A stretch of 64,000 nt of DNA from an uncultured Actinomycetota bacterium (GTDB taxonomy: Bacteria > Actinomycetota > Actinomycetes > Mycobacteriales > Micromonosporaceae): positions 484,713-548,712 of the forward strand of contig CAWFFM010000001.1 in assembly GCA_963815125.1 (NCBI GenBank), in the 5' to 3' direction. Below are positions 1-64,000 of the stretch, piece by piece. Under the pieces are notes generated by a model. The model was given only the letters and a program-made list of their open reading frames with translations, did not search any database and was not told where the DNA came from. Positions within the stretch are counted from its first letter, which is position 1. Each line of letters begins with the position of its first letter. Made by a program: the position numbers and the translations under genes.

Positions 1-306
1 CAGCGGTACCGCGAGGAAGCACGTCTCCAGTACGGTCATCCCGGCCAGTACGGCGCCTCTGCCGAGCGCGACGGCAGTTCCGTACGACGCGCGGCGGAGA
101 TCGTCGAGTCCGCGCGGCACCGTTCCCGGCCAGGCAGAACCGATCTTCCTGGTGTCCCGACCCTTCCGCACCTGGTCCTCCACCCCGCCCCGGCGGTACG
201 CCCGGCCGGCGCACCGCTGTCCAGTGTGACCGGGTGGGCGGCCGGGCACAGTGTGCCCTTCCTCCCGGTCCTGGTGGGGCTGCACCCACCTGGGCCAGGG
301 GCCGGT

Positions 307-1254
307 TCAGGGTCGGCGGTTGCCGGGCGCCGGTGTGCGGGCCAGTCGCCGGGAGATCGGCGGCTGACCGCCCGGGCGCTGCGGCCCCGCGGTCCACGCC
401 GGGCCTGCCGCCGGCTGCTCGCCGGACATCGGACTGGGTGTCCTGGCGGGTCGTGGGCCTGCCGACGCACCCAGGTCCCGCTCGCGTTTCTCGGCGTTGC
501 GCCGCAACTGGTTGCTGAACTCGGCGTCGGCGACCAGTTCGGCGGGTGAGGCGGAGAACGCGACGAAGATGAGCAGCACGACGGTGACGATGCTGACCAC
601 CAGGAGCAACGGCATGAGCAGGCTGTCGAACGAGGTGCCGGCGGACAGGTCCACGCCGGTCTTCGGGGTCAGCCGCATGGCGGCCATCCCGGTGTAGTGC
701 ATGCCGCAGACCGCGACACCCATCAGCGCGGCCGCGGCCAGGGTGGCTCTGCGGCCCCGGATGACCAGGGTGAACCAGAGCGCCACCGCCGAGGCCACGA
801 CGGCGATGAGAATGGAGAGGCTGAACAGGATCGGTTCGAAGCTCATCGACGCGGGCAGGACGATCGCGGCCATGCCCAGGTAGTGCATGCCGGCCACACC
901 GACGCCCATCAGCAGGCCGGCCAGCGCGATCCGGTGCAGCTTGCGCCCGTCGTTCCCGACGATCGCCAGTCCGGCACCCACCGCGACGATCGCGACGACG
1001 GCGCTGACCGCGGTCAGCAGCAGGTCGTACCTGATCTGCACGTCACCGACGCTGAATCCCAGCATGGCTATGAAGTGCATCACCCAGATCCCGGTACCGC
1101 CCAGGGACACGGATGCCACGGCGAGCCAGCCGCGCCTTCCCGGGCCGGTGAGTACCCGGGCCCGGGCCGCACACATCAGTCCCAGCAGACAGCCGACGTA
1201 CGAGGCCGCGTACGCGAGCACCGGGGTGAGCGCTCCGTAACTGAAGTGGTGCAT
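307..1254 (-). CDS. MHYT-domain integral membrane protein (stand-alone sensor-type domain, CoxC/CoxH-like), no recognisable output domain
   Basis: Taken from ORF 307..1323. There are three MHYT-type motifs in successive TM pairs (MHFIAM, MHYLGM, MHYTGM). I chose the internal ATG at 1254 (MHHFSYGALTPVL...), which sits just before the first TM helix. The C-terminal tail is Pro/Arg-rich. Confidence 0.8.
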   Translation of the reverse strand: MHHFSYGALTPVLAYAASYVGCLLGLMCAARARVLTGPGRRGWLAVASVSLGGTGIWVMHFIAMLGFSVGDVQIRYDLLLTAVSAVVAIVAVGAGLAIVGNDGRKLHRIALAGLLMGVGVAGMHYLGMAAIVLPASMSFEPILFSLSILIAVVASAVALWFTLVIRGRRATLAAAALMGVAVCGMHYTGMAAMRLTPKTGVDLSAGTSFDSLLMPLLLVVSIVTVVLLIFVAFSASPAELVADAEFSNQLRRNAEKRERDLGASAGPRPARTPSPMSGEQPAAGPAWTAGPQRPGGQPPISRRLARTPAPGNRRP

Positions 1255-1499
1255 TGGCACGATGGGGACTGCCTTTCGCTGAGGAACGGTGTCACGGAGG
1301 GCATCGACAGGACACGCGCTCAACCGTCAGTTCGAATCCGCTCCGGGCCGCGTTACCAGAACCTGTCGAGGACTCTAGACGAATCTCCGCGCTGGTGATG
1401 ACAGCGGCATCGGCCCGAGCCGATGACCAGCCAGATCTCCGGAGTGTCCTGCGTTACTTTATTTGCGCCGAGCCCTGCATCTCGCTACGGTCACGCATT

Positions 1500-3188
1500 G
1501 TGCATCTGTTGCTGCTCGTGTCCGCATTCAACGGACTGACCCAACGTATCTGGGACGAACTACGGGACCGCGGCCATGATGTGACCGTGGAGTTCGCCAT
1601 CGACGAACAGACCATCTCTGAGGGTGTCCACCGCGCGCAGCCGGACCTGATCCTCTGCCCGTTCCTCAAGGAGCGGGTGCCCACCGAGGTCTGGACCAAG
1701 TGGCGCACCATCATCATCCACCCGGGGCCGGTCGGCGACCGGGGTCCGTCCTCTCTGGACTGGGCGATCACCGAATCCGCTCCGATGTGGGGCGTGACCG
1801 CGCTGCAGGCGGTCGAGGAGATGGACGCCGGCCCGATCTGGGCGCACCGCGAGTTCGCGATGCCGGCCGATCCGCCCCGCAAGTCCGCGCTGTACACCGG
1901 GCCGGTCGCCGATGCCGCGGTCGCCTGCGCGCTGGAAGCCGTCGAGCACGCCGCCGATCCGGGTTTCCGGCCGGTCCCCCTGGACGAGGCGGAGCGTCCG
2001 GTACGCGACGCGCGGCTGCGACCCCTGCTCAAGCAGACCGACCGGGCCTTCGACTGGTCCGACGACGCCGCCACCATCCTGCGCCGGATCCGCGCCGCGG
2101 ACGGCTTCCCCGGGGTACGTACCGAGCTGGCCGGCATGCCGGTGCACGCCTTCGACGCACACCCCGCAGGTGGGCCGGACGGCTCCCTGTTGCCGGAGGG
2201 CAATGAGCTCGGGGACCCGATCTCGGGACGCCCGGGTGAGATCATCGGCCGGCAGTCCGGGTATGTCCTGGTCGCCGCCGGTACCGGTGCGGTCTGGATC
2301 GGGCAGCTGCGGCAACGGGGCAGGCCGAAGCTGCCCGCGACCACGGTGCTGGGCGCCGCGATCGACCGGGTACCGCTGCGCGAGGACGGGCCCGCCGAGA
2401 TCTCCTACCGGCGCTGCGGTCCGGTAGGCGAACTGACGTTCCGCTTCTACAACGGGGCGGTCGGCGTCGACCAGTGCCGACGGCTGCGCCGCGAACTGCA
2501 CCGGGCGGCCCGGCAGGACACCAGGGTGCTGGTACTGCGCGGTGGCCTGGACACCTTCTGCAACGGCATCCACCTCGGGGAGATCTCCGCCGCGGCCGAT
2601 CCGGCGGCGAGCGCCTGGGAGAACATCAAGGCGATCAACCTGGTCTGCCGCGAGGTGGTCGAGGCGGGCGAGGAACAGGTCACCATCTCCGCGTTCACCG
2701 GCAACGCCGGCGCCGGCGGGGTGATGCTCGGCCTCGGTGCCGACGTGGTGGTGGCCCGCTCCGGTGTGGTCCTCAACCCGTACTACGACATGGGCCTGTA
2801 CGGCTCCGAGCTGCACACCTTCACGCTGCCCCGCCGGGTCGGCATGCAGCAGGCGGAGCGGTTGTTGTCCGACTGCCTACCGGTCGGTGCTGCAACCGCG
2901 CAACGGTTGGGCCTGGTGGATCTGACCGGCCCCGGCGATCCTGCCGAGTTCGACGCCTGGCTGACCAACCTGGCCGAGCAGTCCGCCGAGCCGGTCACCT
3001 GGCGTCGGATCGTCGCGGGACGCAAACCCGCGCCGCGTCCGTTGGACTACCACGAGACGCTGGAACTGGCGGAGATGGCCCGCGACATGTTCGACGATCG
3101 GAGCGGTTTCGCCGCAGCGCGGGAATCCTTCGTACGCAAGGTCCCGGCGACCCAGACACCGGACAGGCTGGCCCTGCACCGCCGCTGA
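1500..3188 (+). CDS. hypX: HypX/HoxX-like two-domain protein (N-terminal formyltransferase-like domain, C-terminal enoyl-CoA hydratase/crotonase-like domain)
   Basis: Taken from ORF 1254..3188. The N-terminal part (HLLLLVSAFNGLTQRIWDEL, LILCPFLKERVP, IIIHPGPVGDRGPSSLDWAI) resembles Fmt-type formyltransferases. The C-terminal part (VLVLRGGLDTFCNGIHL, FTGNAGAGGVMLGLGADVV) resembles crotonases. I chose the in-frame GTG at 1500, because the first 82 codons of the ORF look non-coding. Confidence 0.75.
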   Translation: MHLLLLVSAFNGLTQRIWDELRDRGHDVTVEFAIDEQTISEGVHRAQPDLILCPFLKERVPTEVWTKWRTIIIHPGPVGDRGPSSLDWAITESAPMWGVTALQAVEEMDAGPIWAHREFAMPADPPRKSALYTGPVADAAVACALEAVEHAADPGFRPVPLDEAERPVRDARLRPLLKQTDRAFDWSDDAATILRRIRAADGFPGVRTELAGMPVHAFDAHPAGGPDGSLLPEGNELGDPISGRPGEIIGRQSGYVLVAAGTGAVWIGQLRQRGRPKLPATTVLGAAIDRVPLREDGPAEISYRRCGPVGELTFRFYNGAVGVDQCRRLRRELHRAARQDTRVLVLRGGLDTFCNGIHLGEISAAADPAASAWENIKAINLVCREVVEAGEEQVTISAFTGNAGAGGVMLGLGADVVVARSGVVLNPYYDMGLYGSELHTFTLPRRVGMQQAERLLSDCLPVGAATAQRLGLVDLTGPGDPAEFDAWLTNLAEQSAEPVTWRRIVAGRKPAPRPLDYHETLELAEMARDMFDDRSGFAAARESFVRKVPATQTPDRLALHRR

Positions 3189-3247
3189 GCGTGCGCACAG
3201 TGGAGCTCCGCCCGGTAGGGACGGGCGGAGCTCCGGGTCGGGGCCGA

Positions 3248-3634
3248 CTAGCAGGTGGAGCCGTCGTTGACGTGCTTACCGAGCGCGGCGCTCTCCACCC
3301 AGACGTCGTTGTACGGGGCCGCGTAGGGGCTCTGGTCGGTGTTGACGTTGCCCCAGGCGAAGCCGCGCGCCCAGCCGGAGTCCCGGTACTCGTACACGCT
3401 GAAGGTCTGGTTCTGGTAGAGCTGCGTCCACGCCTGTCCGGCCGGGTAGTTGCGGATGAACACCTTCGACCAGGTCACGCACCGGCGGTCGCCGCTGACC
3501 GCAGGGCTGACCTGATGGCCGGTGACGGCGGGTGCGCCGAGTGCCGGTGCGGTGCCGACCAGGCTGAGGGTGCCGGCCAGTACCGCGGCGCCGGCCACCG
3601 CGGCCGCGCAGCGGCGTACTTTCCTGCCGTTCAT
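3248..3634 (-). CDS. small secreted protein with a Cys-bracketed SH3b-like domain
   Basis: The internal ATG at 3634 gives MNGRKVRRCAAAVAGAAVLAGTLSLVGTAPALGAP, a Sec-type signal peptide. The mature part runs from RRCVTW to DGSTC, with a beta-rich motif in between (QTFSVYEYRDSGWARGF). Third-codon positions are GC-rich. Confidence 0.6.
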   Translation of the reverse strand: MNGRKVRRCAAAVAGAAVLAGTLSLVGTAPALGAPAVTGHQVSPAVSGDRRCVTWSKVFIRNYPAGQAWTQLYQNQTFSVYEYRDSGWARGFAWGNVNTDQSPYAAPYNDVWVESAALGKHVNDGSTC

Positions 3635-3686
3635 GCGATCTCCTTCGTTGCTCGATGCGTCCGGAGGGGCGCCGTGTTCGTCGTGG

Positions 3687-3977
3687 TCAGGCGCTGCACA
3701 GCTGGCTGGACAGCACGTAGCCGGACACGCCGTTGTAGTTGCGTACGCCGAAGTCCCAGCTGCCGTCCTCGTGGTACACCTGGAAGTGCGCGCCCCGGGG
3801 CAGCGCGTCGAGTCGGGTCGACGAGGTGCTCTCGTACTGGTAGATGTACGCGGTGTCGGTGTGGCAGACCACCGCGTCGTAGCCGTGCTGGTCGGCCTGG
3901 GCCGGAGCGGCGAACGACAGGCAGAGCCCGCCGACCACGCCCACACCGGCGAGCAGCCGGTAGATCCTGGTACGCAT
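3687..3977 (-). CDS. small secreted protein with a Cys-bracketed SH3b-like domain (paralogue-like to 3248..3634)
   Basis: The internal ATG at 3977 gives MRTRIYRLLAGVGVVGGLCLSFAAPAQA, a signal peptide. The mature 68 aa run from VVCHTD to SSQLCSA and contain the motif GAHFQVYHEDGSWDFGV..GVSGYVLSSQL. Confidence 0.6.
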   Translation of the reverse strand: MRTRIYRLLAGVGVVGGLCLSFAAPAQADQHGYDAVVCHTDTAYIYQYESTSSTRLDALPRGAHFQVYHEDGSWDFGVRNYNGVSGYVLSSQLCSA

Positions 3978-4109
3978 GGTGCCTCCTGTTGCCGGGATGC
4001 GATCGCGGATGGTGTCGAGTCGCCCGCGAACCGTGCCGTGGAACTGAGTTGTGCTACTCGGTGGTATGCCAGGACTACCTCGTACGGGTAGTGTTTCGGA
4101 CAGGTTCGG

Positions 4110-4928
4110 ATGAACCCGGACACCCGCGGATGGACTCTCGCCATGACGACAGCTCATCGGGCGCCGGAGTCAGGCGGCCTCGGCGGACCCGGCCCGGACG
4201 GTGCGGCCGATGTGCCCGGCTTCGCGCGTGATCTGCGTGATCTGCGCCGGCTTGCCGGCTCACCGAGCTACGCCGAACTGAGCCGGCGCACCGGCCTGCC
4301 GCGCAGCACCGTGTACGACGGCCTGCGCGGGCAGCGGCTGCCCAGCCTGGCGCTCACCCTCGCCGTGGTACGTGCGCTATCCGGGGACGAGGAGCAGTGG
4401 CGGCACCGCTGGGTTGCGCTGCGCCGGGCCTGCGACGACCTGGCACGGCCCGGACCGGCCGCGGGCACACCTGCCGGGGGGCCGGAGGCCGCACCCGCGG
4501 TCGAGCCAGGACCGCGCGTGCCGGCCGGACCGCCCGCGTCGGCTGCCCGATCGGCCGTGGAACCGGCCGTGGAACCGGCGCCGGTTCCGGACACCGGCAC
4601 CCGCCGACCGGTACGGATGCGCCGCCGTCGGCTGGGAGTCCTGCTCCTGCTGGGGCTCGTCCTGCTCGCGGGAACCGGCCTGGTGGTCCGGTGGCAGTGG
4701 CCCGGTCGGTGCATGGTGCTGCGCGAGTACCGGGCGAAGTCACCTGGCGCGGTACTGACGGCCGATGGCCAGGTGACCGGTCGGACCCGGCGCGGGGACC
4801 TGGTCGAGGTACGCAGCCTGGCCCACACCCACTATGCGCACCGCTACTACGGCACGGACCTGCGCACCGGGGACCACGGCTACTTCGACGAGGCGCGGTT
4901 GCGTTTCAGTCGGGAGCGCTGCGCCTGA
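4110..4928 (+). CDS. membrane-anchored XRE-type helix-turn-helix regulator with an extracytoplasmic Cys-bracketed SH3-like domain
   Basis: The layout is an HTH-like segment (SYAELSRRTGLPRSTVYDGLRGQRLPSLALTLAVVRAL), a Pro/Ala-rich linker, a single TM helix (LGVLLLLGLVLLAGTGLVV) and a C-terminal domain of about 75 aa running from GRCMVL to RERCA. The start could be 4110 or the ATG at 4143. Confidence 0.65.
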   Translation: MNPDTRGWTLAMTTAHRAPESGGLGGPGPDGAADVPGFARDLRDLRRLAGSPSYAELSRRTGLPRSTVYDGLRGQRLPSLALTLAVVRALSGDEEQWRHRWVALRRACDDLARPGPAAGTPAGGPEAAPAVEPGPRVPAGPPASAARSAVEPAVEPAPVPDTGTRRPVRMRRRRLGVLLLLGLVLLAGTGLVVRWQWPGRCMVLREYRAKSPGAVLTADGQVTGRTRRGDLVEVRSLAHTHYAHRYYGTDLRTGDHGYFDEARLRFSRERCA

Positions 4929-4980
4929 GCGTGGCGGCACCGGCGCCGCCGACCTGTTGCCGTGGTCGGCGGCGCCGTGC

Positions 4981-6069
4981 TCAGGCCGGCAGCTTCGAGG
5001 TCAGTTCCGGATGGGTCAGCAGGAGATCGTCGACGGTGTCGGTACGCATCGCCTTGAACAGTTCGCCGCCGAGTGGCTGCTGCAGCCCCTCACCCTGGTA
5101 GTTGTCGGTGCCGCCGATCGAGTAGTGCGGCACCTGCAGGGTGACGATCTTCGCCGGGGTGATGTTGTGCAGCGCCAGGCCGACCTCGGCGACGCTGTAG
5201 CCGCCCAGGTCCAGGGTGACCGACTTGCCGGCGGCCTTCACCACGCTGCTGAGCTTGCTCGGGTCGCTGACCACGCCCTTGCTGGTGGCCTGCTTGAGGA
5301 TCTGCTTGATGAACTGCTGCTGCAACTGCTGCCGGCCGTAGTCGCCGCCGGGCAGGTCGTCGCGCTGCCGGACCAGTTTCAGAGCCTTGTCGGCCTCGTA
5401 ATGGTGGCAGCCCTTCTGGAAGGTCAGCGGGGTGTTGGTGAAGCCCGGCTGGTGCGAGGTGAAGCCCTGGTCCAGGCACATGGTGACGCCACCGAGCGCG
5501 GTGGTGATCTCCTTGAAACCGTCCCAGTTGACCAGACCGGCCATGTCCCATTCCGCGCCGGTCAGCTTGGTGACGGTCCGGCTGAGCAGGGTCATGCCGC
5601 CCGCTGTGTCGTTGACGTCCTTCATTCCGGACGGGAACGAGGCGTTGAGCCGGTCGGTGCTGCCCTCGAAGCCGCTGTGCGGGTCGGCCGGGATCTGCAC
5701 CTGCAGGTCACGGGGGAGCGACAGCAGGTAGGCGTGGTCCAGACCGGGTGGGATGTGCAGCCACATGATGGAGTCGGTACGCGGTTTCTCCCCGCTGCTC
5801 TTCCAACTGTCGCGCAGGTCACTGCCGGCGAGCAGCATGTCGATCGGGCCCTTGACCGCGTCGCCGTTGTTGTGCTTACGGGAGCCGTTGTCGATCAGGC
5901 TGGCCTGATGGACCGCTCCGTTGACCTGGTCGAGCACGATGGAACCGGCCGCCAGCCCGCCGCCGGAGAGCACGACGAGCACGACGCCGAACACCAGTGA
6001 GAGCTTGGCCCACCACGGTGCGCGTCGTTTCTTGACCGACCTGCCACCGGCTGGTCGATGTTCACCCAC
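4981..6069 (-). CDS. LytR-CpsA-Psr (LCP) family cell-wall glycopolymer ligase
   Basis: There is an N-terminal TM anchor followed by LCP core motifs (LLAGSDLRD, DSIMWLHIPPGLDHAYLLSLPRDLQVQIP, VRQRDDLPGGDYGRQQLQQQFIK). The start is GTG. Confidence 0.85.
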   Translation of the reverse strand: MGEHRPAGGRSVKKRRAPWWAKLSLVFGVVLVVLSGGGLAAGSIVLDQVNGAVHQASLIDNGSRKHNNGDAVKGPIDMLLAGSDLRDSWKSSGEKPRTDSIMWLHIPPGLDHAYLLSLPRDLQVQIPADPHSGFEGSTDRLNASFPSGMKDVNDTAGGMTLLSRTVTKLTGAEWDMAGLVNWDGFKEITTALGGVTMCLDQGFTSHQPGFTNTPLTFQKGCHHYEADKALKLVRQRDDLPGGDYGRQQLQQQFIKQILKQATSKGVVSDPSKLSSVVKAAGKSVTLDLGGYSVAEVGLALHNITPAKIVTLQVPHYSIGGTDNYQGEGLQQPLGGELFKAMRTDTVDDLLLTHPELTSKLPA

Positions 6070-6328
6070 AGCGACCCCTCAGTTTGTCCATGACCGGGCC
6101 CGCGGGTGCCTGCCATCCGCGGGTCGACGTGCCATAACTTGCGACGATGTGAACACGTAGCGTCGATGATGACAGTTGCGACGCCATGCCGTTGCCTTGT
6201 CGCGCCGGCACGCTGCGTGTCTTCAGCTTCGTCGTCGTTCTCCGGGTCCGTCACAGCCTGCCTGCCGGGGACCCGGAGGGCAAGATACCCGGTGTAGCTG
6301 AGAGTTTCCCGATGGGCCGGGGTGTCGT

Positions 6329-6853
6329 TCACCTCAGGCAGTGGCCGGCCCGTTCGGAGTAGGCGACCACGTGGACCGGGCAGCGGACCCCGCGGGCCAG
6401 GGCGTGGGCCGGACAACGGTGGAAATGTCGGGTCCACCAGTGGCGCGTCCGGGCGGCCAGGTAGACCGAGCGGACCGCGAACATCTCCGCCGCGCTGCGT
6501 AGCTGCTCGACCGGATCGCCGGACCGGACCTGGAACTGCCAGCGGACCCCGCCGCTCTCCAGAACCTGTACGCAGTCCAGCCAGGCACTGAGTTCGCCGT
6601 CGTCTCGTCCGTCCAGCCAACTGGAGCCGACGCCGCCGGCGAAGGCGTAGCCCAGCGCCTCCATCGGGGTCAGCCCCCGGCGGACATGGACGGCCACGAC
6701 CTCGAGTCGGTCCGCCCTGGCCGCCCGGCCCGCTTCGGCCAGGGCCGCCCGCCCTGCCGGGCTGCCGTCCACCCCGACCATGACCCGCCGCCCGGTGCCC
6801 TCCGGTCTCGTGGGGCCGTGCTGCCGCTCACTGCTCACCGTCACGCTCATCAC
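6329..6853 (-). CDS. universal stress protein (UspA family)
   Basis: VMVGVDGSPAGRAALAEAGRAARADRLEVVAVHV is a typical USP N-terminal strand-loop-helix. The size (174 aa) fits. The C-terminal half is divergent. Confidence 0.65.
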   Translation of the reverse strand: MMSVTVSSERQHGPTRPEGTGRRVMVGVDGSPAGRAALAEAGRAARADRLEVVAVHVRRGLTPMEALGYAFAGGVGSSWLDGRDDGELSAWLDCVQVLESGGVRWQFQVRSGDPVEQLRSAAEMFAVRSVYLAARTRHWWTRHFHRCPAHALARGVRCPVHVVAYSERAGHCLR

Positions 6854-6998
6854 CTGTTCCGCGGCTCAGTCGGTGCGCACCGGACGAGGAGTGCCGTGTA
6901 TCGCACGCTATGCAGGGAAGTGGCGGGTTCGCAAGGCCTTCCTGCCCGCTCGGTCTGTCCGCCGACCCGCAGCAGCGTGTTGACGAGCCGGTGCGGCG

Positions 6999-8291
6999 AT
7001 GCAGACTGGAGGCCACCGGACGGACCACCGGAGGTTGATGATGGGCCGGGACGCAGTCGGGATCGGCGGCGCGGACGATGTGCTGGATGCCGCTCAGGTA
7101 CGCCATTTCGTGACCGAGCAACTGGCCGGCGACGACTACGACGGTGCGCGGGTCTGCGTACTCGTACCCGACGGCACCCGCAGCTGTCCGCTGCCGCTGC
7201 TGCTGGACGCGGTACATGCAGCCCTGGCACACCGGGTCCGGTCGTTGAGTGTGCTGGTCGCTCTCGGCACCCATGCGCCGATGTCGGCCGACCAGTTGAC
7301 CGGGCTGGTGGGCGCCGACCTCGTCGACAAGCTGGACGAGGGCGCGGTCCGCAACCACGCGTGGTGGAACCCGGACCGTCTGGTCACCCTGGGGCAGCTG
7401 GATGCGGGACGGATCGCCGAACTGTCCGCCGGGCGACTGGACGCCACTGTGGACGTGACGGTCAACCGTGCCGTACTGGAGAACGACGTACTGCTCGTGG
7501 TGGGCCCGGTGTTCCCGCACGAGGTGGTGGGATTCTCCGGGGGGAACAAGTACCTGTTCCCGGGTATCTCCGGGCCCGAGGTCATCGACGTGTCGCACTG
7601 GCTCGGTGCGCTGATCACCAGTGCCACGATGATCGGCACCCACGACACCCCGGTACGGCGACTGATCGACGCGGCGGCACAGCTGGTGCCCTGCCGTACC
7701 CGGGCGCTGAGCATGGTGGTGCAGTCCGGCAGCAACCTGTTGCACTCGATCGCCTACGGCCGTACCGAGGATTCCTGGGCGCTGGCCGCCGAGGTGGCCG
7801 CACGGGCGCATGTGCGCTACCTGGACCGGCCGGTGCGCCGGGTGCTCTCGCTCATCCCGGACCGCTACGACGAGATGTGGACCGCTGCCAAGGGGATGTA
7901 CAAGGTGGAGCCGGTGGTGGCGGACGGTGGCGAGGTGGTGATCTACGCGCCGCACGTCCGTACGGTCAGTCACACCCACGAGGCCGACATCGCCGCGATC
8001 GGCTACCACTGCCGTGACTACTTCACCGGGCAGTGGGAACGTTTCCGTGACCATCCGTGGGGTGTGCTGGCGCACTCGACCCATCTGCGTGGCAGTGGCA
8101 CCTGGAGCGCTGAGGAGGGGGAGCGGTGCCGGGTCACCGTCACCCTGGCCACCGGGATCGACGAGCCGACCACCCGCGCGCTGGGACTGGACTACCGGGA
8201 CCCGGCCACGGTGGATCCGGCGCAGTGGGCGGGTGCGGACACGCTGGTGGTGCCGGACGCCGGTGAGGTGCTCTACCGACTCAAGGCATGA
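6999..8291 (+). CDS. lactate racemase (LarA) N-terminal domain family protein (DUF2088-type)
   Basis: Motifs VCVLVPDGTRSCPLP and VGPVFPHEVVGFSGGNKYLFPGISG, together with the length (about 430 aa), match LarA-like proteins. Confidence 0.7.
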   Translation: MQTGGHRTDHRRLMMGRDAVGIGGADDVLDAAQVRHFVTEQLAGDDYDGARVCVLVPDGTRSCPLPLLLDAVHAALAHRVRSLSVLVALGTHAPMSADQLTGLVGADLVDKLDEGAVRNHAWWNPDRLVTLGQLDAGRIAELSAGRLDATVDVTVNRAVLENDVLLVVGPVFPHEVVGFSGGNKYLFPGISGPEVIDVSHWLGALITSATMIGTHDTPVRRLIDAAAQLVPCRTRALSMVVQSGSNLLHSIAYGRTEDSWALAAEVAARAHVRYLDRPVRRVLSLIPDRYDEMWTAAKGMYKVEPVVADGGEVVIYAPHVRTVSHTHEADIAAIGYHCRDYFTGQWERFRDHPWGVLAHSTHLRGSGTWSAEEGERCRVTVTLATGIDEPTTRALGLDYRDPATVDPAQWAGADTLVVPDAGEVLYRLKA

Positions 8292-8425
8292 TCCGCATAT
8301 TCCTTTTTCATGCTACTGGGTGGTAATGTGCGATATCCGCTGCGACGTACATCACGTCTGTGGGGGATCATCGTCTGATTGCTCGCCGCCGCCCGCTGCC
8401 CCCGCACGGGCCGGAAGGGGTACCC

Positions 8426-9316
8426 ATGCGGATCCGGCCGGCACGAATCGCCCTCTTCGCCACCGCCCTGGCCGCTGTACTGCTCGTCAGCCCCGGTACC
8501 GCCTCCGCCGGCACACCGGCGAAGACCCCGATGATCTCGGCCGCCGCCGATCCCTCCGGCGACCCCATCGCACCACCACCGGGCGCCAACGACTGGTCCT
8601 GCCATCCCACCGCCGCACACCCGTACCCGGTGGTGCTGGTGCACGGCACCTTCGCCAACCGGTACGACAACTGGGTCGCGCTCTCGCCGCTGTTGGCGCA
8701 CCTGGGCTACTGCGTCTACGCCCTGGACTACGGCAACACGCCGGGCAACCTGATCCAGGGCATCGGGCCGGTGGCCGACTCCGCCCGCCAGCTCGCCACC
8801 TTCGTCGACCAGGTGCGTGCCAGTACCGGAGCCGACCGGGTCGACCTGGTCGGCCACTCGCAGGGTGGCATGATGCCGCGCTACTACCTGAAGTTCCTGG
8901 GCGGCGCGGCCAAGGTGCACAGCCTGGTCGGGTTGGCGCCGTCCAACCACGGGACCACATTGGACGGACTGGCCACGCTGGCCACCCAGTTCCCCGGCGC
9001 CAGCGATCTGGTCTACAGCGCCTGCCCGGCCTGCATCGACCAGGTGCGTGACTCCGACATGCTGACCCAGCTCAACGCCGGCGGCGACACGGTGCCCGGA
9101 GTGCGGTACACGGTGATCTCCACCCGGTACGACGAAGTGGTCACCCCGTACCGCTCACAGGCGCTGTCCGGGTCCACCGTGGACAACTACGTGCTGCAGG
9201 ACTCCTGCGTGGTGGACCTGGCCGAGCACGTGGCGATCGCCTTCGACGCGACCGCGCTGCACGAGGTACGGAACGCACTGGACCCGGCCCACGCGACCCC
9301 GGTGGGCTGCGGCTGA
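8426..9316 (+). CDS. secreted alpha/beta-hydrolase lipase/esterase
   Basis: The internal ATG at 8426 gives the signal peptide MRIRPARIALFATALAAVLLVSPGTASA. PVVLVHGTF is an oxyanion motif and VDLVGHSQGG is a nucleophile elbow (GHSQG). Confidence 0.75.
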   Translation: MRIRPARIALFATALAAVLLVSPGTASAGTPAKTPMISAAADPSGDPIAPPPGANDWSCHPTAAHPYPVVLVHGTFANRYDNWVALSPLLAHLGYCVYALDYGNTPGNLIQGIGPVADSARQLATFVDQVRASTGADRVDLVGHSQGGMMPRYYLKFLGGAAKVHSLVGLAPSNHGTTLDGLATLATQFPGASDLVYSACPACIDQVRDSDMLTQLNAGGDTVPGVRYTVISTRYDEVVTPYRSQALSGSTVDNYVLQDSCVVDLAEHVAIAFDATALHEVRNALDPAHATPVGCG

Positions 9317-9539
9317 GGCGTTGCGGACCGGGTGGGCGTCACCGGTGCTGCGCTGAGGCGTTGGACCGGCCGGAGGATCGCTGGCTCTGACACACACGTC
9401 GCCGGCCGTTCGGCCCGTCCGGACCGGTGCGCGGTCCACACTGGCCGGTGCCGCGCCGTGCTGCTGTGCTGCCACCGACCTCGGCTGTCGAAACACCGAT
9501 GCCCGCCAGGGCCGGTGGTGCCGTGATCGGAGCACCGCG

Positions 9540-11762
9540 ATGTACACGCTGCTGGACCGCCTCGGGCGGGTGATGCTGCGCCGGCACTGGTTGGTCGTGG
9601 CGGTCGCGCTGGTGACGCTCGTGGTCCTGCTGCTGCTGCGCGCCGCATTCGGTGGGCAGTACGTGAGCGACTACACCGTCCCGGGTAGCGAGGCGTCCCG
9701 CGGCGCGGATCTGCTCACCAGCAGGTTCCCGCAGCAGAGCGGTACCGCGGGGCAGTTGGTGTTCCACGCCCACCACGGGACTGTCGCCGACCAGCGGGAC
9801 GCGGTGGACCGGTCGGTCACCAACTTCGGCCAGCTGCCGCATGTGGTGCGTGCCGTCAGCCCGTACGGTCAGCAGAACTCGACGCAGGTCTCCGGCGACG
9901 GTAGTACCGCCTACGCTTCGGTGGCCTTCGATGTGGTACCGGCGTCCCTGGACAGCAACTACCTGCACCGGATGGACACCGCGGTGCAGCCGGCCCGGGC
10001 AGCGGGCCTCCAGGTCGAGTACGGCGCGGGTGCCGGAGATGTGGCCACCCAGACCCACGACCTGAAGTCCGAGGTACTCGGGCTGACGTGCGCGCTGCTG
10101 CTGCTCCTGCTGATGTTCGGGACGCTGTTCGCCGCCGCGGTACCGCTGCTGTCCGCTGTGCTCAGCGTCGGTGCCGGACTGTCGCTGGTCGGTCTGCTCG
10201 CGGCGGTGACCACCATCCCGGGTGCCGGATCGACGGTGGCGACTCTGCTGGGACTCGGCGTCGCGGTGGACTACGGCCTGTTCATGGTGGCGCGGCACCG
10301 TGAACAGTTGGACGGCGGCGCCACGCTGGCCGCCTCGGTCGGGCGTACCGCGGCAACCTCCGGCGCGGCCGTGGTGGTGGCCGGTACGACCGTGGTGATC
10401 GCCATCCTCGGTCTGTACGTGTCCGGGGTCCCGTTCGTCGGGGCACTGGGCGCCGCATCGGCGATCGTGGTCACGGTGACGATGCTGGCCGCGCTGACCG
10501 TGATCCCCGCCCTGCTGGGCATCGCCGGTCACCGGGTACGCCGGAGATCGGCCCGGACCGGGCCGGTCGACGCGAGTGCCGCGCCGCCCCGGCCGGAGGT
10601 TCCGATGCCGGACCGGGTGCCAGGGCCGGACCGGCACGAACGCTCTCTGTTCGCGCGCTGGGGCCGGCGGGTCAGCGACCGGCCCTGGCCGTGGGCGGTG
10701 GCCAGCGTACTGATCCTGGTACTGCTCGCGCTCCCGCTGTTGTCGCTGCGACTCGGCCAACTCGACGCCAGCAGCGATCCCACCTCGCAGTCCAGCCGGC
10801 GGGCCTACGATGAGCTGTCGGCCGCTTTCGGGCCCGGTATCAACGCTCCCCTGGCAGTGGTCGCGGCGCTACCGGACGCATCCTCGTCGAGTGATCAGAA
10901 GGCTGGCGTTCAGAAGGATCTGGACAGCCTGCACGACAACCTGAAGGCAACCTCCGGCGTGGCGTCGGTGTCCCAGGCGGCGGTGAACCAGGCCGGCGAC
11001 ACCGCGGTACTCACGGTGATCCCGACCACCTCGCCGCAGGACGCCGCCACCACCGGGCTGGTCGACCGGCTACGTACCGACGTGCTGCCCGACTCGACGC
11101 TGACCACCTACCTGACCGGTACCACGGCCGGTTCGGTGGACTTCACCGAACGGATCGCGCAACGGATGCCGTGGTTGATCGGAGCGGTGGTACTGCTGTC
11201 CTTCATCCTGCTGACCGTGGCGTTCCGGTCCCTGGTGATCGCCACCAAGGCCGCGGTACTCAACATCCTTTCGGTTGGAGCGTCCTACGGGGTGGTCGTT
11301 GCGGTCTTCCAGTGGCAGTGGGGTTCCGGGCTGGTCGGCATCCACGAGTCGCTGCCGATACCTGCCTTCGTACCGATGTTGATGTTCGCCATCGTGTTCG
11401 GTCTGTCCATGGACTACGAGGTCTTCCTGCTCTCCAGGGTGCGTGAGGCATATCTGGACACCGCGGATGCCCGGCGCAGCGTCGCGATCGGCATCGGTGG
11501 TACGGCCCGGGTCATCACCACCGCCGCCGCCATCATGGTGGTGGTGTTCCTGAGCTTCGTACTGGACAGCGACCCGGCGATCAAGATGCTGGCCGTAGGC
11601 ATGGCGGTCGCGGTTCTCCTCGATGCAAGCGTGGTGCGGATGGTCCTGGTGCCGGCGGTGATGTCGTTGCTGGGCAGGCATGCCTGGTGGTTGCCGGGGT
11701 GGCTGGGGCGAGCCGTGCCGCGCCTGGAACTGGAGGGCCCGCACCGATCCCCGACAGCGTGA
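9540..11762 (+). CDS. MMPL family (RND superfamily) membrane transporter
   Basis: The 740-aa protein has two blocks of 6 TM helices separated by soluble domains. The segments VDYGLFMVARHRE and LSMDYEVFLLSRVRE are typical of MMPL proteins. Confidence 0.9.
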   Translation: MYTLLDRLGRVMLRRHWLVVAVALVTLVVLLLLRAAFGGQYVSDYTVPGSEASRGADLLTSRFPQQSGTAGQLVFHAHHGTVADQRDAVDRSVTNFGQLPHVVRAVSPYGQQNSTQVSGDGSTAYASVAFDVVPASLDSNYLHRMDTAVQPARAAGLQVEYGAGAGDVATQTHDLKSEVLGLTCALLLLLLMFGTLFAAAVPLLSAVLSVGAGLSLVGLLAAVTTIPGAGSTVATLLGLGVAVDYGLFMVARHREQLDGGATLAASVGRTAATSGAAVVVAGTTVVIAILGLYVSGVPFVGALGAASAIVVTVTMLAALTVIPALLGIAGHRVRRRSARTGPVDASAAPPRPEVPMPDRVPGPDRHERSLFARWGRRVSDRPWPWAVASVLILVLLALPLLSLRLGQLDASSDPTSQSSRRAYDELSAAFGPGINAPLAVVAALPDASSSSDQKAGVQKDLDSLHDNLKATSGVASVSQAAVNQAGDTAVLTVIPTTSPQDAATTGLVDRLRTDVLPDSTLTTYLTGTTAGSVDFTERIAQRMPWLIGAVVLLSFILLTVAFRSLVIATKAAVLNILSVGASYGVVVAVFQWQWGSGLVGIHESLPIPAFVPMLMFAIVFGLSMDYEVFLLSRVREAYLDTADARRSVAIGIGGTARVITTAAAIMVVVFLSFVLDSDPAIKMLAVGMAVAVLLDASVVRMVLVPAVMSLLGRHAWWLPGWLGRAVPRLELEGPHRSPTA

Positions 11763-11996
11763 ACGATGTCCTGTCCGGCCCCCAGGGAACGGTCTGGGCC
11801 AGGATGGGTACCGGATCGGCTGTTCGCACCACATCGGGTCACCCGACCGGCTATCGTTCGGGCTGCAGCGGTTGCCGTCGCCTTGACCGGGAAGAGCCGG
11901 TGGGGTGCCCTGCATCGGGCGCTGGTTCCACCGTGTCGCGGGCCCACTTCGCCGAGCTGCCAGGCCCGCAGGTACATCTTTCCCCGGGGAGCACAC

Positions 11997-12488
11997 ATGG
12001 GTGGCCGTTATGTCTTTCAGGGCGGTAAACCGAGTATCGCCGATCGCGCCGTGGTGTTCGATTCTGCGGAGATCAGTGGTGATGTGGTGGTGGGCGAGGG
12101 GTGCGTGATCGGCGCCCGGGTCCACATCATCGGTGACCCGCACGGCCAGGTGCGCATCGGCGACAATGTACAGATCTTGCCGAACGCCGTTCTGCATCTG
12201 TTACCGGACAGAGAACTCGTTATCTCCGACGATGTGACGATCGGTTCAGGTTCGATGCTCCGAGGCTGCCGTATCGGTGCCGGGTCGGTCGTCGAGGCCG
12301 GCACGATCGTCTGTGAGGGCAGCCGTATCGGTGCCGGATCACTGATCCTGATGGGATCCTGTCTCGTCCGGGACAGCGAATTCGGTCCACTCTCGGTGCT
12401 GGACGGTATCCCCGCAGCGGTGACCGACACTCTGTTGGAACGCCCGGCGCGGCCGTCCTGGGCGTTCAATGCGGGTGCCCTGAACTGA
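11997..12488 (+). CDS. left-handed beta-helix (hexapeptide repeat) protein, gamma-carbonic-anhydrase/acetyltransferase-like
   Basis: Starting from the internal ATG at 11997, the sequence shows repeated hexapeptide periodicity of [LIV]-G-x-x-x-x (VVVGEGCVIGARVHIIGD, VRIGDNVQILPNAVL, VTIGSGSMLRGCRIGAGSVVEAGTIV). Confidence 0.7.
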   Translation: MGGRYVFQGGKPSIADRAVVFDSAEISGDVVVGEGCVIGARVHIIGDPHGQVRIGDNVQILPNAVLHLLPDRELVISDDVTIGSGSMLRGCRIGAGSVVEAGTIVCEGSRIGAGSLILMGSCLVRDSEFGPLSVLDGIPAAVTDTLLERPARPSWAFNAGALN

Positions 12489-12734
12489 TCCGACCGCGGC
12501 CGGGCGCTCATCCGGGTAATGGTTCTCACCATCCAGATAGGACACAGTGCGGGTGGTTCCGTTGCCGTGCCCGCGCGGTGCGGTGAGCGTCGCAGTGTCG
12601 GTTGAGGACGGTCATTAGCCCGAGGACAACGCCGGATACTGGGTATTCTTCGCTGTCCTGTTTGGTCAGTGCCACGATGGCATGCATACTTACCAGTTGA
12701 GAAGGCGTATGCCAACGACGAACCAGGAGTTGTG

Positions 12735-13292
12735 GTGAACAAGGCAGAGCTGATCGAGGCGCTGACCGTACGGCTCGGCGACCGGAAGACCGCCACCACC
12801 GCGTTGGAGGCGCTGCTGGAGGAGATCCAGCGGACCGTGTCGAAGGGCGGGAAGATCTCGCTGGCCGGGTTCGGGGTGTTCGAGAAGCGGCCCCGTGCTG
12901 CGCGTACGGCCCGTAACCCGCGTACGGGTGAGGCTGTGAAGGTGAAGAAGACCTCGGTGCCGGCGTTCCGTCCGGGTCAGGGCTTCAAGGACGTGGTGAC
13001 GGGTAAGAAGAAGATCGCTGCGGTGAAGAAGACCACGGCGAAGAAGGCTCCGGCGAAGGCGGCGACGGCTGCGGCGGGGACGAAGAAGGCCGCTGCGGCG
13101 AAGAAGACGACCGCGAAGAAGGCTGCGACCACGAAGAAGGCGGCTGCGGCGAAGACGGTGAAGAAGACCGCGACGAAGGCGGCGAAGGCGACCGGGGCGA
13201 AGAAGACCGCGGCGAAGTCGACGGCGAAGCGGGCGCCGGCCCGTAAGACCGCGACGAAGTCGGCGGCCAAGCGCGCCCCTCGCAAGCGCTGA
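12735..13292 (+). CDS. hupB: HU-type nucleoid protein with a Lys/Ala-rich histone-like C-terminal tail (HupB/Hlp/HupS type)
   Basis: The HU fold sequence is [71 protein letters not shown]. It is followed by about 95 aa of AKKA/TAKK repeats. The GTG at 12735 lies 5 nt after AGGAG (12725-12729). Confidence 0.9.
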
Positions 13293-13313
13293 ACCCGCCG
13301 CGACAGTACCGAT

Positions 13314-13360
13314 CACATGCCGGCGCCGACGGGACGAGATCCCGCCGGCGCCGGCATGTG
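13314..13360. terminator. long GC hairpin between convergent hupB and the pirin gene (candidate bidirectional terminator)
   Basis: A 15-bp perfect stem pairs CACATGCCGGCGCCG (13314-13328) with CGGCGCCGGCATGTG (13346-13360). The 17-nt loop has internal GGGA/TCCC pairing. There is no clear U-tract. Confidence 0.5.
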
Positions 13361-13398
13361 TGTCGGGTGTGCCGCCCCGTCGGCCAGCCGCGGCACGG

Positions 13399-14373
13399 TC
13401 AGAGCACGTCGTGCCCGGGGTGCGGTTCGGCCGGGATGCTACCCAGCCGGCCGGCCTGGAAGTCCTCGAATGCCTGGAGCAGTTCGCGTCGGGTGTTCAT
13501 CACGAACGGCCCGTACGCGGCGACCGGCTCGCGGATCGGTCGCCCGCCGAGGATCAGTACCTCCAGTTCGGGGCTGCGGGACTCCTGGTTGCGTTCCGCG
13601 GCGATACGCAGTGTGTCGCCGGATCCGAAGGTGGTGAGCTGCCCGGTGTGCACCGGCCGGCCCTCGCCGCCGACAGCGCCACGCCCGGCGAGTACGTAGA
13701 CCAGTGCGTTGAAGTCGGCCGGCCAGGGCAGGCGTAGTTCGGCGCCGGCCGACAGGGTCGCGTGTGCCAGGGCGATCGGGGTGTGGGTCACGCCCGGTCC
13801 GGCATGCCCGGCGATCTCGCCGGCGATCACCCGGATGAGGGCACCACCGTCGGGCGAACTGAGCAGTGCGACCTCACCTCCCCGGATGTCCTGGTAGCGC
13901 GGCGCGGTCATCTTCATCGTGGCGGGAAGATTGACCCACAGCTGGAACCCGTGGAACAGCCCGCCGGACATCACGAGGTCCTCGGGCGGTGTCTCGATGT
14001 GCAGGATCCCGCCGCCGGCGGTCATCCACTGGGTGTCCCCGTTGGTGATCAGACCGCCGCCGCCGTTGGAGTCGCGGTGCTGGAACGTGCCGTCGATCAT
14101 GTACGTGACGGTCTCGAAGCCACGGTGCGGGTGCCAGGCGGTTCCCTTGGGTTCGCCGGGCGCGTAGTCGACCTCACCCATCTGGTCCATGTGGATGAAC
14201 GGATCGAGGTCCCGCAGGTCCACTCCGGCGAACGCACGCCGGACCGGGAAGCCTTCACCCTCGTAGCCCGACGGTGCGGTCGTCACGGATCTGACCGGGC
14301 GATCGGTGCTGGTCGGGGCGGGTTCGGGGACGCGAGGCAGAACCAGAGGGTTCTCGACGCTGACCGCTGGCAT
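13399..14373 (-). CDS. pirin family (bicupin) protein
   Basis: HPHRGFETVTYMIDGTFQHRDSNGGGG is the canonical pirin metal-binding motif. The ATG at 14373 is preceded by GAGGAG. Confidence 0.9.
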   Translation of the reverse strand: MPAVSVENPLVLPRVPEPAPTSTDRPVRSVTTAPSGYEGEGFPVRRAFAGVDLRDLDPFIHMDQMGEVDYAPGEPKGTAWHPHRGFETVTYMIDGTFQHRDSNGGGGLITNGDTQWMTAGGGILHIETPPEDLVMSGGLFHGFQLWVNLPATMKMTAPRYQDIRGGEVALLSSPDGGALIRVIAGEIAGHAGPGVTHTPIALAHATLSAGAELRLPWPADFNALVYVLAGRGAVGGEGRPVHTGQLTTFGSGDTLRIAAERNQESRSPELEVLILGGRPIREPVAAYGPFVMNTRRELLQAFEDFQAGRLGSIPAEPHPGHDVL

Positions 14374-14421
14374 GGCGTACTCCTCAGCTGGCAACCGGAG
14401 GCCGGTACTGGCCTGCCGGTC

Positions 14422-14435
14422 ACAACTATAGTTGT
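14422..14435. promoter_or_regulatory. perfect 14-bp palindrome ACAACTATAGTTGT, candidate operator upstream of the pirin gene
   Basis: The palindrome was read directly from the sequence. Its AT-rich centre stands out in GC-rich DNA. It lies about 50 nt upstream of the pirin start codon, in the pirin/MauE-operon intergenic space. Confidence 0.35.
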
Positions 14436-14546
14436 CTCAGCAATATTCCGCCAGTCAAACAGTCCGTGTCCGGGCAGCAGAGAGCCCGGATGCGGCTGTC
14501 CACCAGGAACAACCGCACCCGGGCCGTGGGTCTGCCACGCCGCGTC

Positions 14547-15437
14547 TCAGGCCGGAGCAAGCACCGCCGGACCGGCGCCGATCGAACCCGAATCGCTCTG
14601 TTCGTCGACGAAGGTCACCTTCACCGCATCCGGCTCGTAGCGCAGCCGGGGTACCGCGAACACGGCAGTGCTGGCGCTGGTGCCGGTATCGGTCTCCCGA
14701 CGGGCCTGATAACAGACGATCCGCCAGTCACCCGAATCCCAGCTGTCCAGTACGTCGCTGCTCAACAGTGCGCCCACCTGCCGGTAGGCGATACTACGGT
14801 GCAGCTGTTGCAGGGTCGAGGCCAGCGGCAGGTCGTAGGCCATCCCGGACAACGGGTGCGGCCGCCACTTCGCCCGCAACCGGCGCATCGGCAGCAGCCA
14901 GCTCCGGTCCGCCTCCGGCGACAACAGCACCACCGCCACCACCTCAGCCACCAGCACCGCCACCCCGACGACCGGGTGGCGGGCCAGTGCCGCCGGCCAG
15001 ACCGTGCCGGTGGTCAGCGCGAGCGCCGAGGACACCAGCATCAGCCCGGCGCGGCAGAACGTACGGACGCCGACCGGCGCCTGCCGGGCGCTCACACAGC
15101 CACAGGACGAGTCGGGTGCGAACAGTCGTACATAGACCAGGTAGCCGAGAAATCCGACGGAGAGCACCCCGGCGGACCCGGCAGCGACCCGGGGCAGTAC
15201 GGCCGTTCCCGGCAGGACCGTTGCCAACCCGCCGGCCAGCAGGGCCGTCGCGACCAGCACCTCGACCACGCCGAGCGTGATGTAGACGGCCGGTGCCCGG
15301 TCCTTGCCGACCAGCCCGCCCAGCGCGCCCTTCGCGGCGGTTTCGCGGGCGAGCCGGCTGGTCAGCTTGAGGCGACCCGACCAGGCCAGCACTGCGGCGA
15401 GCAGCACCGGCTGGAGCGGTGCGAGCCATCCAGTCAT
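14547..15437 (-). CDS. MauE/DoxX-family redox-associated membrane protein with an extra C-terminal domain of about 130 aa
   Basis: The N-terminal half has multiple TM helices, and a CGC motif (SSCGCVS) sits at a membrane boundary as in MauE-type proteins. The ATG at 15437 is preceded by AAGGAGG, which overlaps the stop codon of the upstream gene. Confidence 0.7.
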   Translation of the reverse strand: MTGWLAPLQPVLLAAVLAWSGRLKLTSRLARETAAKGALGGLVGKDRAPAVYITLGVVEVLVATALLAGGLATVLPGTAVLPRVAAGSAGVLSVGFLGYLVYVRLFAPDSSCGCVSARQAPVGVRTFCRAGLMLVSSALALTTGTVWPAALARHPVVGVAVLVAEVVAVVLLSPEADRSWLLPMRRLRAKWRPHPLSGMAYDLPLASTLQQLHRSIAYRQVGALLSSDVLDSWDSGDWRIVCYQARRETDTGTSASTAVFAVPRLRYEPDAVKVTFVDEQSDSGSIGAGPAVLAPA

Positions 15438-15446
15438 GACGCCTCC

Positions 15447-16046
15447 TTACACCTTTCCGGCGTAGACCGTCGCCAGGTCGACCTCGTTGGTGTCCGGCCG
15501 CCAGGCGCCGATCACGTGGACGTGCTTGCCGATCCGCAGCTTCGACAGGTCGCCGGTGGCCGGTGCGTTGCTGTACAGCGCCGCGGTACGGCCCGCCACC
15601 ACATGACCGATGATCTTGCTGCCGTTGTGGTTGAAGTGCAGCCAGCCGTTGCCGATGGCGGTGATCTCCACCGACATGCTGACGATGTTCACCCACAGCG
15701 AGTCGGCAGCGAGTGTGCCATCCGGCATCCGTACGCCGCGGGCGTACAGGCCGTCACCGACGGCGACCTGGTCGAAGGTGGTGGGGTGCAGCTTCCAGAT
15801 GCTGGTGCCGTTGGTGACCTGGATGCGGTGCAGCACCTTGTCGGAACCGGTCACCAGGAGCATGGAGTCCTTGATCCCGGTGATCCGACCCTCGGCGAAG
15901 TTGGGGTCCTTGGCGCCGGGGTCCAGCGAGATGGTCTTGGCGAACGCGGCCTCCGGGGCGAGCGAGCCGAGTGCGGTCGCGCCGGCCACCCCCGCGGTGC
16001 CGAGTACGGCGCTGGTGAGAAACCGTCTACGGTCCAGTGCGGTCAT
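15447..16046 (-). CDS. Tat-signal secreted protein with two internally repeated beta-rich modules
   Basis: The ATG at 16046 is preceded by GAGGAGGA. MTALDRRRFLTSAVLGTAGVAGATALGSLAPEAAFA is a twin-arginine signal peptide. Two similar halves each end in a motif of the type G..lAa..lwV / vdlAtVYaG. Confidence 0.7.
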   Translation of the reverse strand: MTALDRRRFLTSAVLGTAGVAGATALGSLAPEAAFAKTISLDPGAKDPNFAEGRITGIKDSMLLVTGSDKVLHRIQVTNGTSIWKLHPTTFDQVAVGDGLYARGVRMPDGTLAADSLWVNIVSMSVEITAIGNGWLHFNHNGSKIIGHVVAGRTAALYSNAPATGDLSKLRIGKHVHVIGAWRPDTNEVDLATVYAGKV

Positions 16047-16056
16047 GTCGTCCTCC

Positions 16057-16482
16057 TCAGCTCGTGATCGCGGCGGGCAGTAGGCCACTGGACAGGCTGG
16101 CGATGGCGCTGAACGCCGCCGGGGTCAGGTCGATCAGCCGGTCGGTACCGCAGGTGGAGCCGCAGCAGTGCTTCTCGCCGCAGAACATCTGGGTGTTGGG
16201 TCCGCAGTCGGCGACGCTGGCGGTCACCGTGGAACCGTTGCACTGGTTGGTGACGGTGAAGACATGGCCGCAGCCGCGCAGCAGCAGGTCGTGACCGCAG
16301 TTGTAGGGCTTGGTGATGCTGTAGCAGGCGTCCGAGGCGTGCGGCCAGGCGCACTGGTGGGAGCCGGAGTTGCAGTTGCCGCAGGCGCCACCGCCTGCGG
16401 AACTGCACGGGCCCCAGGAACTGCCGCAGCAGAACCAGGACATTTCGCCGTACGCGGGGACGTTGGGTTCGACGTCGCTCAT
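16057..16482 (-). CDS. cysteine-rich (15 Cys in 141 aa) RlpA-like double-psi beta-barrel (DPBB) protein without a signal peptide
   Basis: MSWFCCG, GHVFTVTNQCNGSTVTASVADCGPN and DRLIDLTPAAFSAIASL follow the RlpA/DPBB pattern (ASWYG, V.VTN..NG.SV.V.i.DrGP, iDLS.aAf..l). Cysteines are inserted throughout, including the motifs ACGNC and HCCGSTC. Third-codon positions are strongly G/C-rich. The gene stops 10 nt before the next gene starts. Confidence 0.7.
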   Translation of the reverse strand: MSDVEPNVPAYGEMSWFCCGSSWGPCSSAGGGACGNCNSGSHQCAWPHASDACYSITKPYNCGHDLLLRGCGHVFTVTNQCNGSTVTASVADCGPNTQMFCGEKHCCGSTCGTDRLIDLTPAAFSAIASLSSGLLPAAITS

Positions 16483-17065
16483 GACGAGCCTTTCCGTGCC
16501 GGGCGGACCGTACCTCCGTCACCCGGGTGCACGAACCTACCGTCGGGCGCGATCCGACGGGGGCAGTGGCCGGCGGCTCGGGCTGGGGGAACGGCCGCAG
16601 GGATGACCGCCGGACGGTGTCCGTAGTGGACAGGCCGACGGAGGGGACTACCGCCGTGCCCCGGGGGAGGGAGCGGGCGGACTCAGGTCGGTTCGGGGCG
16701 CGCCGCCGGAGGGGAGCGGACGCGGGCCGGTCCGGCTGCTACGAGGGGGAGCGGGGGATCTGTCGCATGTGACCTCCGGTCTGTGGGTCATTGCGCGAGG
16801 TAATTCTGGGGCGAATGGGAAAATGATGTCAATGGCGATCTCATACGTCAATAGGCGGGTACGTGTAGATTTTCGCCTTCTGGTACTGGACTGTCATGAA
16901 TGGCCATCGGCTGAGAGATTCTCACCCGGCACGCCGTGCCGTTGCCCGGCCGACGCCGGAGATGCTCGGCGGTCGACCTCCCCGTTGGTCGCGTTCCGGC
17001 CCGGACCTGCCCGAAACTGGGGAATGATGGCCAGGTCGGCACCACTGCGGGCATGGGGGGGCACG

Positions 17066-18454
17066 ATGGCGCTGCGGCCACGACACGAACACGCGCGTCC
17101 CGACCTGGAGATCAATCCGATGTACTCGCGTGGCGTCGAGACCGGATCGGTGCCCCGCGACGAACTGCCCGCAGGCGAGATGCTGCCGTCCACCGCGGCT
17201 CAACTGATCCGCGACGAACTGATGCTCGACGGCACCGCCCGGCTCAACCTCGCCACGTTCGTCACCACCTGGATGGAGCCCGAGGCACAGCAGCTGATGG
17301 ATGAATGCCTGGCCAAGAACATGGTGGACAAGGACGAATATCCGCAGACCGCGGAGCTGGAACTGCGCTGCGTCAACATGTTGGCGCGGCTCTGGCGCAG
17401 CCCGGATCCGGCCCAGGCCACCGGCTGCTCCACCACCGGATCCAGCGAGGCTTCGATGCTCGGTGGGCTGGCGCTCAAACGCCGGTGGCAGCAACGCCGC
17501 CGGGCCGCCGGACTGTCCACCGATCGGCCGAACCTGGTGATGGGGATCAACGTCCAGGTCTGCTGGGAGAAGTTCGCCAACTACTTCGAGGTCGAACCCC
17601 GCTATGTACCGATGAGCGGGAACCGCTTCCATCTCACCGCGGCGGAAGCGGTGACCCGGTGCGACGAGAACACCATCGGTGTCGTCGCCATTCTCGGCTC
17701 CACCTTCGACGGGTGCTACGAGCCGGTCGGCGAGATCGCAACCGCGCTGGACGCCCTGCAGGAGCGTACGGGCTGGGACATCCCGATCCATGTGGACGGC
17801 GCGTCCGGTGCGATGATCGCGCCGTTCCTCGATCCGGAACTGGCGTGGGATTTCCGTCTGCCGCGGGTCGCCTCGATCAACACCTCGGGGCACAAGTACG
17901 GGCTGGTGTACCCGGGCGTGGGCTGGATCGTGTGGCGTGATCGCGCCGCGCTGCCCGAGGAACTGGTGTTCAAGGTGAACTACCTGGGCGGTGAGATGCC
18001 CACCTTCGCGCTGAACTTCTCCCGGCCCGGTGCGCAGATCGTCGCCCAGTACTACAACTTCCTGCGCCTGGGTTGGGACGGCTTCCGTAATGTCCAGCAG
18101 ACCTGCCGGGACGTGGCGATGTTCCTGTCCGGCCAGGTCGCCGGGATGGACCAGTTCGAGCTGCTCACCGACGGTTCGGAGCTGCCGGTGTTCGCGTTCC
18201 GGATGGCGGACACGGTGAGCAGCTACACCGTGTTCGACGTATCGCGTGAACTACGGGAACGGGGCTGGCAGGTACCGGCCTATTCCTTCCCCGCCGACCG
18301 GGAGGACCTCGCGGCCCTGCGGGTGGTGGTACGCAACAGTTTCAGCCACGATCTCGCCGTGCTGTTCTTCGCCGATCTGAAACGTACCGTGGCCGTGCTG
18401 GAACGTGAGGGCGGGCGGTCCGGCAGCGGCGACATGCAGGCCTTCCACCACTGA
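17066..18454 (+). CDS. gadB: glutamate decarboxylase (PLP-dependent, GadA/GadB family)
   Basis: The motifs are LNLATFVTTWMEPEAQQLM, DKDEYPQTAELELRCVNMLARLW, and SINTSGHKYGLVYPGVGWIVWRD (PLP lysine motif SGHK). The internal ATG at 17066 gives about 462 aa, the typical size. The first 99 codons of the ORF look non-coding. Confidence 0.9.
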   Translation: MALRPRHEHARPDLEINPMYSRGVETGSVPRDELPAGEMLPSTAAQLIRDELMLDGTARLNLATFVTTWMEPEAQQLMDECLAKNMVDKDEYPQTAELELRCVNMLARLWRSPDPAQATGCSTTGSSEASMLGGLALKRRWQQRRRAAGLSTDRPNLVMGINVQVCWEKFANYFEVEPRYVPMSGNRFHLTAAEAVTRCDENTIGVVAILGSTFDGCYEPVGEIATALDALQERTGWDIPIHVDGASGAMIAPFLDPELAWDFRLPRVASINTSGHKYGLVYPGVGWIVWRDRAALPEELVFKVNYLGGEMPTFALNFSRPGAQIVAQYYNFLRLGWDGFRNVQQTCRDVAMFLSGQVAGMDQFELLTDGSELPVFAFRMADTVSSYTVFDVSRELRERGWQVPAYSFPADREDLAALRVVVRNSFSHDLAVLFFADLKRTVAVLEREGGRSGSGDMQAFHH

Positions 18455-18467
18455 TGCGGGTAGGTGC

Positions 18468-19346
18468 TCAGCTACTCTTCCCCGCGGCCTGCGAGGCTGC
18501 GGCGCTCGGCGCGAGATCGCCCAACGTCAGCGGCCGGGCCGGCGCATCGGGCACCGCGATGGTGGTGCTGATCCGTCCGTCACCGTCCACATGCAACAGT
18601 TCGCCCGAGCTCAGTGGACGCCAGGCGGGATCGTCGTCCATCCGTTCGCTGGCGACCACGACCGCAGCCTGTTCGGCCAGATTCTCCGAGTGCACCTGCA
18701 TGGTGCCGGCCGGACTGACGTGGTGCAGGTGTGCGTCGCCGCGCTGGCCGCCGGGACGGCGTGGGATGACGAAGAGTTGGTGGGTGTCCGGATAGCGCAG
18801 CGCCCACAACTGCGTGGCCGTGGCGAGTACGACATTGAGCGCGTACAGCGGCAGATTGTCGGCCACCCAGCGGGCCGCCCGGGTGATCGCCTCGCCGACA
18901 TCGCCGCCGGTGTCGTCGACGTACCTGGTGATCAGCGCGAAGAAGCGCTCGGAATCGGTCTCGCCGTGCACCAGAGCGCGGTAGTCGCCGAGCTCACGGT
19001 CGAGTTCGGCCAGTCCGCCGATGACACCGTTGTGCGCCATGATGCGGTTCCGTTGGCAGAACGGATGAGTGTTGCGTTTCGCGACGGCTCCGTCGGAGGC
19101 GTACCGGATGTGCGCCACGAAGGTCGCCGCGGTGCGCTTCCTGGCCTCCGAGATGAAGGCGCTGTCCTGGTACGCCGCGACCGGCCACCGCTCCACCACC
19201 GCCGTTCCGGACCCGTCGAAGCTGCCGAGTCCGGTACCGTCCGGCTCCCGATGGCTCTGCGCGACCAGACTGTCCGGCGCGTCCAGCAGCCAGAAGGTGG
19301 CGTTGGTACGGGCCGGGGCACTGGTCATCCCGAACAGTCGGCACAT
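18468..19346 (-). CDS. class II (Ntn-type) glutamine amidotransferase domain protein, YafJ/EgtC-like
   Basis: The internal ATG at 19346 gives MCRLFGM, with the catalytic Cys2 typical of class II amidotransferases. Downstream motifs are HREPDGTGLG and HIRYAS...NTHPF. Confidence 0.75.
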   Translation of the reverse strand: MCRLFGMTSAPARTNATFWLLDAPDSLVAQSHREPDGTGLGSFDGSGTAVVERWPVAAYQDSAFISEARKRTAATFVAHIRYASDGAVAKRNTHPFCQRNRIMAHNGVIGGLAELDRELGDYRALVHGETDSERFFALITRYVDDTGGDVGEAITRAARWVADNLPLYALNVVLATATQLWALRYPDTHQLFVIPRRPGGQRGDAHLHHVSPAGTMQVHSENLAEQAAVVVASERMDDDPAWRPLSSGELLHVDGDGRISTTIAVPDAPARPLTLGDLAPSAAASQAAGKSS

Positions 19347-19368
19347 GGGCGCTCCGGCGCAGTGTCCA

Positions 19369-21240
19369 TCATGGACGAGACCCGGACGGGCCGTCGTTGT
19401 CGCCGGGGTCGGCGGGACGTTGCGGGTTCCCCCGTACCGGTGGTCGGCTGAGCTCTCCCGGTACGGATGCGGTACGGGGGGCCTGGCTGTACGCCGGTCC
19501 GGCCTGGGACCGGGCACCGATCCGGAAGTCTCCGCCCTCCGGCGGCGCCAGCGGGGACGCGCTGCCGGCGGCCAGTTCCGGGAACTTCAGGTCGAAGGCG
19601 GGTCGTTCGCTGCGGATCCGCGGCATCCGGTCGAAGTTGCGCAGCGGCGGCGGGCAACTGGTGGCCCATTCCAGGGCGTTGCCGTAGCCCCAGGGGTCGT
19701 CCACCTCGACGATGGGGCCGGCCTTGTAGGACTTGTACACGTTCCACAGGAACGGCAGCATGGACGCGCCGAGTACGAAGGCGCCGACCGAGGACACCAT
19801 GTTGAGGGCGGTGAACCCGTCGGTGGACAGGTAGTCGGCGTAGCGACGCGGCATGCCCTCGGCGCCGAGCCAGTGCTGCACCAGGAAGGTGGACTGGAAA
19901 CCCACGAAGGTGAGCCAGAAGTGCAGCCTGCCCAACCGTTCGTCGAGCATCCGGCCGGTCATCTTGGGGAACCAGAAGTACACACCGGCATACACCGCGA
20001 ACACGATCGTGCCGAACAGCACGTAGTGGAAGTGCGCCACCACGAAGTACGAATCGGTGACCTGGAAGTCGATCGGCGGGGAGGCCAGCAATACTCCGGA
20101 CAGTCCACCCAGCAGGAAGGTCACCAGGAAGCCGATCGCGAACAGCATCGCCGAGTGGTACGTGATCTGGCCGCGCCACATGGTGCCGATCCAGTTGAAG
20201 AACTTCAGTCCGGTCGGTACCGCGATGAGGAACGACAGGAACGAGAAGAACGGCAGCAGTACCTGGCCGGTGGCGAACATGTGGTGCGCCCACACCGTCA
20301 TGGACAGGGCGGCGATCGCGATCGTGGCGCCGACCATGCCCTTGTAGCCGAACACCGGTTTGCGGCTGAACACCGGGATCACCTCGGTGATGATGCCGAA
20401 GAACGGCAACGCCACGATGTAGACCTCGGGATGACCGAAGAACCAGAACAGGTGCTGCCAGAGCATCGCACCACCGGTACCGGCGTCGAAGACGTGCGCA
20501 TTGAGGATCCGGTCGGCCATCACCGCGGCCAGTGCGGCGGCCAGGATCGGGAACACCATCAGCACCAGCAGGCTGGTGACCAGGATGTTCCAGGTGAAGA
20601 TCGGCATCCGGAACATCGTCATGCCCGGCGCGCGCAGGGTCAGGATCGTGGTGACCATGTTGACGCCGCCGAGGATGGTGCCCAGACCACTGATGGCCAG
20701 TCCCAGATACCACATGTTCTGGCCGAATCCCGGTGAGTCCTGGCCGCTGGCCAGCGGCTGGTACGCGGTCCAGCCGAAGTCGGCCGGTCCGTCGGGGGTC
20801 AGGAAGCCACCCACCACGATGATGCCGCCGAACAGGTACAGCCAGTACGCGAACGCGTTGAGCCGCGGGAAGCTGACGTCCGGTGCGCCGATCTGCAACG
20901 GCACGATGTAGTTGGCGAACGCGAACAGGATCGGGGTCGCGAACAGCAGCAGCATGATCGTGCCGTGCATGGTGAACAACTGGTTGTACTGCTCGCTGCT
21001 GAGGAACTGCATGCCCGGGCGGGCCAGTTCGGCACGCATCAGCATGGCCATTACGCCGGCGATGATGAAGAAGGCGAACGAGGTCACCATGTACATCAGG
21101 CCGATCTGTTTTGCGTCGGTGGTACGCAGCGTCCGCGCGAGCCAGGAGCCTCTGGGCGGTTCGTCCACCGGCCACGGGCTCACCACAATGGGCTGTGGTG
21201 TCTGTGGAGTGCCCGATGGGCGTGGTGCGGTGACGGTCAC
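19369..21240 (-). CDS. ctaD: cytochrome c oxidase (aa3-type) subunit I, stand-alone copy
   Basis: The motifs are [40 protein letters not shown] and HHMF...VPTG. The GTG at 21240 lies 5 nt after GGGAGG. There is a Pro/Gly-rich C-terminal extension of about 70 aa. No ctaC, ctaE or ctaF is adjacent. Confidence 0.92.
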
Positions 21241-21344
21241 GCAGACCTCCCGTAACGACCTGGTATCGGCACCGACGATAGTCGTGACCAGCCTTCTGAT
21301 CAGGGTTTCCACCGTTTTGGTCGGCAACACTTGCACACATAGCG

Positions 21345-22334
21345 ATGTGGCCATACATTGGCTGGGTGGCGGTCGACGGTCAGCACTCCGGGCACTCGCA
21401 CACCGTCCGCTCCGACGCGGACCAACGGTGGTTGTGGAGTGCCTTCGGTCTGATCATCGGGTTCATGGCCGTCGAAGTGATCGTCGGTCTGCTGTCCGGC
21501 TCGCTGGCACTGCTCTCCGACGCCGCGCACATGCTGACCGACGCGGCGGCTCTGGTGCTGGCACTGGTCGCGATGCGGCTCGCGGCGCGACCACCCCGCG
21601 GTGGCTTCACCTACGGCTTCCGTCGAGCGGAGATCCTCTCCGCGCAGATCAACGGGCTCACCCTGCTGCTGCTCGCCGGTTGGCTCGGCTACCAGACGAT
21701 CCGACGACTGATCGATCCCGCTGCGGTGGCCGGTGGAGCGGTACTCGCCACCGCGCTGGCCGGCGTCGCGGTCAACCTGGTGGCGACCTGGTTGCTCAGC
21801 CGCGCCAACCGCGGCAGCCTCAACGTACGGGGCGCCTTCCAGCACATCCTCAACGACCTGTTCGCCTTTCTCGCCACCGCGCTGGCCGGACTGGTCATCC
21901 TGCTCACCGGATTCGACCGGGCGGACGGGATCGCCTCCGCCGTCGTGGTCGTACTGATGGTCAAGGGCAGTTTCGGTCTGCTCCGAGACTCCGGGCGGAT
22001 CTTCCTGGAGGCCGCCCCGGCAGGCATGGACACCGGTGCGCTCGGCGAACGACTGGCCACCATCCCCGGCGTGGCCGAGGTACATGACCTGCACGTGTGG
22101 ACCATCACCTCGGGGGAACCGGCGTTGTCCGCGCATGTCCTGGTCGACCCTGGGCACGACTGCCACGAGGTACGGCGCGGCATGGAACGGTTCCTGCGCC
22201 GGGAGTACGAGATCGGGCACACCACTCTGCAGGTCGACCATGTCGACGATCGCGCGGTGAGCCGTGGCGACGCCGAGCCGTACTGCGCCGAGTCGCACGG
22301 TCCGGTACACCGGTCCGGCTCGCTTCCCCGCTGA
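21345..22334 (+). CDS. cation diffusion facilitator (CDF) family divalent-metal efflux transporter (CzcD/ZitB-like)
   Basis: There is a His-rich N-terminus (HSGHSH), the motifs [18 protein letters not shown] and [12 protein letters not shown] in TM2 and TM5, and a C-terminal cytoplasmic domain containing [12 protein letters not shown]. Confidence 0.85.
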
Positions 22335-22470
22335 CGGCGGCAGGCCACTCGGCCCGTCGCGGTCGTCGTCACCATGGTGGCGTTGCTGCTTCTCTCGATG
22401 GGGCCACGCATGGTCGGTTGTTCAGCTGCCTAGGATGCCTAGCTGGTGGTGACCCCACCAACCTTGAGCG

Positions 22471-22507
22471 AAAAGAGTTCAGGCCCTGTCCGAAGACAGG
22501 GCCTGAA
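22471..22507 (-). terminator. intrinsic terminator downstream of tRNA-His
   Basis: A perfect 13-bp stem pairs TTCAGGCCCTGTC (22478-22490) with GACAGGGCCTGAA (22495-22507) around a CGAA loop. On the minus strand it is followed by CTCTTTT. Confidence 0.6.
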
Positions 22508-22527
22508 CTCGAAGCCATCTGCTGCTA

Positions 22528-22604
22528 TGGGGTGACTGATGGGACTTGAACCCACGGCCTACGGGACCACAACCCGTTGCTCTACCAGCTGAGCTACAGC
22601 CACC
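22528..22604 (-). tRNA. tRNA-His (anticodon GTG) with encoded G-1 and 3' CCA
   Basis: The reverse complement is GGTGGCTGTAGCTCAGCTGGTAGAGCAACGGGTTGTGGTCCCGTAGGCCGTGGGTTCAAGTCCCATCAGTCACCCCA. It folds as a cloverleaf. The anticodon loop is TTGTGGT, the extra 5' G pairs with C73, and the T-loop is TTCAAGT. Confidence 0.95.
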
Positions 22605-22660
22605 ACGCGCGCCTGTGTCAGCGTGCGAGTTGATGATAGCGGGTCCCCGGCGGGGGGTGA

Positions 22661-23308
22661 CTACCGGGTTTCGGTCGTGTCGTCGGATGCCGGTACGGAC
22701 TTCGCCGGGTCGGCATCCAGCGAGGCTGCGATGCTCTTGGCGGTCTCCACGTCCGGGCCGGGTGGCGGTACGAAGATCGCCTGCCGGTAGTACGCCAGTT
22801 CGCGGATGCTCTCGCGGATGTCGGCCAGGGCGCGGTGCGCGAGCCCCTTCTGCGGCTGCCCGAAGTAGGCGCGGGGGTACCAGCGGCGGCAGAGTTCCTT
22901 CACCGAGGAGACGTCGATCATCCGGTAGTGCAGGTGGTCGTCCAGCCGGGCCATGTCACGGGCCAGGAATCCGCGGTCGGTAGCGATGGAGTTGCCGCAC
23001 AGCGGCGCGGTCCGCCGCTCCGGCACGTGCCGGGTGATGTAGTCCAGGACGATGTCCTCGGCCTCGCTCATCGACACACTGGAGGCGCGGACCTCCTCGG
23101 TCAGTCCGGACTTGGCGTGCATGTCCCGGACGACCTTGGTCATCGAGTCGAGCAGGGCGTCGTCCGCCTTGATCACCAGGTCGACCCCGTCGCCCAGCAC
23201 GTTGAGTTCCGCGTCGGTGACCAACGCCGCGACCTCGATCAAGGCGTCGCGGCGAAGGTCGAGCCCGGTCATTTCACAGTCGATCCAGACGAGGTGGTGT
23301 GCGCTCAC
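22661..23308 (-). CDS. orn: oligoribonuclease (DEDDh 3'-5' exoribonuclease)
   Basis: The motifs are [27 protein letters not shown] and [11 protein letters not shown], plus the H..DI.ES motif ([14 protein letters not shown]). Confidence 0.9.
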
Positions 23309-23318
23309 ACCGGTAAGA

Positions 23319-23687
23319 CTATGCGCTCGAGGATTGTTGCGTCCGCTCCAGCAGTACCTCCTTGAGGACCTCGGCCTGGCTGTGGTCGGGATCCTTGGTG
23401 GCCGTGAGCAGGGTCAGGCTGCCCGAGCGGGCGAGCTCGGCGAGCCGGTCCACTCCTTCCGCACGGATCGCGGCGGTGAGCTCCTCGCGGTACCGGCGGG
23501 CGAATTCGGGAAACCTCTCCGGAATGTGTGCGTACCACATGCGCAGCGCGTCGGACGGCGCCACTCCCTTCTCCCATTCGAAGTCTGCGGCCTCCTTCTC
23601 CAGGCCACGCGGCCACAGCCGGTCCACCAGGACCCGCTTCCCGTCGGTGTCGGCGGCGTCGTCGTAGACGCGTTTGATGGCGATCAT
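23319..23687 (-). CDS. DUF488 family protein
   Basis: [29 protein letters not shown]...W.K..APS..LR.W is the characteristic DUF488 N-terminal pattern. The protein is 122 aa. Confidence 0.75.
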
Positions 23688-23844
23688 GGTTCGATCGTGC
23701 GCCGCCGGACCGGTGGATGTTGCCGGAATCGGTCGGATCGTAGTGGTCAGATTGCGCTGTCAGCGGATCCGCTGCCGGTGAACAGGGCGTCCGGCGCGCG
23801 AGGTTCGGGACCACCATCGACCTTGACGGCACATCACGAGGAGA

Positions 23845-24852
23845 GTGATCGGATTGCGCACGCTGGTACTCGGCGGAACGGTGTTTCTGTCCCGGGCAGT
23901 CGCCACGGCCGCACGCGACGCCGGGCACGAGGTGGTCTGCCTGGCGCGGGGGATCTCCGGATCGGTGCCCGACGGTGTCCGGCATGTCCGGGCCGACCGC
24001 GACGGACCGGACGCCTACCGGGAGTTGACCGGTCACTTCGACGCTGTCGTGGAGGTGTCGAACTCGCCGATCCAGGTGCGGGCGGCGCTCGCGGCGTTGG
24101 GGGAGCGGGCCGGGCACTGGAGCTATGTGTCGACCTGCAATGTGTACGCCGATCACGGCACGCCCGACCAGCGCGCCGACGATGCCGCCGTACTCGCGCC
24201 GACCGACGAGGACGGTGACGATCCGGACCTCTACGGCGCCCGTAACGTCGCCTGCGAGCTGGCGGTGCGCGACGCGATGGGGCCCGAGCGGACCTTCCGC
24301 TGCAGACCGGGGCTGATCGTGGGACCCGGCGATCGGTATGTCCGGTTCCGCTACTGGCCGGCGAGGTTGGCCCGCGGCGGGGAGATCCTCGCGCCTGGCA
24401 GTCCGGATCAGCGGGTGCAGCTGGTCGACGTACGAGACCTGGCCGACTGGCTCGTGCGGGCCGGCGAGCAGGGCCTGGCCGGCACGTACGACGCGGTCTG
24501 CGCGCCGATGCCGATGGAGGAACTGCTGCGCCGGGTCGGCGCGGGCGTCGGTACGCCGGATCCGCAACTCACCTGGGTCGGGCAGGACTTCCTCACCGAG
24601 CAGGGCGTGCAACCGTGGGGCGGACCGCGGTCACTTCCGCTGTGGCTACCGCTGCCGGAGTACGCGGGGTTCGCCACCCGCGATGTGCGCCGGTCACTGA
24701 CCGACGGACTGGCGATCCGGGACTTTGCCGAGACCGCGCGCGACACGTTGGCCTGGGAGCGGGCGGAGCGGCCGGCCCGGAGCCCGAAGGACGGTGGGAT
24801 CGACGCCGAGGACGAGGTTGCACTGCTCGCGGCCTGGCACGCCCGTAGCTGA
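23845..24852 (+). CDS. NAD(P)-dependent epimerase/dehydratase-type SDR family protein
   Basis: There is a Rossmann motif (LVLGGTVFLSRAVATAARDAGHEVVCLARG). The GTG start lies after GAGGAGAG. Confidence 0.7.
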   Translation: MIGLRTLVLGGTVFLSRAVATAARDAGHEVVCLARGISGSVPDGVRHVRADRDGPDAYRELTGHFDAVVEVSNSPIQVRAALAALGERAGHWSYVSTCNVYADHGTPDQRADDAAVLAPTDEDGDDPDLYGARNVACELAVRDAMGPERTFRCRPGLIVGPGDRYVRFRYWPARLARGGEILAPGSPDQRVQLVDVRDLADWLVRAGEQGLAGTYDAVCAPMPMEELLRRVGAGVGTPDPQLTWVGQDFLTEQGVQPWGGPRSLPLWLPLPEYAGFATRDVRRSLTDGLAIRDFAETARDTLAWERAERPARSPKDGGIDAEDEVALLAAWHARS

Positions 24853-24965
24853 GACCTGACGTGACCGCGGGCAATCTCCTTCTTGACCCCTCCGACTGAA
24901 TGAAGGTAATTTCCGCAGGTACCGGGCCGGACGTGCCGGCCGGTGGTGAGGATCCGGTGGTGTCG

Positions 24966-26279
24966 ATGTCTCTGAAGCGACGTGCGTTTCTGTCCGCGGT
25001 GACCGGATCGGCGGCCGTCGGTGCGGCCGGGGCGGTGCTGTCGGGTGCCGTGCCGGCCGCCGCGGACAGCACCCGGGGCCGACCCCGGCGCAAGGTCCGT
25101 ACCGGGCTGGAGTCGTTGATCGACGACGGTTGGCGGGCGTTGGCGGGCAGCAAGGTCGGTGTGGTGTCCAACCCGACCGGGGTCGACGCGCAGTATCGGC
25201 ACGCGGTGGACCTGATGGCCGCCGACGGCACGGTCGACGTGGTGGGTGTCTTCGGTCCGGAGCACGGGTTCCGGGGCTCGGCGCAGGCCGGCGACTCGGA
25301 GGGCACCAGTACCGATCCGCGTACCGGGCTGACCGTCTACGACGCCTACGGCGCCACCCAGAGCAAGTGGGCGGAGCTGTTCCGTACCGCCGGGGTGGAG
25401 ACCGTGGTCTATGACATCCAGGACGTCGGCGCCCGCTTCTACACCTACATCTGGACGCTGTACGACTCGATGGTGGCGGCCGCCCGGCTCGGCCTGCGCT
25501 ACGTCGTACTGGACCGACCGAACCCGTGCGGTGGTCGGGCCTACGGGCCGATGATGACCGCGGGCTACGAGTCGGGTGTCGGCAAGAAGGAGATCGTCCA
25601 GCAGCACGGCATGACCACCGGTGAACTGGCCCGGTTCTACAACGGCGAATTCCTGCCCGCCGACGCGGGTCGACCGGTGGATCTGCAGGTCGTGCAGGTG
25701 CAGGGCTGGAGCACCGATCAGCTCGGCACCGACCTGCCCGACCTGCCCTGGGTGCTTCCCAGCCCGAACATGCCCACCCAGTACACGGCGCTGGTCTACC
25801 CCGGAACCTGCATGTTCGAGGGCACGAACATCTCCGAGGGTCGCGGCACCACCCGCCCGTTCGAGCTGATCGCGGCGCCGTTCCTGGACTACCACTGGGG
25901 TGACCGGCTGAACGCGCTGGAGCTGCCGGGTGTGCGCTTCCGGGAGGCGTACACCACCCCGACGTTCAGCAAGTATTCCGGAACGTTGTGCAACGGCCTG
26001 CAGGTCGAGGTGGCCGATCCGGGCGTGTTCGACCCCGTCCGGACCGCGGTGGCGATGTTGATCGAAGCGCACCGCTACGACGGGTTCGAATGGCGCTACG
26101 ATTCGTACGATCCGCAACGGCCGTACTGGATCGACAAGCTCACCGGATCGACCCGGCTTCGCACCATGATCAACGCCGGGGCGGATCTGGCCGAGGTCGT
26201 CGGGGCCTGGTCTCAGGAACTGGCCGACTTCCGTTCGCGTCGGCACCGCTACCTGCTGTACCGAGGTCCGGGACGGTGA
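24966..26279 (+). CDS. DUF1343 / NamZ-family exo-beta-N-acetylmuramidase-like protein with a Tat-type signal
   Basis: The internal ATG at 24966 gives MSLKRRAFLSAVTGSAAVGAAGAVLSGAVPAAA, a twin-arginine signal. The segments VGVVSNPTGVD, FGPEHGFRGSAQAG and YDIQDVGARFYTYIWT are typical of DUF1343. Confidence 0.75.
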   Translation: MSLKRRAFLSAVTGSAAVGAAGAVLSGAVPAAADSTRGRPRRKVRTGLESLIDDGWRALAGSKVGVVSNPTGVDAQYRHAVDLMAADGTVDVVGVFGPEHGFRGSAQAGDSEGTSTDPRTGLTVYDAYGATQSKWAELFRTAGVETVVYDIQDVGARFYTYIWTLYDSMVAAARLGLRYVVLDRPNPCGGRAYGPMMTAGYESGVGKKEIVQQHGMTTGELARFYNGEFLPADAGRPVDLQVVQVQGWSTDQLGTDLPDLPWVLPSPNMPTQYTALVYPGTCMFEGTNISEGRGTTRPFELIAAPFLDYHWGDRLNALELPGVRFREAYTTPTFSKYSGTLCNGLQVEVADPGVFDPVRTAVAMLIEAHRYDGFEWRYDSYDPQRPYWIDKLTGSTRLRTMINAGADLAEVVGAWSQELADFRSRRHRYLLYRGPGR

Positions 26280-26289
26280 GCTTTACTTA

Positions 26290-27342
26290 TTGACAGTGCC
26301 GGGGGTCTGGTGTGGGCTTACCGGAATGCCCGGAAGTTCCCGGAGGTCCTGGCCGGGAGTGCTTGCCCTGTCCCTGACAACGAAAGTACGTTCGCCAGTG
26401 TCGAAGAATGCGAAGGGTGCCGCGATCCGCGACGGCAGGTCCGCGTCCGGCCCGGTCGGCGAGCAGGCCGGGCTGATCGTCCATGTCACCGGCCTGCTGC
26501 CTTCGCTGTCGCCGGCCGAGCAGCGGGTGGCCCGCCTGGTCACCGCCGATCCGGCGGCGGCCGCCCGGCAGACCATCACCGAGTTGGCCAGCGCCGCGGG
26601 CACCTCTGAGGCCACCGTCATCCGGTTCTGTCGTTCGGTGGGCATGGCGGGCTATCCGCAGCTGCGGATCCGGCTCGCCGCCGAGGCCGCCCGTCGGATC
26701 GAGCCGCCGGATGCCCGGGTGGTCGGTGGGGACATCCCGCCGGGTGCCGACATGGCCCAGATCGTGGCGACCATTGCCTTCAACGACGCCCGAGCGGTCG
26801 AGGAGACCGCCGAGCAACTGGACGTGGACGCCTGCGAGCGGGCCGTCGCGGCACTGGCGTCGGCGGGCCGGGTGGACGTGTTCGGGGTGGGTGCGAGCGG
26901 GTTCGTGGCCGCCGACTTCCAGCAGAAGCTGCACCGGATCGGCCGCACCGCCTTCTACTGGCCGGACACCCACACGGCGCTGACCAGTGTGGCCCTGTTG
27001 GGCAAGGGTGATGTGGCCTTCGGCATCTCGCACACGGGTACGACCAGCGACTGCGTCGACGTGCTCGCCCGCGCCCAGTCGCAGGGCGCCACCACGATCG
27101 TGCTGACCAACTTCCCGCGCTCTCCGGTCGCCGACGTGGCCGATCTGGTCCTCACCACCGCTGCTCGGGAGACGACCTACCGGTCCGGTGCCATGGCCAG
27201 CCGTCTGGCTCAGCTGACCGTGGTGGACTGCCTGTTCGTCGGGATCGCGGCCCGCAACCGGACCAGGACCCGACGCAATCTGGAGGCCACCGCCGAGGCG
27301 GTACGGTCCCGCCGCAGTACCGCGCCACGCCGGAAGGGCTGA
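26290..27342 (+). CDS. MurR/RpiR family transcriptional regulator (HTH_6 plus SIS domain)
   Basis: LSPAEQRVARLVTADPAAAARQTITELASAAGTSEATVIRFCRSVGMAGYPQLRIRLA is an RpiR-type HTH. A SIS domain follows (VDVFGVGASGFVAADFQQKL, GISHTGTTSD). The true start is probably downstream of 26290, for example the GTG near 26398, and remains unresolved. Confidence 0.8.
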   Translation: MTVPGVWCGLTGMPGSSRRSWPGVLALSLTTKVRSPVSKNAKGAAIRDGRSASGPVGEQAGLIVHVTGLLPSLSPAEQRVARLVTADPAAAARQTITELASAAGTSEATVIRFCRSVGMAGYPQLRIRLAAEAARRIEPPDARVVGGDIPPGADMAQIVATIAFNDARAVEETAEQLDVDACERAVAALASAGRVDVFGVGASGFVAADFQQKLHRIGRTAFYWPDTHTALTSVALLGKGDVAFGISHTGTTSDCVDVLARAQSQGATTIVLTNFPRSPVADVADLVLTTAARETTYRSGAMASRLAQLTVVDCLFVGIAARNRTRTRRNLEATAEAVRSRRSTAPRRKG

Positions 27343-27403
27343 CCCGGCCACGGGACATTTCCCCAGGTCATCACCTCCGGATTAGTCCTTATGCCTGAGC
27401 CAT

Positions 27404-27417
27404 CCGGATATATCCGG
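27404..27417. promoter_or_regulatory. perfect 14-bp palindrome CCGGATATATCCGG with an extra TCCGGAT half-site at 27376-27382, candidate operator
   Basis: The palindrome was read directly from the sequence. It lies in the 232-nt gap between the murR-like gene and the DUF4232 lipoprotein gene. Confidence 0.35.
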
Positions 27418-27574
27418 TTAAGCTGAGCGTGCTTCGGGAAGAATCGGACGAGAAGCCGGAAGACCTCTGCGGGGGTGGGTCCCGGGTCCTCGATCGAGCG
27501 GAGGGACGACGATGCGGCCACGCAACCGACAGCAGGGTGACCGGGACGCATGTGGGCCGCACAGGCCAGCGGGT

Positions 27575-28162
27575 ATGCACCGTACCGGCGTGCTGTGCGT
27601 GGCGCTGCTCAGTGTGGCCGCGGTTGCGACCGGCTGCGCGAAGAGCGGACACGATCCGTCAGGGTCGTCGACCAGGGTCGCGGACGCTTCGGCGGCCTCT
27701 TCGGGCGCGGTGACCTCGGCAGGATCCGGCCGGTGCCACACCGGTGGTCTGAAGGTCGCCATCCGTTCGCTGGGTGCGGCGGCCGGACACCACTACGCCG
27801 CGCTGGAGTTCACCAACACCAGCAACTCCACCTGCCGGGTCTACGGTTTCCCCGGCATGCAACTGCTGTCCGCACAGGGACACAAGGTCGCCACCAAGGT
27901 GGTACGCGATCCTGCTACCAAGCCGAAGCTGGTGACGTTGAAGGCGGGCGCCACCGCGTGGGCGCGTACCGACTGGGGGGCGATCCCGACCTCGGGTGAG
28001 CCGCAGACCGGCTCATGCGAGTCGCCCGCCGCCTCCACCGAGGTGACCCCGCCGGATGAGACCGCGCACCGGATCGTGCACTGGTCGTACGGACCGGTCT
28101 GCCAACGTGGCCGCATCGTGGTGTCCGCGCTGGCGCCGGGACGTGGGCCGGCCGCCAGCTGA
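27575..28162 (+). CDS. DUF4232-like secreted lipoprotein
   Basis: The internal ATG at 27575 gives MHRTGVLCVALLSVAAVATGC, which contains a lipobox (ATGC). The mature part contains C..GGL.V, HHYAALEFTNTSNSTCRVYGFPGMQL and the G..A.A...W pattern typical of DUF4232. Confidence 0.65.
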   Translation: MHRTGVLCVALLSVAAVATGCAKSGHDPSGSSTRVADASAASSGAVTSAGSGRCHTGGLKVAIRSLGAAAGHHYAALEFTNTSNSTCRVYGFPGMQLLSAQGHKVATKVVRDPATKPKLVTLKAGATAWARTDWGAIPTSGEPQTGSCESPAASTEVTPPDETAHRIVHWSYGPVCQRGRIVVSALAPGRGPAAS

Positions 28163-28209
28163 GCTGGGGCCGACCCCGGGCCGACCGGACGGGTCGACGG
28201 GGACTTCGG

Positions 28210-29958
28210 TCAGTCGAAGTCCTCCTCCCAGAACTCGCCGGTGGCGCGGACCGTACGGTCCTCCCCGGTTCCGTGCACGTCGGTCTCCCGGCCGCGCAGT
28301 TCGACCCGGCGGATCTTTCCGGAGATCGTTTTCGGCAGCTCGGCGAACTGGATGCGGCGTAGCCGCTTGTACGGGGACAGGTGCTCACGGGCGTAGCGCA
28401 GGATGTCGCGGGCCGTACCGGCATCGGCCGGTACCCCGGCTGCCACCACCACGTACGCCTTCGGTACGGCCAGCCGGACCGGATCCGGTGAGGGCACCAC
28501 CGCCGCCTCCACCACCGCCGGGTGCTCCAACAGGACGCTCTCCAGTTCGAACGGTGAGATCTTGTAGTCGGAGGCCTTGAACACGTCGTCGGCCCGACCG
28601 ACGTAGGTCAGATAGCCGTCGGCGTCGCGGGATGCCACGTCGCCGGTGTGGTAGAAACCGCCACGGGTCACCTCCGCGGTACGTTGCGGATCGTCGCGGT
28701 ATCCGGTCATCAGGGGCAACGGCCGCTCGGCCAGGTCGAGGCAGATCTCACCTTCCACCCCGGGCTGTTCGACCACCTGGCCGGTGGCGGGGTCCACCAG
28801 GGCGATCCGGTAGCCGGGCAGCGGCCGGCCCATCGAGCCTTCCTTCAGCAACTGGCCCGGGGTGTTGCCGATCTGACAGGTCGTCTCGGTCTGGCCGTAC
28901 CCGTCCCGGATGGTCAGCCCCCAGGCGCGGCGTACCTGTTCGATGACCTCCGGGTTGAGGGGTTCACCGGCGCTGCCCACCTCACGCAGGGACAGGTCGT
29001 CGGCGCCGAGTTCGGCCTGGATGAGCATCCGCCACACGGTCGGTGGTGCGCAGAAGGTGCTGACCGCACATCGACGCAACACATCCATCAACCCCGCGGC
29101 GTCGAAGCGCGTGTAGTTGTACACGAGGATCGTCGCGCCGGCGTTCCATGGCGCGAACACGTTGCTCCAGGCGTGTTTCGCCCAGCCGGGGGAGGAGATG
29201 TTCAGATGTACGTCGCCGGGCCGCAGTCCCAGCCAGTACATGGTGCTCAGGTGCCCGACCGGGTAGCTGGTGTGGGTGTGCTCGACGAGTTTGGGCTGGG
29301 CGGTGGTGCCGGAGGTGAAGTAGAGCAGCAGGGGTTCGTCGGCCCTGGTCCGGACGGCCGGCGGTTCGCCGCTGAAGCCGTACGCGTCGGAGTAACGCAG
29401 CCACCCTTCGACCGGTTCGCCGACCGCGATCCGGGTGTATCCACCGGGTACCTGGTCGAACTTCGGTGCGTCGGCGGAGCCGGCCACCACGTGCCGGGCC
29501 TCGCCCCGGGTCACCCGGTCATGCAGGTCGGCAGGGCCCAGCAGGGTGGTCGCCGGGATGATCACCGCACCGAGGCGCATCGCGGCCAGCAGCGTTTCCC
29601 ACAGCTCGATCTGGTTACCGAGCATGAGTACGATCCGGTCGCCGCGGGCGACTCCTTCGGCGGCCAGCCAACCGGCCAGCTGACTGGACCGTTCGGTCAG
29701 ATCCTCGAAGGTGAGCCTGGTTTCCGAACCATCCTGCTCGACGATCCACAGCGCCACCTGATCGGGCGATTCGGCGGTCAGGACGTCATCGAACCAGTCG
29801 GTCGCCCAGTTGAAGGTGTCCAGTTCTGGCCAGCGGAAGTCGCCGTCGGCTGTCGCGTAGTCGTCCCGATGTGTCAGCAGAAGGTCTCGAGCGGCACGAA
29901 ATCGGGCGGTACTCTCGCCCGCCGACGTGTGATTGATCCGATTATGCGCCATATGCAC
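28210..29958 (-). CDS. AMP-binding acyl-CoA synthetase (ACSM/medium-chain type)
   Basis: The motifs are LLYFTSGTTAQPKLVEHTH (the AMP-binding P-loop-like motif), GYGQTE, YHTGD and PKTISGKIRRVELR. Confidence 0.85.
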   Translation of the reverse strand: MHMAHNRINHTSAGESTARFRAARDLLLTHRDDYATADGDFRWPELDTFNWATDWFDDVLTAESPDQVALWIVEQDGSETRLTFEDLTERSSQLAGWLAAEGVARGDRIVLMLGNQIELWETLLAAMRLGAVIIPATTLLGPADLHDRVTRGEARHVVAGSADAPKFDQVPGGYTRIAVGEPVEGWLRYSDAYGFSGEPPAVRTRADEPLLLYFTSGTTAQPKLVEHTHTSYPVGHLSTMYWLGLRPGDVHLNISSPGWAKHAWSNVFAPWNAGATILVYNYTRFDAAGLMDVLRRCAVSTFCAPPTVWRMLIQAELGADDLSLREVGSAGEPLNPEVIEQVRRAWGLTIRDGYGQTETTCQIGNTPGQLLKEGSMGRPLPGYRIALVDPATGQVVEQPGVEGEICLDLAERPLPLMTGYRDDPQRTAEVTRGGFYHTGDVASRDADGYLTYVGRADDVFKASDYKISPFELESVLLEHPAVVEAAVVPSPDPVRLAVPKAYVVVAAGVPADAGTARDILRYAREHLSPYKRLRRIQFAELPKTISGKIRRVELRGRETDVHGTGEDRTVRATGEFWEEDFD

Positions 29959-30225
29959 CCTTCTTGAAGATCTTACTGCTGCCGACGGTTACCAGGTAGG
30001 CACCGAGGGAAAGCTCTCAGGTATCTCCCAGGGTCTCCCAGGGCTACCCGCAGTTGCGCACGGTTCCATGAAAGAGCTAGGAGTGCAGCACGGTGCGGAT
30101 GGGTAACCGAAAGGGCAACGGTGATGGGCCATACACCCTAGCTCGGAATCAACCCGATCGACACGGCGTTGTGCGAGTCGTAGGGCCGCACAGCGGGGGC
30201 AGTGAAGCACGGGAGGGCGACGAAC

Positions 30226-31167
30226 GTGGCGAACAACACGGGTATTCGTACCGACGAGGTTGCCGAGGAACGTGACCTGGTCGGTGTGTACCTGCATGAG
30301 ATTTCCAGGACGTCGTTGCTCGACGCCGCAGGCGAGGTCGACCTCGCCCGGTCGGTCGAAGCCGGGCTGTACGCCGAGCGTCTGCTCGACGCGGGTCAGT
30401 CGGTAGGTGGCGCGTCGCGCGATGAACTGCACCGCCTGGTGGCCGAGGGGCACCGGGCCAAGGAACAGTTCGTCAAGGCGAACCTGCGGCTGGTGGTCTC
30501 CATCGCCCGCCGGTACGTGCGCAGCGGTATGCCGATGCTGGATCTCATCCAGGAAGGCAACACCGGACTGGTCCGCGCGGTCGAGAAGTTCGACTACGAG
30601 CGCGGCTTCAAATTCTCCACCTACGCGACGTGGTGGATCAGGCAGGCCATCAGCCGCGCGATCGCCCAGCAGGAGCGGACCGTCCGGCTGCCGGTGCACC
30701 TGGTCGAGGATGTCAACCGGATGCGCAACATGACCCGGCAGCTGACCCGCGAACTGGGGCAGGATCCGGAGGCCGAACAGCTGGCACATGCCCTGGGTGT
30801 GACGGTCGAACGGATCAACGAGCTCAAGCGCTGGTCGCAGGACACCGTGTCGCTGGACACTCCGGTCGGCGACGACGGCGACACCAACCTCGGCGACCTG
30901 GTCGCCGACTCCGATGCGCCCAGCCCGGAGGAACTGGTTCTCGCCGGAATGGAACGGGAGCGCGTCGAGTCGCTGCTGGGACATCTGGACGACCGTTCGG
31001 CCGGTATCGTGCGCTCGCGCTACGGCCTGGACGACGGTCGGGAGCACTCGCTGACCGAGGTCGCGCAGCGCTTCGGGCTGTCCCGGGAACGGATCCGCCA
31101 GCTGGAGATCCAGGCCCTGCACCGGCTGCGCGAGCTGGCCAGTGCCGGCGGACTCGACGCAGCCTGA
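30226..31167 (+). CDS. RNA polymerase sigma-70 family factor, group 2 (SigB/Hrd-like, lacks region 1.1)
   Basis: The motifs are LVGVYLHEISRTSLLDAAGEVDLAR, DLIQEGNTGLVRAVEKFDYERGFKFSTYATWWIRQAISRAI, RLPVH..E, and region 4 LTEVAQRFGLSRERIRQLE. The GTG at 30226 lies 8 nt after GGGAGGG. The ORF as listed starts at 30202. Confidence 0.9.
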   Translation: MANNTGIRTDEVAEERDLVGVYLHEISRTSLLDAAGEVDLARSVEAGLYAERLLDAGQSVGGASRDELHRLVAEGHRAKEQFVKANLRLVVSIARRYVRSGMPMLDLIQEGNTGLVRAVEKFDYERGFKFSTYATWWIRQAISRAIAQQERTVRLPVHLVEDVNRMRNMTRQLTRELGQDPEAEQLAHALGVTVERINELKRWSQDTVSLDTPVGDDGDTNLGDLVADSDAPSPEELVLAGMERERVESLLGHLDDRSAGIVRSRYGLDDGREHSLTEVAQRFGLSRERIRQLEIQALHRLRELASAGGLDAA

Positions 31168-31325
31168 TGCCGGGTCGAGACACCCGACGGTGACAGTGGC
31201 GGGAGGCCGACGGCGGCCTCCCGCCACTTCTGTCTCTGTTCTGCCTGTCCGGCCCGATGCGCTGTGGGTGCGAAACGGCCTAACATCAGAGGATCCTGGC
31301 CGTGTGTCGACCGCAGGAGGGCCCC

Positions 31326-31721
31326 ATGTCGGTGTCGGACGAGGCGCACAACGAACGACCGGTCAGCGGAGCTGGTCGCAACGACCGGGATGCCCGGGAG
31401 AACGGTGCGGCGTACGCCAGGGAAGCCGTGGAACTGTTGGCGCACAGCATGCGCCCGGGCGACGACTTCGCGGACAAGCATCTGTCCCAGGCCACTGTGC
31501 ACGCGGTCCTGGCCCTCTACTGCGAACTGCGACACCAGGCCGATACGTCACCGGTCGTCGACGCAGCGGCCGGAGCGATCAGCGGAATGCAGCAGATGCA
31601 GGAGCTCACCGAGGCGTTGCGGCACAACACCGAGGCGCTGATCGCCTACCGGCGCGACATCGGGGTCGGGCCGGTGACTGGTGCCGAGGCAGCTGAGGTG
31701 ACGGCGCCCGAAGCCGGATGA
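31326..31721 (+). CDS. hypothetical protein (helical, no recognisable family)
   Basis: Taken from ORF 31302..31721. The ATG at 31326 lies after GCAGGAGGG. Third-codon positions are GC-rich. I recognise no motif. Confidence 0.4.
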   Translation: MSVSDEAHNERPVSGAGRNDRDARENGAAYAREAVELLAHSMRPGDDFADKHLSQATVHAVLALYCELRHQADTSPVVDAAAGAISGMQQMQELTEALRHNTEALIAYRRDIGVGPVTGAEAAEVTAPEAG

Positions 31722-31776
31722 ACGACGGCGCGGGACAGCCTCCCGTAGAGGCCGCCCCGCGCCGGGGTTACGCCGT

Positions 31777-32464
31777 TCAGCTGGCGTACGGGCTGGCGCC
31801 AGAGGTCGGTTCGAAGGTCTCCTCATAGCTGGTCCCGCTCGCCGAGGAGTCACCGCTGCCCCCGCCCTGGCCGCCGGTGTCGTCCTGTCCGGAGGCGGTG
31901 GAGCCGGAGTCCGAGCCGCCGCCCGACGCATCCTGGCCGCTTCCGTCGCTGCTGGAACTGCCCGAGCCATCGGCGGGCACCCCGTCGCCGTGCTGCGGGC
32001 CCGGGTCGTTGGCGTCGGGCCGAGCTGCTGTCGCCGGACTGGGCGCCGCTGTCTGCCCCGCCGTCGGCGGAGCTGCCGGAAGCGGCTGGATCGCCGGTGT
32101 CCGAGGCGCCGTCGGAACCGGACTGCCCGCCGCTGCCGGCCGCAGACGGGTTGTCGGAGCCGGTGTCGCCGTCGGCGGAGCTGCCGGCGGCAGACGGGGC
32201 GCCCGTGTCGGTGTCCGAGCTGGCGGTCGAGTCGCCAGCGCCGCTGTCGGAGGAATCGCCAGCGCCGTACGGGTCGCTGCTGTCCGGCGCGCTGTAGTCA
32301 TCGGCCGCGGTGGGATCGGGTGTGGAGTCCACCGGACCGTCCAGCCCCGGGATGCCGCCTGGGTCGTGACCCGGATCGCTGGCGTCCGGCCACGCGTCGT
32401 GACCGCCGCCGAACGGATCGGCGTCCATCCCGTCGGGCATGTCCCACGTACCGTCGAGGCTCAT
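31777..32464 (-). pseudogene. acidic Asp/Ser/Gly-rich low-complexity protein gene whose reading frame changes once, near 32017 (frameshift, indel or sequencing error)
   Basis: The frame starting at ATG 32464 (MSLDGTWDMPDGMDADPFGG...SGDSSSA) turns Arg-rich after about 32020. An adjacent frame continues with the same acidic composition (DANDPGPQHGDGVPADGSGSSSSDGSG...YEETFEPTSGASPYAS) to the stop at 31777. Removing one G from the GGG run at 32017-32019 joins the two seamlessly. Confidence 0.4.
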
Positions 32465-32824
32465 CTGCTCACTTCTCTCTCGCGTCGCGGCAACCTGACA
32501 GGCCGTGCTGGCCTGGCACCTGGGCGGGGGATCGGTACGTCTCTGTAAGCACCCACCACGGGTAACCCTAGGCATGTGAAGCAACAGAACTGATCCCCGA
32601 AACGTGCCAACGCGCCGGTTCGACCGGGCAGCGCGCGTGGACGTACGGAACCCGGCGACGACTGCGGAGAGTGTTCAGAGAATGATGAGTAGTCACCACT
32701 GACGAACATGCTCACTCAGCTTCGGGTCGGCACTCCCTCCACCCGGCCGGCCCATGGCGTGCTGGTCCGGTGTACGGCACCGCCAGATGCCACAACGGGT
32801 GCGCCCTCAACCCGGAGGTGACGG

Positions 32825-33748
32825 ATGCCTGATGCTCGATCGCCGCTACGGCTCATGACCTGGAATCTGTGTGGCGGTGGACGGGGGACCCCGGCCGGCG
32901 ACACGCTGGACCTGATGGCCGACGTGATCGCCGATGCCGCACCAGATGTATTGTGCTGCACCGAGACGGCGGGGGCCACCGAGCGGCTCGTCCGACGCTG
33001 CCGCGAGGCCGGGCGGGCCGACTACCGCGGCTACCGGCTCGCCGTCAGGGGCACCGACGACAATCTCTCGATCATCACCCGCCTGCCGGTACACGCCCGG
33101 TTGACCTGCTCGCCCGGCCGCACGGTGGACAGTTACAACCTCGGTGGTCTACGACTCGGGCTGCCCGGCGGTGGCGCGGTGGCGGTGTTCGGCGTCTGGC
33201 TGCGTTTCGACGTGGGAATCGTCGAGGCATTGGAGACGACCGCAGAGGAGTGCGCAACCGGGCGGGAACGTACCCGTACCGACGAGGAACTGGCCCTGCT
33301 GGAAATGCCTCAACTGGTCAACATCGAGGAGATCCTGTCCGAGCACCTGCCGGTGATGGTGCCCGACGATGCGGTGCCCGTGGTGCTGGCCGGTGGTTTC
33401 AACACCGAATCGCATCTGGACGCCGACGGCGTAGACCTTCCGTACCAGCCGAACTGGCAGGTCACCCGGCAGTTGGCGAAGGCCGGGTTCGTGGACGCCT
33501 ACCGCACCGCGCACCCGGGTCCCGGCGAGCGGCCCGGCAGCACGTACAACCCGCTCCTGGCCGACCAACGGTTGCCGCACCGCATCGACTACGTGTTCGC
33601 CGGTGGGCAGGGCATCGAGGTGCTCGACGCCCGGGTGCTCGACCGCCGGCTGGCCCAGCACGGTCCCGGACCCTTCTACTCCGATCATGCCGCGCTCCTG
33701 GTCGACCTGCGGGTACCGGACGGTGCCGCGGCAGCCGATGACGGCTGA
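32825..33748 (+). CDS. endonuclease/exonuclease/phosphatase (EEP) family protein
   Basis: The motifs are LRLMTWNLCGG at the N-terminus, VLCCTE, HRIDYVF and YSDHAALLVDL at the C-terminus. The ATG lies after GGAGG. Confidence 0.75.
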   Translation: MPDARSPLRLMTWNLCGGGRGTPAGDTLDLMADVIADAAPDVLCCTETAGATERLVRRCREAGRADYRGYRLAVRGTDDNLSIITRLPVHARLTCSPGRTVDSYNLGGLRLGLPGGGAVAVFGVWLRFDVGIVEALETTAEECATGRERTRTDEELALLEMPQLVNIEEILSEHLPVMVPDDAVPVVLAGGFNTESHLDADGVDLPYQPNWQVTRQLAKAGFVDAYRTAHPGPGERPGSTYNPLLADQRLPHRIDYVFAGGQGIEVLDARVLDRRLAQHGPGPFYSDHAALLVDLRVPDGAAAADDG

Positions 33749-33783
33749 GGGCCGGTGGCGTAGCGGGCCGTAGGATTCCGGGC

Positions 33784-34605
33784 GTGATCCTCGGTCTTGT
33801 CGGTGCGTTGTCCGCTGCGGTGTTCTTCGGGGTCGCCTCCGCACTCCAGGCGCGGGGCGCCCGCGCGGTACCCGCCACCGACCGCATCGACCCGCGCGGT
33901 CTGCTGCGCGTGGCACGTCAGTGGCCGTACCTGCTGGGACTTGTCTGCGATCTGGTGGGTTTCCTGGCCGAGCTGACGGCGCTGCGGGAACTGCCGCTGT
34001 TCGCGGTGCAGGCGGCGGTGGCCTCCAGCCTGGCCGTCACCGCCATCGTCACCGCGGCACTGCTCGGCGTCCGGTTGACCCGCCGCGAATGGGTCGCCGT
34101 ACTGGCGGTCTGCATCGGACTGGCCGCGCTGGGGCTGTCCGCCGGGGTGGAAGGCGCCCGGGTGGATCCGGACTTCCGGTGGGGGCTGGGCGCGGCCAGC
34201 CTCGTGCTGGTCGGTGCCGGGCTGGTCGCAGGTCGGGTACGTCGTGGTCGGTGCCTGCTGCTGGGCGTGATCGGTGGGCTCGGATTCGGCGTGGTGGCCG
34301 TGGCGGCCCGGATCGTGACCGGGTTCGCACCGGGTGAGCTGGTCACCGATCCGGCCGCGTACCTGATGGTGGTCGGCGGGGTGGTCGGCTTTGCCTGCTA
34401 CACGACGGCATTGCAGTCCGGGCCGGTGACGACGGCGACGGCCGGCCTGGTGGTCGGTGAGACCGTACTGCCCGCGCTGGTCGGGGTCCTGCTGCTCGGT
34501 GACGGAACCCGACCGGGATTCGGCCCGATCGCGGTGGGCGGCTTCCTGCTGGCGGTGGCCGGGGCGCTGAGCCTTGGCCGGTTCGGCGAACCCGCCCAGG
34601 CCTAG
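33784..34605 (+). CDS. polytopic integral membrane protein (about 8-9 TM), family not recognised
   Basis: Hydrophobic helices run throughout. The start is GTG. Its stop codon overlaps the stop of convergent lysX within CTAG (34602-34605). Confidence 0.55.
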   Translation: MILGLVGALSAAVFFGVASALQARGARAVPATDRIDPRGLLRVARQWPYLLGLVCDLVGFLAELTALRELPLFAVQAAVASSLAVTAIVTAALLGVRLTRREWVAVLAVCIGLAALGLSAGVEGARVDPDFRWGLGAASLVLVGAGLVAGRVRRGRCLLLGVIGGLGFGVVAVAARIVTGFAPGELVTDPAAYLMVVGGVVGFACYTTALQSGPVTTATAGLVVGETVLPALVGVLLLGDGTRPGFGPIAVGGFLLAVAGALSLGRFGEPAQA

Positions 34606-37600
34606 TCGCCGGCCCGACTGCTCGGGCGGACCAACGGGAACGGCAGGGTCTCGCGGATGGACCGGCCGGTGAGCAGCATGACGATACGGTCCACCCCGAG
34701 GCCGAGTCCGCCGGTCGGCGGCATCGCGTACTCCAGTGCGTGCAGGAAACTCTCGTCCAGCTCCATCGCCTCGGGGTCGCCGCCCGCCGCCTGCAGCGAC
34801 TGGGCGGTCAGCCGACGTCGCTGTTCCAGTGGATCGGTCAGCTCGGTGTAGGCGGTACCGATCTCGGCGCCGAACGCGACCAGGTCCCATCGCTCGGCCA
34901 GCCGGGGATCCCGGCGGTGTGCCCGGGTCAACGGGGAGACCTCGGTGGGGAAGTCGAGGTAGAAGGTGGGACGTTCGGTGTTGCGCTCCACCAGCTGCTC
35001 GTACAGTTCCAGCAGCAGATCACCGCGGCTGCCGGCCGGGTCGTACGCGATGCCCAGCCGGTCCAGATGCCCGGCCAGTTCGGCGTGCCCGGTGTCCGCC
35101 GTGACCGGTGCGCCGACAGCGTCGCTGACCGCCTCGTCGACGGTACGGACCGGCCACTCGCCGTCGATGTCCACATCGGACACTTCGCCGTCCGGGCCGA
35201 CGCGCCGGGCCACCGGTCGACCGTACGCGGCGACCGCAGCCTCCTGGATCAGCTCCCGGGTCAGCTCCAACATGCTGCGGTAGTCGCCGTACGCCTGGTA
35301 GGCCTCCAGGATGGTGAACTCCGGGTTGTGGGTGGCGTCCGCGCCCTCGTTGCGGAACGTGCGGCCGATCTCGAAGACCTTGCCCAGTCCGCCGACGCAG
35401 AGCCGTTTGAGGTACAGCTCCGGGGCGATGCGCAGATACAGATCGAGATCGTAGGCGTTGATGTGGGTACGGAACGGTCGTGCGTTCGCGCCGCCGTGCA
35501 CCTGTTGCAGTACCGGCGTCTCCACCTCCAGGAAACCCCGCCGGTGCAGGGATTCGCGCAGGCCGCGTACCGCTGCGGACCGTACGGTCATCAGTTCCCG
35601 GGCCGCCGGATTGACCACGAGGTCGAGATAGCGGTGCCGTACCCGGGCCTCCGGATCGGTGAGCCCGGCGTGCTTGTCGGGCAGCGGCCGCAGGCACTTC
35701 GCGGTCATCGTCCAGGACCTCACCAGTACGGACAGCTCCCCGCGTCGGCTGGTGACCACCTCACCGTCCACCGCGATCTGGTCGCCGAGGTCCACATCGG
35801 AGCGCCAGCGGGCCATCTGCTCTGCCGGCAACGTCTCCGCAGCCAGAATGATCTGCAGGTCCCCGGACGGGTCGCGCAGTCGACCGAAGCACACCCCGCC
35901 GAGGTCGCGGGACAGCATGATCCGACCGGCGATGCGGACCAGGTCCCCGGTGCGGTGGTCGGCGGTCAACCCCGGATGGGCTGCACGGATCGACGCGCAG
36001 TCGTCCGGCACCGGTTCGACCACCGGGTACGGATCGATGCCGGCGGTGCGCATCTTCTCCACCTTCGACATCCGCAGCGTGACCTGCTCCGGCAGCCGGT
36101 CGTGGTCTGCTGCCGGCTGCCCGGCGGCGGGCCCCGGCAGGGCGTGGGCCGGGGGCGCGTCAGCTGCGCCGGGCCCGCCCTCCGTCGTATCCGGTGGAGA
36201 CACCGGCGGTACGGCCGCGCGGTCCCGTCCCCGGGTGAGCAACGCCGAAAGGCTCGGTACGGTCAGGAACCCCTCGGCGACCGCGGAGGCGATGCCGACC
36301 TTCGCCACATGCCGGGCCTCGTCGAAGCACAGGAACCGGGGCACCCACTGCGGCCGGTACTTCACGTTCGCGCGGTAGAGCGACTCGATCTGCCACCAGC
36401 GGGACAGAAACAGCAGCAGCTTGCGCCACAGGCGCAGTATCGGACCCGCCCCGATCCGCGAACCCTCCTCGAACGCGGTACGGAACACTGCGAAGTTGAG
36501 TGAGATCCGGTGGATGGCCAACGCCCTGGCGTGGTGTACCAGGCCGTCGACCATGAACTCCATCAGCCCGTTGTCGGCGTCCCGGTCGCGACGCATCAGG
36601 TCCAGCGAGAGTCCGTCGGTGCCCCACGGCGCGAAGGACAGGATGGCTGCCTCGGTGCCGTCCGGCGCGATCGCCTCGACCAGCACGCACCGACCGTCGG
36701 CGGGGTCACCGAGCCGGCCCAGGGCCATCGAGAATCCACGCTCGGTCTCGGTGTCCCGCCAGGTCTCGGCGCGGGCGATGATCGTGGCCATCTCTTCGGC
36801 CGCGATCTCGGCGTGCCGGCGGATCCGGAGCCGGTACCCGGCCCGAGCGACCCGGCGTACGGCCTGGCGCACCGCGCGCATCTCGCGGCCGTCCAGGGAG
36901 AAGTCCGCGACGTTCAGAATGGCCTCGTCGCCGAGTTGCAGGACGCGGAGCCCGGCGCGCGCGTACGCCGTCGCGCCGGTCTCGCTGGCCCCCATCACCG
37001 CCGGGGTCCAGGCGTACTGGCGGGACATGCCCAACCAGGCGTCGATGGCCGGGGCCCAGGCCTCCGGGTCGCCGATCGGGTCACCGGAGGCGAGGCTGAC
37101 CCCCTGTACGACCCGGTAGGTGACGGCCGCCTTTCCGCTGGGGGAGAAGATCGCCGACTTGTCCCGGCGGGTCGCGAAGTACCCCAGCGAGTCACGCTGC
37201 CCGGCGGTGTCGAGCAGCGCCCGGATCCGCTGCTCGTCGTGGGCCGGGAGGCCGGCCGCGCTGCGCTGCGAGCGCAGCAGCACCAGCAGCGCGGCGAACA
37301 TCGCCAGGGCGGCGCAGAAGCCCGACAGCAGGCCGATCCAGTGCGGCGCACCGGCCGGGCCGTGCAGCGGGTCGGAACTGCTGAGCAGCCGGTGCAATGC
37401 CCACGAGGCGCGGGTGCGCCTGCCCTGCAGGCTGCCGGGATCCAGCGACACCAGGGCGAAACCGAGTACGAACGAGGAGGTGAGTCCGAGGACGAAGATG
37501 ACAAGTGCCCGGCGGAAACTGCCGCTCTGCACGCGGGCGTAGAACTCGCCACGGGCGGCGTACAGCACGACGAGTTCGGCGCCGACCACCGCGATCCCGG

Positions 37601-38135
37601 CCGCGGTGAACACCAGGTCGATGGTGTAGCGGTCGATGTCCTGATGGGCCAGGAACCGGACGGAGAGCACCAGAAGTACGCCGAGAATGTTGAGCAGCAG
37701 TGCCATCGCGAGCAGCCCGGTGAGGATCATGCCGGCGACCCGTTTACGCCGGGACACCGCGACGGCCAGGATGAGCAGGAACGCGACGTACGCCAGGTTC
37801 ACCGAGGCGGGCAGGCCGAGTGTCTCCAGGATGGCGGTGGGCCAGTACAGGTAGCTGCGCAGCGGCGGAATGACCGCCCGGACCACTCCGTAGCAGGCCA
37901 GCATCACCAGGTATCCGGCGAACAGCCGGGGCACCCTGGGACGCAACCTGGTCCACAGGTCTGCACCGGCTGCCGTCTTCGTTTCGCTCGCCACCTGTTC
38001 CGCCCCCGCTGTCGCCGACGTCTTGAGGCCACGCGACTGCCCGGAAGGATGCCGCTCTCCCAGGGGGTGAGACGTCAGGTCAGGCGTACGCAGTGGAGCG
38101 TGGACCGGACGGGCGGCGGCTCGACGCACCGGCAC
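34602..38135 (-). CDS. lysX: bifunctional lysylphosphatidylglycerol synthase / lysine--tRNA ligase (MprF-like membrane domain fused to class II LysRS)
   Basis: The N-terminal part of about 600 aa is polytopic membrane plus an MprF C-terminal-like domain. The C-terminal part has the LysRS OB fold and class II motifs (FLEVETPVLQ, FEIGRTFRNEG, GGLGLGVDRIVMLLTG). The start is uncertain and could be internal. Confidence 0.9.
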   Translation of the reverse strand: MPVRRAAARPVHAPLRTPDLTSHPLGERHPSGQSRGLKTSATAGAEQVASETKTAAGADLWTRLRPRVPRLFAGYLVMLACYGVVRAVIPPLRSYLYWPTAILETLGLPASVNLAYVAFLLILAVAVSRRKRVAGMILTGLLAMALLLNILGVLLVLSVRFLAHQDIDRYTIDLVFTAAGIAVVGAELVVLYAARGEFYARVQSGSFRRALVIFVLGLTSSFVLGFALVSLDPGSLQGRRTRASWALHRLLSSSDPLHGPAGAPHWIGLLSGFCAALAMFAALLVLLRSQRSAAGLPAHDEQRIRALLDTAGQRDSLGYFATRRDKSAIFSPSGKAAVTYRVVQGVSLASGDPIGDPEAWAPAIDAWLGMSRQYAWTPAVMGASETGATAYARAGLRVLQLGDEAILNVADFSLDGREMRAVRQAVRRVARAGYRLRIRRHAEIAAEEMATIIARAETWRDTETERGFSMALGRLGDPADGRCVLVEAIAPDGTEAAILSFAPWGTDGLSLDLMRRDRDADNGLMEFMVDGLVHHARALAIHRISLNFAVFRTAFEEGSRIGAGPILRLWRKLLLFLSRWWQIESLYRANVKYRPQWVPRFLCFDEARHVAKVGIASAVAEGFLTVPSLSALLTRGRDRAAVPPVSPPDTTEGGPGAADAPPAHALPGPAAGQPAADHDRLPEQVTLRMSKVEKMRTAGIDPYPVVEPVPDDCASIRAAHPGLTADHRTGDLVRIAGRIMLSRDLGGVCFGRLRDPSGDLQIILAAETLPAEQMARWRSDVDLGDQIAVDGEVVTSRRGELSVLVRSWTMTAKCLRPLPDKHAGLTDPEARVRHRYLDLVVNPAARELMTVRSAAVRGLRESLHRRGFLEVETPVLQQVHGGANARPFRTHINAYDLDLYLRIAPELYLKRLCVGGLGKVFEIGRTFRNEGADATHNPEFTILEAYQAYGDYRSMLELTRELIQEAAVAAYGRPVARRVGPDGEVSDVDIDGEWPVRTVDEAVSDAVGAPVTADTGHAELAGHLDRLGIAYDPAGSRGDLLLELYEQLVERNTERPTFYLDFPTEVSPLTRAHRRDPRLAERWDLVAFGAEIGTAYTELTDPLEQRRRLTAQSLQAAGGDPEAMELDESFLHALEYAMPPTGGLGLGVDRIVMLLTGRSIRETLPFPLVRPSSRAGD

Positions 38136-38224
38136 CGGTCCACAGAACCTCGGAATCTGCCCTCAAGCCTAGAACCGCATACGCAAGAGACCGGCAAGCG
38201 GGAGTCGATCAGGGCCGGGAACTT

Positions 38225-38404
38225 TCAGCGATCGGAATCCTGTTCGTCGGCTTCGTCCACCGGCGCATCGGCTGTCGCGTCGACGTCCGTGCCGTTCTCG
38301 GCCGCATCGTCGGAATTGGCCTTCTTCTTCCGTAGCCGCAGGGTGAAGGGCTGGCCGGTGGCGATGATCTGCCCACCGCCGCTGGGATTGATCATCATGG
38401 ACAT
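38225..38404 (-). CDS. candidate small protein (59 aa) upstream of lysX, with a basic RLRKKK centre and an acidic tail
   Basis: The sequence is MSMMINPSGGGQIIATGQPFTLRLRKKKANSDDAAENGTDVDATADAPVDEADEQDSDR. The ATG at 38404 lies about 10 nt after GGAGG. Third-codon positions are mostly G/C. It corresponds to the last 59 codons of an otherwise spurious 660-aa ORF antisense to argS. Confidence 0.4.
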   Translation of the reverse strand: MSMMINPSGGGQIIATGQPFTLRLRKKKANSDDAAENGTDVDATADAPVDEADEQDSDR

Positions 38405-38509
38405 GGCAGCGTACGACCTCCAGTCGGTCGGTGCGGCCCGTACCACCAGGTGGTATAGGTCGGTGGGGCAGGGCCGGGGGGCCGACTCTACCCTGGATAG
38501 CATGACGCA

Positions 38510-40168
38510 GTGACTCCCGCTGAGCTTGCAGACGCCGTCCTCTCGGCAGCCCGTAGCGCCTTCGCCGCGCACGGTCTCGACGCGGCCGCTCTCCCCGTGA
38601 CCACCACGGTAGAGCGACCACGAAATCCCGAGCACGGCGACTACGCCTCCAACCTGGCGCTCCAGTTGGCGAAGAAGCTCGGCGTGGCGCCCCGCGAGCT
38701 GGCCGGCTGGATCGCCGGGGAACTGGCCGCGACGCCCGGCGTGGCGGGCGCGGAGATCGCCGGGCCGGGATTCCTGAACATCAAGCTGTCCGCCGCTGCG
38801 GCCGGCGCCTTGGCCGGCACGATCGTCACCGCCGGGCCGGCGTACGGGAAGAGCGACGCGCTGCACGGACAGCGGGTCAACCTGGAGTTCGTGTCGGCGA
38901 ACCCGACCGGGCCGGTACACATCGGCGCCGTCCGCTGGGCCGCGGTGGGAGACGCGCTGTCCCGCCTGCTGGGCGCGGTCGGCGCGCAGGTGAGCACCGA
39001 GTACTACTTCAACGACGCCGGCTCCCAGATCACCCGCTTCGCCCGCACGCTGTACGCTGCCGCAGCCGGCCAGCCGGTACCCGAGGACGGCTACGCCGGG
39101 GAGTACATCGCCGAGATCGCCGCCAACGTGGTGGCCCGCAACCCCGGTGTGCTCGACGAGCCGGCCGAGAAGGCACTGGAGATCTTCCGGGTCGACGGCG
39201 TGGAACTGATGTTCGCCGAGATCCGTACCTCGCTGGGCGACTTCGGCGTACGGTTCGACACCTACTTCAACGAGAAGGACCTGCACACCCGGGGTGAACT
39301 GGATGCGGCGCTGGCCCGGCTGCGGGCACAGGGCAACATCGACGAACGCGACGGCGCCCAGTGGCTGCGCACCAGCGAACACGGCGACGACAAGGACCGG
39401 GTCCTGGTCAAGGCCGACGGTGACTGGACCTACTTCGCCGCCGACTGCGCCTACTACCTGGACAAGCGCGAGCGCGGTTTCGACAAGGTCGTCATCATGC
39501 TCGGTGCCGACCACCACGGCTACATCGGCCGGATGCGGGCGATGGCGGCGTGTTTCGGTGACGATCCGGACCAGACGCTGGAGATCCTCATCGGGCAGAT
39601 GGTCAACCTGGTCCGCGACGGTGCGCCGGTCCGGATGAGCAAGCGGGCCGGCACCGTGGTCCTGCTCAGTGACCTGGTCGAGGCGATCGGGGTGGACGCC
39701 GCCCGCTACGCCCTGGCCCGCTACTCGGTGGACTCTCCGATCGATCTGGATCTCGACGAGTGGGCGAAACGCAGTCAGGACAACCCGGTCTACTACGTGC
39801 AGTACGCGCACTCCAGGATCGCTTCGCTCGGGCGCAACGCCGCCGAACTGGGCATCGTACGGGCCGCGGACTACGACCCGGCGCTGCTGGACCACCAGCG
39901 CGAACACGACCTGCTGAAGGCGCTCGGTGAGTTCCCTGGCGTGATCAAGGCCGCGGCCGAACTGCGTGAGCCGCACCGGGTGGCCCGCTACCTGGAGGCC
40001 CTGGCCGGCGCCTACCACCGTTTCTACGACGCCTGCCGGGTGTTGCCGATGGGTGACGAGCCGGCCACCGAGCTGACCCACGCCAGACTCTGGCTCGTGG
40101 AAGCCACCCGCACCGTGCTGGCCAACGGGCTGCACCTGTTGGGCGTTTCGGCGCCGGAACGTATGTAG
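38510..40168 (+). CDS. argS: arginine--tRNA ligase
   Basis: The motifs are [21 protein letters not shown] (class I HIGH-type), MSKRAGTVV (KMSK-type) and the C-terminal anticodon-binding DALR domain ending in PERM. The start is GTG. Confidence 0.95.
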
Positions 40169-40182
40169 AGGAGCGGCGCACC

Positions 40183-41610
40183 ATGCGATCCCATGAAGCC
40201 GGCGCACTGCACGCCGACATCGGAACGCACGGGCCGGCGTGGCTGCGCCCGCCGACCGATGTCAACGCCCTGCTGCCGCATCTGTGGCCGGACACCGTCG
40301 GACGTGACGCATCCGGGATGGTACAGATCGGCGGAGTGCCGGTGGCCGAACTGGCCAGCGGCTACGGCACACCCACCTATGTACTCGACGAGGCCGACTT
40401 CCGGCGCCGGGCCGGCGCGTTCCGTACCGGTTTCGGTGCCGCGTTCGATGGCCGCGCCGACGTCTACTACGCGGGCAAGGCATTCCTGTGCAAGGCCGTG
40501 GTCCGGTGGATCGCCGAGGAAGGGCTGCGGCTGGACGTGTGCTCCGGCGGGGAACTGGCCGTCGCGCTCGCTGCCGGGTTCGATCCGGCCCTGATCGGGA
40601 TGCACGGCAACAACAAGTCCGTCGAGGAACTGGCGCGTGCGGTGGACGTCGGTGTCGGGCGCATCGTGCTCGACTCGCTCATCGAGATCGAGCGGCTCGC
40701 TGCGGTGGCCGCCGAACGCGGGGTCCGGGTACCGGTACTGGTACGCGTCACCGCCGGGGTGGAGGCGCACACCCACGAGTACATCGCCACGGCGCACGAG
40801 GACCAGAAGTTCGGACTGTCACTCAGCCCGCGGCCGTCGGGCCGCAGCGATGCCGCCGAGGCCGTGCACCGGATCCTCGCGGCTCCCGGTCTGGAACTGC
40901 GTGGCCTGCATTCGCACATCGGCTCGCAGATCTTCGACGCGCAGGGCTTCGAGGTCTCCGCCCGGCGGGTACTGCGGCTGCAGGCCGACATCCGGGACGA
41001 GTACGGGATACAGCTGCCCGAGCTGGATCTGGGCGGGGGCTTCGGTATCGCGTACACCACGCAGGACGATCCGTTCGAGCCGGCGGAGCTGGCCGAGGCG
41101 CTGCACCGCATCGTCACGCACGAGTGCGCCGGCTACGACCTGGCCGTGCCGCGGGTATCGGTGGAGCCCGGGCGGGCCATAGTAGGCCCAGCGACCTTCA
41201 CCCTGTACGAGGTCGGCACGGTCAAGGATGTGGCGCTCGATGGTGGAGGCATCCGCCGGTACGTCTCGGTGGACGGTGGGATGAGCGACAACATCCGTAC
41301 CGCCCTGTACGACGCCTCGTACTCCTGCACCCTGGCCAACCGCGTCTCGGACGCTCCGCCGGTACTGGCCAGGGTGGTCGGAAAGCACTGCGAGGCCGGC
41401 GACATCGTGGTTCGCGACGAGTTCCTGCCTTCGGATGTGACGCCGGGGGACCTGGTCGCGGTGCCCGGCACGGGAGCGTACTGCCGCAGCATGGCGAGCA
41501 ACTACAACCATGTACCCCGGCCTGGCGTGGTCGCGGTCATGAACGGCACCGCACGGGTGATCATGCGTGCCGAGACCGAGGACGATCTGCTGAGGCTGGA
41601 CGTGGGATGA
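40183..41610 (+). CDS. lysA: diaminopimelate decarboxylase
   Basis: The motifs are TPTYVLDEADFRRRA, YAGKAFLCKAV (PLP lysine), HSHIGSQI, EPGRAIVG and CESGD-like CEAGD. Confidence 0.95.
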   Translation: MRSHEAGALHADIGTHGPAWLRPPTDVNALLPHLWPDTVGRDASGMVQIGGVPVAELASGYGTPTYVLDEADFRRRAGAFRTGFGAAFDGRADVYYAGKAFLCKAVVRWIAEEGLRLDVCSGGELAVALAAGFDPALIGMHGNNKSVEELARAVDVGVGRIVLDSLIEIERLAAVAAERGVRVPVLVRVTAGVEAHTHEYIATAHEDQKFGLSLSPRPSGRSDAAEAVHRILAAPGLELRGLHSHIGSQIFDAQGFEVSARRVLRLQADIRDEYGIQLPELDLGGGFGIAYTTQDDPFEPAELAEALHRIVTHECAGYDLAVPRVSVEPGRAIVGPATFTLYEVGTVKDVALDGGGIRRYVSVDGGMSDNIRTALYDASYSCTLANRVSDAPPVLARVVGKHCEAGDIVVRDEFLPSDVTPGDLVAVPGTGAYCRSMASNYNHVPRPGVVAVMNGTARVIMRAETEDDLLRLDVG

Positions 41611-42950
41611 GCGTGGCGAAATCCGGGCCGCTGAAACTGGCCCTGCTGGGGTGCGGCACGGTCGGCACCGAGGTTGTGCGGCTGTTGCACGAGCAGGCCG
41701 ACGATCTTGCGGCCCGGATCGGTGCTCCGCTGGAACTGGCCGGGATCGCGGTACGTCGGCCGGACCGTGACCGCGGCCCGCTGCCGGTGCCCCGTGAACT
41801 GTTCACCTCCGATGCCATGGGCCTGGTCGAACGCCGTGACGTGGACATCGTGGTGGAGGTGGTCGGTGGGCTGGAACCGGCCCGGGAGTGGTTGACCGCC
41901 GCGCTGCGGGCGGGCAAGGGCGTGGTGACGGCCAACAAGGCGCTGCTGGCCGAGGACACCGCCACGCTGGCCGATGCCGCTGCGCAGGGCGGGGCCGACC
42001 TCTACTACGAGGCGGCGGTGGCCGGTGCGATCCCGTTGCTGCGACCGCTGCGCGAATCCCTGCACGGCGACCGGATCACCCGGGTCACCGGCATCGTCAA
42101 CGGCACCACCAACTACATACTGTCCAAGATGGACAGTACGGGTGCCGGATTCGCCGACGCGCTGGATGAGGCGACGGCCCTCGGCTACGCGGAGGCCGAT
42201 CCGACCGCCGACGTGGAGGCGTTCGATGCGGCCGCCAAGGCGGCGATCCTCGCCTCGCTGAGCTTCCACACCAGGGTGACCGCCGCCGATGTGTACCGGG
42301 CGGGCATCACCGAGGTGACCGCTGCGGACGTGGCGAGTGCCCAGGAGATGGGTTGCACCGTCAAGCTGCTGTGCATAGCCGAACGACGTACCGATCCCGA
42401 CGGCCGGGACAGCGTGTCGGCCCGGGTGCATCCGGCGATGATCCCGCGCAGCCACCCGCTCGCCGCCGTCGGCGACGCCTTCAACGCGGTCTTCGTCGAG
42501 GCCGAGGCCGCCGGGTCGCTGATGTTCTACGGTGCCGGTGCCGGCGGCGCACCGACCGCCAGCGCGGTGCTGGGCGACATCGTCGCGGTGGCCCGTAACC
42601 GGCGGCTCGGACGCTGCGCGCAGGCCGACACCGCGTACGCGGATCTGCGCATCCGGCCCATGGGGGAGATCGACACCCGCTACCACATCTCGCTGGACGT
42701 GGCCGACCGGGCCGGTGTGCTGGCCGCGGTGGCCAACGTGTTCGCGGCGCACGGTGTGAGCATCCAGACCGTCCGGCAGGAGGGCCGGGACCGCGAACCC
42801 GGTGCGCGGCCCACCGGGGACGGCGACGCGTTGCTGGTGGTGGTGACGCACCGGGCGCCGGACGCGGCCTTGCGCTCCACAGTGGACGCACTGGCCGAGT
42901 TGGACATCGTGCGTGACGTGGCCAGCGTGATGCGGGTCGAGGGGGAATGA
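41607..42950 (+). CDS. hom: homoserine dehydrogenase (with C-terminal ACT domain)
   Basis: The motifs are [42 protein letters not shown] and [28 protein letters not shown]. The ATG overlaps the lysA stop (ATGA). Confidence 0.95.
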
Positions 42951-44005
42951 TGCGTACCTGGCGTGGTGTGATCACCGAATTCGCCGACCGGCTGCCGGTC
43001 GGTTCCGACACCCCCGTGGTGACCCTGTTCGAGGGCGGCACCCCGCTCATTCCCGCGCCCGGGCTCTCGGCACGCACCGGATGCCAGGTCCACCTCAAGG
43101 TCGAGGGGATGAACCCGACCGGCTCGTTCAAGGACCGCGGCATGACGGTCGCGTTGTCCAAGGCGGTCGAGGACGGCGCCAAGGCGGTGATCTGCGCGTC
43201 AACCGGCAACACCGCGGCGTCCGCGGCGGCGTACGCGGCCCGGGCCGGGCTGGTCTGCGCCGTTCTCGTGCCGCAGGGCAAGATCGCGCTCGGTAAGTTG
43301 GCCCAGGGCCTGGTGCACGGCGCGAAGCTGCTGCAGGTCGACGGCAACTTCGACGACTGCCTGGCGCTGGCTTCCAAACTGTCGCTGGACTACCCGGTCG
43401 CGTTGATGAACTCGGTGAACCCGTACCGGATCGAGGGGCAGAAGACCGCCGCCTTCGAGATCGTCGAGGCGCTCGGCGACGCGCCGGACATCCACTGTCT
43501 GCCGGTGGGCAATGCCGGCAACATCACCGCCTACTGGAAGGGCTACACCGAGGACGTAGCGGCCGGCAACGCCGGGCGCCGTCCCCGGATGTTCGGCTTC
43601 CAGGCGTCGGAGGCGGCGCCGATCGTGCTTGGTGAGGTGGTACGCCATCCGCAGACCATCGCCACCGCGATCCGGATCGGCAACCCGGCGAGCTGGACGA
43701 AAGCGGTCGACGCACGGGACGAGTCGGGTGGCCTCATCGCCGCGGTCACCGACCGGGCGATCCTCGCCGCGTACCGCCTACTGGCCCGCACCGAAGGGGT
43801 GTTCGTCGAGCTGGCCAGCGCGGCCAGCGTCGCCGGTCTGCTGCAGTCGGTGGAGCAGGGCCTGGTGGCGCAGGGCCAGACCGTCGTCTGCACCGTCACC
43901 GGTCACGGATTGAAGGATCCCGACTGGGCGGTCGGGACCGCGCCGGCACCCATCACCATTCCGGTGGACGCGCACGCCGCCGCCCTCGCCCTCGGGCTGG
44001 TCTGA
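42947..44005 (+). CDS. thrC: threonine synthase
   Basis: The motifs are [18 protein letters not shown] (PLP lysine), [20 protein letters not shown] and TGHGLKDP. The ATG overlaps the hom stop. Confidence 0.95.
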
Positions 44006-44079
44006 CCCTCGGGTGTGGGTGGCGTACGGTCGTCACGGTTGCCGTACGGTGCCCCGGTGAGCACTGAAGGGCGGATCTG

Positions 44080-44787
44080 ATGCAGTCGAGACCCGATACG
44101 CCGCCAGCGGCGGAGGCGCCGCCCGGTCCGGATGCCCGACGCCGTCGGATCTGGGCCGTCGGCGGTGGCACGCTCGCGGTCGTACTGCTACTCGGCCTGC
44201 TGTGGGCGGCGTTCAGCGCGATGACCGCCGGTGGGCCCGGCGATGACGGGGCGGTGACCGGGACCAGCGGCGCCACCGCCCGTTCGGGCACGGCCGCCCC
44301 ACCGCCCGGTGCGGTGCGGCTGGCACCGATCGGGGGCGTGACGATCACCGGTGTGGCGGCGAGCCTGACGAAGCGCTGGCATGTCAGATTCCGTACCGGG
44401 GATGCGGGGACCCGGCTCGCCACCGCGCACCAGCCGGGTACCGGTCACCCGCTGGAGATCGCCGTGATCCACTACCCGGACATCGGGGACAACCAGGTCG
44501 GTGCCGTGCAGTGCGCGTTCTACCGGGACTACGAGCTGACGCCCGCCCTGGTCCGGGCTGTCACCGACTGTCTGCGGCCGGTGCTGTCCGGCGCGGACCG
44601 TACGAGGGTGCCCGCCTGGATCGCCGCGCACCACGACCTGCTGGGCACCCACCGGATGCAGTACCCGGTATTCGGTGCCATCCAACTGGAAATGGTGCTC
44701 GCCGCCAGGAGCGATGCATCGAGCACCGCGGCGGGGGCGCCGGCCTCGTTCTGGGTTCAGGCGCAGGCCAAGGGAACCAGCTGGTAG
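44080..44787 (+). CDS. hypothetical membrane-anchored protein (one N-terminal TM helix, extracytoplasmic domain)
   Basis: There is a Pro/Arg-rich N-terminus, a TM helix (IWAVGGGTLAVVLLLGLLWAAFSAM) and then a domain of about 170 aa. I recognise no family. Confidence 0.45.
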   Translation: MQSRPDTPPAAEAPPGPDARRRRIWAVGGGTLAVVLLLGLLWAAFSAMTAGGPGDDGAVTGTSGATARSGTAAPPPGAVRLAPIGGVTITGVAASLTKRWHVRFRTGDAGTRLATAHQPGTGHPLEIAVIHYPDIGDNQVGAVQCAFYRDYELTPALVRAVTDCLRPVLSGADRTRVPAWIAAHHDLLGTHRMQYPVFGAIQLEMVLAARSDASSTAAGAPASFWVQAQAKGTSW

Positions 44788-44833
44788 ACCGGCCGCATCC
44801 GGTGCCCCGCCGAGCGACGGGGCACCGGATGGA

Positions 44834-47767
44834 TCAACTGGCCGTACCGTGTACCAGAACCTCCCGGCTGTCGGCGAAGCTGCAACCGGACACCTGCTGA
44901 GTGGCGCAGCTGATGCCGTAGTCCTTCACCTGGGTGCCGAGGATGCTGTACCGCAGGTACAGCACCTTGTCCGTACCGGCGGTCAGGCTCACCGTGCTGT
45001 ACTGGCCGAAGGTGGCCGGGGTGAAGTGCCCCTTGGCCGCCACCGTCCAGGTCGTGCCGTCGGTGGAGGTTTCCACCTGGTAGTCACCGGTCGACGCGGA
45101 CGGGTCGTCACCACAGGTGGCCGACGGGTCGATGCGTAGCTCGGTGATGTCCACCGGCGCGGGCAGCTGGACGGTCACGTGCCGCGGGTCGATGCCGACC
45201 CCGTCGGTACCGCCCACCGCGTCGGAACCCCAACCGTGGCCCTGCGTGGTGTCGTACAGTCCGTCCGGACCGCAGTCCGGGGTGTAGTCGGGGCCGTTGA
45301 AGTCGGCGACCTTGGCGCCACCGGACAGCGCGGCCCAGTCCCGGGTGAGGGTCCAGTTCGCGGTGTTGGCATGCGAGGCGATCGACACGGTCCGGGTGTC
45401 CGACTGCTCGTACCCGGGCCCGGTGGCGAACACCTTCGGGTAGGTGCCGGCCGGGATTCCGTTGATCGTGTAGCTGCCGTCGGCCCCGGTCACCCCGACG
45501 TAGTCGTCCAGGTAACCGGAGGCGTGCCCACCGAACGCGACCGTCGCGCCGGTCACCGGCTTGCCGGTGTCGCTGCTGACCTTTCCGGTCAGGCTTCCGG
45601 TCGGGGTGCCCGCGGTCGGCGGCAGGGTGAAGTCCTCCACCGGCTGGGTGTCGTTGCCGTCCAGAGCGCCGGCGAAGTAGCCCATGCCGCGGTGTGCGAA
45701 CACCTGCCAGATCTTGTGGTGCGCGTGCCCACCGTTGACCACGGTGTCGGCCTGCAGGATGGCGTTGCGCTCGTCCAGGAAGGACGGGTTGGCCGGGGAC
45801 AGCTCCATCGCCCGGGTGACCAGTGACTCGGCCCGCCTGCTGCCCAGCGCGTTACGCAGGTCCCACAGGGTTTCGGCCCAGATCTCACCGTCGGCGTGCA
45901 CCTCGGCACCGCGGCGGGAGATCTTGCCGAAGTCGCCGTACGTGTAGCCGCCGGAGCCGGCGTTCGCCGTACCGGGGCAGACCGAGGCCGCGGCACCGAC
46001 CGCGCAGTCCAGCGACTGGCTGCGGATGGTGTCGCCGTGCCCGACGTAGATGCCGATGTTGAGGTCACCGGACCTGCGTGGGTCGTCTTTGAAGTACTTC
46101 TGGTTCACCAGGAAGTCGTAGGCGTACCAGTCGCTCCAGGCCTCACCCATCGACCCGGCCTGCACGTTGCCCAGGGTGGACAGCCCACCGGCGTCGACCA
46201 CCAGCCGGTTGGACAGCCCGTGGGTGTATTCGTGGTACACCACGTCGGCCTCGTCACCGCCGTTGGACGGGATGAACCCGTCGGTCTGGTCGGCCGGGTC
46301 GTTCCACAGGTACATCTGCATGGTCGGCGCGTGCCCGTCGGGCGGCGTCGACATGTTGGCGTTGTCGGTGTGGTTGGAGTCCGGGAGCCCGTTCGCGGTG
46401 TCCGCCCCGTCGTCCGGCTGTGCCTGCACCGCGTCGTTGTCCCGGGCGTCGAAGTTGCCGGCCGCCCGGGTGAATCCGATCGGCGCCGCCGCCAGGTGGT
46501 CGTGGTACTTACCGAGGTAGTAGAAGACCTGGACCGCGTTCTGCTTTCGGTTGGCCTGCCACGAGTTGGCCGTGTTCGGGTCCCACGAGCACTGGTACGC
46601 GGCCGAGCAGCCCTTCCCGGGGTTCTGCGTGTTCTGCGCCACGAACGGGAAGGTGAAGTTGCCGTCGCTGTTGGCAGGTACCTCCTCGCCGGTGTCGGCC
46701 TTGTTGTTGTCGTTGACGTCGGAGTACACGTGCGCGTTGGTGCCGTCGAGGGTGCTGGATCCGGCCGGCAGCCACCCGGGGGTGGTGAGGTTACGTGCCG
46801 ACTGCTTGCCGCCCTTGGCCGCACCCGGGTAGTTGTCCCAGGCCAGACCCTGCTGGGCGACGTCGTGGACCAGGTCCTGGCGGTACAGCACCCGACCGGA
46901 CTGCGCGTCGATGACATGCAGGTACATCGACCCCTTGGCCGGTGTGGTCAGCGTCTGCCAGGCCAGTCGGGGGCCGGCCAGCGTCTGGAAGACCACCTGT
47001 CCGGCGGTGTCACCGTCGGCGAAGGTCGTCACGGAGGAACCGGCGTTGCGGGAACTGACCTTGGCCGGGGTCGCTCCGGCGTTTCGTACCGCGGCGTCGC
47101 GTGCCGCGACCGCGGACAGCTTGGCCGAGCCGATGCTGCCGGGCAGGTTCGCCACCGGCGAGCCCAGCACGCTGATCAGCCGACCGTTGCGGCTGACGTT
47201 GGCCTGCAGACCGTTGCCGAACACCGGCACGCCGTGCACGCTCTGTACGAAGGACAGGTGGTGGGTGCCGTCGACGTCGACGTAGTCACGACGCAACGTC
47301 AGATCCGACACCGCCCCGGCGGTCAGGCCGAACACGTCGGGTCGGCCACGCACGTAGTCCAGCGCGATGCTGGCGGGCTTCCCGTTGCTGGCGCCGGTGA
47401 GGAAACCCCCGGTGTTCGCGACCTGCCGTGCGGTACCGGTCAGCGGATCGATGTCGACGATCCCCTCGGTGCCCAGTTGGCTGCGGAGGCTGACGACACC
47501 TGCCTTGGGATGCGTGGCCGAGCGGGTGTCCCGGGTGCTCAAAGCCCGTTTCGCGCCGGGGCCATCGCTACGTGCGTCGTAGTTGGCGAGGGTCAGGCCG
47601 GCCTGGTCGGCGCTGGCCGACGGGGACCTGTCCGCTGCGCGCGGTGCCGCCTGGGCCGGTAGCGCACCGGCCAGCAGCACCACTCCGCTGAGGCCTGCCA
47701 CTGCGGGGATTACCCGCCTTCGACGTCCGGGCGAAGCGCCCGGTACCTGCCGGAACCGTAGTGCCAT
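44834..47767 (-). CDS. secreted M36 (fungalysin-type) zinc metalloprotease with a propeptide, a carboxypeptidase-regulatory-like domain and a discoidin (F5/8 type C)-like C-terminal domain
   Basis: There is a signal peptide (RRRVIPAVAGLSGVVLLAGALPAQA) and an HExxH motif in VVYHEYTHGLSNRLV. The segment GEAWSDWYA follows downstream. The C-terminus has GSYTINGIPAGTY and sequence resembling a galactose-binding domain. Confidence 0.85.
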   Translation of the reverse strand: MALRFRQVPGASPGRRRRVIPAVAGLSGVVLLAGALPAQAAPRAADRSPSASADQAGLTLANYDARSDGPGAKRALSTRDTRSATHPKAGVVSLRSQLGTEGIVDIDPLTGTARQVANTGGFLTGASNGKPASIALDYVRGRPDVFGLTAGAVSDLTLRRDYVDVDGTHHLSFVQSVHGVPVFGNGLQANVSRNGRLISVLGSPVANLPGSIGSAKLSAVAARDAAVRNAGATPAKVSSRNAGSSVTTFADGDTAGQVVFQTLAGPRLAWQTLTTPAKGSMYLHVIDAQSGRVLYRQDLVHDVAQQGLAWDNYPGAAKGGKQSARNLTTPGWLPAGSSTLDGTNAHVYSDVNDNNKADTGEEVPANSDGNFTFPFVAQNTQNPGKGCSAAYQCSWDPNTANSWQANRKQNAVQVFYYLGKYHDHLAAAPIGFTRAAGNFDARDNDAVQAQPDDGADTANGLPDSNHTDNANMSTPPDGHAPTMQMYLWNDPADQTDGFIPSNGGDEADVVYHEYTHGLSNRLVVDAGGLSTLGNVQAGSMGEAWSDWYAYDFLVNQKYFKDDPRRSGDLNIGIYVGHGDTIRSQSLDCAVGAAASVCPGTANAGSGGYTYGDFGKISRRGAEVHADGEIWAETLWDLRNALGSRRAESLVTRAMELSPANPSFLDERNAILQADTVVNGGHAHHKIWQVFAHRGMGYFAGALDGNDTQPVEDFTLPPTAGTPTGSLTGKVSSDTGKPVTGATVAFGGHASGYLDDYVGVTGADGSYTINGIPAGTYPKVFATGPGYEQSDTRTVSIASHANTANWTLTRDWAALSGGAKVADFNGPDYTPDCGPDGLYDTTQGHGWGSDAVGGTDGVGIDPRHVTVQLPAPVDITELRIDPSATCGDDPSASTGDYQVETSTDGTTWTVAAKGHFTPATFGQYSTVSLTAGTDKVLYLRYSILGTQVKDYGISCATQQVSGCSFADSREVLVHGTAS

Positions 47768-47968
47768 GTGCGAACCCCTTGATGTGAGGTCGATAGACAG
47801 GGATGGACAACTGAGGGAAAGTTGCGTCGCCCAACGGCAGCCTGCCCAGAAAATACCGGCGTCACAAGCCTGAACTGCGAAAAGTTCTGATTTTGCCGCT
47901 TATCGCGACCCGGTCGGCGGCTTCCTGCCGGTTGTCGCGCGTCGGAGCGGTGATGGTGGGATGGTGGC

Positions 47969-48880
47969 ATGGCACAGCAATTCCTGACCGGCCCGGTACG
48001 GGTCCGAGTTCCGGCGACCAGCGCGAACCTCGGGCCCGGCTTCGACGCGCTCGGTCTCGCGCTGGGACTGTACGACGAGGTCGAGGCGCAGGTGTCCGGG
48101 GCCGGTGTCCGGGTGACGGTGACCGGTGAGGGCGCTGGTGTGCTGGCGCTCGACGAGCGTCATCTGGTGGCCCGATCCGCGTTGATGGTCTTCGACCGCA
48201 CGGGTGGCCGGCCCGCCGGGCTGGAGTTGCGCTGTGTCAACCGGATCCCGCATGCCCGGGGCCTGGGCTCATCTTCTGCCGCGATCATCGCCGGCATGCT
48301 GCTTGCCCGGGCGCTGCTGCCGGACGGCGTACGGCGGCTGCCGGATGCCACTGTGCTTCGGTGGGCCGCCGAACGGGAAGGCCATCCTGACAATGTGGCG
48401 CCGTGTCTGTACGGTGGGTTCACCATCGCCTGGGGTGATCCGTCGGGTGCCCGCGCGGTACGACTCGACCCTGCGTCGCAGCTGCGCCCGGTGGCGCTGG
48501 TGCCCGAGCACCGGGCCCGTACCGAGGTGGCCCGCGGGGTGCTCCCCGACCAGGTCCCGCACGTCGATGCCGCGATCAACGCGGGCCGGGCGGCCCTGCT
48601 GGTCCACGCGCTGACCAGGGCGCCGCATCTGCTGATGCCGGCCACCGAGGACCGGCTGCATCAGCAGTACCGTTCCATGGTCATGCCGGACAGCCTGGCC
48701 CTGGTCCGGCGACTGCGTGCCGAGGGTGTCCCGGCTGTGATCTCTGGCGCTGGTCCGACCGTTCTCGCGTTCGTTTCTGCTGGTCAGAGCGTTGAAGATG
48801 GTCTTGGTGGACAAAATCGGCGCGGATTTGCGACACTGCCGCTGACTGTCGACCAGCGAGGCGCTACAGTTTGCTTCTGA
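47969..48880 (+). CDS. thrB: homoserine kinase (GHMP family)
   Basis: The motifs are VRVPATSANLGPGFDALGLAL, IPHARGLGSSSAAIIAG (GHMP motif II) and ISGAGPTVLAF. Confidence 0.95.
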   Translation: MAQQFLTGPVRVRVPATSANLGPGFDALGLALGLYDEVEAQVSGAGVRVTVTGEGAGVLALDERHLVARSALMVFDRTGGRPAGLELRCVNRIPHARGLGSSSAAIIAGMLLARALLPDGVRRLPDATVLRWAAEREGHPDNVAPCLYGGFTIAWGDPSGARAVRLDPASQLRPVALVPEHRARTEVARGVLPDQVPHVDAAINAGRAALLVHALTRAPHLLMPATEDRLHQQYRSMVMPDSLALVRRLRAEGVPAVISGAGPTVLAFVSAGQSVEDGLGGQNRRGFATLPLTVDQRGATVCF

Positions 48881-49147
48881 GAGGTCCCGTGGCTCGGGTC
48901 CGGCGGTTTCCGCCGAACGCATCGGTTACGTGGCCGTCGGCGATAGCTGCCCTCCCCGAGTTCGGCGCCGGTCCAGCCAGGGCGCGGTGTTCGACACGCG
49001 GGAAGATATCCGGGTCTGATGTTGTTGCCCCAGGTAGCTGTCGACGACTACGCTCAACGGTGGTACAAGCGCCCGTCGTGATCTCCCCGGGCAAGTGTCT
49101 CCCCTGGGACAGTGCTTCCAGCGCAGTCCTATCAAGGGGGCGGGGTA

Positions 49148-49357
49148 CTTCCCCGCCAGGCAGGGACTTTCCGGAGAGACAGAGCTTCTCGAAAGACGGG
49201 CTTCCCGAGAGACAGGCTTCCCAAGAGGCAGGGCTTCCACGAGACAAAGTTTCCATGAGACGGGTTTCCGAAGGACTGTTTTCCTGGGGGCAAGTAATCC
49301 CGGGAGCATGGTGCTCCGAGACTGAAGCTCCGGAGGCATGTTTTCCGAGACGCGTCG
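49148..49357 (+). repeat. degenerate tandem array with a period of about 16 nt, consensus YTTCC-NN-GAGAC-RGG, in the rho leader
   Basis: Pyrimidine cores start at 49149, 49169, 49186, 49202, 49218, 49235, 49251, 49266, 49281, 49297, 49314, 49328 and 49343, giving spacings of 14-20 nt that are mostly 15-17 nt. Weaker units extend the array to about 49095 and 49440. A period that is not a multiple of 3, together with weak GC3 in all frames, argues against coding. Confidence 0.8.
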
Positions 49358-49682
49358 CGGGCCGCCTGTGAGGGTGGAGCGTGGGCACGCTTCGGAAGAC
49401 ATCGTCTTTCCGTCAGGCAATGCGTTCCGGCAGGCATGCGCTGCACACGGGAAGAGGACCACCGATGCGGTACCCCTGCACTCCAACGGGCCTGGTAACG
49501 GTCGGTTGAGTTCGGTGGCGTGGTCTGGACCGGTTGCCGTCAGGCGGTCGTGGTCCGGTACACCGCCGGACAGCAGCAACCTTCGACGCGGGCGAGGAGC
49601 GTGCGGCGAAGGTGTACCCGCGGTCCGGCGATCTGCATTGCCACATCCGCCGTACCGCGGTCAGAACGAGGGAAGGAATCCA

Positions 49683-51701
49683 TTGAGCGACACTACCGAC
49701 CTGAAGTCGGGATCGCCCGACGCCGAAGTGGGCACCGAGCAGCCGTCCGCGGCGGGTGGCGCCAGCCGCCGTCGTCGCAGCGGCACCGGTCTGTCGGCGA
49801 TGCTCCTGTCGGAGTTGCAGACCCTGGCTTCGTCGCTCGGCATCTCGGGCACCGGCAGGATGCGCAAGGGCGAGCTGATCGCCGCCATCCAGGACAAGCA
49901 GCAGGGTGGTGCCGGGGCGGCGTCCGAAGGTCGGGTACCTGGTCCGCGCCAGGCCGAGCACGCCGCTGCCGGTAGGTCGGCCGGTTCGGCCGATGCTGCT
50001 GCTGCGGGCGGCGACCACGGTGCGGCGCAGCAGGCGTTGCCCGGCACCGACGGATCGGCTGCCGGTGGCCGCACCCGGCAGCGGGCCAACCGTTCGGCCG
50101 GCGCGTCCTCCCGGCAGCCGGACACCGATTCGGCTGAGCGCACCGATCGTGGCGAGCAGAGCGACCGTACGGAGCAGGCGACCCGCCCGGAGCGCGACCG
50201 CGGTGGTAACGACCGTGGCGGTAACGAGCGCAGCAGCGATCGCAGCGGTAACGACCGCAACAGCGACCGTGGCGGCAGCGACCGTGGCGGTAACGACCGT
50301 GGCGGTAACGACCGCCAGCGCGGCGGCAGCGACCGCAACAGCGATCGCGGTGGCAACGACCGTGGCGGCAACGACCGTGGTGGCAACGACCGCAACAGCG
50401 ATCGTGGCGGTAACGATCGCGGTGGCAACCGACATGACGACGAGGGCGAGGGCGGCGGTCGTCGCCGTGGCCGCCGGTTCCGGGACCGTCGTCGTACCGG
50501 CGGTAGCGGTAGCGGCAGCGGTGGTGGCCGGGAACGCGGGAACGACAACGAGCCCGCCGTGGCCGACGACGACGTCCTGCTGCCGGTCGCTGGCATCGTC
50601 GACATCCTCGACAACTACGCGTTCATCCGTACCAGCGGTTACCTGGCCGGACCGAACGACGTGTACGTGTCGATGTCGCAGATCCGCCGCTACGGCCTGC
50701 GCCGTGGTGACGCGGTCACCGGTGCGGTGCGTCAGGCCCGTGAGGGTGAGCAGCGACGGGACAAGTACAACCCGTTGATGCGGCTGGACACCATCAACGG
50801 CATGGACCCCGAGGAGTCCAAGCGCCGGCCGGAGTTCTACAAGCTGACGCCGCTCTACCCGCAGGACCGCCTGCGGCTGGAGACCGAGTCGAACATCGTC
50901 ACCACCCGCATCATCGACCTGATGACGCCGATCGGGAAGGGTCAGCGCGCGCTGATCCTCAGCCCGCCGAAGGCCGGCAAGACGCTGGTGCTGCAGGCGA
51001 TCGCCAACGGGATCACCACCAACAACCCCGAGGCGTTGCTGATGGTCGTACTGGTCGACGAGCGGCCCGAGGAAGTCACCGACATGCAGCGGTCGGTGAA
51101 GGGCGAGGTCATCGCGGCCACGTTCGACCGGCCGCCGGCAGACCACACCACGGTCGCCGAGCTGTCCATCGAGCGGGCCAAGCGGATGGTGGAGCTGGGC
51201 CACGACGTGGTCGTGCTGCTCGACTCGATCACCCGGCTCGCCCGGTCGTACAACCTGGCCGCCCCGGCCAGCGGGCGGATCATGTCCGGTGGTCTGGACT
51301 CGACCGCGCTGTACCCGCCGAAGCGGTTCCTGGGCGCGGCGCGCAACATCGAGAACGGCGGCTCGCTGACGATCATCGGTACCGCGCTGGTCGAGACCGG
51401 CTCGGTGATGGACACGGTGATCTTCGAGGAGTTCAAGAGCACCGGCAACGCCGAGCTGCGGCTGGACCGCAAGATCGCCGAGAAGCGGGTCTTCCCCGCT
51501 GTCGACGTGAACGCCTCCAGCACCCGCCGTGAGGAGATCCTGCTGGCCCCCGATGAGCTGGCGATCGTGCACAAACTGCGCCGGGTGCTGCACGCACTCG
51601 ACCCGCAGCAGGCCATCGACCTTCTTCTCGACCAGATGAAGAAGACGAAGACCAACGCGGAGTTCCTGATGCAGATCGCGAAGTCCACTCCGGGCGAGTA
51701 G
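49683..51701 (+). CDS. rho: transcription termination factor Rho with a large Arg/Gly/Asp/Asn-rich N-terminal insertion
   Basis: The TTG at 49683 lies 5 nt after GGGAAGGA and gives LSDTTDLK...RRRRSGTGLSAMLLSELQTLASSLGISGTGRMRKGELIAAI, the typical actinobacterial Rho N-terminus. The motifs are the Walker A PPKAGKT, the RNA-binding domain GYLAGPNDVYVS and FPAVDVNASSTRREE. The ORF region upstream (49338-49682) has poor GC3. Confidence 0.95.
   Translation: MSDTTDLKSGSPDAEVGTEQPSAAGGASRRRRSGTGLSAMLLSELQTLASSLGISGTGRMRKGELIAAIQDKQQGGAGAASEGRVPGPRQAEHAAAGRSAGSADAAAAGGDHGAAQQALPGTDGSAAGGRTRQRANRSAGASSRQPDTDSAERTDRGEQSDRTEQATRPERDRGGNDRGGNERSSDRSGNDRNSDRGGSDRGGNDRGGNDRQRGGSDRNSDRGGNDRGGNDRGGNDRNSDRGGNDRGGNRHDDEGEGGGRRRGRRFRDRRRTGGSGSGSGGGRERGNDNEPAVADDDVLLPVAGIVDILDNYAFIRTSGYLAGPNDVYVSMSQIRRYGLRRGDAVTGAVRQAREGEQRRDKYNPLMRLDTINGMDPEESKRRPEFYKLTPLYPQDRLRLETESNIVTTRIIDLMTPIGKGQRALILSPPKAGKTLVLQAIANGITTNNPEALLMVVLVDERPEEVTDMQRSVKGEVIAATFDRPPADHTTVAELSIERAKRMVELGHDVVVLLDSITRLARSYNLAAPASGRIMSGGLDSTALYPPKRFLGAARNIENGGSLTIIGTALVETGSVMDTVIFEEFKSTGNAELRLDRKIAEKRVFPAVDVNASSTRREEILLAPDELAIVHKLRRVLHALDPQQAIDLLLDQMKKTKTNAEFLMQIAKSTPGE
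50196..50429 (+). repeat. in-frame 15-nt tandem repeats (GACCGTGGCGGTAAC-like) encoding about 15 DRGGN/DRNSD pentapeptides inside rho
   Basis: The encoded sequence is DRGGNDRGGNERSSDRSGNDRNSDRGGSDRGGNDRGGNDRQRGGSDRNSDRGGNDRGGNDRGGNDRNSDRGGNDRGGN, read directly from the sequence. Confidence 0.9.
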
Positions 51702-51712
51702 TAACGCCATGT

Positions 51713-51753
51713 ACGGACGGCCCGACACCCTGACCGGGTGCCGGGCCGTCCGT
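51713..51753 (+). terminator. GC hairpin immediately after rho (candidate terminator, no U-tract)
   Basis: A 12-bp stem pairs ACGGACGGCCCG (51713-51724) with CGGGCCGTCCGT (51742-51753) around a 17-nt loop. It starts 12 nt after the rho stop codon. Confidence 0.4.
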
Positions 51754-51785
51754 GTACCCGGGCCCCGTCGGACGGTGGTCCCGTC

Positions 51786-52739
51786 ATGCGGCAGATGACC
51801 CTGCTGGCCGGTGCGCGGATACCGGGTGAGGGCCGGGCGGGCTGCGCAGGGCCGGCCCACGGAGGCCGTGGTGCCGGGCTGGGCCGTCGGGTCACCGGTG
51901 CGGTTCCCCCGTCGGGTCTGATCCTGCTCGGGATCGTCTCGGTCCAACTCGGTGCGGCCCTGGCGAAACACCTGTTCGGCGTGTTGCCGCCAGCCTCGGT
52001 CGTCGCGGTACGGCTGGCCGCGGCTGCGGCCGTGCTGGTCGCCGCGACCCGGCCCCGGCTTCGCGGGCACCGATGGTCGGACCTGCTGCTCGTCGCGCTG
52101 TTCGGGTTGACCCTCGCGGTGATGAACTCGGCGATCTATCAGTCGATGGCCCGTATCCCGCTGGGTGTCGCGGTGACCGTGGAGTTCCTCGGGCCGTTGG
52201 GCGTGGCCGTGGCTGGTTCCCGGCGGGTACGCGACGTGGTGTGGGTGCTGCTGGCCGGTGGGGGTGTGCTGCTGCTGGCACGCGGTGGTGCCGGGGTGGA
52301 CGCGGCGGGCGTTGCGTGGGCCGTACTGGCCGCCGCCGCCTGGGCCGGCTACATCGTGCTCACCGCCGCGACGGGTCGCCGGTTCCCCGGTTCGTCCGGG
52401 CTCGCCGTGGCGATGTGTGTGGGCGCGGTACTGGCTCTGCCGCTTGGCGTTGCGCAGGGCGGCGGAGCGCTGTTGCGGCCGGAACTGCTGGCGCTCGGTG
52501 CCGGCGTGGGGCTGGCATCCTCGGCGATCCCGTACGCGCTGGAGATGGAGGCGTTGCGGCGGATGCCGGCCCGGGTGTTCGGGATCCTGATGAGTGTGGA
52601 ACCCGCGGTCGCCGCGCTGGTGGGTCTGGTGGTGCTGGGCGAGGTACTGGTCGTCCGGCAGTGGATCGCGATCGGCTGTGTGATCGTGGCGAGCACCGGG
52701 GCGACCCGGGGCGCGGCCGACCATCCACCCGGTGAATGA
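51786..52739 (+). CDS. rhtA: EamA/DMT-family exporter resembling the threonine/homoserine exporter RhtA
   Basis: ILLGIVSVQLGAALAKHLF, AVRLAAAAAVL, FGLTLAVMNSAIYQSMARIPLGVAVTVEFLGPLGVAVAGSRR and DVVWVLLAGGGVLLL run parallel to E. coli RhtA as I remember it. The start is uncertain. The ATG at 51786 was chosen because it lies after the rho hairpin. Confidence 0.7.
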   Translation: MRQMTLLAGARIPGEGRAGCAGPAHGGRGAGLGRRVTGAVPPSGLILLGIVSVQLGAALAKHLFGVLPPASVVAVRLAAAAAVLVAATRPRLRGHRWSDLLLVALFGLTLAVMNSAIYQSMARIPLGVAVTVEFLGPLGVAVAGSRRVRDVVWVLLAGGGVLLLARGGAGVDAAGVAWAVLAAAAWAGYIVLTAATGRRFPGSSGLAVAMCVGAVLALPLGVAQGGGALLRPELLALGAGVGLASSAIPYALEMEALRRMPARVFGILMSVEPAVAALVGLVVLGEVLVVRQWIAIGCVIVASTGATRGAADHPPGE

Positions 52740-52830
52740 AGTTTTCTTGCGATTTACTGTTCAGCCTTGTAAGAAGTAACCTTCTGCGGTTGACTGCTGT
52801 TGCCCGTCAACAGTGTCCCCAGGAGGCAGC

Positions 52831-55800
52831 GTGGCTGCGCCCCGTACCGTTTGTCCGAACCGACACTCCGTCCCACCGGGCCGCCGCAACGCGTCGCGTA
52901 CCGGTGCGGCGCTCGGTCTGGCCGCACTGCTCGCACTGAGCGTCGCGGCGCCCGCACCCGCGGCCCCCCGGGCCCAGCGTCCGCACACTTCTGCGGCGTC
53001 CAGCGGCGTCCCCGACTCGATCGAGATCAACCGGACGAACCGGCCGGTCGCCCCCGGGATCACGCTCAGCAGCTTCGACCGGTTCGAGTCCGGTGGGTGG
53101 CTGCGGGCACAGTCGTTGAGCGTCGACCTGTCCGGCGGCAACGGCGTGCGCTACCTGTCCGCCGATCCGGTCGCCAGTACCCAGACCGTGGCGACCCAGG
53201 TGAAGTCCGAGCCGCGCGCGGTTGCCGCGATCAACGGCGACTTCTTCGACATCAACGACACCAACGCATCCGAGGGTGTCGGGATCGCCGCCGGCAAGAT
53301 GGTGAAGTCCAGTGTCGACGGATACTCCAACGCGGTCAGCATCGACCCACAGGGCGCCGGACACATCCTGCAGGTCTACTTCGACGGTACGGTCACCCTG
53401 CCGGACGGCGCGCACAAACTCAGTCAGTACAACGCTGCCCGGATCGGCAAGGACGGCATCGGTGAGTACACCCGTTCCTGGGGGCCGGTGTCGCGCTCCC
53501 GACCGGTACAGGGTGCCACCGACACCGCCGAGGTCACCGTCCACAACGGAGTCGTCAGCAGTGCCCCGGGCACACCGGGCGCGGGTACTCCCGGCGAGGG
53601 CGACTTCGTACTGGTCGGCCGGGAGGCCGGCGCGGACACACTCAGGGCATTGTCGGTAGGGGACCGGGTCTCGGTCGCCTACTCCCCGCGTACCAGCGAC
53701 GGTTCCACCTCCCGTACCGCGATCGGCGCCAACCAGCTGCTGGTGGTCGACGGTGCGGTGCAGACACCGGCGGACGACGCGCTCGCGGCCCGTTCGGCGG
53801 TCGGTTTCTCCCGCGACGGTACGAAGATGTACCTGCTGACGGTGGACGGTAAGCAGACCGACAGCGTCGGGATCACCGTGCCCGAGATGGCCCGGATGAT
53901 CAGTGAGATGGGCGCCTACAACGCGGTCAACATTGACGGCGGCGGCTCCTCCACGCTGCTCGCCCGGCGGCCGGGCACCGATGACCTGGCCCTGGAGAAC
54001 AGCCCGTCGGACGGCTCCGAGCGCCCCGTCGCCAACGGCCTGGCCATCACCGCACCGGCTGGATCCGGTCGGTTGACAGGGTTCTGGGTCGGTACCGCCG
54101 CTGACGCGCGGTCGGCGCCGACCGTGGACCCGCGCCCCGGTGGGCATCCCGACCGGGTGTTCCCTGGATTGCACCGGCGGCTGACGGCGACCGGCTACGA
54201 CGAGACGTACGGCCCCGCTGCGGGTACCGCGTCCTGGCTGTCCGGCTCCGGTGAGGTCGGTACGGTCGACCGCAACGGCGTGTTCCGGGCCCGCCGCAGC
54301 GGCACCACCACCGTGGTCGCGCACCATGGCCGGGCTTCCGGAAAGGTGAGATTGACCGTGCTGGGTGCCCTGGACCGGATCGGCGCCAGTACACCCCGGG
54401 TCGGGCTGGCCGACCAGTCCGCCACCGGTTCGTTCGGCGTGGTCGGCTACGACCGGGCCGGCTACACGGCACCGATCGAGCCCGCGGACACGACCCTCGA
54501 CTACGACCACTCGCTGCTGTCCATAGACACCGATCCCGACGGCAACTTCGTTGTCAAGGCGCGCAAGGCATCCGGCGCAACTGTCGTGACTGTCCGGAGT
54601 GGACAGTTCGTCACCTCGGTGCCGGTCACGGTCGGGCTCAGCGACCAGCCGGTGGCGAACTTCGACGACGCAGCGCAGTGGACGTTCAGTGCGGCCCGGG
54701 CGACCGGATCGCTGTCGGCGGCCGACGGGCACACCGGCACCGGACTGAAGATGTCGTACGACTTCACCCAGTCCACCGCGACCCGCGCCGCGTACGCCAC
54801 CCCACCGGAACCCGTCACGATCCCCGGGCAGCCACAGGCGTTCGGTATGTGGATCTACGGCAACGGGCACGGGGAATGGCCCACCCTGCACCTGATCGAC
54901 GCGCAGGGCACCACCCAGCTGCTGCGTGGTGACTACATCACCTGGACCGGCTGGAAGTACGTGGAGATGGCGGTGCCGCCAGGCGTGTCGTACCCGGTGT
55001 CGCTGAGCCGGTTCTACGTGGCGGAGACCCGGGCGGACACGAAGTACCAGGGCGAGATCGTGATCGACGACCTGGTGGCCAAGGTACCGCCGCCGGTCGA
55101 CACCCCGGCCCAACCGATGGTGGCCGATCCGCTGGTCATCCACAACGGCACGCTCGGCGGACGGCACTGGCGCTTCGCGGTGATGTCCGACGCACAGTTC
55201 GTGGCGCGCGACCCGGACAGCGACATCGCCCGTTCGGCCCGTCGTACCCTGCGCGAGATCCGGGCGGCCCGGCCGGACTTCCTGATCATCGACGGCGACC
55301 TGGTCGACGAGGGGTCACCGGCCGACCTGGCGTTCGCACACCGGATGCTGACCGAGGAACTCGGCGACGCGGTGCCCTGGCACTACGTACCCGGCAATCA
55401 CGAGGTGATGGGCGGCAAGATCGACAACTTCGTCGCCGAATTCGGCCCGGCCCAACAGGTCTTCGACCATCAGGGGACCCGGTTCATCACCCTGGACACC
55501 TCCAGCCTGACCATCCGCGGCGGCGGCTTCGACCAGGTGGCGAAGTTCCGGGCCCAGCTGGACGCCGCCGCCACCGACGACTCGGTCAGCTCGGTGATGC
55601 TGGTCGAGCACGTACCGCCGCGCGACCCGACGCCGCAGAAGGGCAGCCAGCTCAACGACCGCAAGGAGGCGGCGCTGGTCGAGCAGTGGTTGTCCGACTT
55701 CGGCCGCCGTACCGGCAAGGGTGTCGGGTTCATCGGCGGGCACGTCGGGGTCTTCCATGCCTCCCATGTGGACGGTGTGTCGTACCTGATCAACGGCAAC

Positions 55801-56247
55801 TCGGGGAAGAACCCGGCGGCGCCGGCCGACGAGGGCGGGTTTGTCGGCTGGACCGAGTTCGGTGTGGATCCCCTCACCGCTGCCCAGCAGGCCGACCGGC
55901 GGGCCCACCCGTACCGCGGGCCGTCGGACTGGCTGGCCGCGCTGATCCGCCCGCAGACCGACAGCGTGGCGCTGAGCGGACCGGACACGTTGCGGGTCGG
56001 TGGGTCGGGTACCGCGACGGCGACGTTGACCCAGCCGGGTGGCCGGGTGGTTCCGGTCGCCTACCCGGTGGGCGCCGACTGGTCGGGCTCCACCCGGGTA
56101 CATGTCGGGCCGGGTCCGGCGCACCGCGGTGATGTCGTCAGGTTCGACCCGGATACCGGCCGGTTGACCGGTCTGCGACGGGGCAGTGCGACGCTCGCGG
56201 TGACGGTCAACGGGGTGGCCGCGCAGTTGACGGTCACGGTCGGCTGA
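52831..56247 (+). CDS. large secreted multidomain protein: phosphodiester glycosidase (NAGPA/DUF2233-like) domain, Ig-like modules, calcineurin-like metallophosphoesterase domain
   Basis: The GTG at 52831 lies 4 nt after AGGAGG. There is a signal peptide (GAALGLAALLALSVAAPAPAAP). The glycosidase part has AAINGDFFDI, AVGFSRDGTKMYLLTVDG and YNAVNIDGGGSSTL. The phosphoesterase part has RFAVMSDAQF, LIIDGDLVD and VPGNHE. The C-terminal segment ending in LTVTVG is Ig-like. Confidence 0.75.
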   Translation: MAAPRTVCPNRHSVPPGRRNASRTGAALGLAALLALSVAAPAPAAPRAQRPHTSAASSGVPDSIEINRTNRPVAPGITLSSFDRFESGGWLRAQSLSVDLSGGNGVRYLSADPVASTQTVATQVKSEPRAVAAINGDFFDINDTNASEGVGIAAGKMVKSSVDGYSNAVSIDPQGAGHILQVYFDGTVTLPDGAHKLSQYNAARIGKDGIGEYTRSWGPVSRSRPVQGATDTAEVTVHNGVVSSAPGTPGAGTPGEGDFVLVGREAGADTLRALSVGDRVSVAYSPRTSDGSTSRTAIGANQLLVVDGAVQTPADDALAARSAVGFSRDGTKMYLLTVDGKQTDSVGITVPEMARMISEMGAYNAVNIDGGGSSTLLARRPGTDDLALENSPSDGSERPVANGLAITAPAGSGRLTGFWVGTAADARSAPTVDPRPGGHPDRVFPGLHRRLTATGYDETYGPAAGTASWLSGSGEVGTVDRNGVFRARRSGTTTVVAHHGRASGKVRLTVLGALDRIGASTPRVGLADQSATGSFGVVGYDRAGYTAPIEPADTTLDYDHSLLSIDTDPDGNFVVKARKASGATVVTVRSGQFVTSVPVTVGLSDQPVANFDDAAQWTFSAARATGSLSAADGHTGTGLKMSYDFTQSTATRAAYATPPEPVTIPGQPQAFGMWIYGNGHGEWPTLHLIDAQGTTQLLRGDYITWTGWKYVEMAVPPGVSYPVSLSRFYVAETRADTKYQGEIVIDDLVAKVPPPVDTPAQPMVADPLVIHNGTLGGRHWRFAVMSDAQFVARDPDSDIARSARRTLREIRAARPDFLIIDGDLVDEGSPADLAFAHRMLTEELGDAVPWHYVPGNHEVMGGKIDNFVAEFGPAQQVFDHQGTRFITLDTSSLTIRGGGFDQVAKFRAQLDAAATDDSVSSVMLVEHVPPRDPTPQKGSQLNDRKEAALVEQWLSDFGRRTGKGVGFIGGHVGVFHASHVDGVSYLINGNSGKNPAAPADEGGFVGWTEFGVDPLTAAQQADRRAHPYRGPSDWLAALIRPQTDSVALSGPDTLRVGGSGTATATLTQPGGRVVPVAYPVGADWSGSTRVHVGPGPAHRGDVVRFDPDTGRLTGLRRGSATLAVTVNGVAAQLTVTVG

Positions 56248-56486
56248 TCCTCGGGACGTGCGGATGTGCCCTGTCCGTGCCTGTCCGTCCCGCTGACTCC
56301 GGCCGGGTGGCACGCAGCGTCGCGCCGCCCGGCCGGTACGCGCCCCGGGCATAACCGGGGTGGCCTGAGCGTTACCCAGGCAGTGTGGTCGCCAGTGGGC
56401 GTGTCACACTGGTCCGTCGGCCCGTTTGAGGTACCGGTTCACGTCGCGCCAGCGACGACCCGGCGACCTGGAGGAGAGAGACCCCA

Positions 56487-56723
56487 ATGAAGAGTGGTAT
56501 CCACCCGCAGTACCAGGTGACGCAGGTCACCTGCTCCTGTGGCAACGCGTTCAGCACCCGCAGCACTGCGGAGTCCGGCAGCATCCACGTCGAGACCTGC
56601 AACGCCTGCCACCCGTTCTACACCGGCAAGCAGCGCATTCTGGACACCGGCGGTCGCGTCGCCAAGTTCCAGCAGAAGTACGCGCGCGCCGAGGCTGCCA
56701 AGAAGGCCAAGGCCGCCAAGTAG
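56487..56723 (+). CDS. rpmE: 50S ribosomal protein L31 (Cys-containing, zinc-ribbon type A)
   Basis: The sequence is MKSGIHPQY...CSCGN...[24 protein letters not shown]. The ATG lies after GGAGGAGAG. Confidence 0.95.
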
Positions 56724-56868
56724 CGACCCCGACGGCGTCCGTCGGCCGGATCCACGAAGTTCGCGCACCGCGCGGTGGACCGGTCAGCGGGCGCCGTTGC
56801 GTCTGTTCCGCACCCGACGTCGCGCTTTCGACGTCGATCTTCTCGACGTCGATCTTCCGGAGGTAGCG

Positions 56869-57966
56869 ATGGAGACAGCTGGGGGAGACCGACTCGCCGC
56901 GCTCCGCGCCGAGTACGGCGAACTGGAGGAACGGCTCGCGGACCCGGTGCTGCACGCCGACGCCGGTGAGGCACGGCGGGTAGGTCGGCGCTACGCCGAA
57001 CTCGGGCCACTGGTGCGTACCGCAGCAGAGCTCGACGCCGTCCGGGCCGACCTGGCCGCCGCGACCGAACTGGCCACCGAGGACGCGTCCTTCGCCCCCG
57101 AGGTCGACCAGCTGGCCACCGCGGTACCGGTATTGGAACAGCGGCTGGCCGAACTGCTCGCGCCGCGCGACCCGAACGACGGCAAGGACGTCATCCTGGA
57201 GATCAAGGCCGGTGAGGGCGGCGACGAGTCGGCGCTGTTCGCCGGTGACCTGGTCCGGATGTACCTGCGCTACGCCGAGCGGCACGGTTGGCAGGCCGAG
57301 GTGATCGACGCGGAGGAGACCGACCTCGGTGGCTACAAGGACATCTCCGTCGCGGTGAAGACCAAGGGCGTGCCCGAGGGTGGCATCGGGGTCTGGGCGC
57401 GGTTGAAGTTCGAGGGCGGCGTGCACCGGGTGCAGCGGGTACCCGTCACCGAGTCGCAGGGCCGCATCCACACCTCGGCCGCCGGCGTTCTGGTGCTGCC
57501 CGAGGCGGAGGAGGTCGATGTGACCGTCGACCCCAATGAGCTGCGGATCGACGTCTACCGCTCCTCCGGGCCGGGCGGGCAGAGCGTCAACACCACCGAC
57601 TCGGCCGTACGGATCACCCACCTGCCGACCGGCATCGTGGTCTCCTGCCAGAACGAGAAGTCGCAGCTGCAGAACAAGGAGCAGGCGCTGCGTATCCTGC
57701 GGGCCCGGATGCTGGCCGCCGCGCAGGACGAGGCGGACGCCGCGGCCAGCGATGCGCGCCGCTCGCAGGTGCGTACCGTGGACCGTTCGGAGCGGATCCG
57801 CACCTACAACTTCCCGCAGAACCGGATCACCGACCACCGGATCGGTTTTACCGCCTACAACCTCGACCAGGTGCTGGACGGGGAACTCGACCCGGTCCTC
57901 GATGCCCTGGCCGAGGCGGACCGGCAGGCCCGGCTCGCCGGCGACGATCACCTGTCGCGTTCCTGA
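56869..57966 (+). CDS. prfA: peptide chain release factor 1
   Basis: The motifs are PVT (in [17 protein letters not shown]) and [23 protein letters not shown] (GGQ motif). The ATG at 56869 lies 5 nt after GGAGG. The listed ORF starting at 56539 is an upstream extension. Confidence 0.95.
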
Positions 57967-58010
57967 CGGCACCGCTGCGGTAGGGCGCCGGGGCAGGCGT
58001 GCTTCGCCGC

Positions 58011-59540
58011 TCAGCTGGCCCGGGCGGCGTGCTTCGCCGCGTACATCGCCCGGTCCGCCGCCTTGAACCCGGTCATCGGACCGGACCGCAGGTCCAGTTC
58101 GGCCCAACCGATGCTCACGCTGATCGGCGTACCCGGCACCAGCGCGTCCCAGTCCTCGGTGGCGAAGGCGGTGCGCACCCGGTTCGCGATCTCGTACGCC
58201 TCGGTCAGGTTCGTGGTGGGCAGCACCACCACGAATTCGTCGCCCCCGTAGCGGGCCACCAGGTCACCGCGCCGCATCACCCGGGCGAGCAGTTTGGCGG
58301 CCCGTTGCAGTACCAGATCTCCGGCCAGATGCCCGTGCACCGTGTTGACCGTCTTGAACGAGTCCAGGTCCAGTACGCCGATGACCCCCCGCTCGCCACG
58401 CCGGGACATGTTGTCCACGTGCTGCTCCAGGTGGCGCCGGTTGGGTAGCCCGGTGAGCGGATCGGTCAGCGCCTCGTCGGCGTACCGGGCGACGGTGCGT
58501 TGCAGGTCGTTGTGGTCCAGGCGGGCCTCGACGCCGTCGATGAACAGGTCCCGAAGCCGGTCGATGGCCTGCGCGGTGAGCCGGAACGCCTCCCGGTCGG
58601 CGCGGCTCGCGGCGACATGGTCGCCGTTGGCGGCGTGCGCGATGGCGCGCAGCCGGGGCACCTCCGAGGCGCCGAGGGTGCGGGATTGCACATGGGCCTG
58701 GCCCAGCCTGTTCAGCGCCTGCGCCGGGCGTCCGTTCGCTATGTCGAGGCACGCGGCGCCGAGGATCCGCAGGTCGGCGGCCAACGGGTCATGGGTACGC
58801 CGACCACCGAGCCAGGTGTAGGCCGACATCGGCATCGGCTCGCCGCAGGCGCCGAGCCGGGCGATCGCGTACCCGATGTAGGGCCGGTCCATCTCGGGCA
58901 GTTCATGGCAACTCTGCGCGGGTGGTCCGGCGGGCAACTGGGTGAGTACATCGTGCAGGATCCGGATACAGCCATCCGAATCGCCGCGATGGTCCAGGGA
59001 GACCGCGAGGCGGACCCGGATCTCCGGCAGCAGGTACGCCGCGGCCGGCAGCCCGGCCGCGGCGGCGATACGGCGACCCCTGTCCACCGCGCCCAACGCG
59101 TGACCGTGGAAGCCGATGCAGGAGTAGGTCAGGGCCAGATCGGCCCAGGCGTCGGCGGTGTCCCGGTCGGGTCGGGTGACCCCACCGAGGGCACGGGAAC
59201 TGCGGACCAGGTGGGTGACGCAACGCTCCAGCGAGCCTTCCAGGTAGGCGATGTACGCGGCATGCGCATGCAGCTCGCCGACATGGCTTGGACTGGGATA
59301 GTCGCGCATGATCTGGAAGGCACGGTCCAGCGCGCTGGGGCATTCCCCGTACCGGCCCAGGTTGAGCAGGCAACCGATCTTGGCGAGGATCGCGTGCGCC
59401 ACGGTCGCGGTGTCCCGCGACTCGGTCAGCGCGGCGTCGACCAGCTTCTCGGCATCCTCCGAGCGGCCGGCCCGGATGAGGCGACGGACCTCGTCGCGGT
59501 AGCCGTCCGCCTTCCCCGAGATCGGGCCCGGCCATGCCAC
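58011..59540 (-). CDS. GGDEF-domain diguanylate cyclase with an N-terminal helical-repeat (TPR-like) domain of about 330 aa
   Basis: DPLTGLPNRRHLEQ...VLDLDSFKTVNTVHGHLAGDLVLQ...ARYGGDEFVVVLP shows an intact GGDEF motif. No RxxD I-site is obvious directly upstream of it. The start is GTG. Confidence 0.85.
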   Translation of the reverse strand: MAWPGPISGKADGYRDEVRRLIRAGRSEDAEKLVDAALTESRDTATVAHAILAKIGCLLNLGRYGECPSALDRAFQIMRDYPSPSHVGELHAHAAYIAYLEGSLERCVTHLVRSSRALGGVTRPDRDTADAWADLALTYSCIGFHGHALGAVDRGRRIAAAAGLPAAAYLLPEIRVRLAVSLDHRGDSDGCIRILHDVLTQLPAGPPAQSCHELPEMDRPYIGYAIARLGACGEPMPMSAYTWLGGRRTHDPLAADLRILGAACLDIANGRPAQALNRLGQAHVQSRTLGASEVPRLRAIAHAANGDHVAASRADREAFRLTAQAIDRLRDLFIDGVEARLDHNDLQRTVARYADEALTDPLTGLPNRRHLEQHVDNMSRRGERGVIGVLDLDSFKTVNTVHGHLAGDLVLQRAAKLLARVMRRGDLVARYGGDEFVVVLPTTNLTEAYEIANRVRTAFATEDWDALVPGTPISVSIGWAELDLRSGPMTGFKAADRAMYAAKHAARAS

Positions 59541-59695
59541 GCTTCGACCCCCTCTGGCTCTGGCGGTGGAACTCAGATCAGCGTGACCCGTGGAGACAGC
59601 TGCGGCCGGCGGACGGGAATGTGGATGATGGACGGGTGCATCATCCGGAACAGACCCGCTGCTCTCCGGCCACGCCTGACCGTACGCCAGTCGGT

Positions 59696-60538
59696 GTGGT
59701 TCTGGCCAGAGCGGTGAGTGAGCTGCGCGCCGCCGGCAGACCGTCCCCCCGGACCGACGCCGAACTGCTGGCCGCGCACGTGCTGGAGGTCCGGCGCGGA
59801 CAGCTCCTCACCGCGGTCGGCTTCGACCCCGGGCAGCTGGAGCGATACCAGGAGCTGATCTCCCGGCGCGCGGACAACGTACCCGTACAGCATCTGACCG
59901 GCAGCGCGGCTTTCCGGTATCTGGAGCTGTCGGTGGGTCCGGGGGTCTTTGTGCCTCGCCCGGAGACCGAACTGCTCGTCGACTGGGGTCTGGCGGCGCT
60001 CGCCGGCCGTACGGCGCCGGTCGTGGTGGACCTGTGTGCCGGCTCCGGGGCGCTGGGCCTCGCCGTGGCCCAGGAGTGTCCGGACGCTGCGGTGTACCTG
60101 GTGGAGCACGATCCGGCGGCGTTGCGCTACCTGATCCGCAACGTGGATCTCCGACAGGCCGCCGGAGATCCACGTTGTGTGGTGGTCCCGGCCGATGTGA
60201 CCGCGCCGGACCTGCTGCCCGACCTGACCGGGCGGGTGGACCTGGTGCTGTCCAACCCGCCCTACGTGCCGTCGGGGACCGTACTGCCCGACGACGTCGC
60301 CGGGGTCGACCCGGACCGGGCGCTGTACGGCGGGCCGGACGGACTGGCGGTGATCCGGCCGCTGCTGGACAGCGCCGCCCGGCTGTTGCGTCCCGGTGCC
60401 GGTCTGGCGGTCGAACACGACGACACACACGGCACGGCGGTACCCGACCTGTTCCGCGCGGATCCCCGGTTCGTCGACGTCGACGCACACCGCGACCTGG
60501 CCGGACGACCCCGGTTCGGCACCGCCCGGCGATGCTGA
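59696..60538 (+). CDS. prmC: release-factor glutamine N5-methyltransferase
   Basis: The motifs are SPRTDAELLAAHVL, VVDLCAGSGALGLA (the SAM motif) and SNPPYVP (NPPY). The GTG at 59696 was chosen to give about 280 aa. The ORF is listed from 59534. Confidence 0.85.
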   Translation: MVLARAVSELRAAGRPSPRTDAELLAAHVLEVRRGQLLTAVGFDPGQLERYQELISRRADNVPVQHLTGSAAFRYLELSVGPGVFVPRPETELLVDWGLAALAGRTAPVVVDLCAGSGALGLAVAQECPDAAVYLVEHDPAALRYLIRNVDLRQAAGDPRCVVVPADVTAPDLLPDLTGRVDLVLSNPPYVPSGTVLPDDVAGVDPDRALYGGPDGLAVIRPLLDSAARLLRPGAGLAVEHDDTHGTAVPDLFRADPRFVDVDAHRDLAGRPRFGTARRC

Positions 60539-60603
60539 CCGCGGTGGTGCTGGCTGGCGGTGGTGCTGGCGGCGGTGGTGCTGTGCGGCCGGCCGGCGCG
60601 CCC

Positions 60604-61266
60604 ATGGAAGAGTGTCCGGACGTGACGACGTACGACTGCCGGACCCCGACGGACCGTCGGACCGGGATCGAGGCCGCGGTGCGTGCCGTGCGGAGTGGCG
60701 AGTTGGTGGTGCTGCCGACCGACACCGTGTACGGCATCGGTGCCGACGCCTTCGACGCCGCCGCGGTGGCCCGGCTGCTCGCCGCCAAGGGCAGAGGCCG
60801 GGACATGCCACCGCCGGTACTGGTCGGCAGTCCTGATGCACTGCGTGAGCTGGCACCCGACCTGCCCGCCGCGGCCGGCCGGCTGGCCACCAGCTTCTGG
60901 CCGGGTGGGCTGACCATCATCGTTCGGCATGCTCCTGGCCTGACCTGGGACATTGGCGACACGGACGGTACGGTTGGCGTCCGGATGCCGGCAGATGAGC
61001 TGGCACTGGAACTGCTGCGGGCCACCGGTCCGCTCGCGGTGTCCAGCGCCAACCGGCACGGCAGCCCGCCGGCCGCCACCGCCGCGCAGGCACGTCGTCA
61101 GCTGGGGAACGCGGTGTCGGTCTTCCTGGAGATGGGTACCTGCCCGGGTGGTGTGCCGTCCACCATCGTCAGCCTGGTCGAGGACCCACCGCGAGTGGTA
61201 CGTGCCGGTGTGGTGTCGGAAACCCGGCTGCGTACCGTACTGCCCGATCTGGTGTCGACGGGATAG
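60604..61266 (+). CDS. L-threonylcarbamoyladenylate synthase (YrdC/YwlC/Sua5 family)
   Basis: The motifs are VVLPTDTVYGIGADAFD, KGRGRDMPPPVLV, WPGGLTII and AVSSANRHGSPPA. The ATG at 60604 lies inside the longer listed ORF. Confidence 0.85.
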   Translation: MEECPDVTTYDCRTPTDRRTGIEAAVRAVRSGELVVLPTDTVYGIGADAFDAAAVARLLAAKGRGRDMPPPVLVGSPDALRELAPDLPAAAGRLATSFWPGGLTIIVRHAPGLTWDIGDTDGTVGVRMPADELALELLRATGPLAVSSANRHGSPPAATAAQARRQLGNAVSVFLEMGTCPGGVPSTIVSLVEDPPRVVRAGVVSETRLRTVLPDLVSTG

Positions 61267-61318
61267 CGTGGCGGCAATCCCCCGACGCTGGCGGCGGAGA
61301 TCAGCAGAGGAGGGACCG

Positions 61319-61972
61319 GTGTCGGATCTGGACGCGGCGCGGCCGCCATTCGCGGTACTGCATGTCTGCATGGGCAACATCTGCCGGTCGCCGATGGCCG
61401 AGCGGCTGCTGGTCGCCCGGTTCACCGACCAGGTCACCGCCGATCATGAAGCGGACCAGCAGAGCGCGGTGCTGCCAGATCTGGCCGGACTGCTCTACAG
61501 CCACAGCGCCGGCACCGGCGGCTGGCACGTGGGGGAGAGCATGAACCCGCCGGCGACCCGTCAGGTGCTCGAGCGCGGCGGCGATCCGGCCGGCTTCGCC
61601 GCCCGACAACTGCACGGCGAGCACATCGACGGTTCCGATCTGATCCTGACCGCGACAGGCGAACAGGCCAGCTATGTCACCGCGCTGCGGCCTGATGCTC
61701 TGTCGCGCACCTTCGCACTGCGTGAGTTCGGCCGGCTGCTGGCCGACATCGACCCGGGTCAGCTACCGCCGGCCGCGCCGACTCCGGAGGCCGTACTGGC
61801 CCGGGGCCGGGCACTGGTCGCGGTGGCCGATCGGCGACGCGGTGGCTGGCCGCCCCGGCCCGAGGACGACCTGGACGATCCGTGGGGACTGGGCGACCGG
61901 TTCTTCGGCCGCATCGCCGACGAGATCGAGACGCCGTTGCGCCGGCTGGCCAGGATCCTGTCCGGTCGCTGA
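61319..61972 (+). CDS. low-molecular-weight protein-tyrosine/arginine phosphatase family protein
   Basis: VLHVCMGNICRSPMAE is the CX5R(S) P-loop, and a DDPWG motif lies downstream. The GTG at 61319 lies after GAGGAGGG. Confidence 0.85.
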   Translation: MSDLDAARPPFAVLHVCMGNICRSPMAERLLVARFTDQVTADHEADQQSAVLPDLAGLLYSHSAGTGGWHVGESMNPPATRQVLERGGDPAGFAARQLHGEHIDGSDLILTATGEQASYVTALRPDALSRTFALREFGRLLADIDPGQLPPAAPTPEAVLARGRALVAVADRRRGGWPPRPEDDLDDPWGLGDRFFGRIADEIETPLRRLARILSGR

Positions 61973-62331
61973 AACGTACCGGCGACGCTCTGCGTGGGAT
62001 GGGCTGCACGAGTTGGGCATCGCCGCTAGTATCAGCATGCCGCCCCCTCGTTCGGGGCGTGCCACAGGCAGTCTTCCCAGTGGCCTCTGCGCCACCTGGG
62101 ACGGTGCCGGTTACCCTGCCCCATTGGCGGCCGAAACCCCTCTGTGTGATAGCGTTCCGGCGAGCCGCGAGGCTCCTTGCCAATGCTCTGACGTGCGGGC
62201 GCGGAGTGGCGGCAACGGAAACAGAAGACAATGTCGAGCCGGCCCCGACAGGGCGGATCCCTCATCCATACCCCGGATGTGCGGTCCTGACCCCTGCCGG
62301 CATGTTCTGTCGTTGGGGGGCGTGATGGGCT

Positions 62332-62538
62332 GTGGCCAAGGGTTCGCAACCAACTGCCTGGGACCTGATCACGTTGGGTTCGACAGGCGCGGCATGCGTC
62401 ATCGGTGGCACCGGTCTCGGGCTCTTGGTCGACTGGCTCGCGGCGACGAGTCCGCTCTTTTTGTTCGTGGGTCTCGGGCTTGGCATCATATTCGCCTGTC
62501 TGACGACGTACATCCGAGTTCGTAACTACCTGAGTTGA
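62332..62538 (+). CDS. AtpZ/AtpI-family small membrane protein preceding the F1Fo operon
   Basis: The 68-aa protein has two TM helices (LITLGSTGAACVIGGTGLGLLVD and LFLFVGLGLGIIFACLTTY). Its position upstream of atpI and atpB fits. The start is GTG. Confidence 0.6.
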   Translation: MAKGSQPTAWDLITLGSTGAACVIGGTGLGLLVDWLAATSPLFLFVGLGLGIIFACLTTYIRVRNYLS

Positions 62539-62954
62539 GAGGTCGTCGAGTGGTCAACGCCCAACCTTCAGGTGTCGTGGTCTCGCCAAGGGCGGCCGCG
62601 AACCTCAAGAGGTCGCTGGTCCTGGCAATCCCCTGCGGCTTGGTCTCGCTGCTGATCCTCGCTCTGCTCGGGCACCCGCTGGGCGGCCTGTTCGTCGTGA
62701 TCGGCCTGGCCCTCGGTTTCGTCAACGTCTGGTTGGTCCAGCGGACCGTGGTCCGCTTCGGTGAGAACCACAGCAAGTCGGCCTTCCTGCGCTCTGTCTT
62801 CGGGCGTCTCGCCGGCCTCACCATCGTCGGCGTGGTGAGCGCCTACTTCATCCGGCCGGACGGCTTCGGCGTCCTGGCCGGTATCGCGCTGTTCCAGGTA
62901 TTGATGCTGATCGGTGCCATGACTCCGATGATGAGGGAGCTGCGGCAGTCATGA
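62535..62954 (+). CDS. atpI: ATP synthase protein I-like membrane protein
   Basis: The protein has four hydrophobic helices. It overlaps both the upstream stop and the atpB start (ATGA). It sits in the canonical atpI position. Confidence 0.6.
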   Translation: MRGRRVVNAQPSGVVVSPRAAANLKRSLVLAIPCGLVSLLILALLGHPLGGLFVVIGLALGFVNVWLVQRTVVRFGENHSKSAFLRSVFGRLAGLTIVGVVSAYFIRPDGFGVLAGIALFQVLMLIGAMTPMMRELRQS

Positions 62955-63682
62955 CGACACTCGCCGAGAACACGATTGAGATCGGTGACCACCACACGGC
63001 CACCATCGGTGGTCTGGTCTTCAACATCGACACGATCCTGGCGACGGTCATCGCCGGTGCGGTCATCATCGTCCTGGGGCTGGTCCTGCGGGCGAACGTC
63101 ACCAGCGATGGTGTGCCGGGCAAGCTCCAGGTCGGCTGGGAAGCGCTGGTCAACTTCATGGAGGACCAGATCCGTTCCCTGATGGGAATCCGGACCGCGC
63201 CCTTCGTCGTGCCGCTGTCGGTCTCGCTGTTCGCCTTCATCCTGATCAGCAACTGGCTCGAGCTGATCCCGATCCCGGGACACTGGTTGCCCGCGCCGAC
63301 CGGCGATGTGAACACGACCTACGCGTTGGCGATCCTGGTCATCCTGTGGTTGCACGCGGCGAGCGTGCGTAAGAACGGTCCGAAGAACTACATCGCGCAC
63401 TACTTCAAGCCCTTCAAGGGGCTGGCTCCGCTGAATGTTCTCGAGGAGCTTGTGAAGCCGATTTCGCTGTCTCTCCGGTTGTTCGGCAACATCTTCGCCG
63501 GCGGCCTCATGATCAGCGTCATCGCGTTCCTCTTCCCGGCGTACCTGCTGTGGGTGCCCAACGCCCTTTGGAAGCTGTTCGACATGTTCGTCGGCGTTAT
63601 CCAGGCAGTGATCTTCGCGTTGTTGACGATCGTCTACTTCTCTCTGCAACTCGGGCAGTCCGAATCGCACGAGCAGCACTGA
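62951..63682 (+). CDS. atpB: F0F1 ATP synthase subunit a
   Basis: PISLSLRLFGNIFAGGLM contains the essential Arg motif. The motif AVIFALLT is present, and the protein is 243 aa. Confidence 0.95.
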   Translation: MTTLAENTIEIGDHHTATIGGLVFNIDTILATVIAGAVIIVLGLVLRANVTSDGVPGKLQVGWEALVNFMEDQIRSLMGIRTAPFVVPLSVSLFAFILISNWLELIPIPGHWLPAPTGDVNTTYALAILVILWLHAASVRKNGPKNYIAHYFKPFKGLAPLNVLEELVKPISLSLRLFGNIFAGGLMISVIAFLFPAYLLWVPNALWKLFDMFVGVIQAVIFALLTIVYFSLQLGQSESHEQH

Positions 63683-63750
63683 GGCGACGCGGAGCCATCC
63701 AGCCGGTAACCATGATCCAACCGAGGAACTGAACGTTCCCCAACTAGTAG

Positions 63751-64000
<250 letters not shown>

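Follow-up and report, generated by a model that had tools for sequence, protein, structure and literature searches.

Results

A Compact Three-Gene Cassette

The window analyzed here is a stretch of 64,000 nucleotides from an uncultured Actinomycetota bacterium. On its minus strand lie three closely spaced genes, which we denote g1, g2, and g3 (Table 1). The open reading frames and a direct reading of the sequence bear out the layout proposed in a first-pass annotation, with three minus-strand genes separated by gaps of 10 and 9 nt. The reading frame of g1 has ATG at 16482 as its first start codon after a stop, and ends in TGA at 16057-16059; this is followed by GGAGGACGAC and then the ATG of g2 at 16046. 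The g2 gene ends in TAA, followed by GGAGGCGTC and the ATG of g3 at 15437. With its stop codon g3 spans 14547-15437. Both GGAGG Shine-Dalgarno sites overlap or abut the stop codon of the preceding gene, as that annotation had noted, and the three genes probably form a single translationally coupled operon. The first start in the g2 frame is a GTG at 16088 that overlaps g1. We have taken ATG 16046 as the start because it fits the Shine-Dalgarno site and the length of the homologues (198-203 aa).

Table 1. Coordinates of the Cassette and Its Features within the Window
Feature	Position	Strand	Basis
g1-g2-g3 cassette	14547..16482	(-)	ORFs, spacers, order and strand kept in related loci
g1, 141 aa, 15 Cys, signal-less, single DPBB domain (loosenin / expansin-D1 / RlpA type)	16057..16482	(-)	Cys count, hydropathy, profiles, homologous model
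g1-g2 spacer, 10 nt, GGAGGACGAC	16047..16056	(-)	direct reading; Shine-Dalgarno overlaps g1 stop
g2, 199 aa, Cys-free, predicted two tandem OB/DUF5666-like beta-barrels	15447..16046	(-)	translation, homologues, model of homologous fusion
g2 twin-arginine signal peptide, residues 1-36, MTALDRRRFLTS...EAAFA, then K	15939..16046	(-)	motif read from sequence
g2-g3 spacer, 9 nt, GGAGGCGTC	15438..15446	(-)	direct reading; holds Shine-Dalgarno site
g3 residues 1-175, MauE-family core, TM1-TM4 plus fifth TM	14913..15437	(-)	Pfam, alignment, AlphaFold model
g3 CGC, Cys112-Gly113-Cys114, TM3-TM4 loop, putative redox site	15096..15104	(-)	sequence, conservation
g3 residues 176-296, basic helix plus C-terminal domain	14550..14912	(-)	conservation, AlphaFold model
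Conserved upstream block	16739..16878	(-)	promoter-like site, Shine-Dalgarno, uORF

Upstream of g1 there is a conserved block that contains a promoter-like sequence, TTGACG-17 nt-CATCAT at 16851-16823 (from a promoter scan giving 3 sites against 0.2 expected), and a Shine-Dalgarno site followed by a 9-codon uORF running from ATG 16768 to TAG 16739. The block is kept in five Actinocatenispora-like genomes and had no match in Rfam. It also lies 5′ of a divergent decarboxylase gene, and we assign it to the g1-g2-g3 operon only tentatively.

The cassette is not confined to the genome of the window. The neighborhood survey suggested by the first-pass annotation covered 80 related genome loci, a sample from the 502 species with a g1 relative. 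These loci come from many actinomycete genera, and gene order and strand are the same in all 80. Streptomyces, Kribbella, and Fodinicola have the cassette as well. g3 is present in each of the 78 loci that extend past g2, while no flanking gene family is common to more than 13 of the 80. Since order is invariant, g3 always present, and the other neighbors unconserved, the cassette appears to be one functional unit. In metagenomes a MauE gene lies downstream of g1 in 26 of the 29 loci with sufficient flank; in the other three, which have g1 and a g2 with Tat signal, MauE is absent within the fetched flank of about 5 kb.

The neighbors of the cassette in the window encode a pirin, an HU-like protein, a PLP decarboxylase, a GATase, and CtaD. 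We found none of mauA, mauB, mauD, and mauG near the cassette in the window, and none conserved in the flanks of related loci. The lack of these four genes sets the cassette apart from a mau cluster, the canonical form of which is seen in locus L093; nor does it look like a RiPP cluster, as g1 is by the homologous model a full globular domain and no modifying enzymes, protease, or transporter are encoded nearby. We found no description of the three-part combination in literature searches aimed at the system, in agreement with the first-pass annotation, which knew of none.

g1 Is a Signal-less Protein with 15 Invariant Cysteines

The description of g1 as a signal-less protein with 15 cysteine residues stands. 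There is no hydrophobic segment, and the cysteines are at positions 18, 19, 26, 34, 37, 44, 53, 62, 71, 81, 93, 101, 106, 107, and 111. Poor conservation of these residues had been named as a possible weakness, yet all 15 are invariant across 24 diverse homologues. None of the 24 has a signal peptide; g1 and its homologues, having no hydrophobic N terminus, also lack a Sec signal or lipoprotein anchor of their own. Five related loci have just 9-13 codons between the upstream in-frame stop and the WFCCG motif, too few to encode a signal. Members of the wider superfamily have between 8 and 26 cysteines, with C26, C34, C37, C71, and C81 as the core, which is the pattern expected of structural disulfides. 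As 15 is an odd number, at least one cysteine of g1 must lie outside any intramolecular disulfide.

The protein contains the motifs SWFCCG, GGACG, DCGP, and IDLTPAAF, and D92 (in DCGP), D118 (in IDLTP), W16, and W46 are invariant in the same 24 homologues. The proposal that g1 is a double-psi beta-barrel (DPBB) protein is supported by the predicted fold of a relative, but not by a Pfam match of the sequence itself: the score against DPBB_1 (PF03330) is 18.4 bits (E 0.0026), below the cut-off of 28.8. Some relatives do pass (e.g., P0273, 32.3 bits), and many have a precomputed PF03330 match. Profile searches of the PDB gave weak matches to loosenin (9ce9), a papain inhibitor (5ntb), and PA4485 (4avr), in which D92 and D118 align with PA4485 and loosenin. 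We take these aspartates to sit in the motifs that hold functional aspartates in RlpA (DRGP) and EXLX1 (D71 and D82).

The fold was read from the AlphaFold model of a homologous fusion, the g1-like domain of which is about 49% identical to g1 and has pLDDT mostly above 90. Foldseek matched this domain to loosenin 9ce9 (E 8e-5, TM 0.73), RlpA-like PA4485 4avr (TM 0.82), and Streptomyces papain inhibitor 5ntb (TM 0.65), and further to kiwellin (4pmk/6fpg) and EXLX1 (3d30). The assignment of g1 to the DPBB domains of the loosenin, RlpA, and expansin-D1 type, weak at the sequence level but real, has the support of this predicted fold. The CBM63 second domain of EXLX-type expansins is absent; g1 has a single domain, and its partner g2 is predicted to consist of OB-like barrels.

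g2 Carries a Twin-Arginine Signal

The Tat signal proposed for g2 is readily seen. The protein starts with MTALDRRRFLTS, has the motif DRRRFLTS, and has a cleavage-type site between AFA and K. A twin-arginine motif is found in 120 of 120 g2 homologues, and 116 of the 120 have no cysteine. Among the Tat-signal profiles of Pfam and NCBIfam, the matches to TIGR01409 and UCR are below threshold, as is a weak match to DUF5666. There are 850 homologues of g2, named "cell wall protein" at NCBI.

An internal duplication in g2 had also been proposed. This left no signal in the sequence (BLASTP E 9.4; hhalign probability <1%), and the repeat-like feature is seen only in the model of the homologous fusion, as two tandem beta-barrels. 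Foldseek identifies the g2-like part of that model as tandem OB folds, with S1, CSD, EF-P, and CusF-like matches. We propose that g2 is the Tat escort of g1.

Fusions and a Signal Swap Suggest Co-export of g1 with g2

The first-pass annotation had suggested that g1 is exported together with g2, and comparative and structural evidence now supports this. The pattern is that of a Tat hitchhiker, with a twin-arginine signal on g2 and none on g1, and it is repeated in the homologues. In a profile search about 45 representative protein clusters proved to be natural fusions, in which a Tat signal is followed by g2-like and g1-like parts. In one locus (L085) the roles are swapped, so that the Tat signal is on the g1-like protein and missing from the g2-like one. 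This locus has a MauE gene next to it, as do three of four fused loci (L081, L082, and L099; none was called beside the fusion in L084).

The AlphaFold model of one fusion (P0247), standing in here for g1 and g2 of the window, has pLDDT 86.6 and pTM 0.86, with a linker of low confidence. Two OB-like barrels are packed on the DPBB domain, and the high pTM despite the poor linker points to a defined interface between the g1-like and g2-like parts.

Two kinds of observation had been expected to count against co-export: g1 homologues with signals of their own, and g1 homologues without the partners. The first does occur, in the fused and swapped forms. These signals are all of the Tat type, with or instead of that of g2, and so speak in favor of Tat as the export route of the DPBB domain. 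As to the second, a small number of relatives have no signals or no MauE alongside. In the distant pairs L086 and L090 (Bacillus sp.) neither protein has a signal. In Streptomyces MelC2 hitchhikes on MelC1, which bears the Tat signal (PMC2758597), and Tat heterodimers with a single signal are known (PMC10924467). It is probable that g1 leaves the cell bound to the signal-bearing g2, and the natural fusions, the signal swap, and the pTM of the fusion model suggest that the two may form a complex before export.

g3 Is a MauE-Type Protein with an Additional Domain

The assignment of g3 to the MauE family is supported by a Pfam match (PF07291) over residues 4-141, with E 2e-8 and a score of 34.9 bits where the cut-off is 27. 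An AlphaFold model of the g3 region (pLDDT 86.4) has helices at residues 2-26, 48-73, 76-106, 124-142, and 155-172, and the CGC motif lies between the third and fourth of these, i.e., in the TM3-TM4 loop. In an alignment of orthologues C112 is invariant and C114 nearly so, and there is no other conserved cysteine; R125 and R129 in the same loop are also invariant. The residues after CGC are V/L/M then S/G in g3 and its orthologues, in place of the family consensus F-G. K24 and E59 are invariant, matching the MauE-family lysine of TM1 and glutamate of TM2 that have been linked to quinone binding (bioRxiv 10.64898/2026.03.05.709764). In the same study two MauE proteins replaced DsbB, for which the CXC motif was essential. 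As g2 has no cysteine, g1 is the only Cys-rich product of the cassette.

The C-terminal part was rightly described as unrecognized: residues ~176-280 match no Pfam family. A juxtamembrane basic helix leads into a conserved alpha+beta domain (residues ~205-278), modeled as two helices and four strands, for which Foldseek gave no significant match. Conserved residues in this part are W180, L181, R185, Q211, S215, D228, W233, R239, and 258-AVFAVP-263. Every complete MauE of the split cassettes has a C-terminal domain of this type, which is absent beside the fused and swapped forms.

Discussion

A Proposed Module for an Exported, Disulfide-Locked Protein

We think it fairly probable that the cassette is a self-contained module for making and maturing an exported, disulfide-locked DPBB protein, in which g1 rides the Tat pathway on g2 and is oxidized by g3. 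All the support for such a module is comparative and structural. On this proposal g1 would fold as a DPBB domain and bind the precursor of g2 in the cytoplasm. The twin-arginine signal of g2 would then take the complex through Tat, g1 hitchhiking as MelC2 does on MelC1; the fusions and the swapped locus suggest this step. From the activity of its family, g3 would be a DsbB-like oxidase that uses CGC and quinone to turn up to 14 of the 15 cysteines of g1 into disulfides. The fifth TM and C-terminal domain, occurring only where g1 is separate, would probably serve as a docking site for g1, alone or in complex with g2, standing in for a thioredoxin partner of the DsbA/MauD type, which is absent from the cassette. 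Finally, the mature DPBB domain and the two OB-like barrels may act on a glycan, either that of the cell's own wall or a polymer outside the cell, for instance chitin or cellulose, in a loosening or lytic manner.

One difficulty is the site of oxidation. In E. coli lacking functional dsbB, periplasmic phenotypes that depend on DsbA are restored by two MauE proteins, the CXC motif of which is predicted to be periplasmic (bioRxiv 10.64898/2026.03.05.709764). By the positive-inside rule g3 would have the opposite orientation. There are 14.8 K+R on the side of the CGC loop and C-terminal domain (6.3 in the TM1-TM2 loop, 3.4 in the CGC loop, and 5.1 in the post-TM5 helix) against 0.8 on the other side, a bias that predicts a cytoplasmic location for both and conflicts with oxidation after export. 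MauE beside fusions shows the same bias, as does the canonical MauE of Paracoccus; MauD has no basic N terminus. Such counts are a heuristic only, and the invariant R125 and R129 contribute to the loop and may have a functional role. [quoted passage not shown] Moreover, the two known Cys-rich substrates linked to MauE, MauA and g1/g2, bear Tat-type signals, and the g3-type C-terminal domain goes only with a separate, signal-less g1. A cytoplasm-facing g3 might thus capture g1, form its disulfides on the inner side of the membrane, and pass the folded g1-g2 complex to Tat. Given the reducing cytoplasm of actinomycetes and the periplasmic activity of the MauE proteins above, we regard this sequence of events as unlikely. 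The wider possibility, that a five-TM MauE with a cytoplasmic CXC loop, perhaps including canonical MauE given its similar charge pattern, carries out quinone-linked oxidation of Tat cargo before export, with the C-terminal domain of g3 recruiting signal-less g1 to its Tat escort, is in our estimate also unlikely. If true, such a MauE would do in nature, and at the membrane, what engineered cytoplasmic disulfide systems do, and would explain how the fold-checking Tat pathway exports proteins that depend on many disulfides for their fold.

The glycan-directed function of g1-g2 is the least certain part of our proposal, drawn as it is from the resemblance of folds. The exported pair might instead be a secreted binder or inhibitor, either of proteases or with a kiwellin-like anti-fungal or anti-effector role. 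The matches to the papain inhibitor, in both the structural (TM 0.65) and the profile search, and to kiwellin would fit such a role, as would the dense disulfides, suited to a stable extracellular binder, and the soil-dwelling hosts. Set against this are the invariance of D92 and D118 and the nature of the top structural matches, loosenin and RlpA-like PA4485, and we consider a binder quite unlikely.

It is very unlikely that g1 is a resident cytoplasmic protein with a metal-thiolate (zinc, copper, or Fe-S) or redox role, its linkage to g2 and g3 arising from some other shared process. Its 15 invariant cysteines include CC and CxxC-like spacings and it has no signal; there are distant pairs with no signal at all, and the exported MelC1/MelC2 have an intracellular counterpart in MelD1/MelD2 (PMC2758597). 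Yet in many relatives the same domain lies behind a Tat signal, fused or direct, every g2 of the clade has its twin-arginine signal (120/120), the number of cysteines varies widely in the superfamily, and the fold is typical of extracytoplasmic families. The proposal that g1 is a heavily modified precursor with MauE as maturation factor, either RiPP-like, as decRiPPter flagged for Streptomyces clusters that pair mauE with a precursor having 8 or more Cys (PMC7794033), or a quinone-cofactor subunit like the light chain of methylamine dehydrogenase, given that the earliest link of MauE was to MauA, with its 12 Cys, and that W16 and W46 of g1 are invariant, is highly improbable, for g1 is a whole DPBB domain, confidently folded in the homologous model and without a leader/core layout, and the window encodes no protease, transporter, radical-SAM enzyme, MauG, MauD, or dehydrogenase large subunit, nor is any of these conserved in the flanks.

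Genomes of at least 502 species carry the cassette, as do many metagenomes from soil. If our reading is correct it adds to a short list of known Tat hitchhikers, and we know of no other with a disulfide-rich, cofactor-free cargo. The support for hitchhiking is unusually clear because split, fused, and signal-swapped states all occur in nature. MauE, which has only lately been put forward as a third kind of enzyme that forms disulfides in bacteria, would gain a co-encoded substrate outside methylamine metabolism, so that its specificity, need for partners, and orientation in the membrane could be tested directly. The cassette also bears on how the folding-sensitive Tat pathway treats proteins that need disulfides. 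Finally, filamentous bacteria may have in the g1-g2 pair a new two-part protein related to expansins and loosenins, a matter of interest both to the biology of the cell wall and to biomass processing.

Comparison with Known Systems

In fold g1 resembles the loosenins (PcaLOOL12, 9ce9), EXLX1 (3d30), and PA4485 (4avr), with TM 0.73-0.82 to the small targets, and it shares the motifs GGACG, D-x-G-P, and (I/F)DL(S/T)P.AF. Each of those carries a Sec signal or a lipoprotein anchor and is much poorer in cysteine, whereas g1 has 15 cysteines, no signal, a linked oxidase, and a sub-threshold DPBB_1 match. In place of the CBM63 domain 2 of an expansin it has an obligatory OB-fold partner.

VKOR proteins occur as five-TM thioredoxin fusions, in which a four-helix quinone-linked thiol oxidase is followed by a fifth TM and a soluble domain. 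g3 likewise has a four-helix core, a fifth TM, and an appended soluble domain, and belongs to a family that can replace DsbB. Unlike that of VKOR-thioredoxin, the appended domain of g3 is not thioredoxin-like and has no conserved cysteine, and in contrast to DsbB-DsbA and VKOR, g3 appears to be dedicated to a single co-encoded substrate.

The methylamine dehydrogenase system also has a small Cys-rich protein (MauA, 12 Cys), Tat-type targeting, and an adjoining MauE with CGC; MauE is reported to be required for the light chain. MauA differs from g1 in fold and in having its own signal, and its cluster adds thioredoxin-like MauD, MauG, a large subunit, and amicyanin, all absent from the cassette, in which g3 has the additional C-terminal domain.

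In PaoABC, the small and large subunits of hydrogenases, and DmsAB, one twin-arginine subunit exports signal-less partners after assembly in the cytoplasm (PMC4273604). These are cofactor-containing redox enzymes, while no cofactor is evident in g1 or g2, and the g1 cargo needs disulfides, which are normally formed outside the cell.

MelC1/MelC2 of the Streptomyces tyrosinase is likewise a two-gene actinomycete pair, in which a helper with a Tat signal exports a bound signal-less partner, and it has a signal-less intracellular paralogue pair, MelD1/MelD2, comparable to L086 and L090 here (PMC2758597). The cargo there is a copper enzyme and the escort a caddie; in the cassette they are a Cys-rich DPBB protein and a tandem OB/DUF5666 protein, accompanied by a dedicated MauE oxidase and by natural fusions of the two.

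Organization of the Cassette

The window has a G+C content of 63-72%, and its nearest public relatives are Actinocatenispora-like Micromonosporaceae; the identity to the MAG of an uncultured actinomycete is 98%. It contains three closely spaced genes, encoding a Cys-rich double-psi beta-barrel (DPBB) protein (g1), a partner with a twin-arginine (Tat) signal (g2) and a MauE-type membrane protein (g3), which we refer to together as the cassette. The ORFs and the intervening sequence agree with the first-pass annotation, which had described three minus-strand genes with gaps of 10 and 9 nt. The stop codon of g1 is followed by GGAGGACGAC and the ATG of g2 (10 nt), and that of g2 by GGAGGCGTC and the ATG of g3 (9 nt). 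Each gap contains a Shine-Dalgarno site that abuts the stop codon of the preceding gene. In the ORF listing the first ATG of the g1 frame is at 16482, and the g2 frame opens at an upstream GTG at 16088; the Shine-Dalgarno fit and the length of all homologues argue for the ATG at 16046 as the start of g2.

Features of the cassette and its surroundings in the window
Feature	Position	Strand	Description
g1	16057-16482	-	ORF, 141 aa
g2	15447-16046	-	ORF, 199 aa
g3	14547-15437	-	ORF, 296 aa
Conserved upstream block	16739-16878	-	in the stretch that separates g1 from the divergent decarboxylase gene, ~260-400 nt upstream of the former
Neighbours of the cassette			pirin; HU-like protein; PLP-dependent decarboxylase (divergent); class-II amidotransferase; CtaD

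None of the immediate neighbours in the window has a thiol-related function, and there is no thioredoxin-fold gene in the cassette or its flanks. A search of window positions 14000-17500 against Rfam gave no RNA element, and no intrinsic terminator was found.

The conserved upstream block contains, in order, a promoter-like site (TTGACG-17 nt-CATCAT), a Shine-Dalgarno site and a Pro-rich upstream ORF of nine codons (MRQIPRSPS), the length and stop of which are identical in five of five Actinocatenispora-like genomes. The block has no Rfam match. Since block and upstream ORF were seen only in Actinocatenispora-like genomes, and may pertain to the divergently transcribed decarboxylase gene rather than to the cassette, we have kept them out of the mechanism proposed below. 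Related loci in many genera (L020, L038, L043, L049, L073 and others) have a near-consensus TTGAC(G/T) -35-type hexamer 110-175 nt upstream of the WFCCG codons, followed by an AT-rich stretch that ends, by eye, in a TAnnnT-like -10 element. Such an arrangement is unusual in genomes of such high G+C content, and it suggests strong housekeeping-type transcription of g1.

Conservation of the Three Genes

A genome scan with g1 revealed relatives in 502 species genomes, and gene order was examined in the 80 best loci. A g2 gene lies downstream of g1, in the same orientation, at every one of the 80; wherever the contig continues far enough, at 78 loci, g2 is followed in turn by g3, complete with MauE and C-terminal parts. 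No other flanking gene family is common to more than 13 of the 80 loci. The neighbourhood survey suggested in the first-pass annotation thereby shows the three families to co-occur. The cassette is likewise present in Streptomyces, Kribbella and Fodinicola. In soil metagenomes a MauE gene lies downstream of g1 in 26 of the 29 loci having at least 1.7 kb there; a metagenome scan with a narrow alignment yielded mainly split cassettes, i.e., with g1 and g2 as separate chains, rather than fusions. Three metagenome loci (L146, L148, L165) contain g1 and a Tat-signal g2, with MauE absent within a flank of ~5 kb. We consider it very probable that g1, g2 and g3 constitute one functional unit.

A number of individual loci show additional features. 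Fodinicola feengrottensis (L097:752-5420) has two full cassettes in tandem followed by an orphan third g1. A two-component system lies upstream of g1 and the Tat-signal g2 at L146:5079-6136, with which L148 shares coordinates and scores; the g1 of L146 is nearly identical to a protein (P0243) whose cluster includes one from Chloroflexota. In one lineage (L088:3273-3914, also L089 and L149) an extra protein of 213 aa with an N-terminal membrane anchor is encoded between the Tat-signal g2 and MauE genes. In Nonomuraea gerenzanensis there is an unannotated g1-like coding stretch (NZ_LT559118.1:230246-230542) with 57% identity over residues 43-141. At L092:553-4595 a g1-like gene with eight Cys codons is found near a phage terminase (GpA) gene, and the gene that follows it starts with a twin-arginine motif, SRRDF. 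The latter locus raised the idea of a mobile element or lysis cassette. This was dropped, because g1 has no match in phages and its one match in PLSDB is to a chromosome-sized record of 11.85 Mb, from N. gerenzanensis.

The Cysteine-Rich Protein g1

The 141 residues of g1 include 15 Cys, as first described, and no segment of the protein is hydrophobic. The g1 family comprises 191 proteins at E ≤ 1e-3, nearly all of 133-156 aa, and the named sources are all actinomycetes. In 24 diverse homologues all 15 Cys are invariant, together with W16, F17, W46, D92 and D118, so that the conservation of the cysteines, on which the initial reading depended, is clear; none of the 24 carries a signal peptide.

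The assignment of g1 to the DPBB fold holds, but is weak at the sequence level. The Pfam model DPBB_1 scores 18.4 bits, below its cut-off of 28.8. A profile of the 24 homologues weakly matches three DPBB proteins of known structure (the fungal loosenin 9ce9, the Streptomyces papain inhibitor 5ntb and PA4485 4avr) over the motifs GGACG, DCGP and IDLTPAAF, and the predicted fold of a homologous domain, described below, agrees. In expansins the Cys of GGACG belongs to a conserved disulfide. D92 and D118 lie within motifs that in RlpA and EXLX1 bear functional residues.

Among members of the wider superfamily the number of Cys ranges from 8 to 26. Cys occupies positions 34, 37, 71 and 81 in 97-99% of them; position 26 is Cys less often (87%). 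The Cys at positions 18 and 19 are gained or lost together, and position 44 is frequently Met, Ala, Ile or Leu. Co-occurrence of Cys gives only weak hints of pairing, for 18/19, 53/93 and 106/111. The variable shell of Cys around a small core suggests structural disulfides. Because 15 is an odd number, at least one Cys of g1 should be unpaired, perhaps C44.

The Tat-Signal Protein g2

The N-terminus of g2 is MTALDRRRFLTS, with an AFA|K site, and the protein contains no Cys. Its twin-arginine motif, recognized at the outset, is present in all 120 homologues listed, 116 of which are free of Cys. Many homologues are named 'cell wall protein' by NCBI; no Pfam or NCBIfam model reached threshold on g2, and none was found to justify the name. 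The internal duplication claimed for g2 in the first-pass annotation could not be reproduced, the two halves failing to match (BLASTP E 9.4, hhalign probability <1%). As these sequence and profile comparisons were negative, the duplication is visible only as two barrels in the fusion model. A role as a metal chaperone, prompted by a CusF-like fold, was rejected since none of the conserved residues of g2 is His, Met or Cys.

g1 and g2 as a Probable Exported Unit

A profile search for g1-like proteins over 1.84 billion representative proteins returned three types of match: stand-alone g1-like proteins without a signal; some 45 clusters of fused proteins of 320-400 aa, in which a twin-arginine signal precedes a g2-like region, joined through a linker to a g1-like domain; and a single fusion with a Sec-like signal instead of Tat. 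At locus L085 the arrangement is swapped, with the Tat signal on the g1-like protein and none on the adjoining g2-like protein. The occurrence of split forms with the signal on g2, fused forms, and split forms with the signal on g1 is a classic signature of a pair that functions as one exported unit.

A fusion from a Ktedonobacteraceae genome (Chloroflexota; P0247) was modelled with AlphaFold2 from an alignment of 101 rows, giving a mean pLDDT of 86.6 and pTM of 0.86. The high pTM despite a low-confidence signal and linker points to a defined packing of the g1-like and g2-like parts. Comparison with the PDB using Foldseek matched the g1-like domain to loosenin PcaLOOL12 (E 8e-5, TM 0.73), PA4485 (TM 0.82), Streptomyces papain inhibitor, kiwellin and bacterial expansins, and the g2-like region to tandem OB folds (S1, cold-shock, EF-P, CusF).

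Export of two proteins on one Tat signal is known for MelC2, carried by MelC1 in Streptomyces (PMC2758597). PaoABC appears in one report as a further precedent (PMC4273604), and other Tat heterodimers with a single signal are mentioned in another (PMC10924467). We think it likely that g1 and g2 are co-exported. The expectation that g1 homologues lack signals of their own is borne out by the 24 signal-less homologues, and the Tat signal on the g1-like protein of L085, which stands in place of the one on g2, speaks for Tat export of the DPBB domain. The three loci without MauE do not fit, and neither do two distant g1-like/g2-like pairs (L086:3159-4146 and L090:112-1018, the latter from Bacillus sp. 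UNCCL81, with only eight Cys in its g1-like protein) in which neither protein has a signal or room for one. By analogy with the intracellular pair MelD1/MelD2 (PMC2758597), these may be intracellular versions.

The MauE-Type Protein g3

Residues 4-141 of g3 match the Pfam MauE model with 34.9 bits, above the cut-off of 27, and the CGC motif occupies residues 112-114. C112 and C114 are the sole conserved Cys of the g3 family, and K24 and E59 are invariant. The last ~120 residues have no match, so that the first description of g3, as a MauE-type protein with a CGC motif and an unrecognized C-terminal domain, is upheld. In a 2026 preprint, MauE proteins of two phyla are reported to rescue the motility and alkaline phosphatase activity of E. 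coli dsbB mutants; each Cys of their CXC motif is required, and a conserved Lys in TM1 and Glu in TM2 lie close to a docked quinone (bioRxiv 10.64898/2026.03.05.709764). g3 shows the MauE sequence features described there apart from Phe-Gly, the usual pair of residues after CXC.

In the AlphaFold2 model of g3 (pLDDT 86.4), helices 3 and 4 of a four-helix core are joined by the CGC loop. Beyond the core come a fifth TM helix, a basic helix and a small domain built from two helices and a sheet of four strands. Foldseek gave no significant match to this model, with only weak resemblances to cystatin and NTF2-like folds. A MauE gene was called beside three of four fused loci (L081, L082, L099) and beside the swapped L085, and none beside the L084 fusion. 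Every complete MauE of a split cassette carries the C-terminal domain, which is absent from the MauE proteins of 180-200 aa beside fused or swapped forms. Since the domain tracks the split state, it seems to be tied to g1 being a separate chain.

On which side of the membrane does the CGC loop lie? Lys and Arg are distributed unevenly over g3: their mean number is 14.8 in the TM1-TM2 loop, CGC loop and post-TM5 helix taken together, versus 0.8 on the opposite side. The positive-inside rule would place the CGC loop and C-terminal domain in the cytoplasm. The same bias is found in the MauE proteins beside fusions and in the canonical MauE of the Paracoccus kondratievae mau cluster (L093:4923-6694); in canonical and g3-type proteins alike, nearly all Lys and Arg are confined to the loop between TM1 and TM2, the CXC loop and the tail at the C-terminus. 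The N-terminal TM helix of MauD in that cluster is preceded by no basic residue, and MauA, with 12 Cys, bears a Tat-type signal. By the same rule the active sites of MauE and MauD would be cytoplasmic, contrary to current assumptions. If the rule applies, oxidation by five-TM MauE proteins would precede Tat export, and this is the main rival to the order of events that we propose. It accords with the finding that a model disulfide protein was exported by Tat in dependence on disulfides formed in the cytoplasm (PMC9995818), but conflicts with the periplasmic placement of the CXC motif of MauE (bioRxiv 10.64898/2026.03.05.709764).

A Proposed Mechanism

The mechanism that we propose starts from the observed gene layout, motifs, cassette conservation, fusions, signal swap and predicted folds. 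Pre-g2 would bind g1 in the cytoplasm, and the Tat system would carry the pair across the membrane, after which the signal of g2 would be cleaved. The thiols of g1 would be oxidized by g3 via its CGC motif and menaquinone, with the fifth helix and C-terminal domain of g3 presenting g1 in place of a DsbA/MauD-type partner. On balance we favour the oxidation of g1 by g3. The mature complex of DPBB and OB domains might act on a glycan, a target that we put forward tentatively. Loosening, cleavage, mere binding and inhibition are all candidate activities.

Comparison with Known Systems

A literature search found no description of the cassette, in keeping with the first-pass annotation, which knew of no described system of this composition. 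Among its RiPP candidates decRiPPter lists clusters from Streptomyces that combine mauE with a Cys-rich 'precursor' (PMC7794033). A RiPP precursor is very unlikely for g1, given its full globular domain and the absence of RiPP machinery.

The cassette shares features with four known systems. Like Tat hitchhiker pairs of the MelC1/MelC2 type, in which a signal-less protein is exported bound to its partner, it has a Tat signal on one protein and none on the other, but g1 is a Cys-rich DPBB protein and not a copper enzyme. As in the maturation of the methylamine dehydrogenase light chain, a Cys-rich, probable Tat substrate is encoded beside MauE, whereas the other mau genes are absent. g1 has its predicted fold in common with loosenin, RlpA and expansin domain 1; it differs in falling below the Pfam threshold and in lacking both a signal and expansin domain 2. 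Finally, g3 is by sequence a member of the MauE family, from which it is distinguished by its added domain.

What the first reader, a model, noticed from the sequence alone, without database searches (positions are those of the whole stretch)
48881..49682. An about 800-nt rho leader carrying an array with 16-nt periodicity of CTTCC-GAGAC-AGG units whose CTTCCC cores are complementary to the rho ribosome-binding site
**Seen in the sequence:**
- Between thrB (ends 48880) and the rho TTG start (49683) there is no convincing coding frame. GC3 is weak and the repeat period is not a multiple of 3.
- From about 49148 to 49357 at least 13 consecutive units repeat every 14-20 nt, mostly 15-17 nt. Examples are TTTCCGGAGAGACAGAG, CTTCTCGAAAGACGGG, CTTCCCGAGAGACAGG, CTTCCCAAGAGGCAGGG, CTTCCACGAGACAAAG, TTTCCATGAGACGGG and TTTCCGAAGGACTGT.
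- Weaker copies lie at 49095-49147 and 49391-49440.
- The rho SD region is GAGGGAAGGAA (49668-49678), so the CTTCCC/TTTCC cores are its exact complement.

**Established knowledge:** rho is autoregulated by attenuation in its own leader in E. coli and other bacteria. The Rho primary binding sites grip regularly spaced pyrimidine (YC) dinucleotides.

**Inference:** There are two alternatives:
- The array could be a periodic multi-YC landing platform for the Rho hexamer. This is an autogenous rut site, although the units are not G-poor as classical rut sites are.
- The array could be a set of redundant anti-SD elements that sequester the rho RBS.

I am not aware of such an array being described.
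Basis: partly seen in the sequence, partly recalled or inferred. Interest (0 to 1): 0.65.

Follow-up and report, generated by a model that had tools for sequence, protein, structure and literature searches.

The report
Repeat array in rho leader RNA
The long untranslated RNA in front of the gene for the termination factor Rho in this actinomycete carries 13 tandem 16-base units, each a pyrimidine core plus a purine-rich half, and it most likely lets Rho bind its own message and limit its own production.

Summary
Between thrB (ends 48880) and the rho TTG (49683) lies an 802-nt non-coding spacer. At 49148-49357 it holds 12 clear units and 1 degenerate unit of YTTCC-N(0-5)-RAGRC-RRG. The period is 16 nt (autocorrelation z = 6.9) and this is the only such cluster in 64 kb. 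A promoter conserved across the family (TTGCCC-18-TACGCT, predicted TSS about 49060) puts the array inside a 5' UTR of about 620 nt. The bipartite unit recurs in all 10 relatives of the Actinocatenispora clade, at 1 to 17 copies and periods of 15-20 nt. It is absent from Micromonospora, Plantactinospora and Dactylosporangium, which share the promoter, the 3' hairpin region and an identical SD. The array is low in GC and weakly structured, with no C>G bias, as reported in 2026 for Rut sites of full-length M. tuberculosis Rho, whose R/G-rich insertion domain is proposed to contact GA-rich motifs while YC-rich motifs are captured around the hexamer. This Rho has a 229-aa R/G-rich insertion. Best reading (0.45): an autogenous, multivalent Rho-loading platform. 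The complementarity to the SD is real, but folding predicts almost no pairing with it. A near-neutral repeat expansion remains a serious rival. Nothing has been tested experimentally.

The parts
47969..48880 (+). thrB (homoserine kinase), the upstream gene
   Evidence: ORF. GHMP_kinases_N and _C domains. The M36 peptidase - thrB - rho - EamA gene order recurs in relatives.
49025..49054 (+). Putative rho promoter: -35 TTGCCC (49025-49030), 18-nt spacer, -10 TACGCT (49049-49054). The predicted TSS is about 49060.
   Evidence: The block is invariant in all clade members. The same TTGCCx-18-TAC(G/T)CT arrangement is present in Micromonospora, Plantactinospora, Dactylosporangium and L010. The generic sigma-70 scan did not call it. 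The TSS is inferred, not mapped.
49060..49147 (+). Start of the leader, with three weak units at 49084, 49100 and 49116 (CTCCCCGGGCAAGTGT, CTCCCCTGGGACAGTG, CTTCCAGCGCAGTCC)
   Evidence: Leader positions +1 to about +45, which include the first two units, are nearly identical in the clade. The third unit and the rest of the stretch are shared only with L001 and partly L007. The three units are spaced 16 nt apart.
49148..49357 (+). Main tandem array: 12 clear units and 1 degenerate unit of YTTCC-N(0-5)-RAGRC-RRG, period about 16 nt
   Evidence: Whole-unit indels against L001. GC in the 1st-3rd percentile and folding energy in the 92nd-98th percentile (least stable) of 983 windows. Fold z-score -0.43.
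49408..49440 (+). Two further 17-nt units (TTCCGTCAGGCAATGCG, TTCCGGCAGGCATGCG)
   Evidence: TRF period 17, 2.0 copies, score 50. Family D5.
49358..49667 (+). Structured 3' part of the leader, including hairpins at 49579-49613 and 49618-49660 directly before the SD. It is the likely zone where captured polymerases would be released.
   Evidence: Whole-leader fold z = -3.8. Inverted repeats I13 and I5. On 9 clade sequences 90.5% of cells are paired, against 36-48% when the partners are slid, and 5 pairs carry compensatory changes. The role in termination is inferred.
49668..49685 (+). Shine-Dalgarno GAGGGAAGGAA (49668-49678) and TTG start (49683-49685)
   Evidence: CGAGGGAAGGA is identical in every relative examined except L010 (CGAAGGAAGGA), including genera without the array; a few other positions vary, such as GGATTCC in L008 and L019 and TCCTTTG in L007. 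Mean predicted unpaired probability is 0.60.
49683..51701 (+). rho (672 aa): Rho_N at aa 37-73, insertion domain at aa 74-302 (nt 49902-50588), Rho_RNA_bind at aa 303-377, ATPase at aa 408-613
   Evidence: Pfam scan. The insertion is 23% G, 18% R and 13% D, with 11 RGG and tandem DRGGN repeats. Closest named homologues are Actinocatenispora Rho at 73-79% identity.

Best explanation
The array is a cis-acting RNA element in a 5' UTR of about 620 nt on the rho mRNA. It works as a multivalent loading (Rut) platform for the cell's own Rho.

Proposed mechanism:
1. Each 16-nt unit offers a single-stranded pyrimidine core (YUUCC, containing UC and CC dinucleotides) to the primary RNA-binding cleft of one Rho protomer.
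2. The adjacent purine-rich half (GAGAGACAGG) is offered to the arginine/glycine-rich disordered insertion domain.
3. Six consecutive units (about 96 nt) would span one hexamer. Thirteen to seventeen units give many binding registers, or room for more than one hexamer.
4. When Rho is abundant it loads on the array, translocates through the roughly 320 nt of untranslated, hairpin-rich leader that follows, and releases RNA polymerase before the rho start codon. This gives negative feedback.
5. Unit gain and loss by slippage would shift the set-point.

Shown here: the array, its periodicity, its uniqueness in the window, its likely position in the UTR, its composition and weak folding, and its recurrence in relatives with variable copy number.

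Inferred: transcription from the predicted promoter, Rho binding, termination and feedback.
For: 1. Location. The array sits downstream of a promoter conserved across the family and upstream of an invariant SD and TTG. rho is autoregulated by Rho-dependent terminators in its leader in E. coli, Salmonella, B. subtilis and Caulobacter (PMC11599450).
2. Unit anatomy. Each unit is a 5-nt YC-containing core plus a GA-rich half. Full-length M. tuberculosis Rho selects Rut sites that carry a YC-rich and a more frequent GA-rich motif. The authors' model has YC-rich motifs captured around the hexamer and the disordered R/G-rich NIDs contacting GA-rich motifs (PMC13650167). E. coli Rho protomers each hold 5 consecutive nt joined by loosely constrained linkers, and the optimal Rut length is 60-90 nt (PMC12360218).
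3. Composition. The array windows are in the lowest 1-3% for GC and in the 92nd-98th percentile for weak folding, with no C>G bias and average YC content. These are the features reported for full-length MtbRho Rut sites. The array folds no better than shuffles (z = -0.43), whereas the whole leader does (z = -3.8).
4. This Rho has a 229-aa R/G/D-rich insertion with 11 RGG.
5. Signs of selection:
- The unit CTTCCCGAGAGACAG is kept in lineages whose surrounding leader cannot be aligned.
- Arrays with different unit lengths (16, 18, 19 and 16-21 nt) occur on at least 4 branches of the Rho tree.
- Units within the array differ far more from each other than orthologous units differ between the two sister genomes, yet they keep both half-motifs.
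- The motif is strand-specific and unique in the 64-kb window.
Against: - There is no experimental datum. The TSS, Rho binding and termination are all inferred.
- Copy number ranges from 1 to 17 within one clade, and the array is absent from sister genera with the same promoter, hairpin region and SD. It is therefore dispensable for rho expression as such.
- Relatives with about 3 units cannot fill a hexamer.
- Per-nucleotide unpaired probability in the array (0.32) is no higher than elsewhere, and the cores are predicted to be mostly paired (0.26), although weakly.
- Low GC and weak folding are generic to non-coding DNA in a high-GC genome.
- The MtbRho motifs are known to me only as 'YC-rich' and 'GA-rich' from text and legends, not as matrices. 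M. tuberculosis is also a distant relative.
- The same spacer also accumulates unrelated 17-nt repeats (L005 and L002). This points to a local propensity for repeat expansion.
Confidence: 0.45

Rival explanations
1. Near-neutral tandem-repeat (VNTR-like) expansion. The variable middle of a long, tolerant 5' UTR is prone to replication slippage, and a short ancestral element was amplified without acquiring a function that depends on copy number.
For: - Differences between the window and its sister MAG are whole-unit indels.
- Copy number runs from 1 to 17 in the clade.
- Unrelated 17-nt tandem repeats occur in the same spacer in A. thailandica (L005 2639-2687) and in Dactylosporangium (L002 4992-5154, upstream of the promoter).
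- Genera without the array keep the same promoter, hairpin region and SD.
Against: - Units have diverged strongly from each other yet keep both half-motifs and the G before the core.
- A single well-kept copy persists in lineages where the flanks cannot be aligned.
- Expansions recur on several branches with different unit lengths but the same motif.
- The motif is strictly strand-specific.
Confidence: 0.2
2. The array is a binding or processing platform for a trans-acting factor other than Rho. Candidates are another RNA-binding protein, a small RNA or a ribonuclease. For example, mycobacterial RNase E is reported to prefer cutting 5' of C in RN|CNU (recalled from memory), which many GG|CUU unit junctions fit. 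Such a factor would control rho mRNA stability or translation.
For: - Periodic, strand-specific motifs in a UTR are the hallmark of multimeric RNA-binding factors.
- The conserved C of RAGRC and the G before the core suggest more sequence specificity than Rho is usually credited with.
- The cores are predicted to be only weakly structured.
Against: - No candidate factor is encoded next to the locus.
- No Rfam family matches.
- The RNase E motif carries little information and fits only the C-initiated units.
Confidence: 0.2
3. Redundant anti-SD elements. CUUCC(C) cores pair with GGGAAG in the rho ribosome-binding site and repress translation.
For: - CTTCCC is the exact complement of 49670-49675.
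- The array holds 8 complementary 5-mers against a window mean of 0.95, which puts it in the top 0.3% of segments.
- Unit-SD duplex energies range from -6.5 to -13 kcal/mol.
- In A. sera and L009 the SD has a 0.33-0.39 probability of pairing with an upstream UCCUCCCC.
Against: - In the window and L001, which have the largest arrays, the SD pairs with far-upstream sequence at only 0.03-0.05 probability and is 0.60 unpaired.
- Two conserved hairpins with covariation lie between the array and the SD and leave the SD free.
- L008 units keep the GA half but lose the SD-complementary core.
- The identical SD exists without any array in three other genera.
- Any YC-rich motif is complementary to a purine-rich SD, so the match is an expected by-product.
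- Thirteen copies are not needed to mask one site.
Confidence: 0.1
4. DNA-level element. The repeats are binding sites for a transcription factor or nucleoid protein that acts as a roadblock or silencer downstream of the rho promoter.
For: - The array is the lowest-GC stretch of the region, at 55-61% against 69%.
- It lies at +88 to +300 relative to the predicted TSS.
Against: - A 16-bp period is 1.5 helical turns and varies from 15 to 20 bp between lineages. This does not suit cooperative DNA binding.
- The units are not palindromic.
- The purine/pyrimidine asymmetry is strictly strand-specific.
Confidence: 0.05

Closest known systems
Autogenous Rho-dependent attenuators in the rho leader of E. 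coli and Salmonella (also B. subtilis and Caulobacter)
   Same: Both have a long untranslated leader in front of rho. The proposed logic is also the same: Rho terminates its own transcript before the coding region (PMC11599450).
   Different: The E. coli trxA-rho leader has no tandem repeat (TRF finds none and the best autocorrelation is z = 2.9). It is annotated with a leader peptide, rhoL. Here there is a 210-nt periodic array, no conserved uORF, no C>G bias, and a Rho with a large insertion domain.
Rut sites of full-length M. tuberculosis Rho defined by Helicase-SELEX (Do et al., NAR 2026, PMC13650167)
   Same: Both have lower GC, weak structure, no C>G bias and no YC enrichment. Both combine YC-rich and GA-rich short motifs, and both involve a Rho with an R/G-rich disordered insertion.
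   Different: The MtbRho sites are described as loosely defined peaks with 6-nt enriched motifs, not as regular tandem arrays, and nothing is reported there for the rho leader itself. The organism here is a distant actinomycete and no binding data exist.
TRAP-binding (G/U)AG triplet array in the B. subtilis trp leader (from general knowledge)
   Same: The two would work alike. A ring-shaped homo-oligomer reads a periodic array of short RNA motifs separated by loosely constrained spacers in a 5' leader, and this decides whether transcription continues.
   Different: The protein, motif and period differ (11 triplets spaced 2-3 nt apart). TRAP acts through an anti-terminator/terminator switch and not through a translocase.
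Artificial polypyrimidine-repeat Rho terminators and the lambda tR1 rutA/rutB sites (from general knowledge; review PMC12360218)
   Same: Repeated pyrimidine motifs are sufficient to recruit Rho. Each protomer engages 5 nt, with linkers in between.
   Different: Those sites are C-rich and G-poor, have a period of about 9-10 nt per protomer, and contain no purine-rich half-unit.
Intergenic VNTR/MIRU-type tandem repeats of actinobacteria (from general knowledge)
   Same: Copy number varies between close relatives through whole-unit indels.
   Different: MIRU units are 40-100 bp and dispersed at many loci. Here the units are 16 nt, confined to one UTR, strand-specific, and their motif is kept across a clade.

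Membership tests
Rho utilisation (Rut) site, classical E. coli definition | C>G compositional bias (C-rich, G-poor) | tested here: not met
   C-G runs from -0.03 to -0.14 across the array windows, which is the 4th-43rd percentile of the window. The consensus unit has C about equal to G.
Rho utilisation (Rut) site, classical E. coli definition | Limited secondary structure over 60-90 nt or more | tested here: inconclusive
   Folding energy is in the 92nd-98th percentile (least stable) and no better than shuffles. Per-base unpaired probability, however, is the same as elsewhere (0.32).
Rho utilisation (Rut) site, classical E. coli definition | Regularly spaced YC dinucleotides available to the six primary binding sites | tested here: met
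   UC and CC dinucleotides in YUUCC cores recur every 14-20 nt over 210 nt.
Rut site of insertion-domain (NID) Rho as described for M. tuberculosis (PMC13650167) | Lower GC and less stable structure than the genomic background, with no C>G bias and no YC enrichment | tested here: met
   GC is in the 1st-3rd percentile, folding energy in the 92nd-98th percentile, C-G is not positive, and YC is in the 23rd-50th percentile. Compare.
Rut site of insertion-domain (NID) Rho as described for M. tuberculosis (PMC13650167) | Presence of the enriched YC-rich and GA-rich 6-nt motifs | tested here: inconclusive
   The units are YUUCC plus GAGAGACAGG. The published motif matrices appear only in a figure and no supplement is held, so the match is qualitative.
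Rut site (any definition) | Binds Rho and causes Rho-dependent release of RNA polymerase downstream | not testable with these tools
   This needs binding and termination assays, or Term-seq with Rho depletion.
Autogenous rho leader attenuator | Element lies in the transcribed, untranslated leader of rho | tested here: inconclusive
   A conserved promoter is predicted 88 nt upstream of the array, and there is no conserved ORF over it. The TSS has not been mapped.
Anti-Shine-Dalgarno sequestering element | Complementarity to the SD of the regulated gene | tested here: met
   CTTCCC against GGGAAG. Complementary 5-mers are enriched about 8-fold.
Anti-Shine-Dalgarno sequestering element | Pairing with the SD predicted and maintained across relatives | tested here: not met
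   Pairing probability is 0.03-0.05 in the window and L001. L008 cores are not complementary. The same SD occurs without an array in 3 genera.
Known RNA families (Rfam 15) | Match to a curated covariance model | tested here: not met
   The best E-value is 3.1 and all hits fall far below their gathering scores.

The most novel reading that the evidence does not exclude
The array is a natural, evolvable, 'modular' Rut site. Each 16-nt unit is the footprint of one protomer of an insertion-domain Rho, with the YUUCC core in the primary binding cleft and the GA-rich half on the RGG-rich disordered domain. Slippage-driven gain and loss of units then tunes the homeostatic set-point of Rho. With 13-17 units the leader could bind several hexamers at once and nucleate multivalent Rho-RNA assemblies. 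It would be the first sequence-defined, periodic recognition code for a Rho factor.
Probability: 0.25. Interest if true: 0.8.

Novelty: new variant of a known kind. Interest (0 to 1): 0.6.

Why it matters
What Rho recognises in RNA has been hard to define for decades, and it is least clear in high-GC actinomycetes, whose Rho carries a large disordered insertion. A recent model proposes that YC-rich motifs are captured around the Rho hexamer while the insertion domains contact GA-rich motifs.

A natural array that repeats exactly such a bipartite unit 13-17 times, in front of the rho gene itself, would be a ready-made substrate to test that model:
- Unit number, core, purine half and spacer length can each be varied.
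- Nature has already done part of that experiment across the clade (1-17 units, periods of 15-20 nt).

It would also extend rho autoregulation to Actinomycetota and show a way in which the feedback strength of an essential global regulator can drift quickly. If the array turns out to be a neutral repeat, it is a cautionary example of how a periodic motif can mimic a binding platform.

Tried and rejected
- **Rfam at a permissive threshold over 48500-50000:** only chance-level hits.
- **Generic sigma-70 and intrinsic-terminator scans:** nothing found. The promoter was found by comparative alignment instead.
- **Coding potential of the array:** rejected. Indels against the sister genome are 38, 31 and 14 nt.
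- **Leaderless uORF starting at GTG 49060:** its length varies from 24 to 185 codons, it covers the array in only some genomes, and its start is absent in L010 and in other genera.
- **In-frame upstream ATG at 49338 (787-aa extended Rho):** rejected. Every relative keeps the same SD and TTG, and the annotated homologues start there.
- **thrB-based scan of species genomes:** only 3 loci returned.
- **Metagenome scan with the invariant promoter 20-mer:** it re-found one known contig plus 4 unrelated low-GC chance matches.
- **One Rho homologue's contig (P0012):** no DNA was available.
- **Family-wide alignment of the 3' leader including Micromonospora and Dactylosporangium:** it misaligned and gave no usable consensus. 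Restricting it to the clade worked.
- **Supplementary tables of the MtbRho Rut study:** not held, so I could not check for a Rut peak upstream of M. tuberculosis rho or obtain the motif matrices.
- **Correlation between unit number and Rho length:** none is evident. Rho is 638-673 aa across genomes with 1-17 units.
Full report
**1. The observation**

The window comes from a high-GC actinomycete. Its closest named relatives by Rho are Actinocatenispora species (73-79% identity).

thrB (47969-48880) and rho (TTG 49683 to 51701) are separated by 802 nt. Within this spacer, pyrimidine cores (YTTCC, twice GCTCC) start at 49148, 49168, 49185, 49201, 49217, 49234, 49250, 49265, 49280, 49313, 49327 and 49342. 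One degenerate unit sits between 49280 and 49313.

Each core is followed, after 0-5 nt, by RAGRC and then RRG. Typical units are CTTCCCGAGAGACAGG and TTTCCATGAGACGGG.

- Tandem Repeats Finder reports the best-preserved part with period 16 (score 87) and period 33 (score 98).
- Sequence autocorrelation of 49140-49360 peaks at lag 16 (z = 6.9) and at lag 32 (z = 3.8) against 1000 dinucleotide-preserving shuffles.
- The bipartite motif occurs 10 times in the leader against 0.32 expected.
- It forms the only cluster on either strand of the 64-kb window.
Three units lie at 49084-49131 and two 17-nt units at 49408-49440.
- The SD and start coordinates are as stated.

One correction applies: only CTTCC(C) is the exact complement of the SD, not TTTCC.

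**2. Context from relatives**

I obtained the thrB-rho spacer from 10 other members of the clade:
- a sister MAG, L001 (Rho 91% identical);
- two Actinocatenispora MAGs, L006 and L007;
- A. sera (L004) and A. thailandica (L005);
- five metagenome contigs (L008-L011 and L019).

I also obtained it from Plantactinospora, Micromonospora and Dactylosporangium.

All of them share a block that reads as a promoter. In the window it is -35 TTGCCC (49025-49030), an 18-nt spacer and -10 TACGCT (49049-49054). The same arrangement is kept in the three other genera. This predicts a transcription start near 49060, so the array would lie in a 5' UTR of about 620 nt, at +88 to +300.

The core of the SD and the start region (CGAGGGAAGGA..TCC.TTGAGCGACAC) is the same in all of them, apart from GAAGG in L010 and single-base changes between the SD and the start codon in L007, L008 and L019. 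Immediately upstream, within the clade, lie two hairpins (49579-49613 and 49618-49660). They are supported by covariation: 90.5% of cells are paired against 36-48% when partners are slid, and five pairs show compensatory changes. A hairpin at the equivalent position is apparent by eye in Micromonospora and Plantactinospora, but the family-wide alignment misaligned, so it was not tested there.

Between these conserved ends the leader cannot be aligned, and this is where the units sit.

**3. Distribution of the unit**

| Lineage | Units | Period |
|---|---|---|
| Sister MAG L001 | 17 | 15-16 nt |
| Window | 13 | 16 nt |
| L007 | about 6 | about 18 nt |
| L006 | about 7 | 15-20 nt |
| L008 | about 6 | about 19 nt |
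| A. sera group (L004, L005, L009, L011) | about 3, including a well-kept CTTCCCGAGAGACAG | no significant periodicity |
| L019 and L010 | 1-3 | none |
| Micromonospora, Plantactinospora, Dactylosporangium | 0 | none |

- The window and L001 differ by three indels of 38, 31 and 14 nt, that is 2, 2 and 1 whole units. The rest of the array is about 95% identical.
- In L008 the cores have drifted to TTCGC, TTCTG and TTTCG, but the GAGAC half is retained.
- The three outgroup genera have leaders of only 280-420 nt.
- On a Rho tree, multi-unit arrays with different unit lengths sit on at least four branches.

The array therefore evolves by gain and loss of units. The motif itself is older than the clade's radiation and has been amplified repeatedly. 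The non-triplet indels, and the lack of any conserved reading frame over the array, exclude a coding function.

**4. Physical character**

- The array is the lowest-GC part of the region (55-61% against 69%).
- Its 130-nt windows fall in the 1st-3rd percentile for GC and in the 92nd-98th percentile for weak folding energy among 983 windows.
- There is no C>G bias and the YC content is average.
- It folds no better than its shuffles (z = -0.43), whereas the leader as a whole is strongly structured (z = -3.8).
- Per-base unpaired probability is not elevated (0.32). The cores are predicted to pair weakly with the purine halves.

**5. Mechanism**

rho is autoregulated through Rho-dependent terminators in its own leader in E. 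coli, Salmonella, B. subtilis and Caulobacter (PMC11599450). That objection no longer holds for this phylum.

What is known about Rho-RNA recognition:
- A Helicase-SELEX map for M. tuberculosis found that Rut sites of full-length Rho lack C>G bias and YC enrichment. They are lower in GC and less structured than the background, and they carry a YC-rich motif and a more frequent GA-rich motif.
- The authors propose that YC-rich motifs are captured around the hexamer while the disordered, arginine/glycine-rich insertion domains contact GA-rich motifs. Alternatively, the two motif types may hybridise and be opened by the insertion domain (PMC13650167).
- In E. coli each Rho protomer holds five consecutive nucleotides, joined by linkers whose length and sequence are loosely constrained (PMC12360218).

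The unit described here has that anatomy. It has a 5-nt YC-containing core and a GA-rich half, with a spacer that varies within and between lineages. The Rho encoded downstream carries a 229-aa insertion with 23% G, 18% R and 11 RGG.

I therefore rank the autogenous Rut platform first (0.45). Rho would load on the array, translocate through the untranslated hairpin-rich 3' leader, and release polymerase before the start codon. All steps after the sequence anatomy are inferred.

**6. Rivals**

- **Anti-SD masking (0.1).** The complementarity is real and enriched. However, folding gives only a 0.03-0.05 probability of SD pairing with far-upstream sequence in the two largest arrays. The SD is 0.60 unpaired. 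Conserved hairpins insulate it. L008 keeps units that no longer match the SD. The same SD exists without arrays elsewhere. Any YC-rich motif will look like an anti-SD.
- **Near-neutral repeat expansion (0.2).** It is favoured by the copy-number volatility and by unrelated 17-nt repeats in the same spacer in A. thailandica and Dactylosporangium. It is disfavoured by motif retention across diverged units and lineages.
- **Another RNA-binding factor or a ribonuclease (0.2).** This cannot be excluded.
- **A DNA-level role (0.05).** It fits poorly with a variable 15-20-bp period and strict strand asymmetry.

**7. Comparison and novelty**

- The E. coli rho leader has no tandem repeat and is annotated with a leader peptide.
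- No Rfam family matches.
- Literature searches found no description of a periodic array in a rho leader.
- The array fails the classical compositional criterion for a Rut site, meets the criteria reported for insertion-domain Rho, and cannot be tested here for the defining property, which is Rho binding and termination.

I classify it as a new variant of a known kind: an autogenous rho leader element or Rut site with a periodic, modular architecture.

I set interest at 0.6. A specialist would want to test it at once, because it offers a natural substrate for the current model of Rut recognition by insertion-domain Rho. Against this, the function is unproven, the array is lineage-specific, and a neutral origin is a live alternative.

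Noticed in passing
L002 4992-5154 (Dactylosporangium sp. CA-052675): A different 17-nt tandem repeat (GTGGGCCGTGCCGCACC, 9.6 copies, TRF score 175) lies between thrB and the conserved rho promoter. It is upstream of the predicted TSS, so it would not be in the leader unless thrB reads through.
   Followed up: partly
L005 2639-2687 (Actinocatenispora thailandica): An unrelated 17-nt tandem repeat (TCGGAACGCAGTGCGAC, 2.9 copies) is inserted in the rho leader and is absent from A. sera. The middle of this leader seems to be a hotspot for short tandem repeats with a period of 16-17 nt.
   Followed up: partly
window 49902-50588 (rho codons 74-302): The Rho insertion domain is itself repetitive. It has tandem DRGGN/DRNSD pentapeptides, 11 RGG, and 23% G, 18% R and 13% D, followed by ADDDV just before the RNA-binding domain. 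TRF also sees an 18-nt DNA repeat at 50154-50193.
   Followed up: partly
window 48996-49011, 49445-49460 and 49666-49681: There are three copies of a 16-nt box containing GGGAAG: ACGCGGGAAGATATCC, ACACGGGAAGAGGACC and ACGAGGGAAGGAATCC. The last is the SD. The first lies just upstream of the -35 and is kept as CGGGAAGACATCC or CGGGAACACATCC in most of the clade. The meaning is unknown and it may be chance.
   Followed up: no
window 49006-49023; clearer in L004-L009 (ACATCC-N5-GGATGT): A short inverted repeat abuts the -35 of the rho promoter in most clade members and is degenerate in the window itself. It could be an operator or the end of the thrB transcript.
   Followed up: no
window 49060-49371: A possible leaderless ORF starts at GTG at the predicted TSS (VVQAPVVISPGKC...). 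It would run across the whole array (103 codons) here, but it stops after 24-31 codons in L006-L008 and has no start in L010. It is not conserved as a protein, but its translation could affect Rho access if it is real.
   Followed up: partly
window 49060-49100 and the homologous positions in L002, L010, L012 and L013: The first 40 nt or so of the leader share a motif across the family: ACAGCCGC ... GCGATCTC ... (C/G)GGG. This looks like a conserved 5' hairpin with a GAUCUC loop, and it extends beyond the Actinocatenispora clade.
   Followed up: no
window 48893-48960: An imperfect 24-nt inverted repeat (71% complementary) and a perfect CGGCGG-TTT-CCGCCG hairpin (48901-48915) lie just after the thrB stop codon, with no U tract. 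They are a candidate thrB terminator of the kind common in actinomycetes.
   Followed up: no
window 44834-47767 (minus strand): A 977-aa secreted M36 (fungalysin-type) metalloprotease with FTP, CarboxypepD_reg and F5/F8 type C domains is divergently placed upstream of thrB. The gene order M36 protease - thrB - rho - EamA recurs in four of the clade loci (L004-L007).
   Followed up: no
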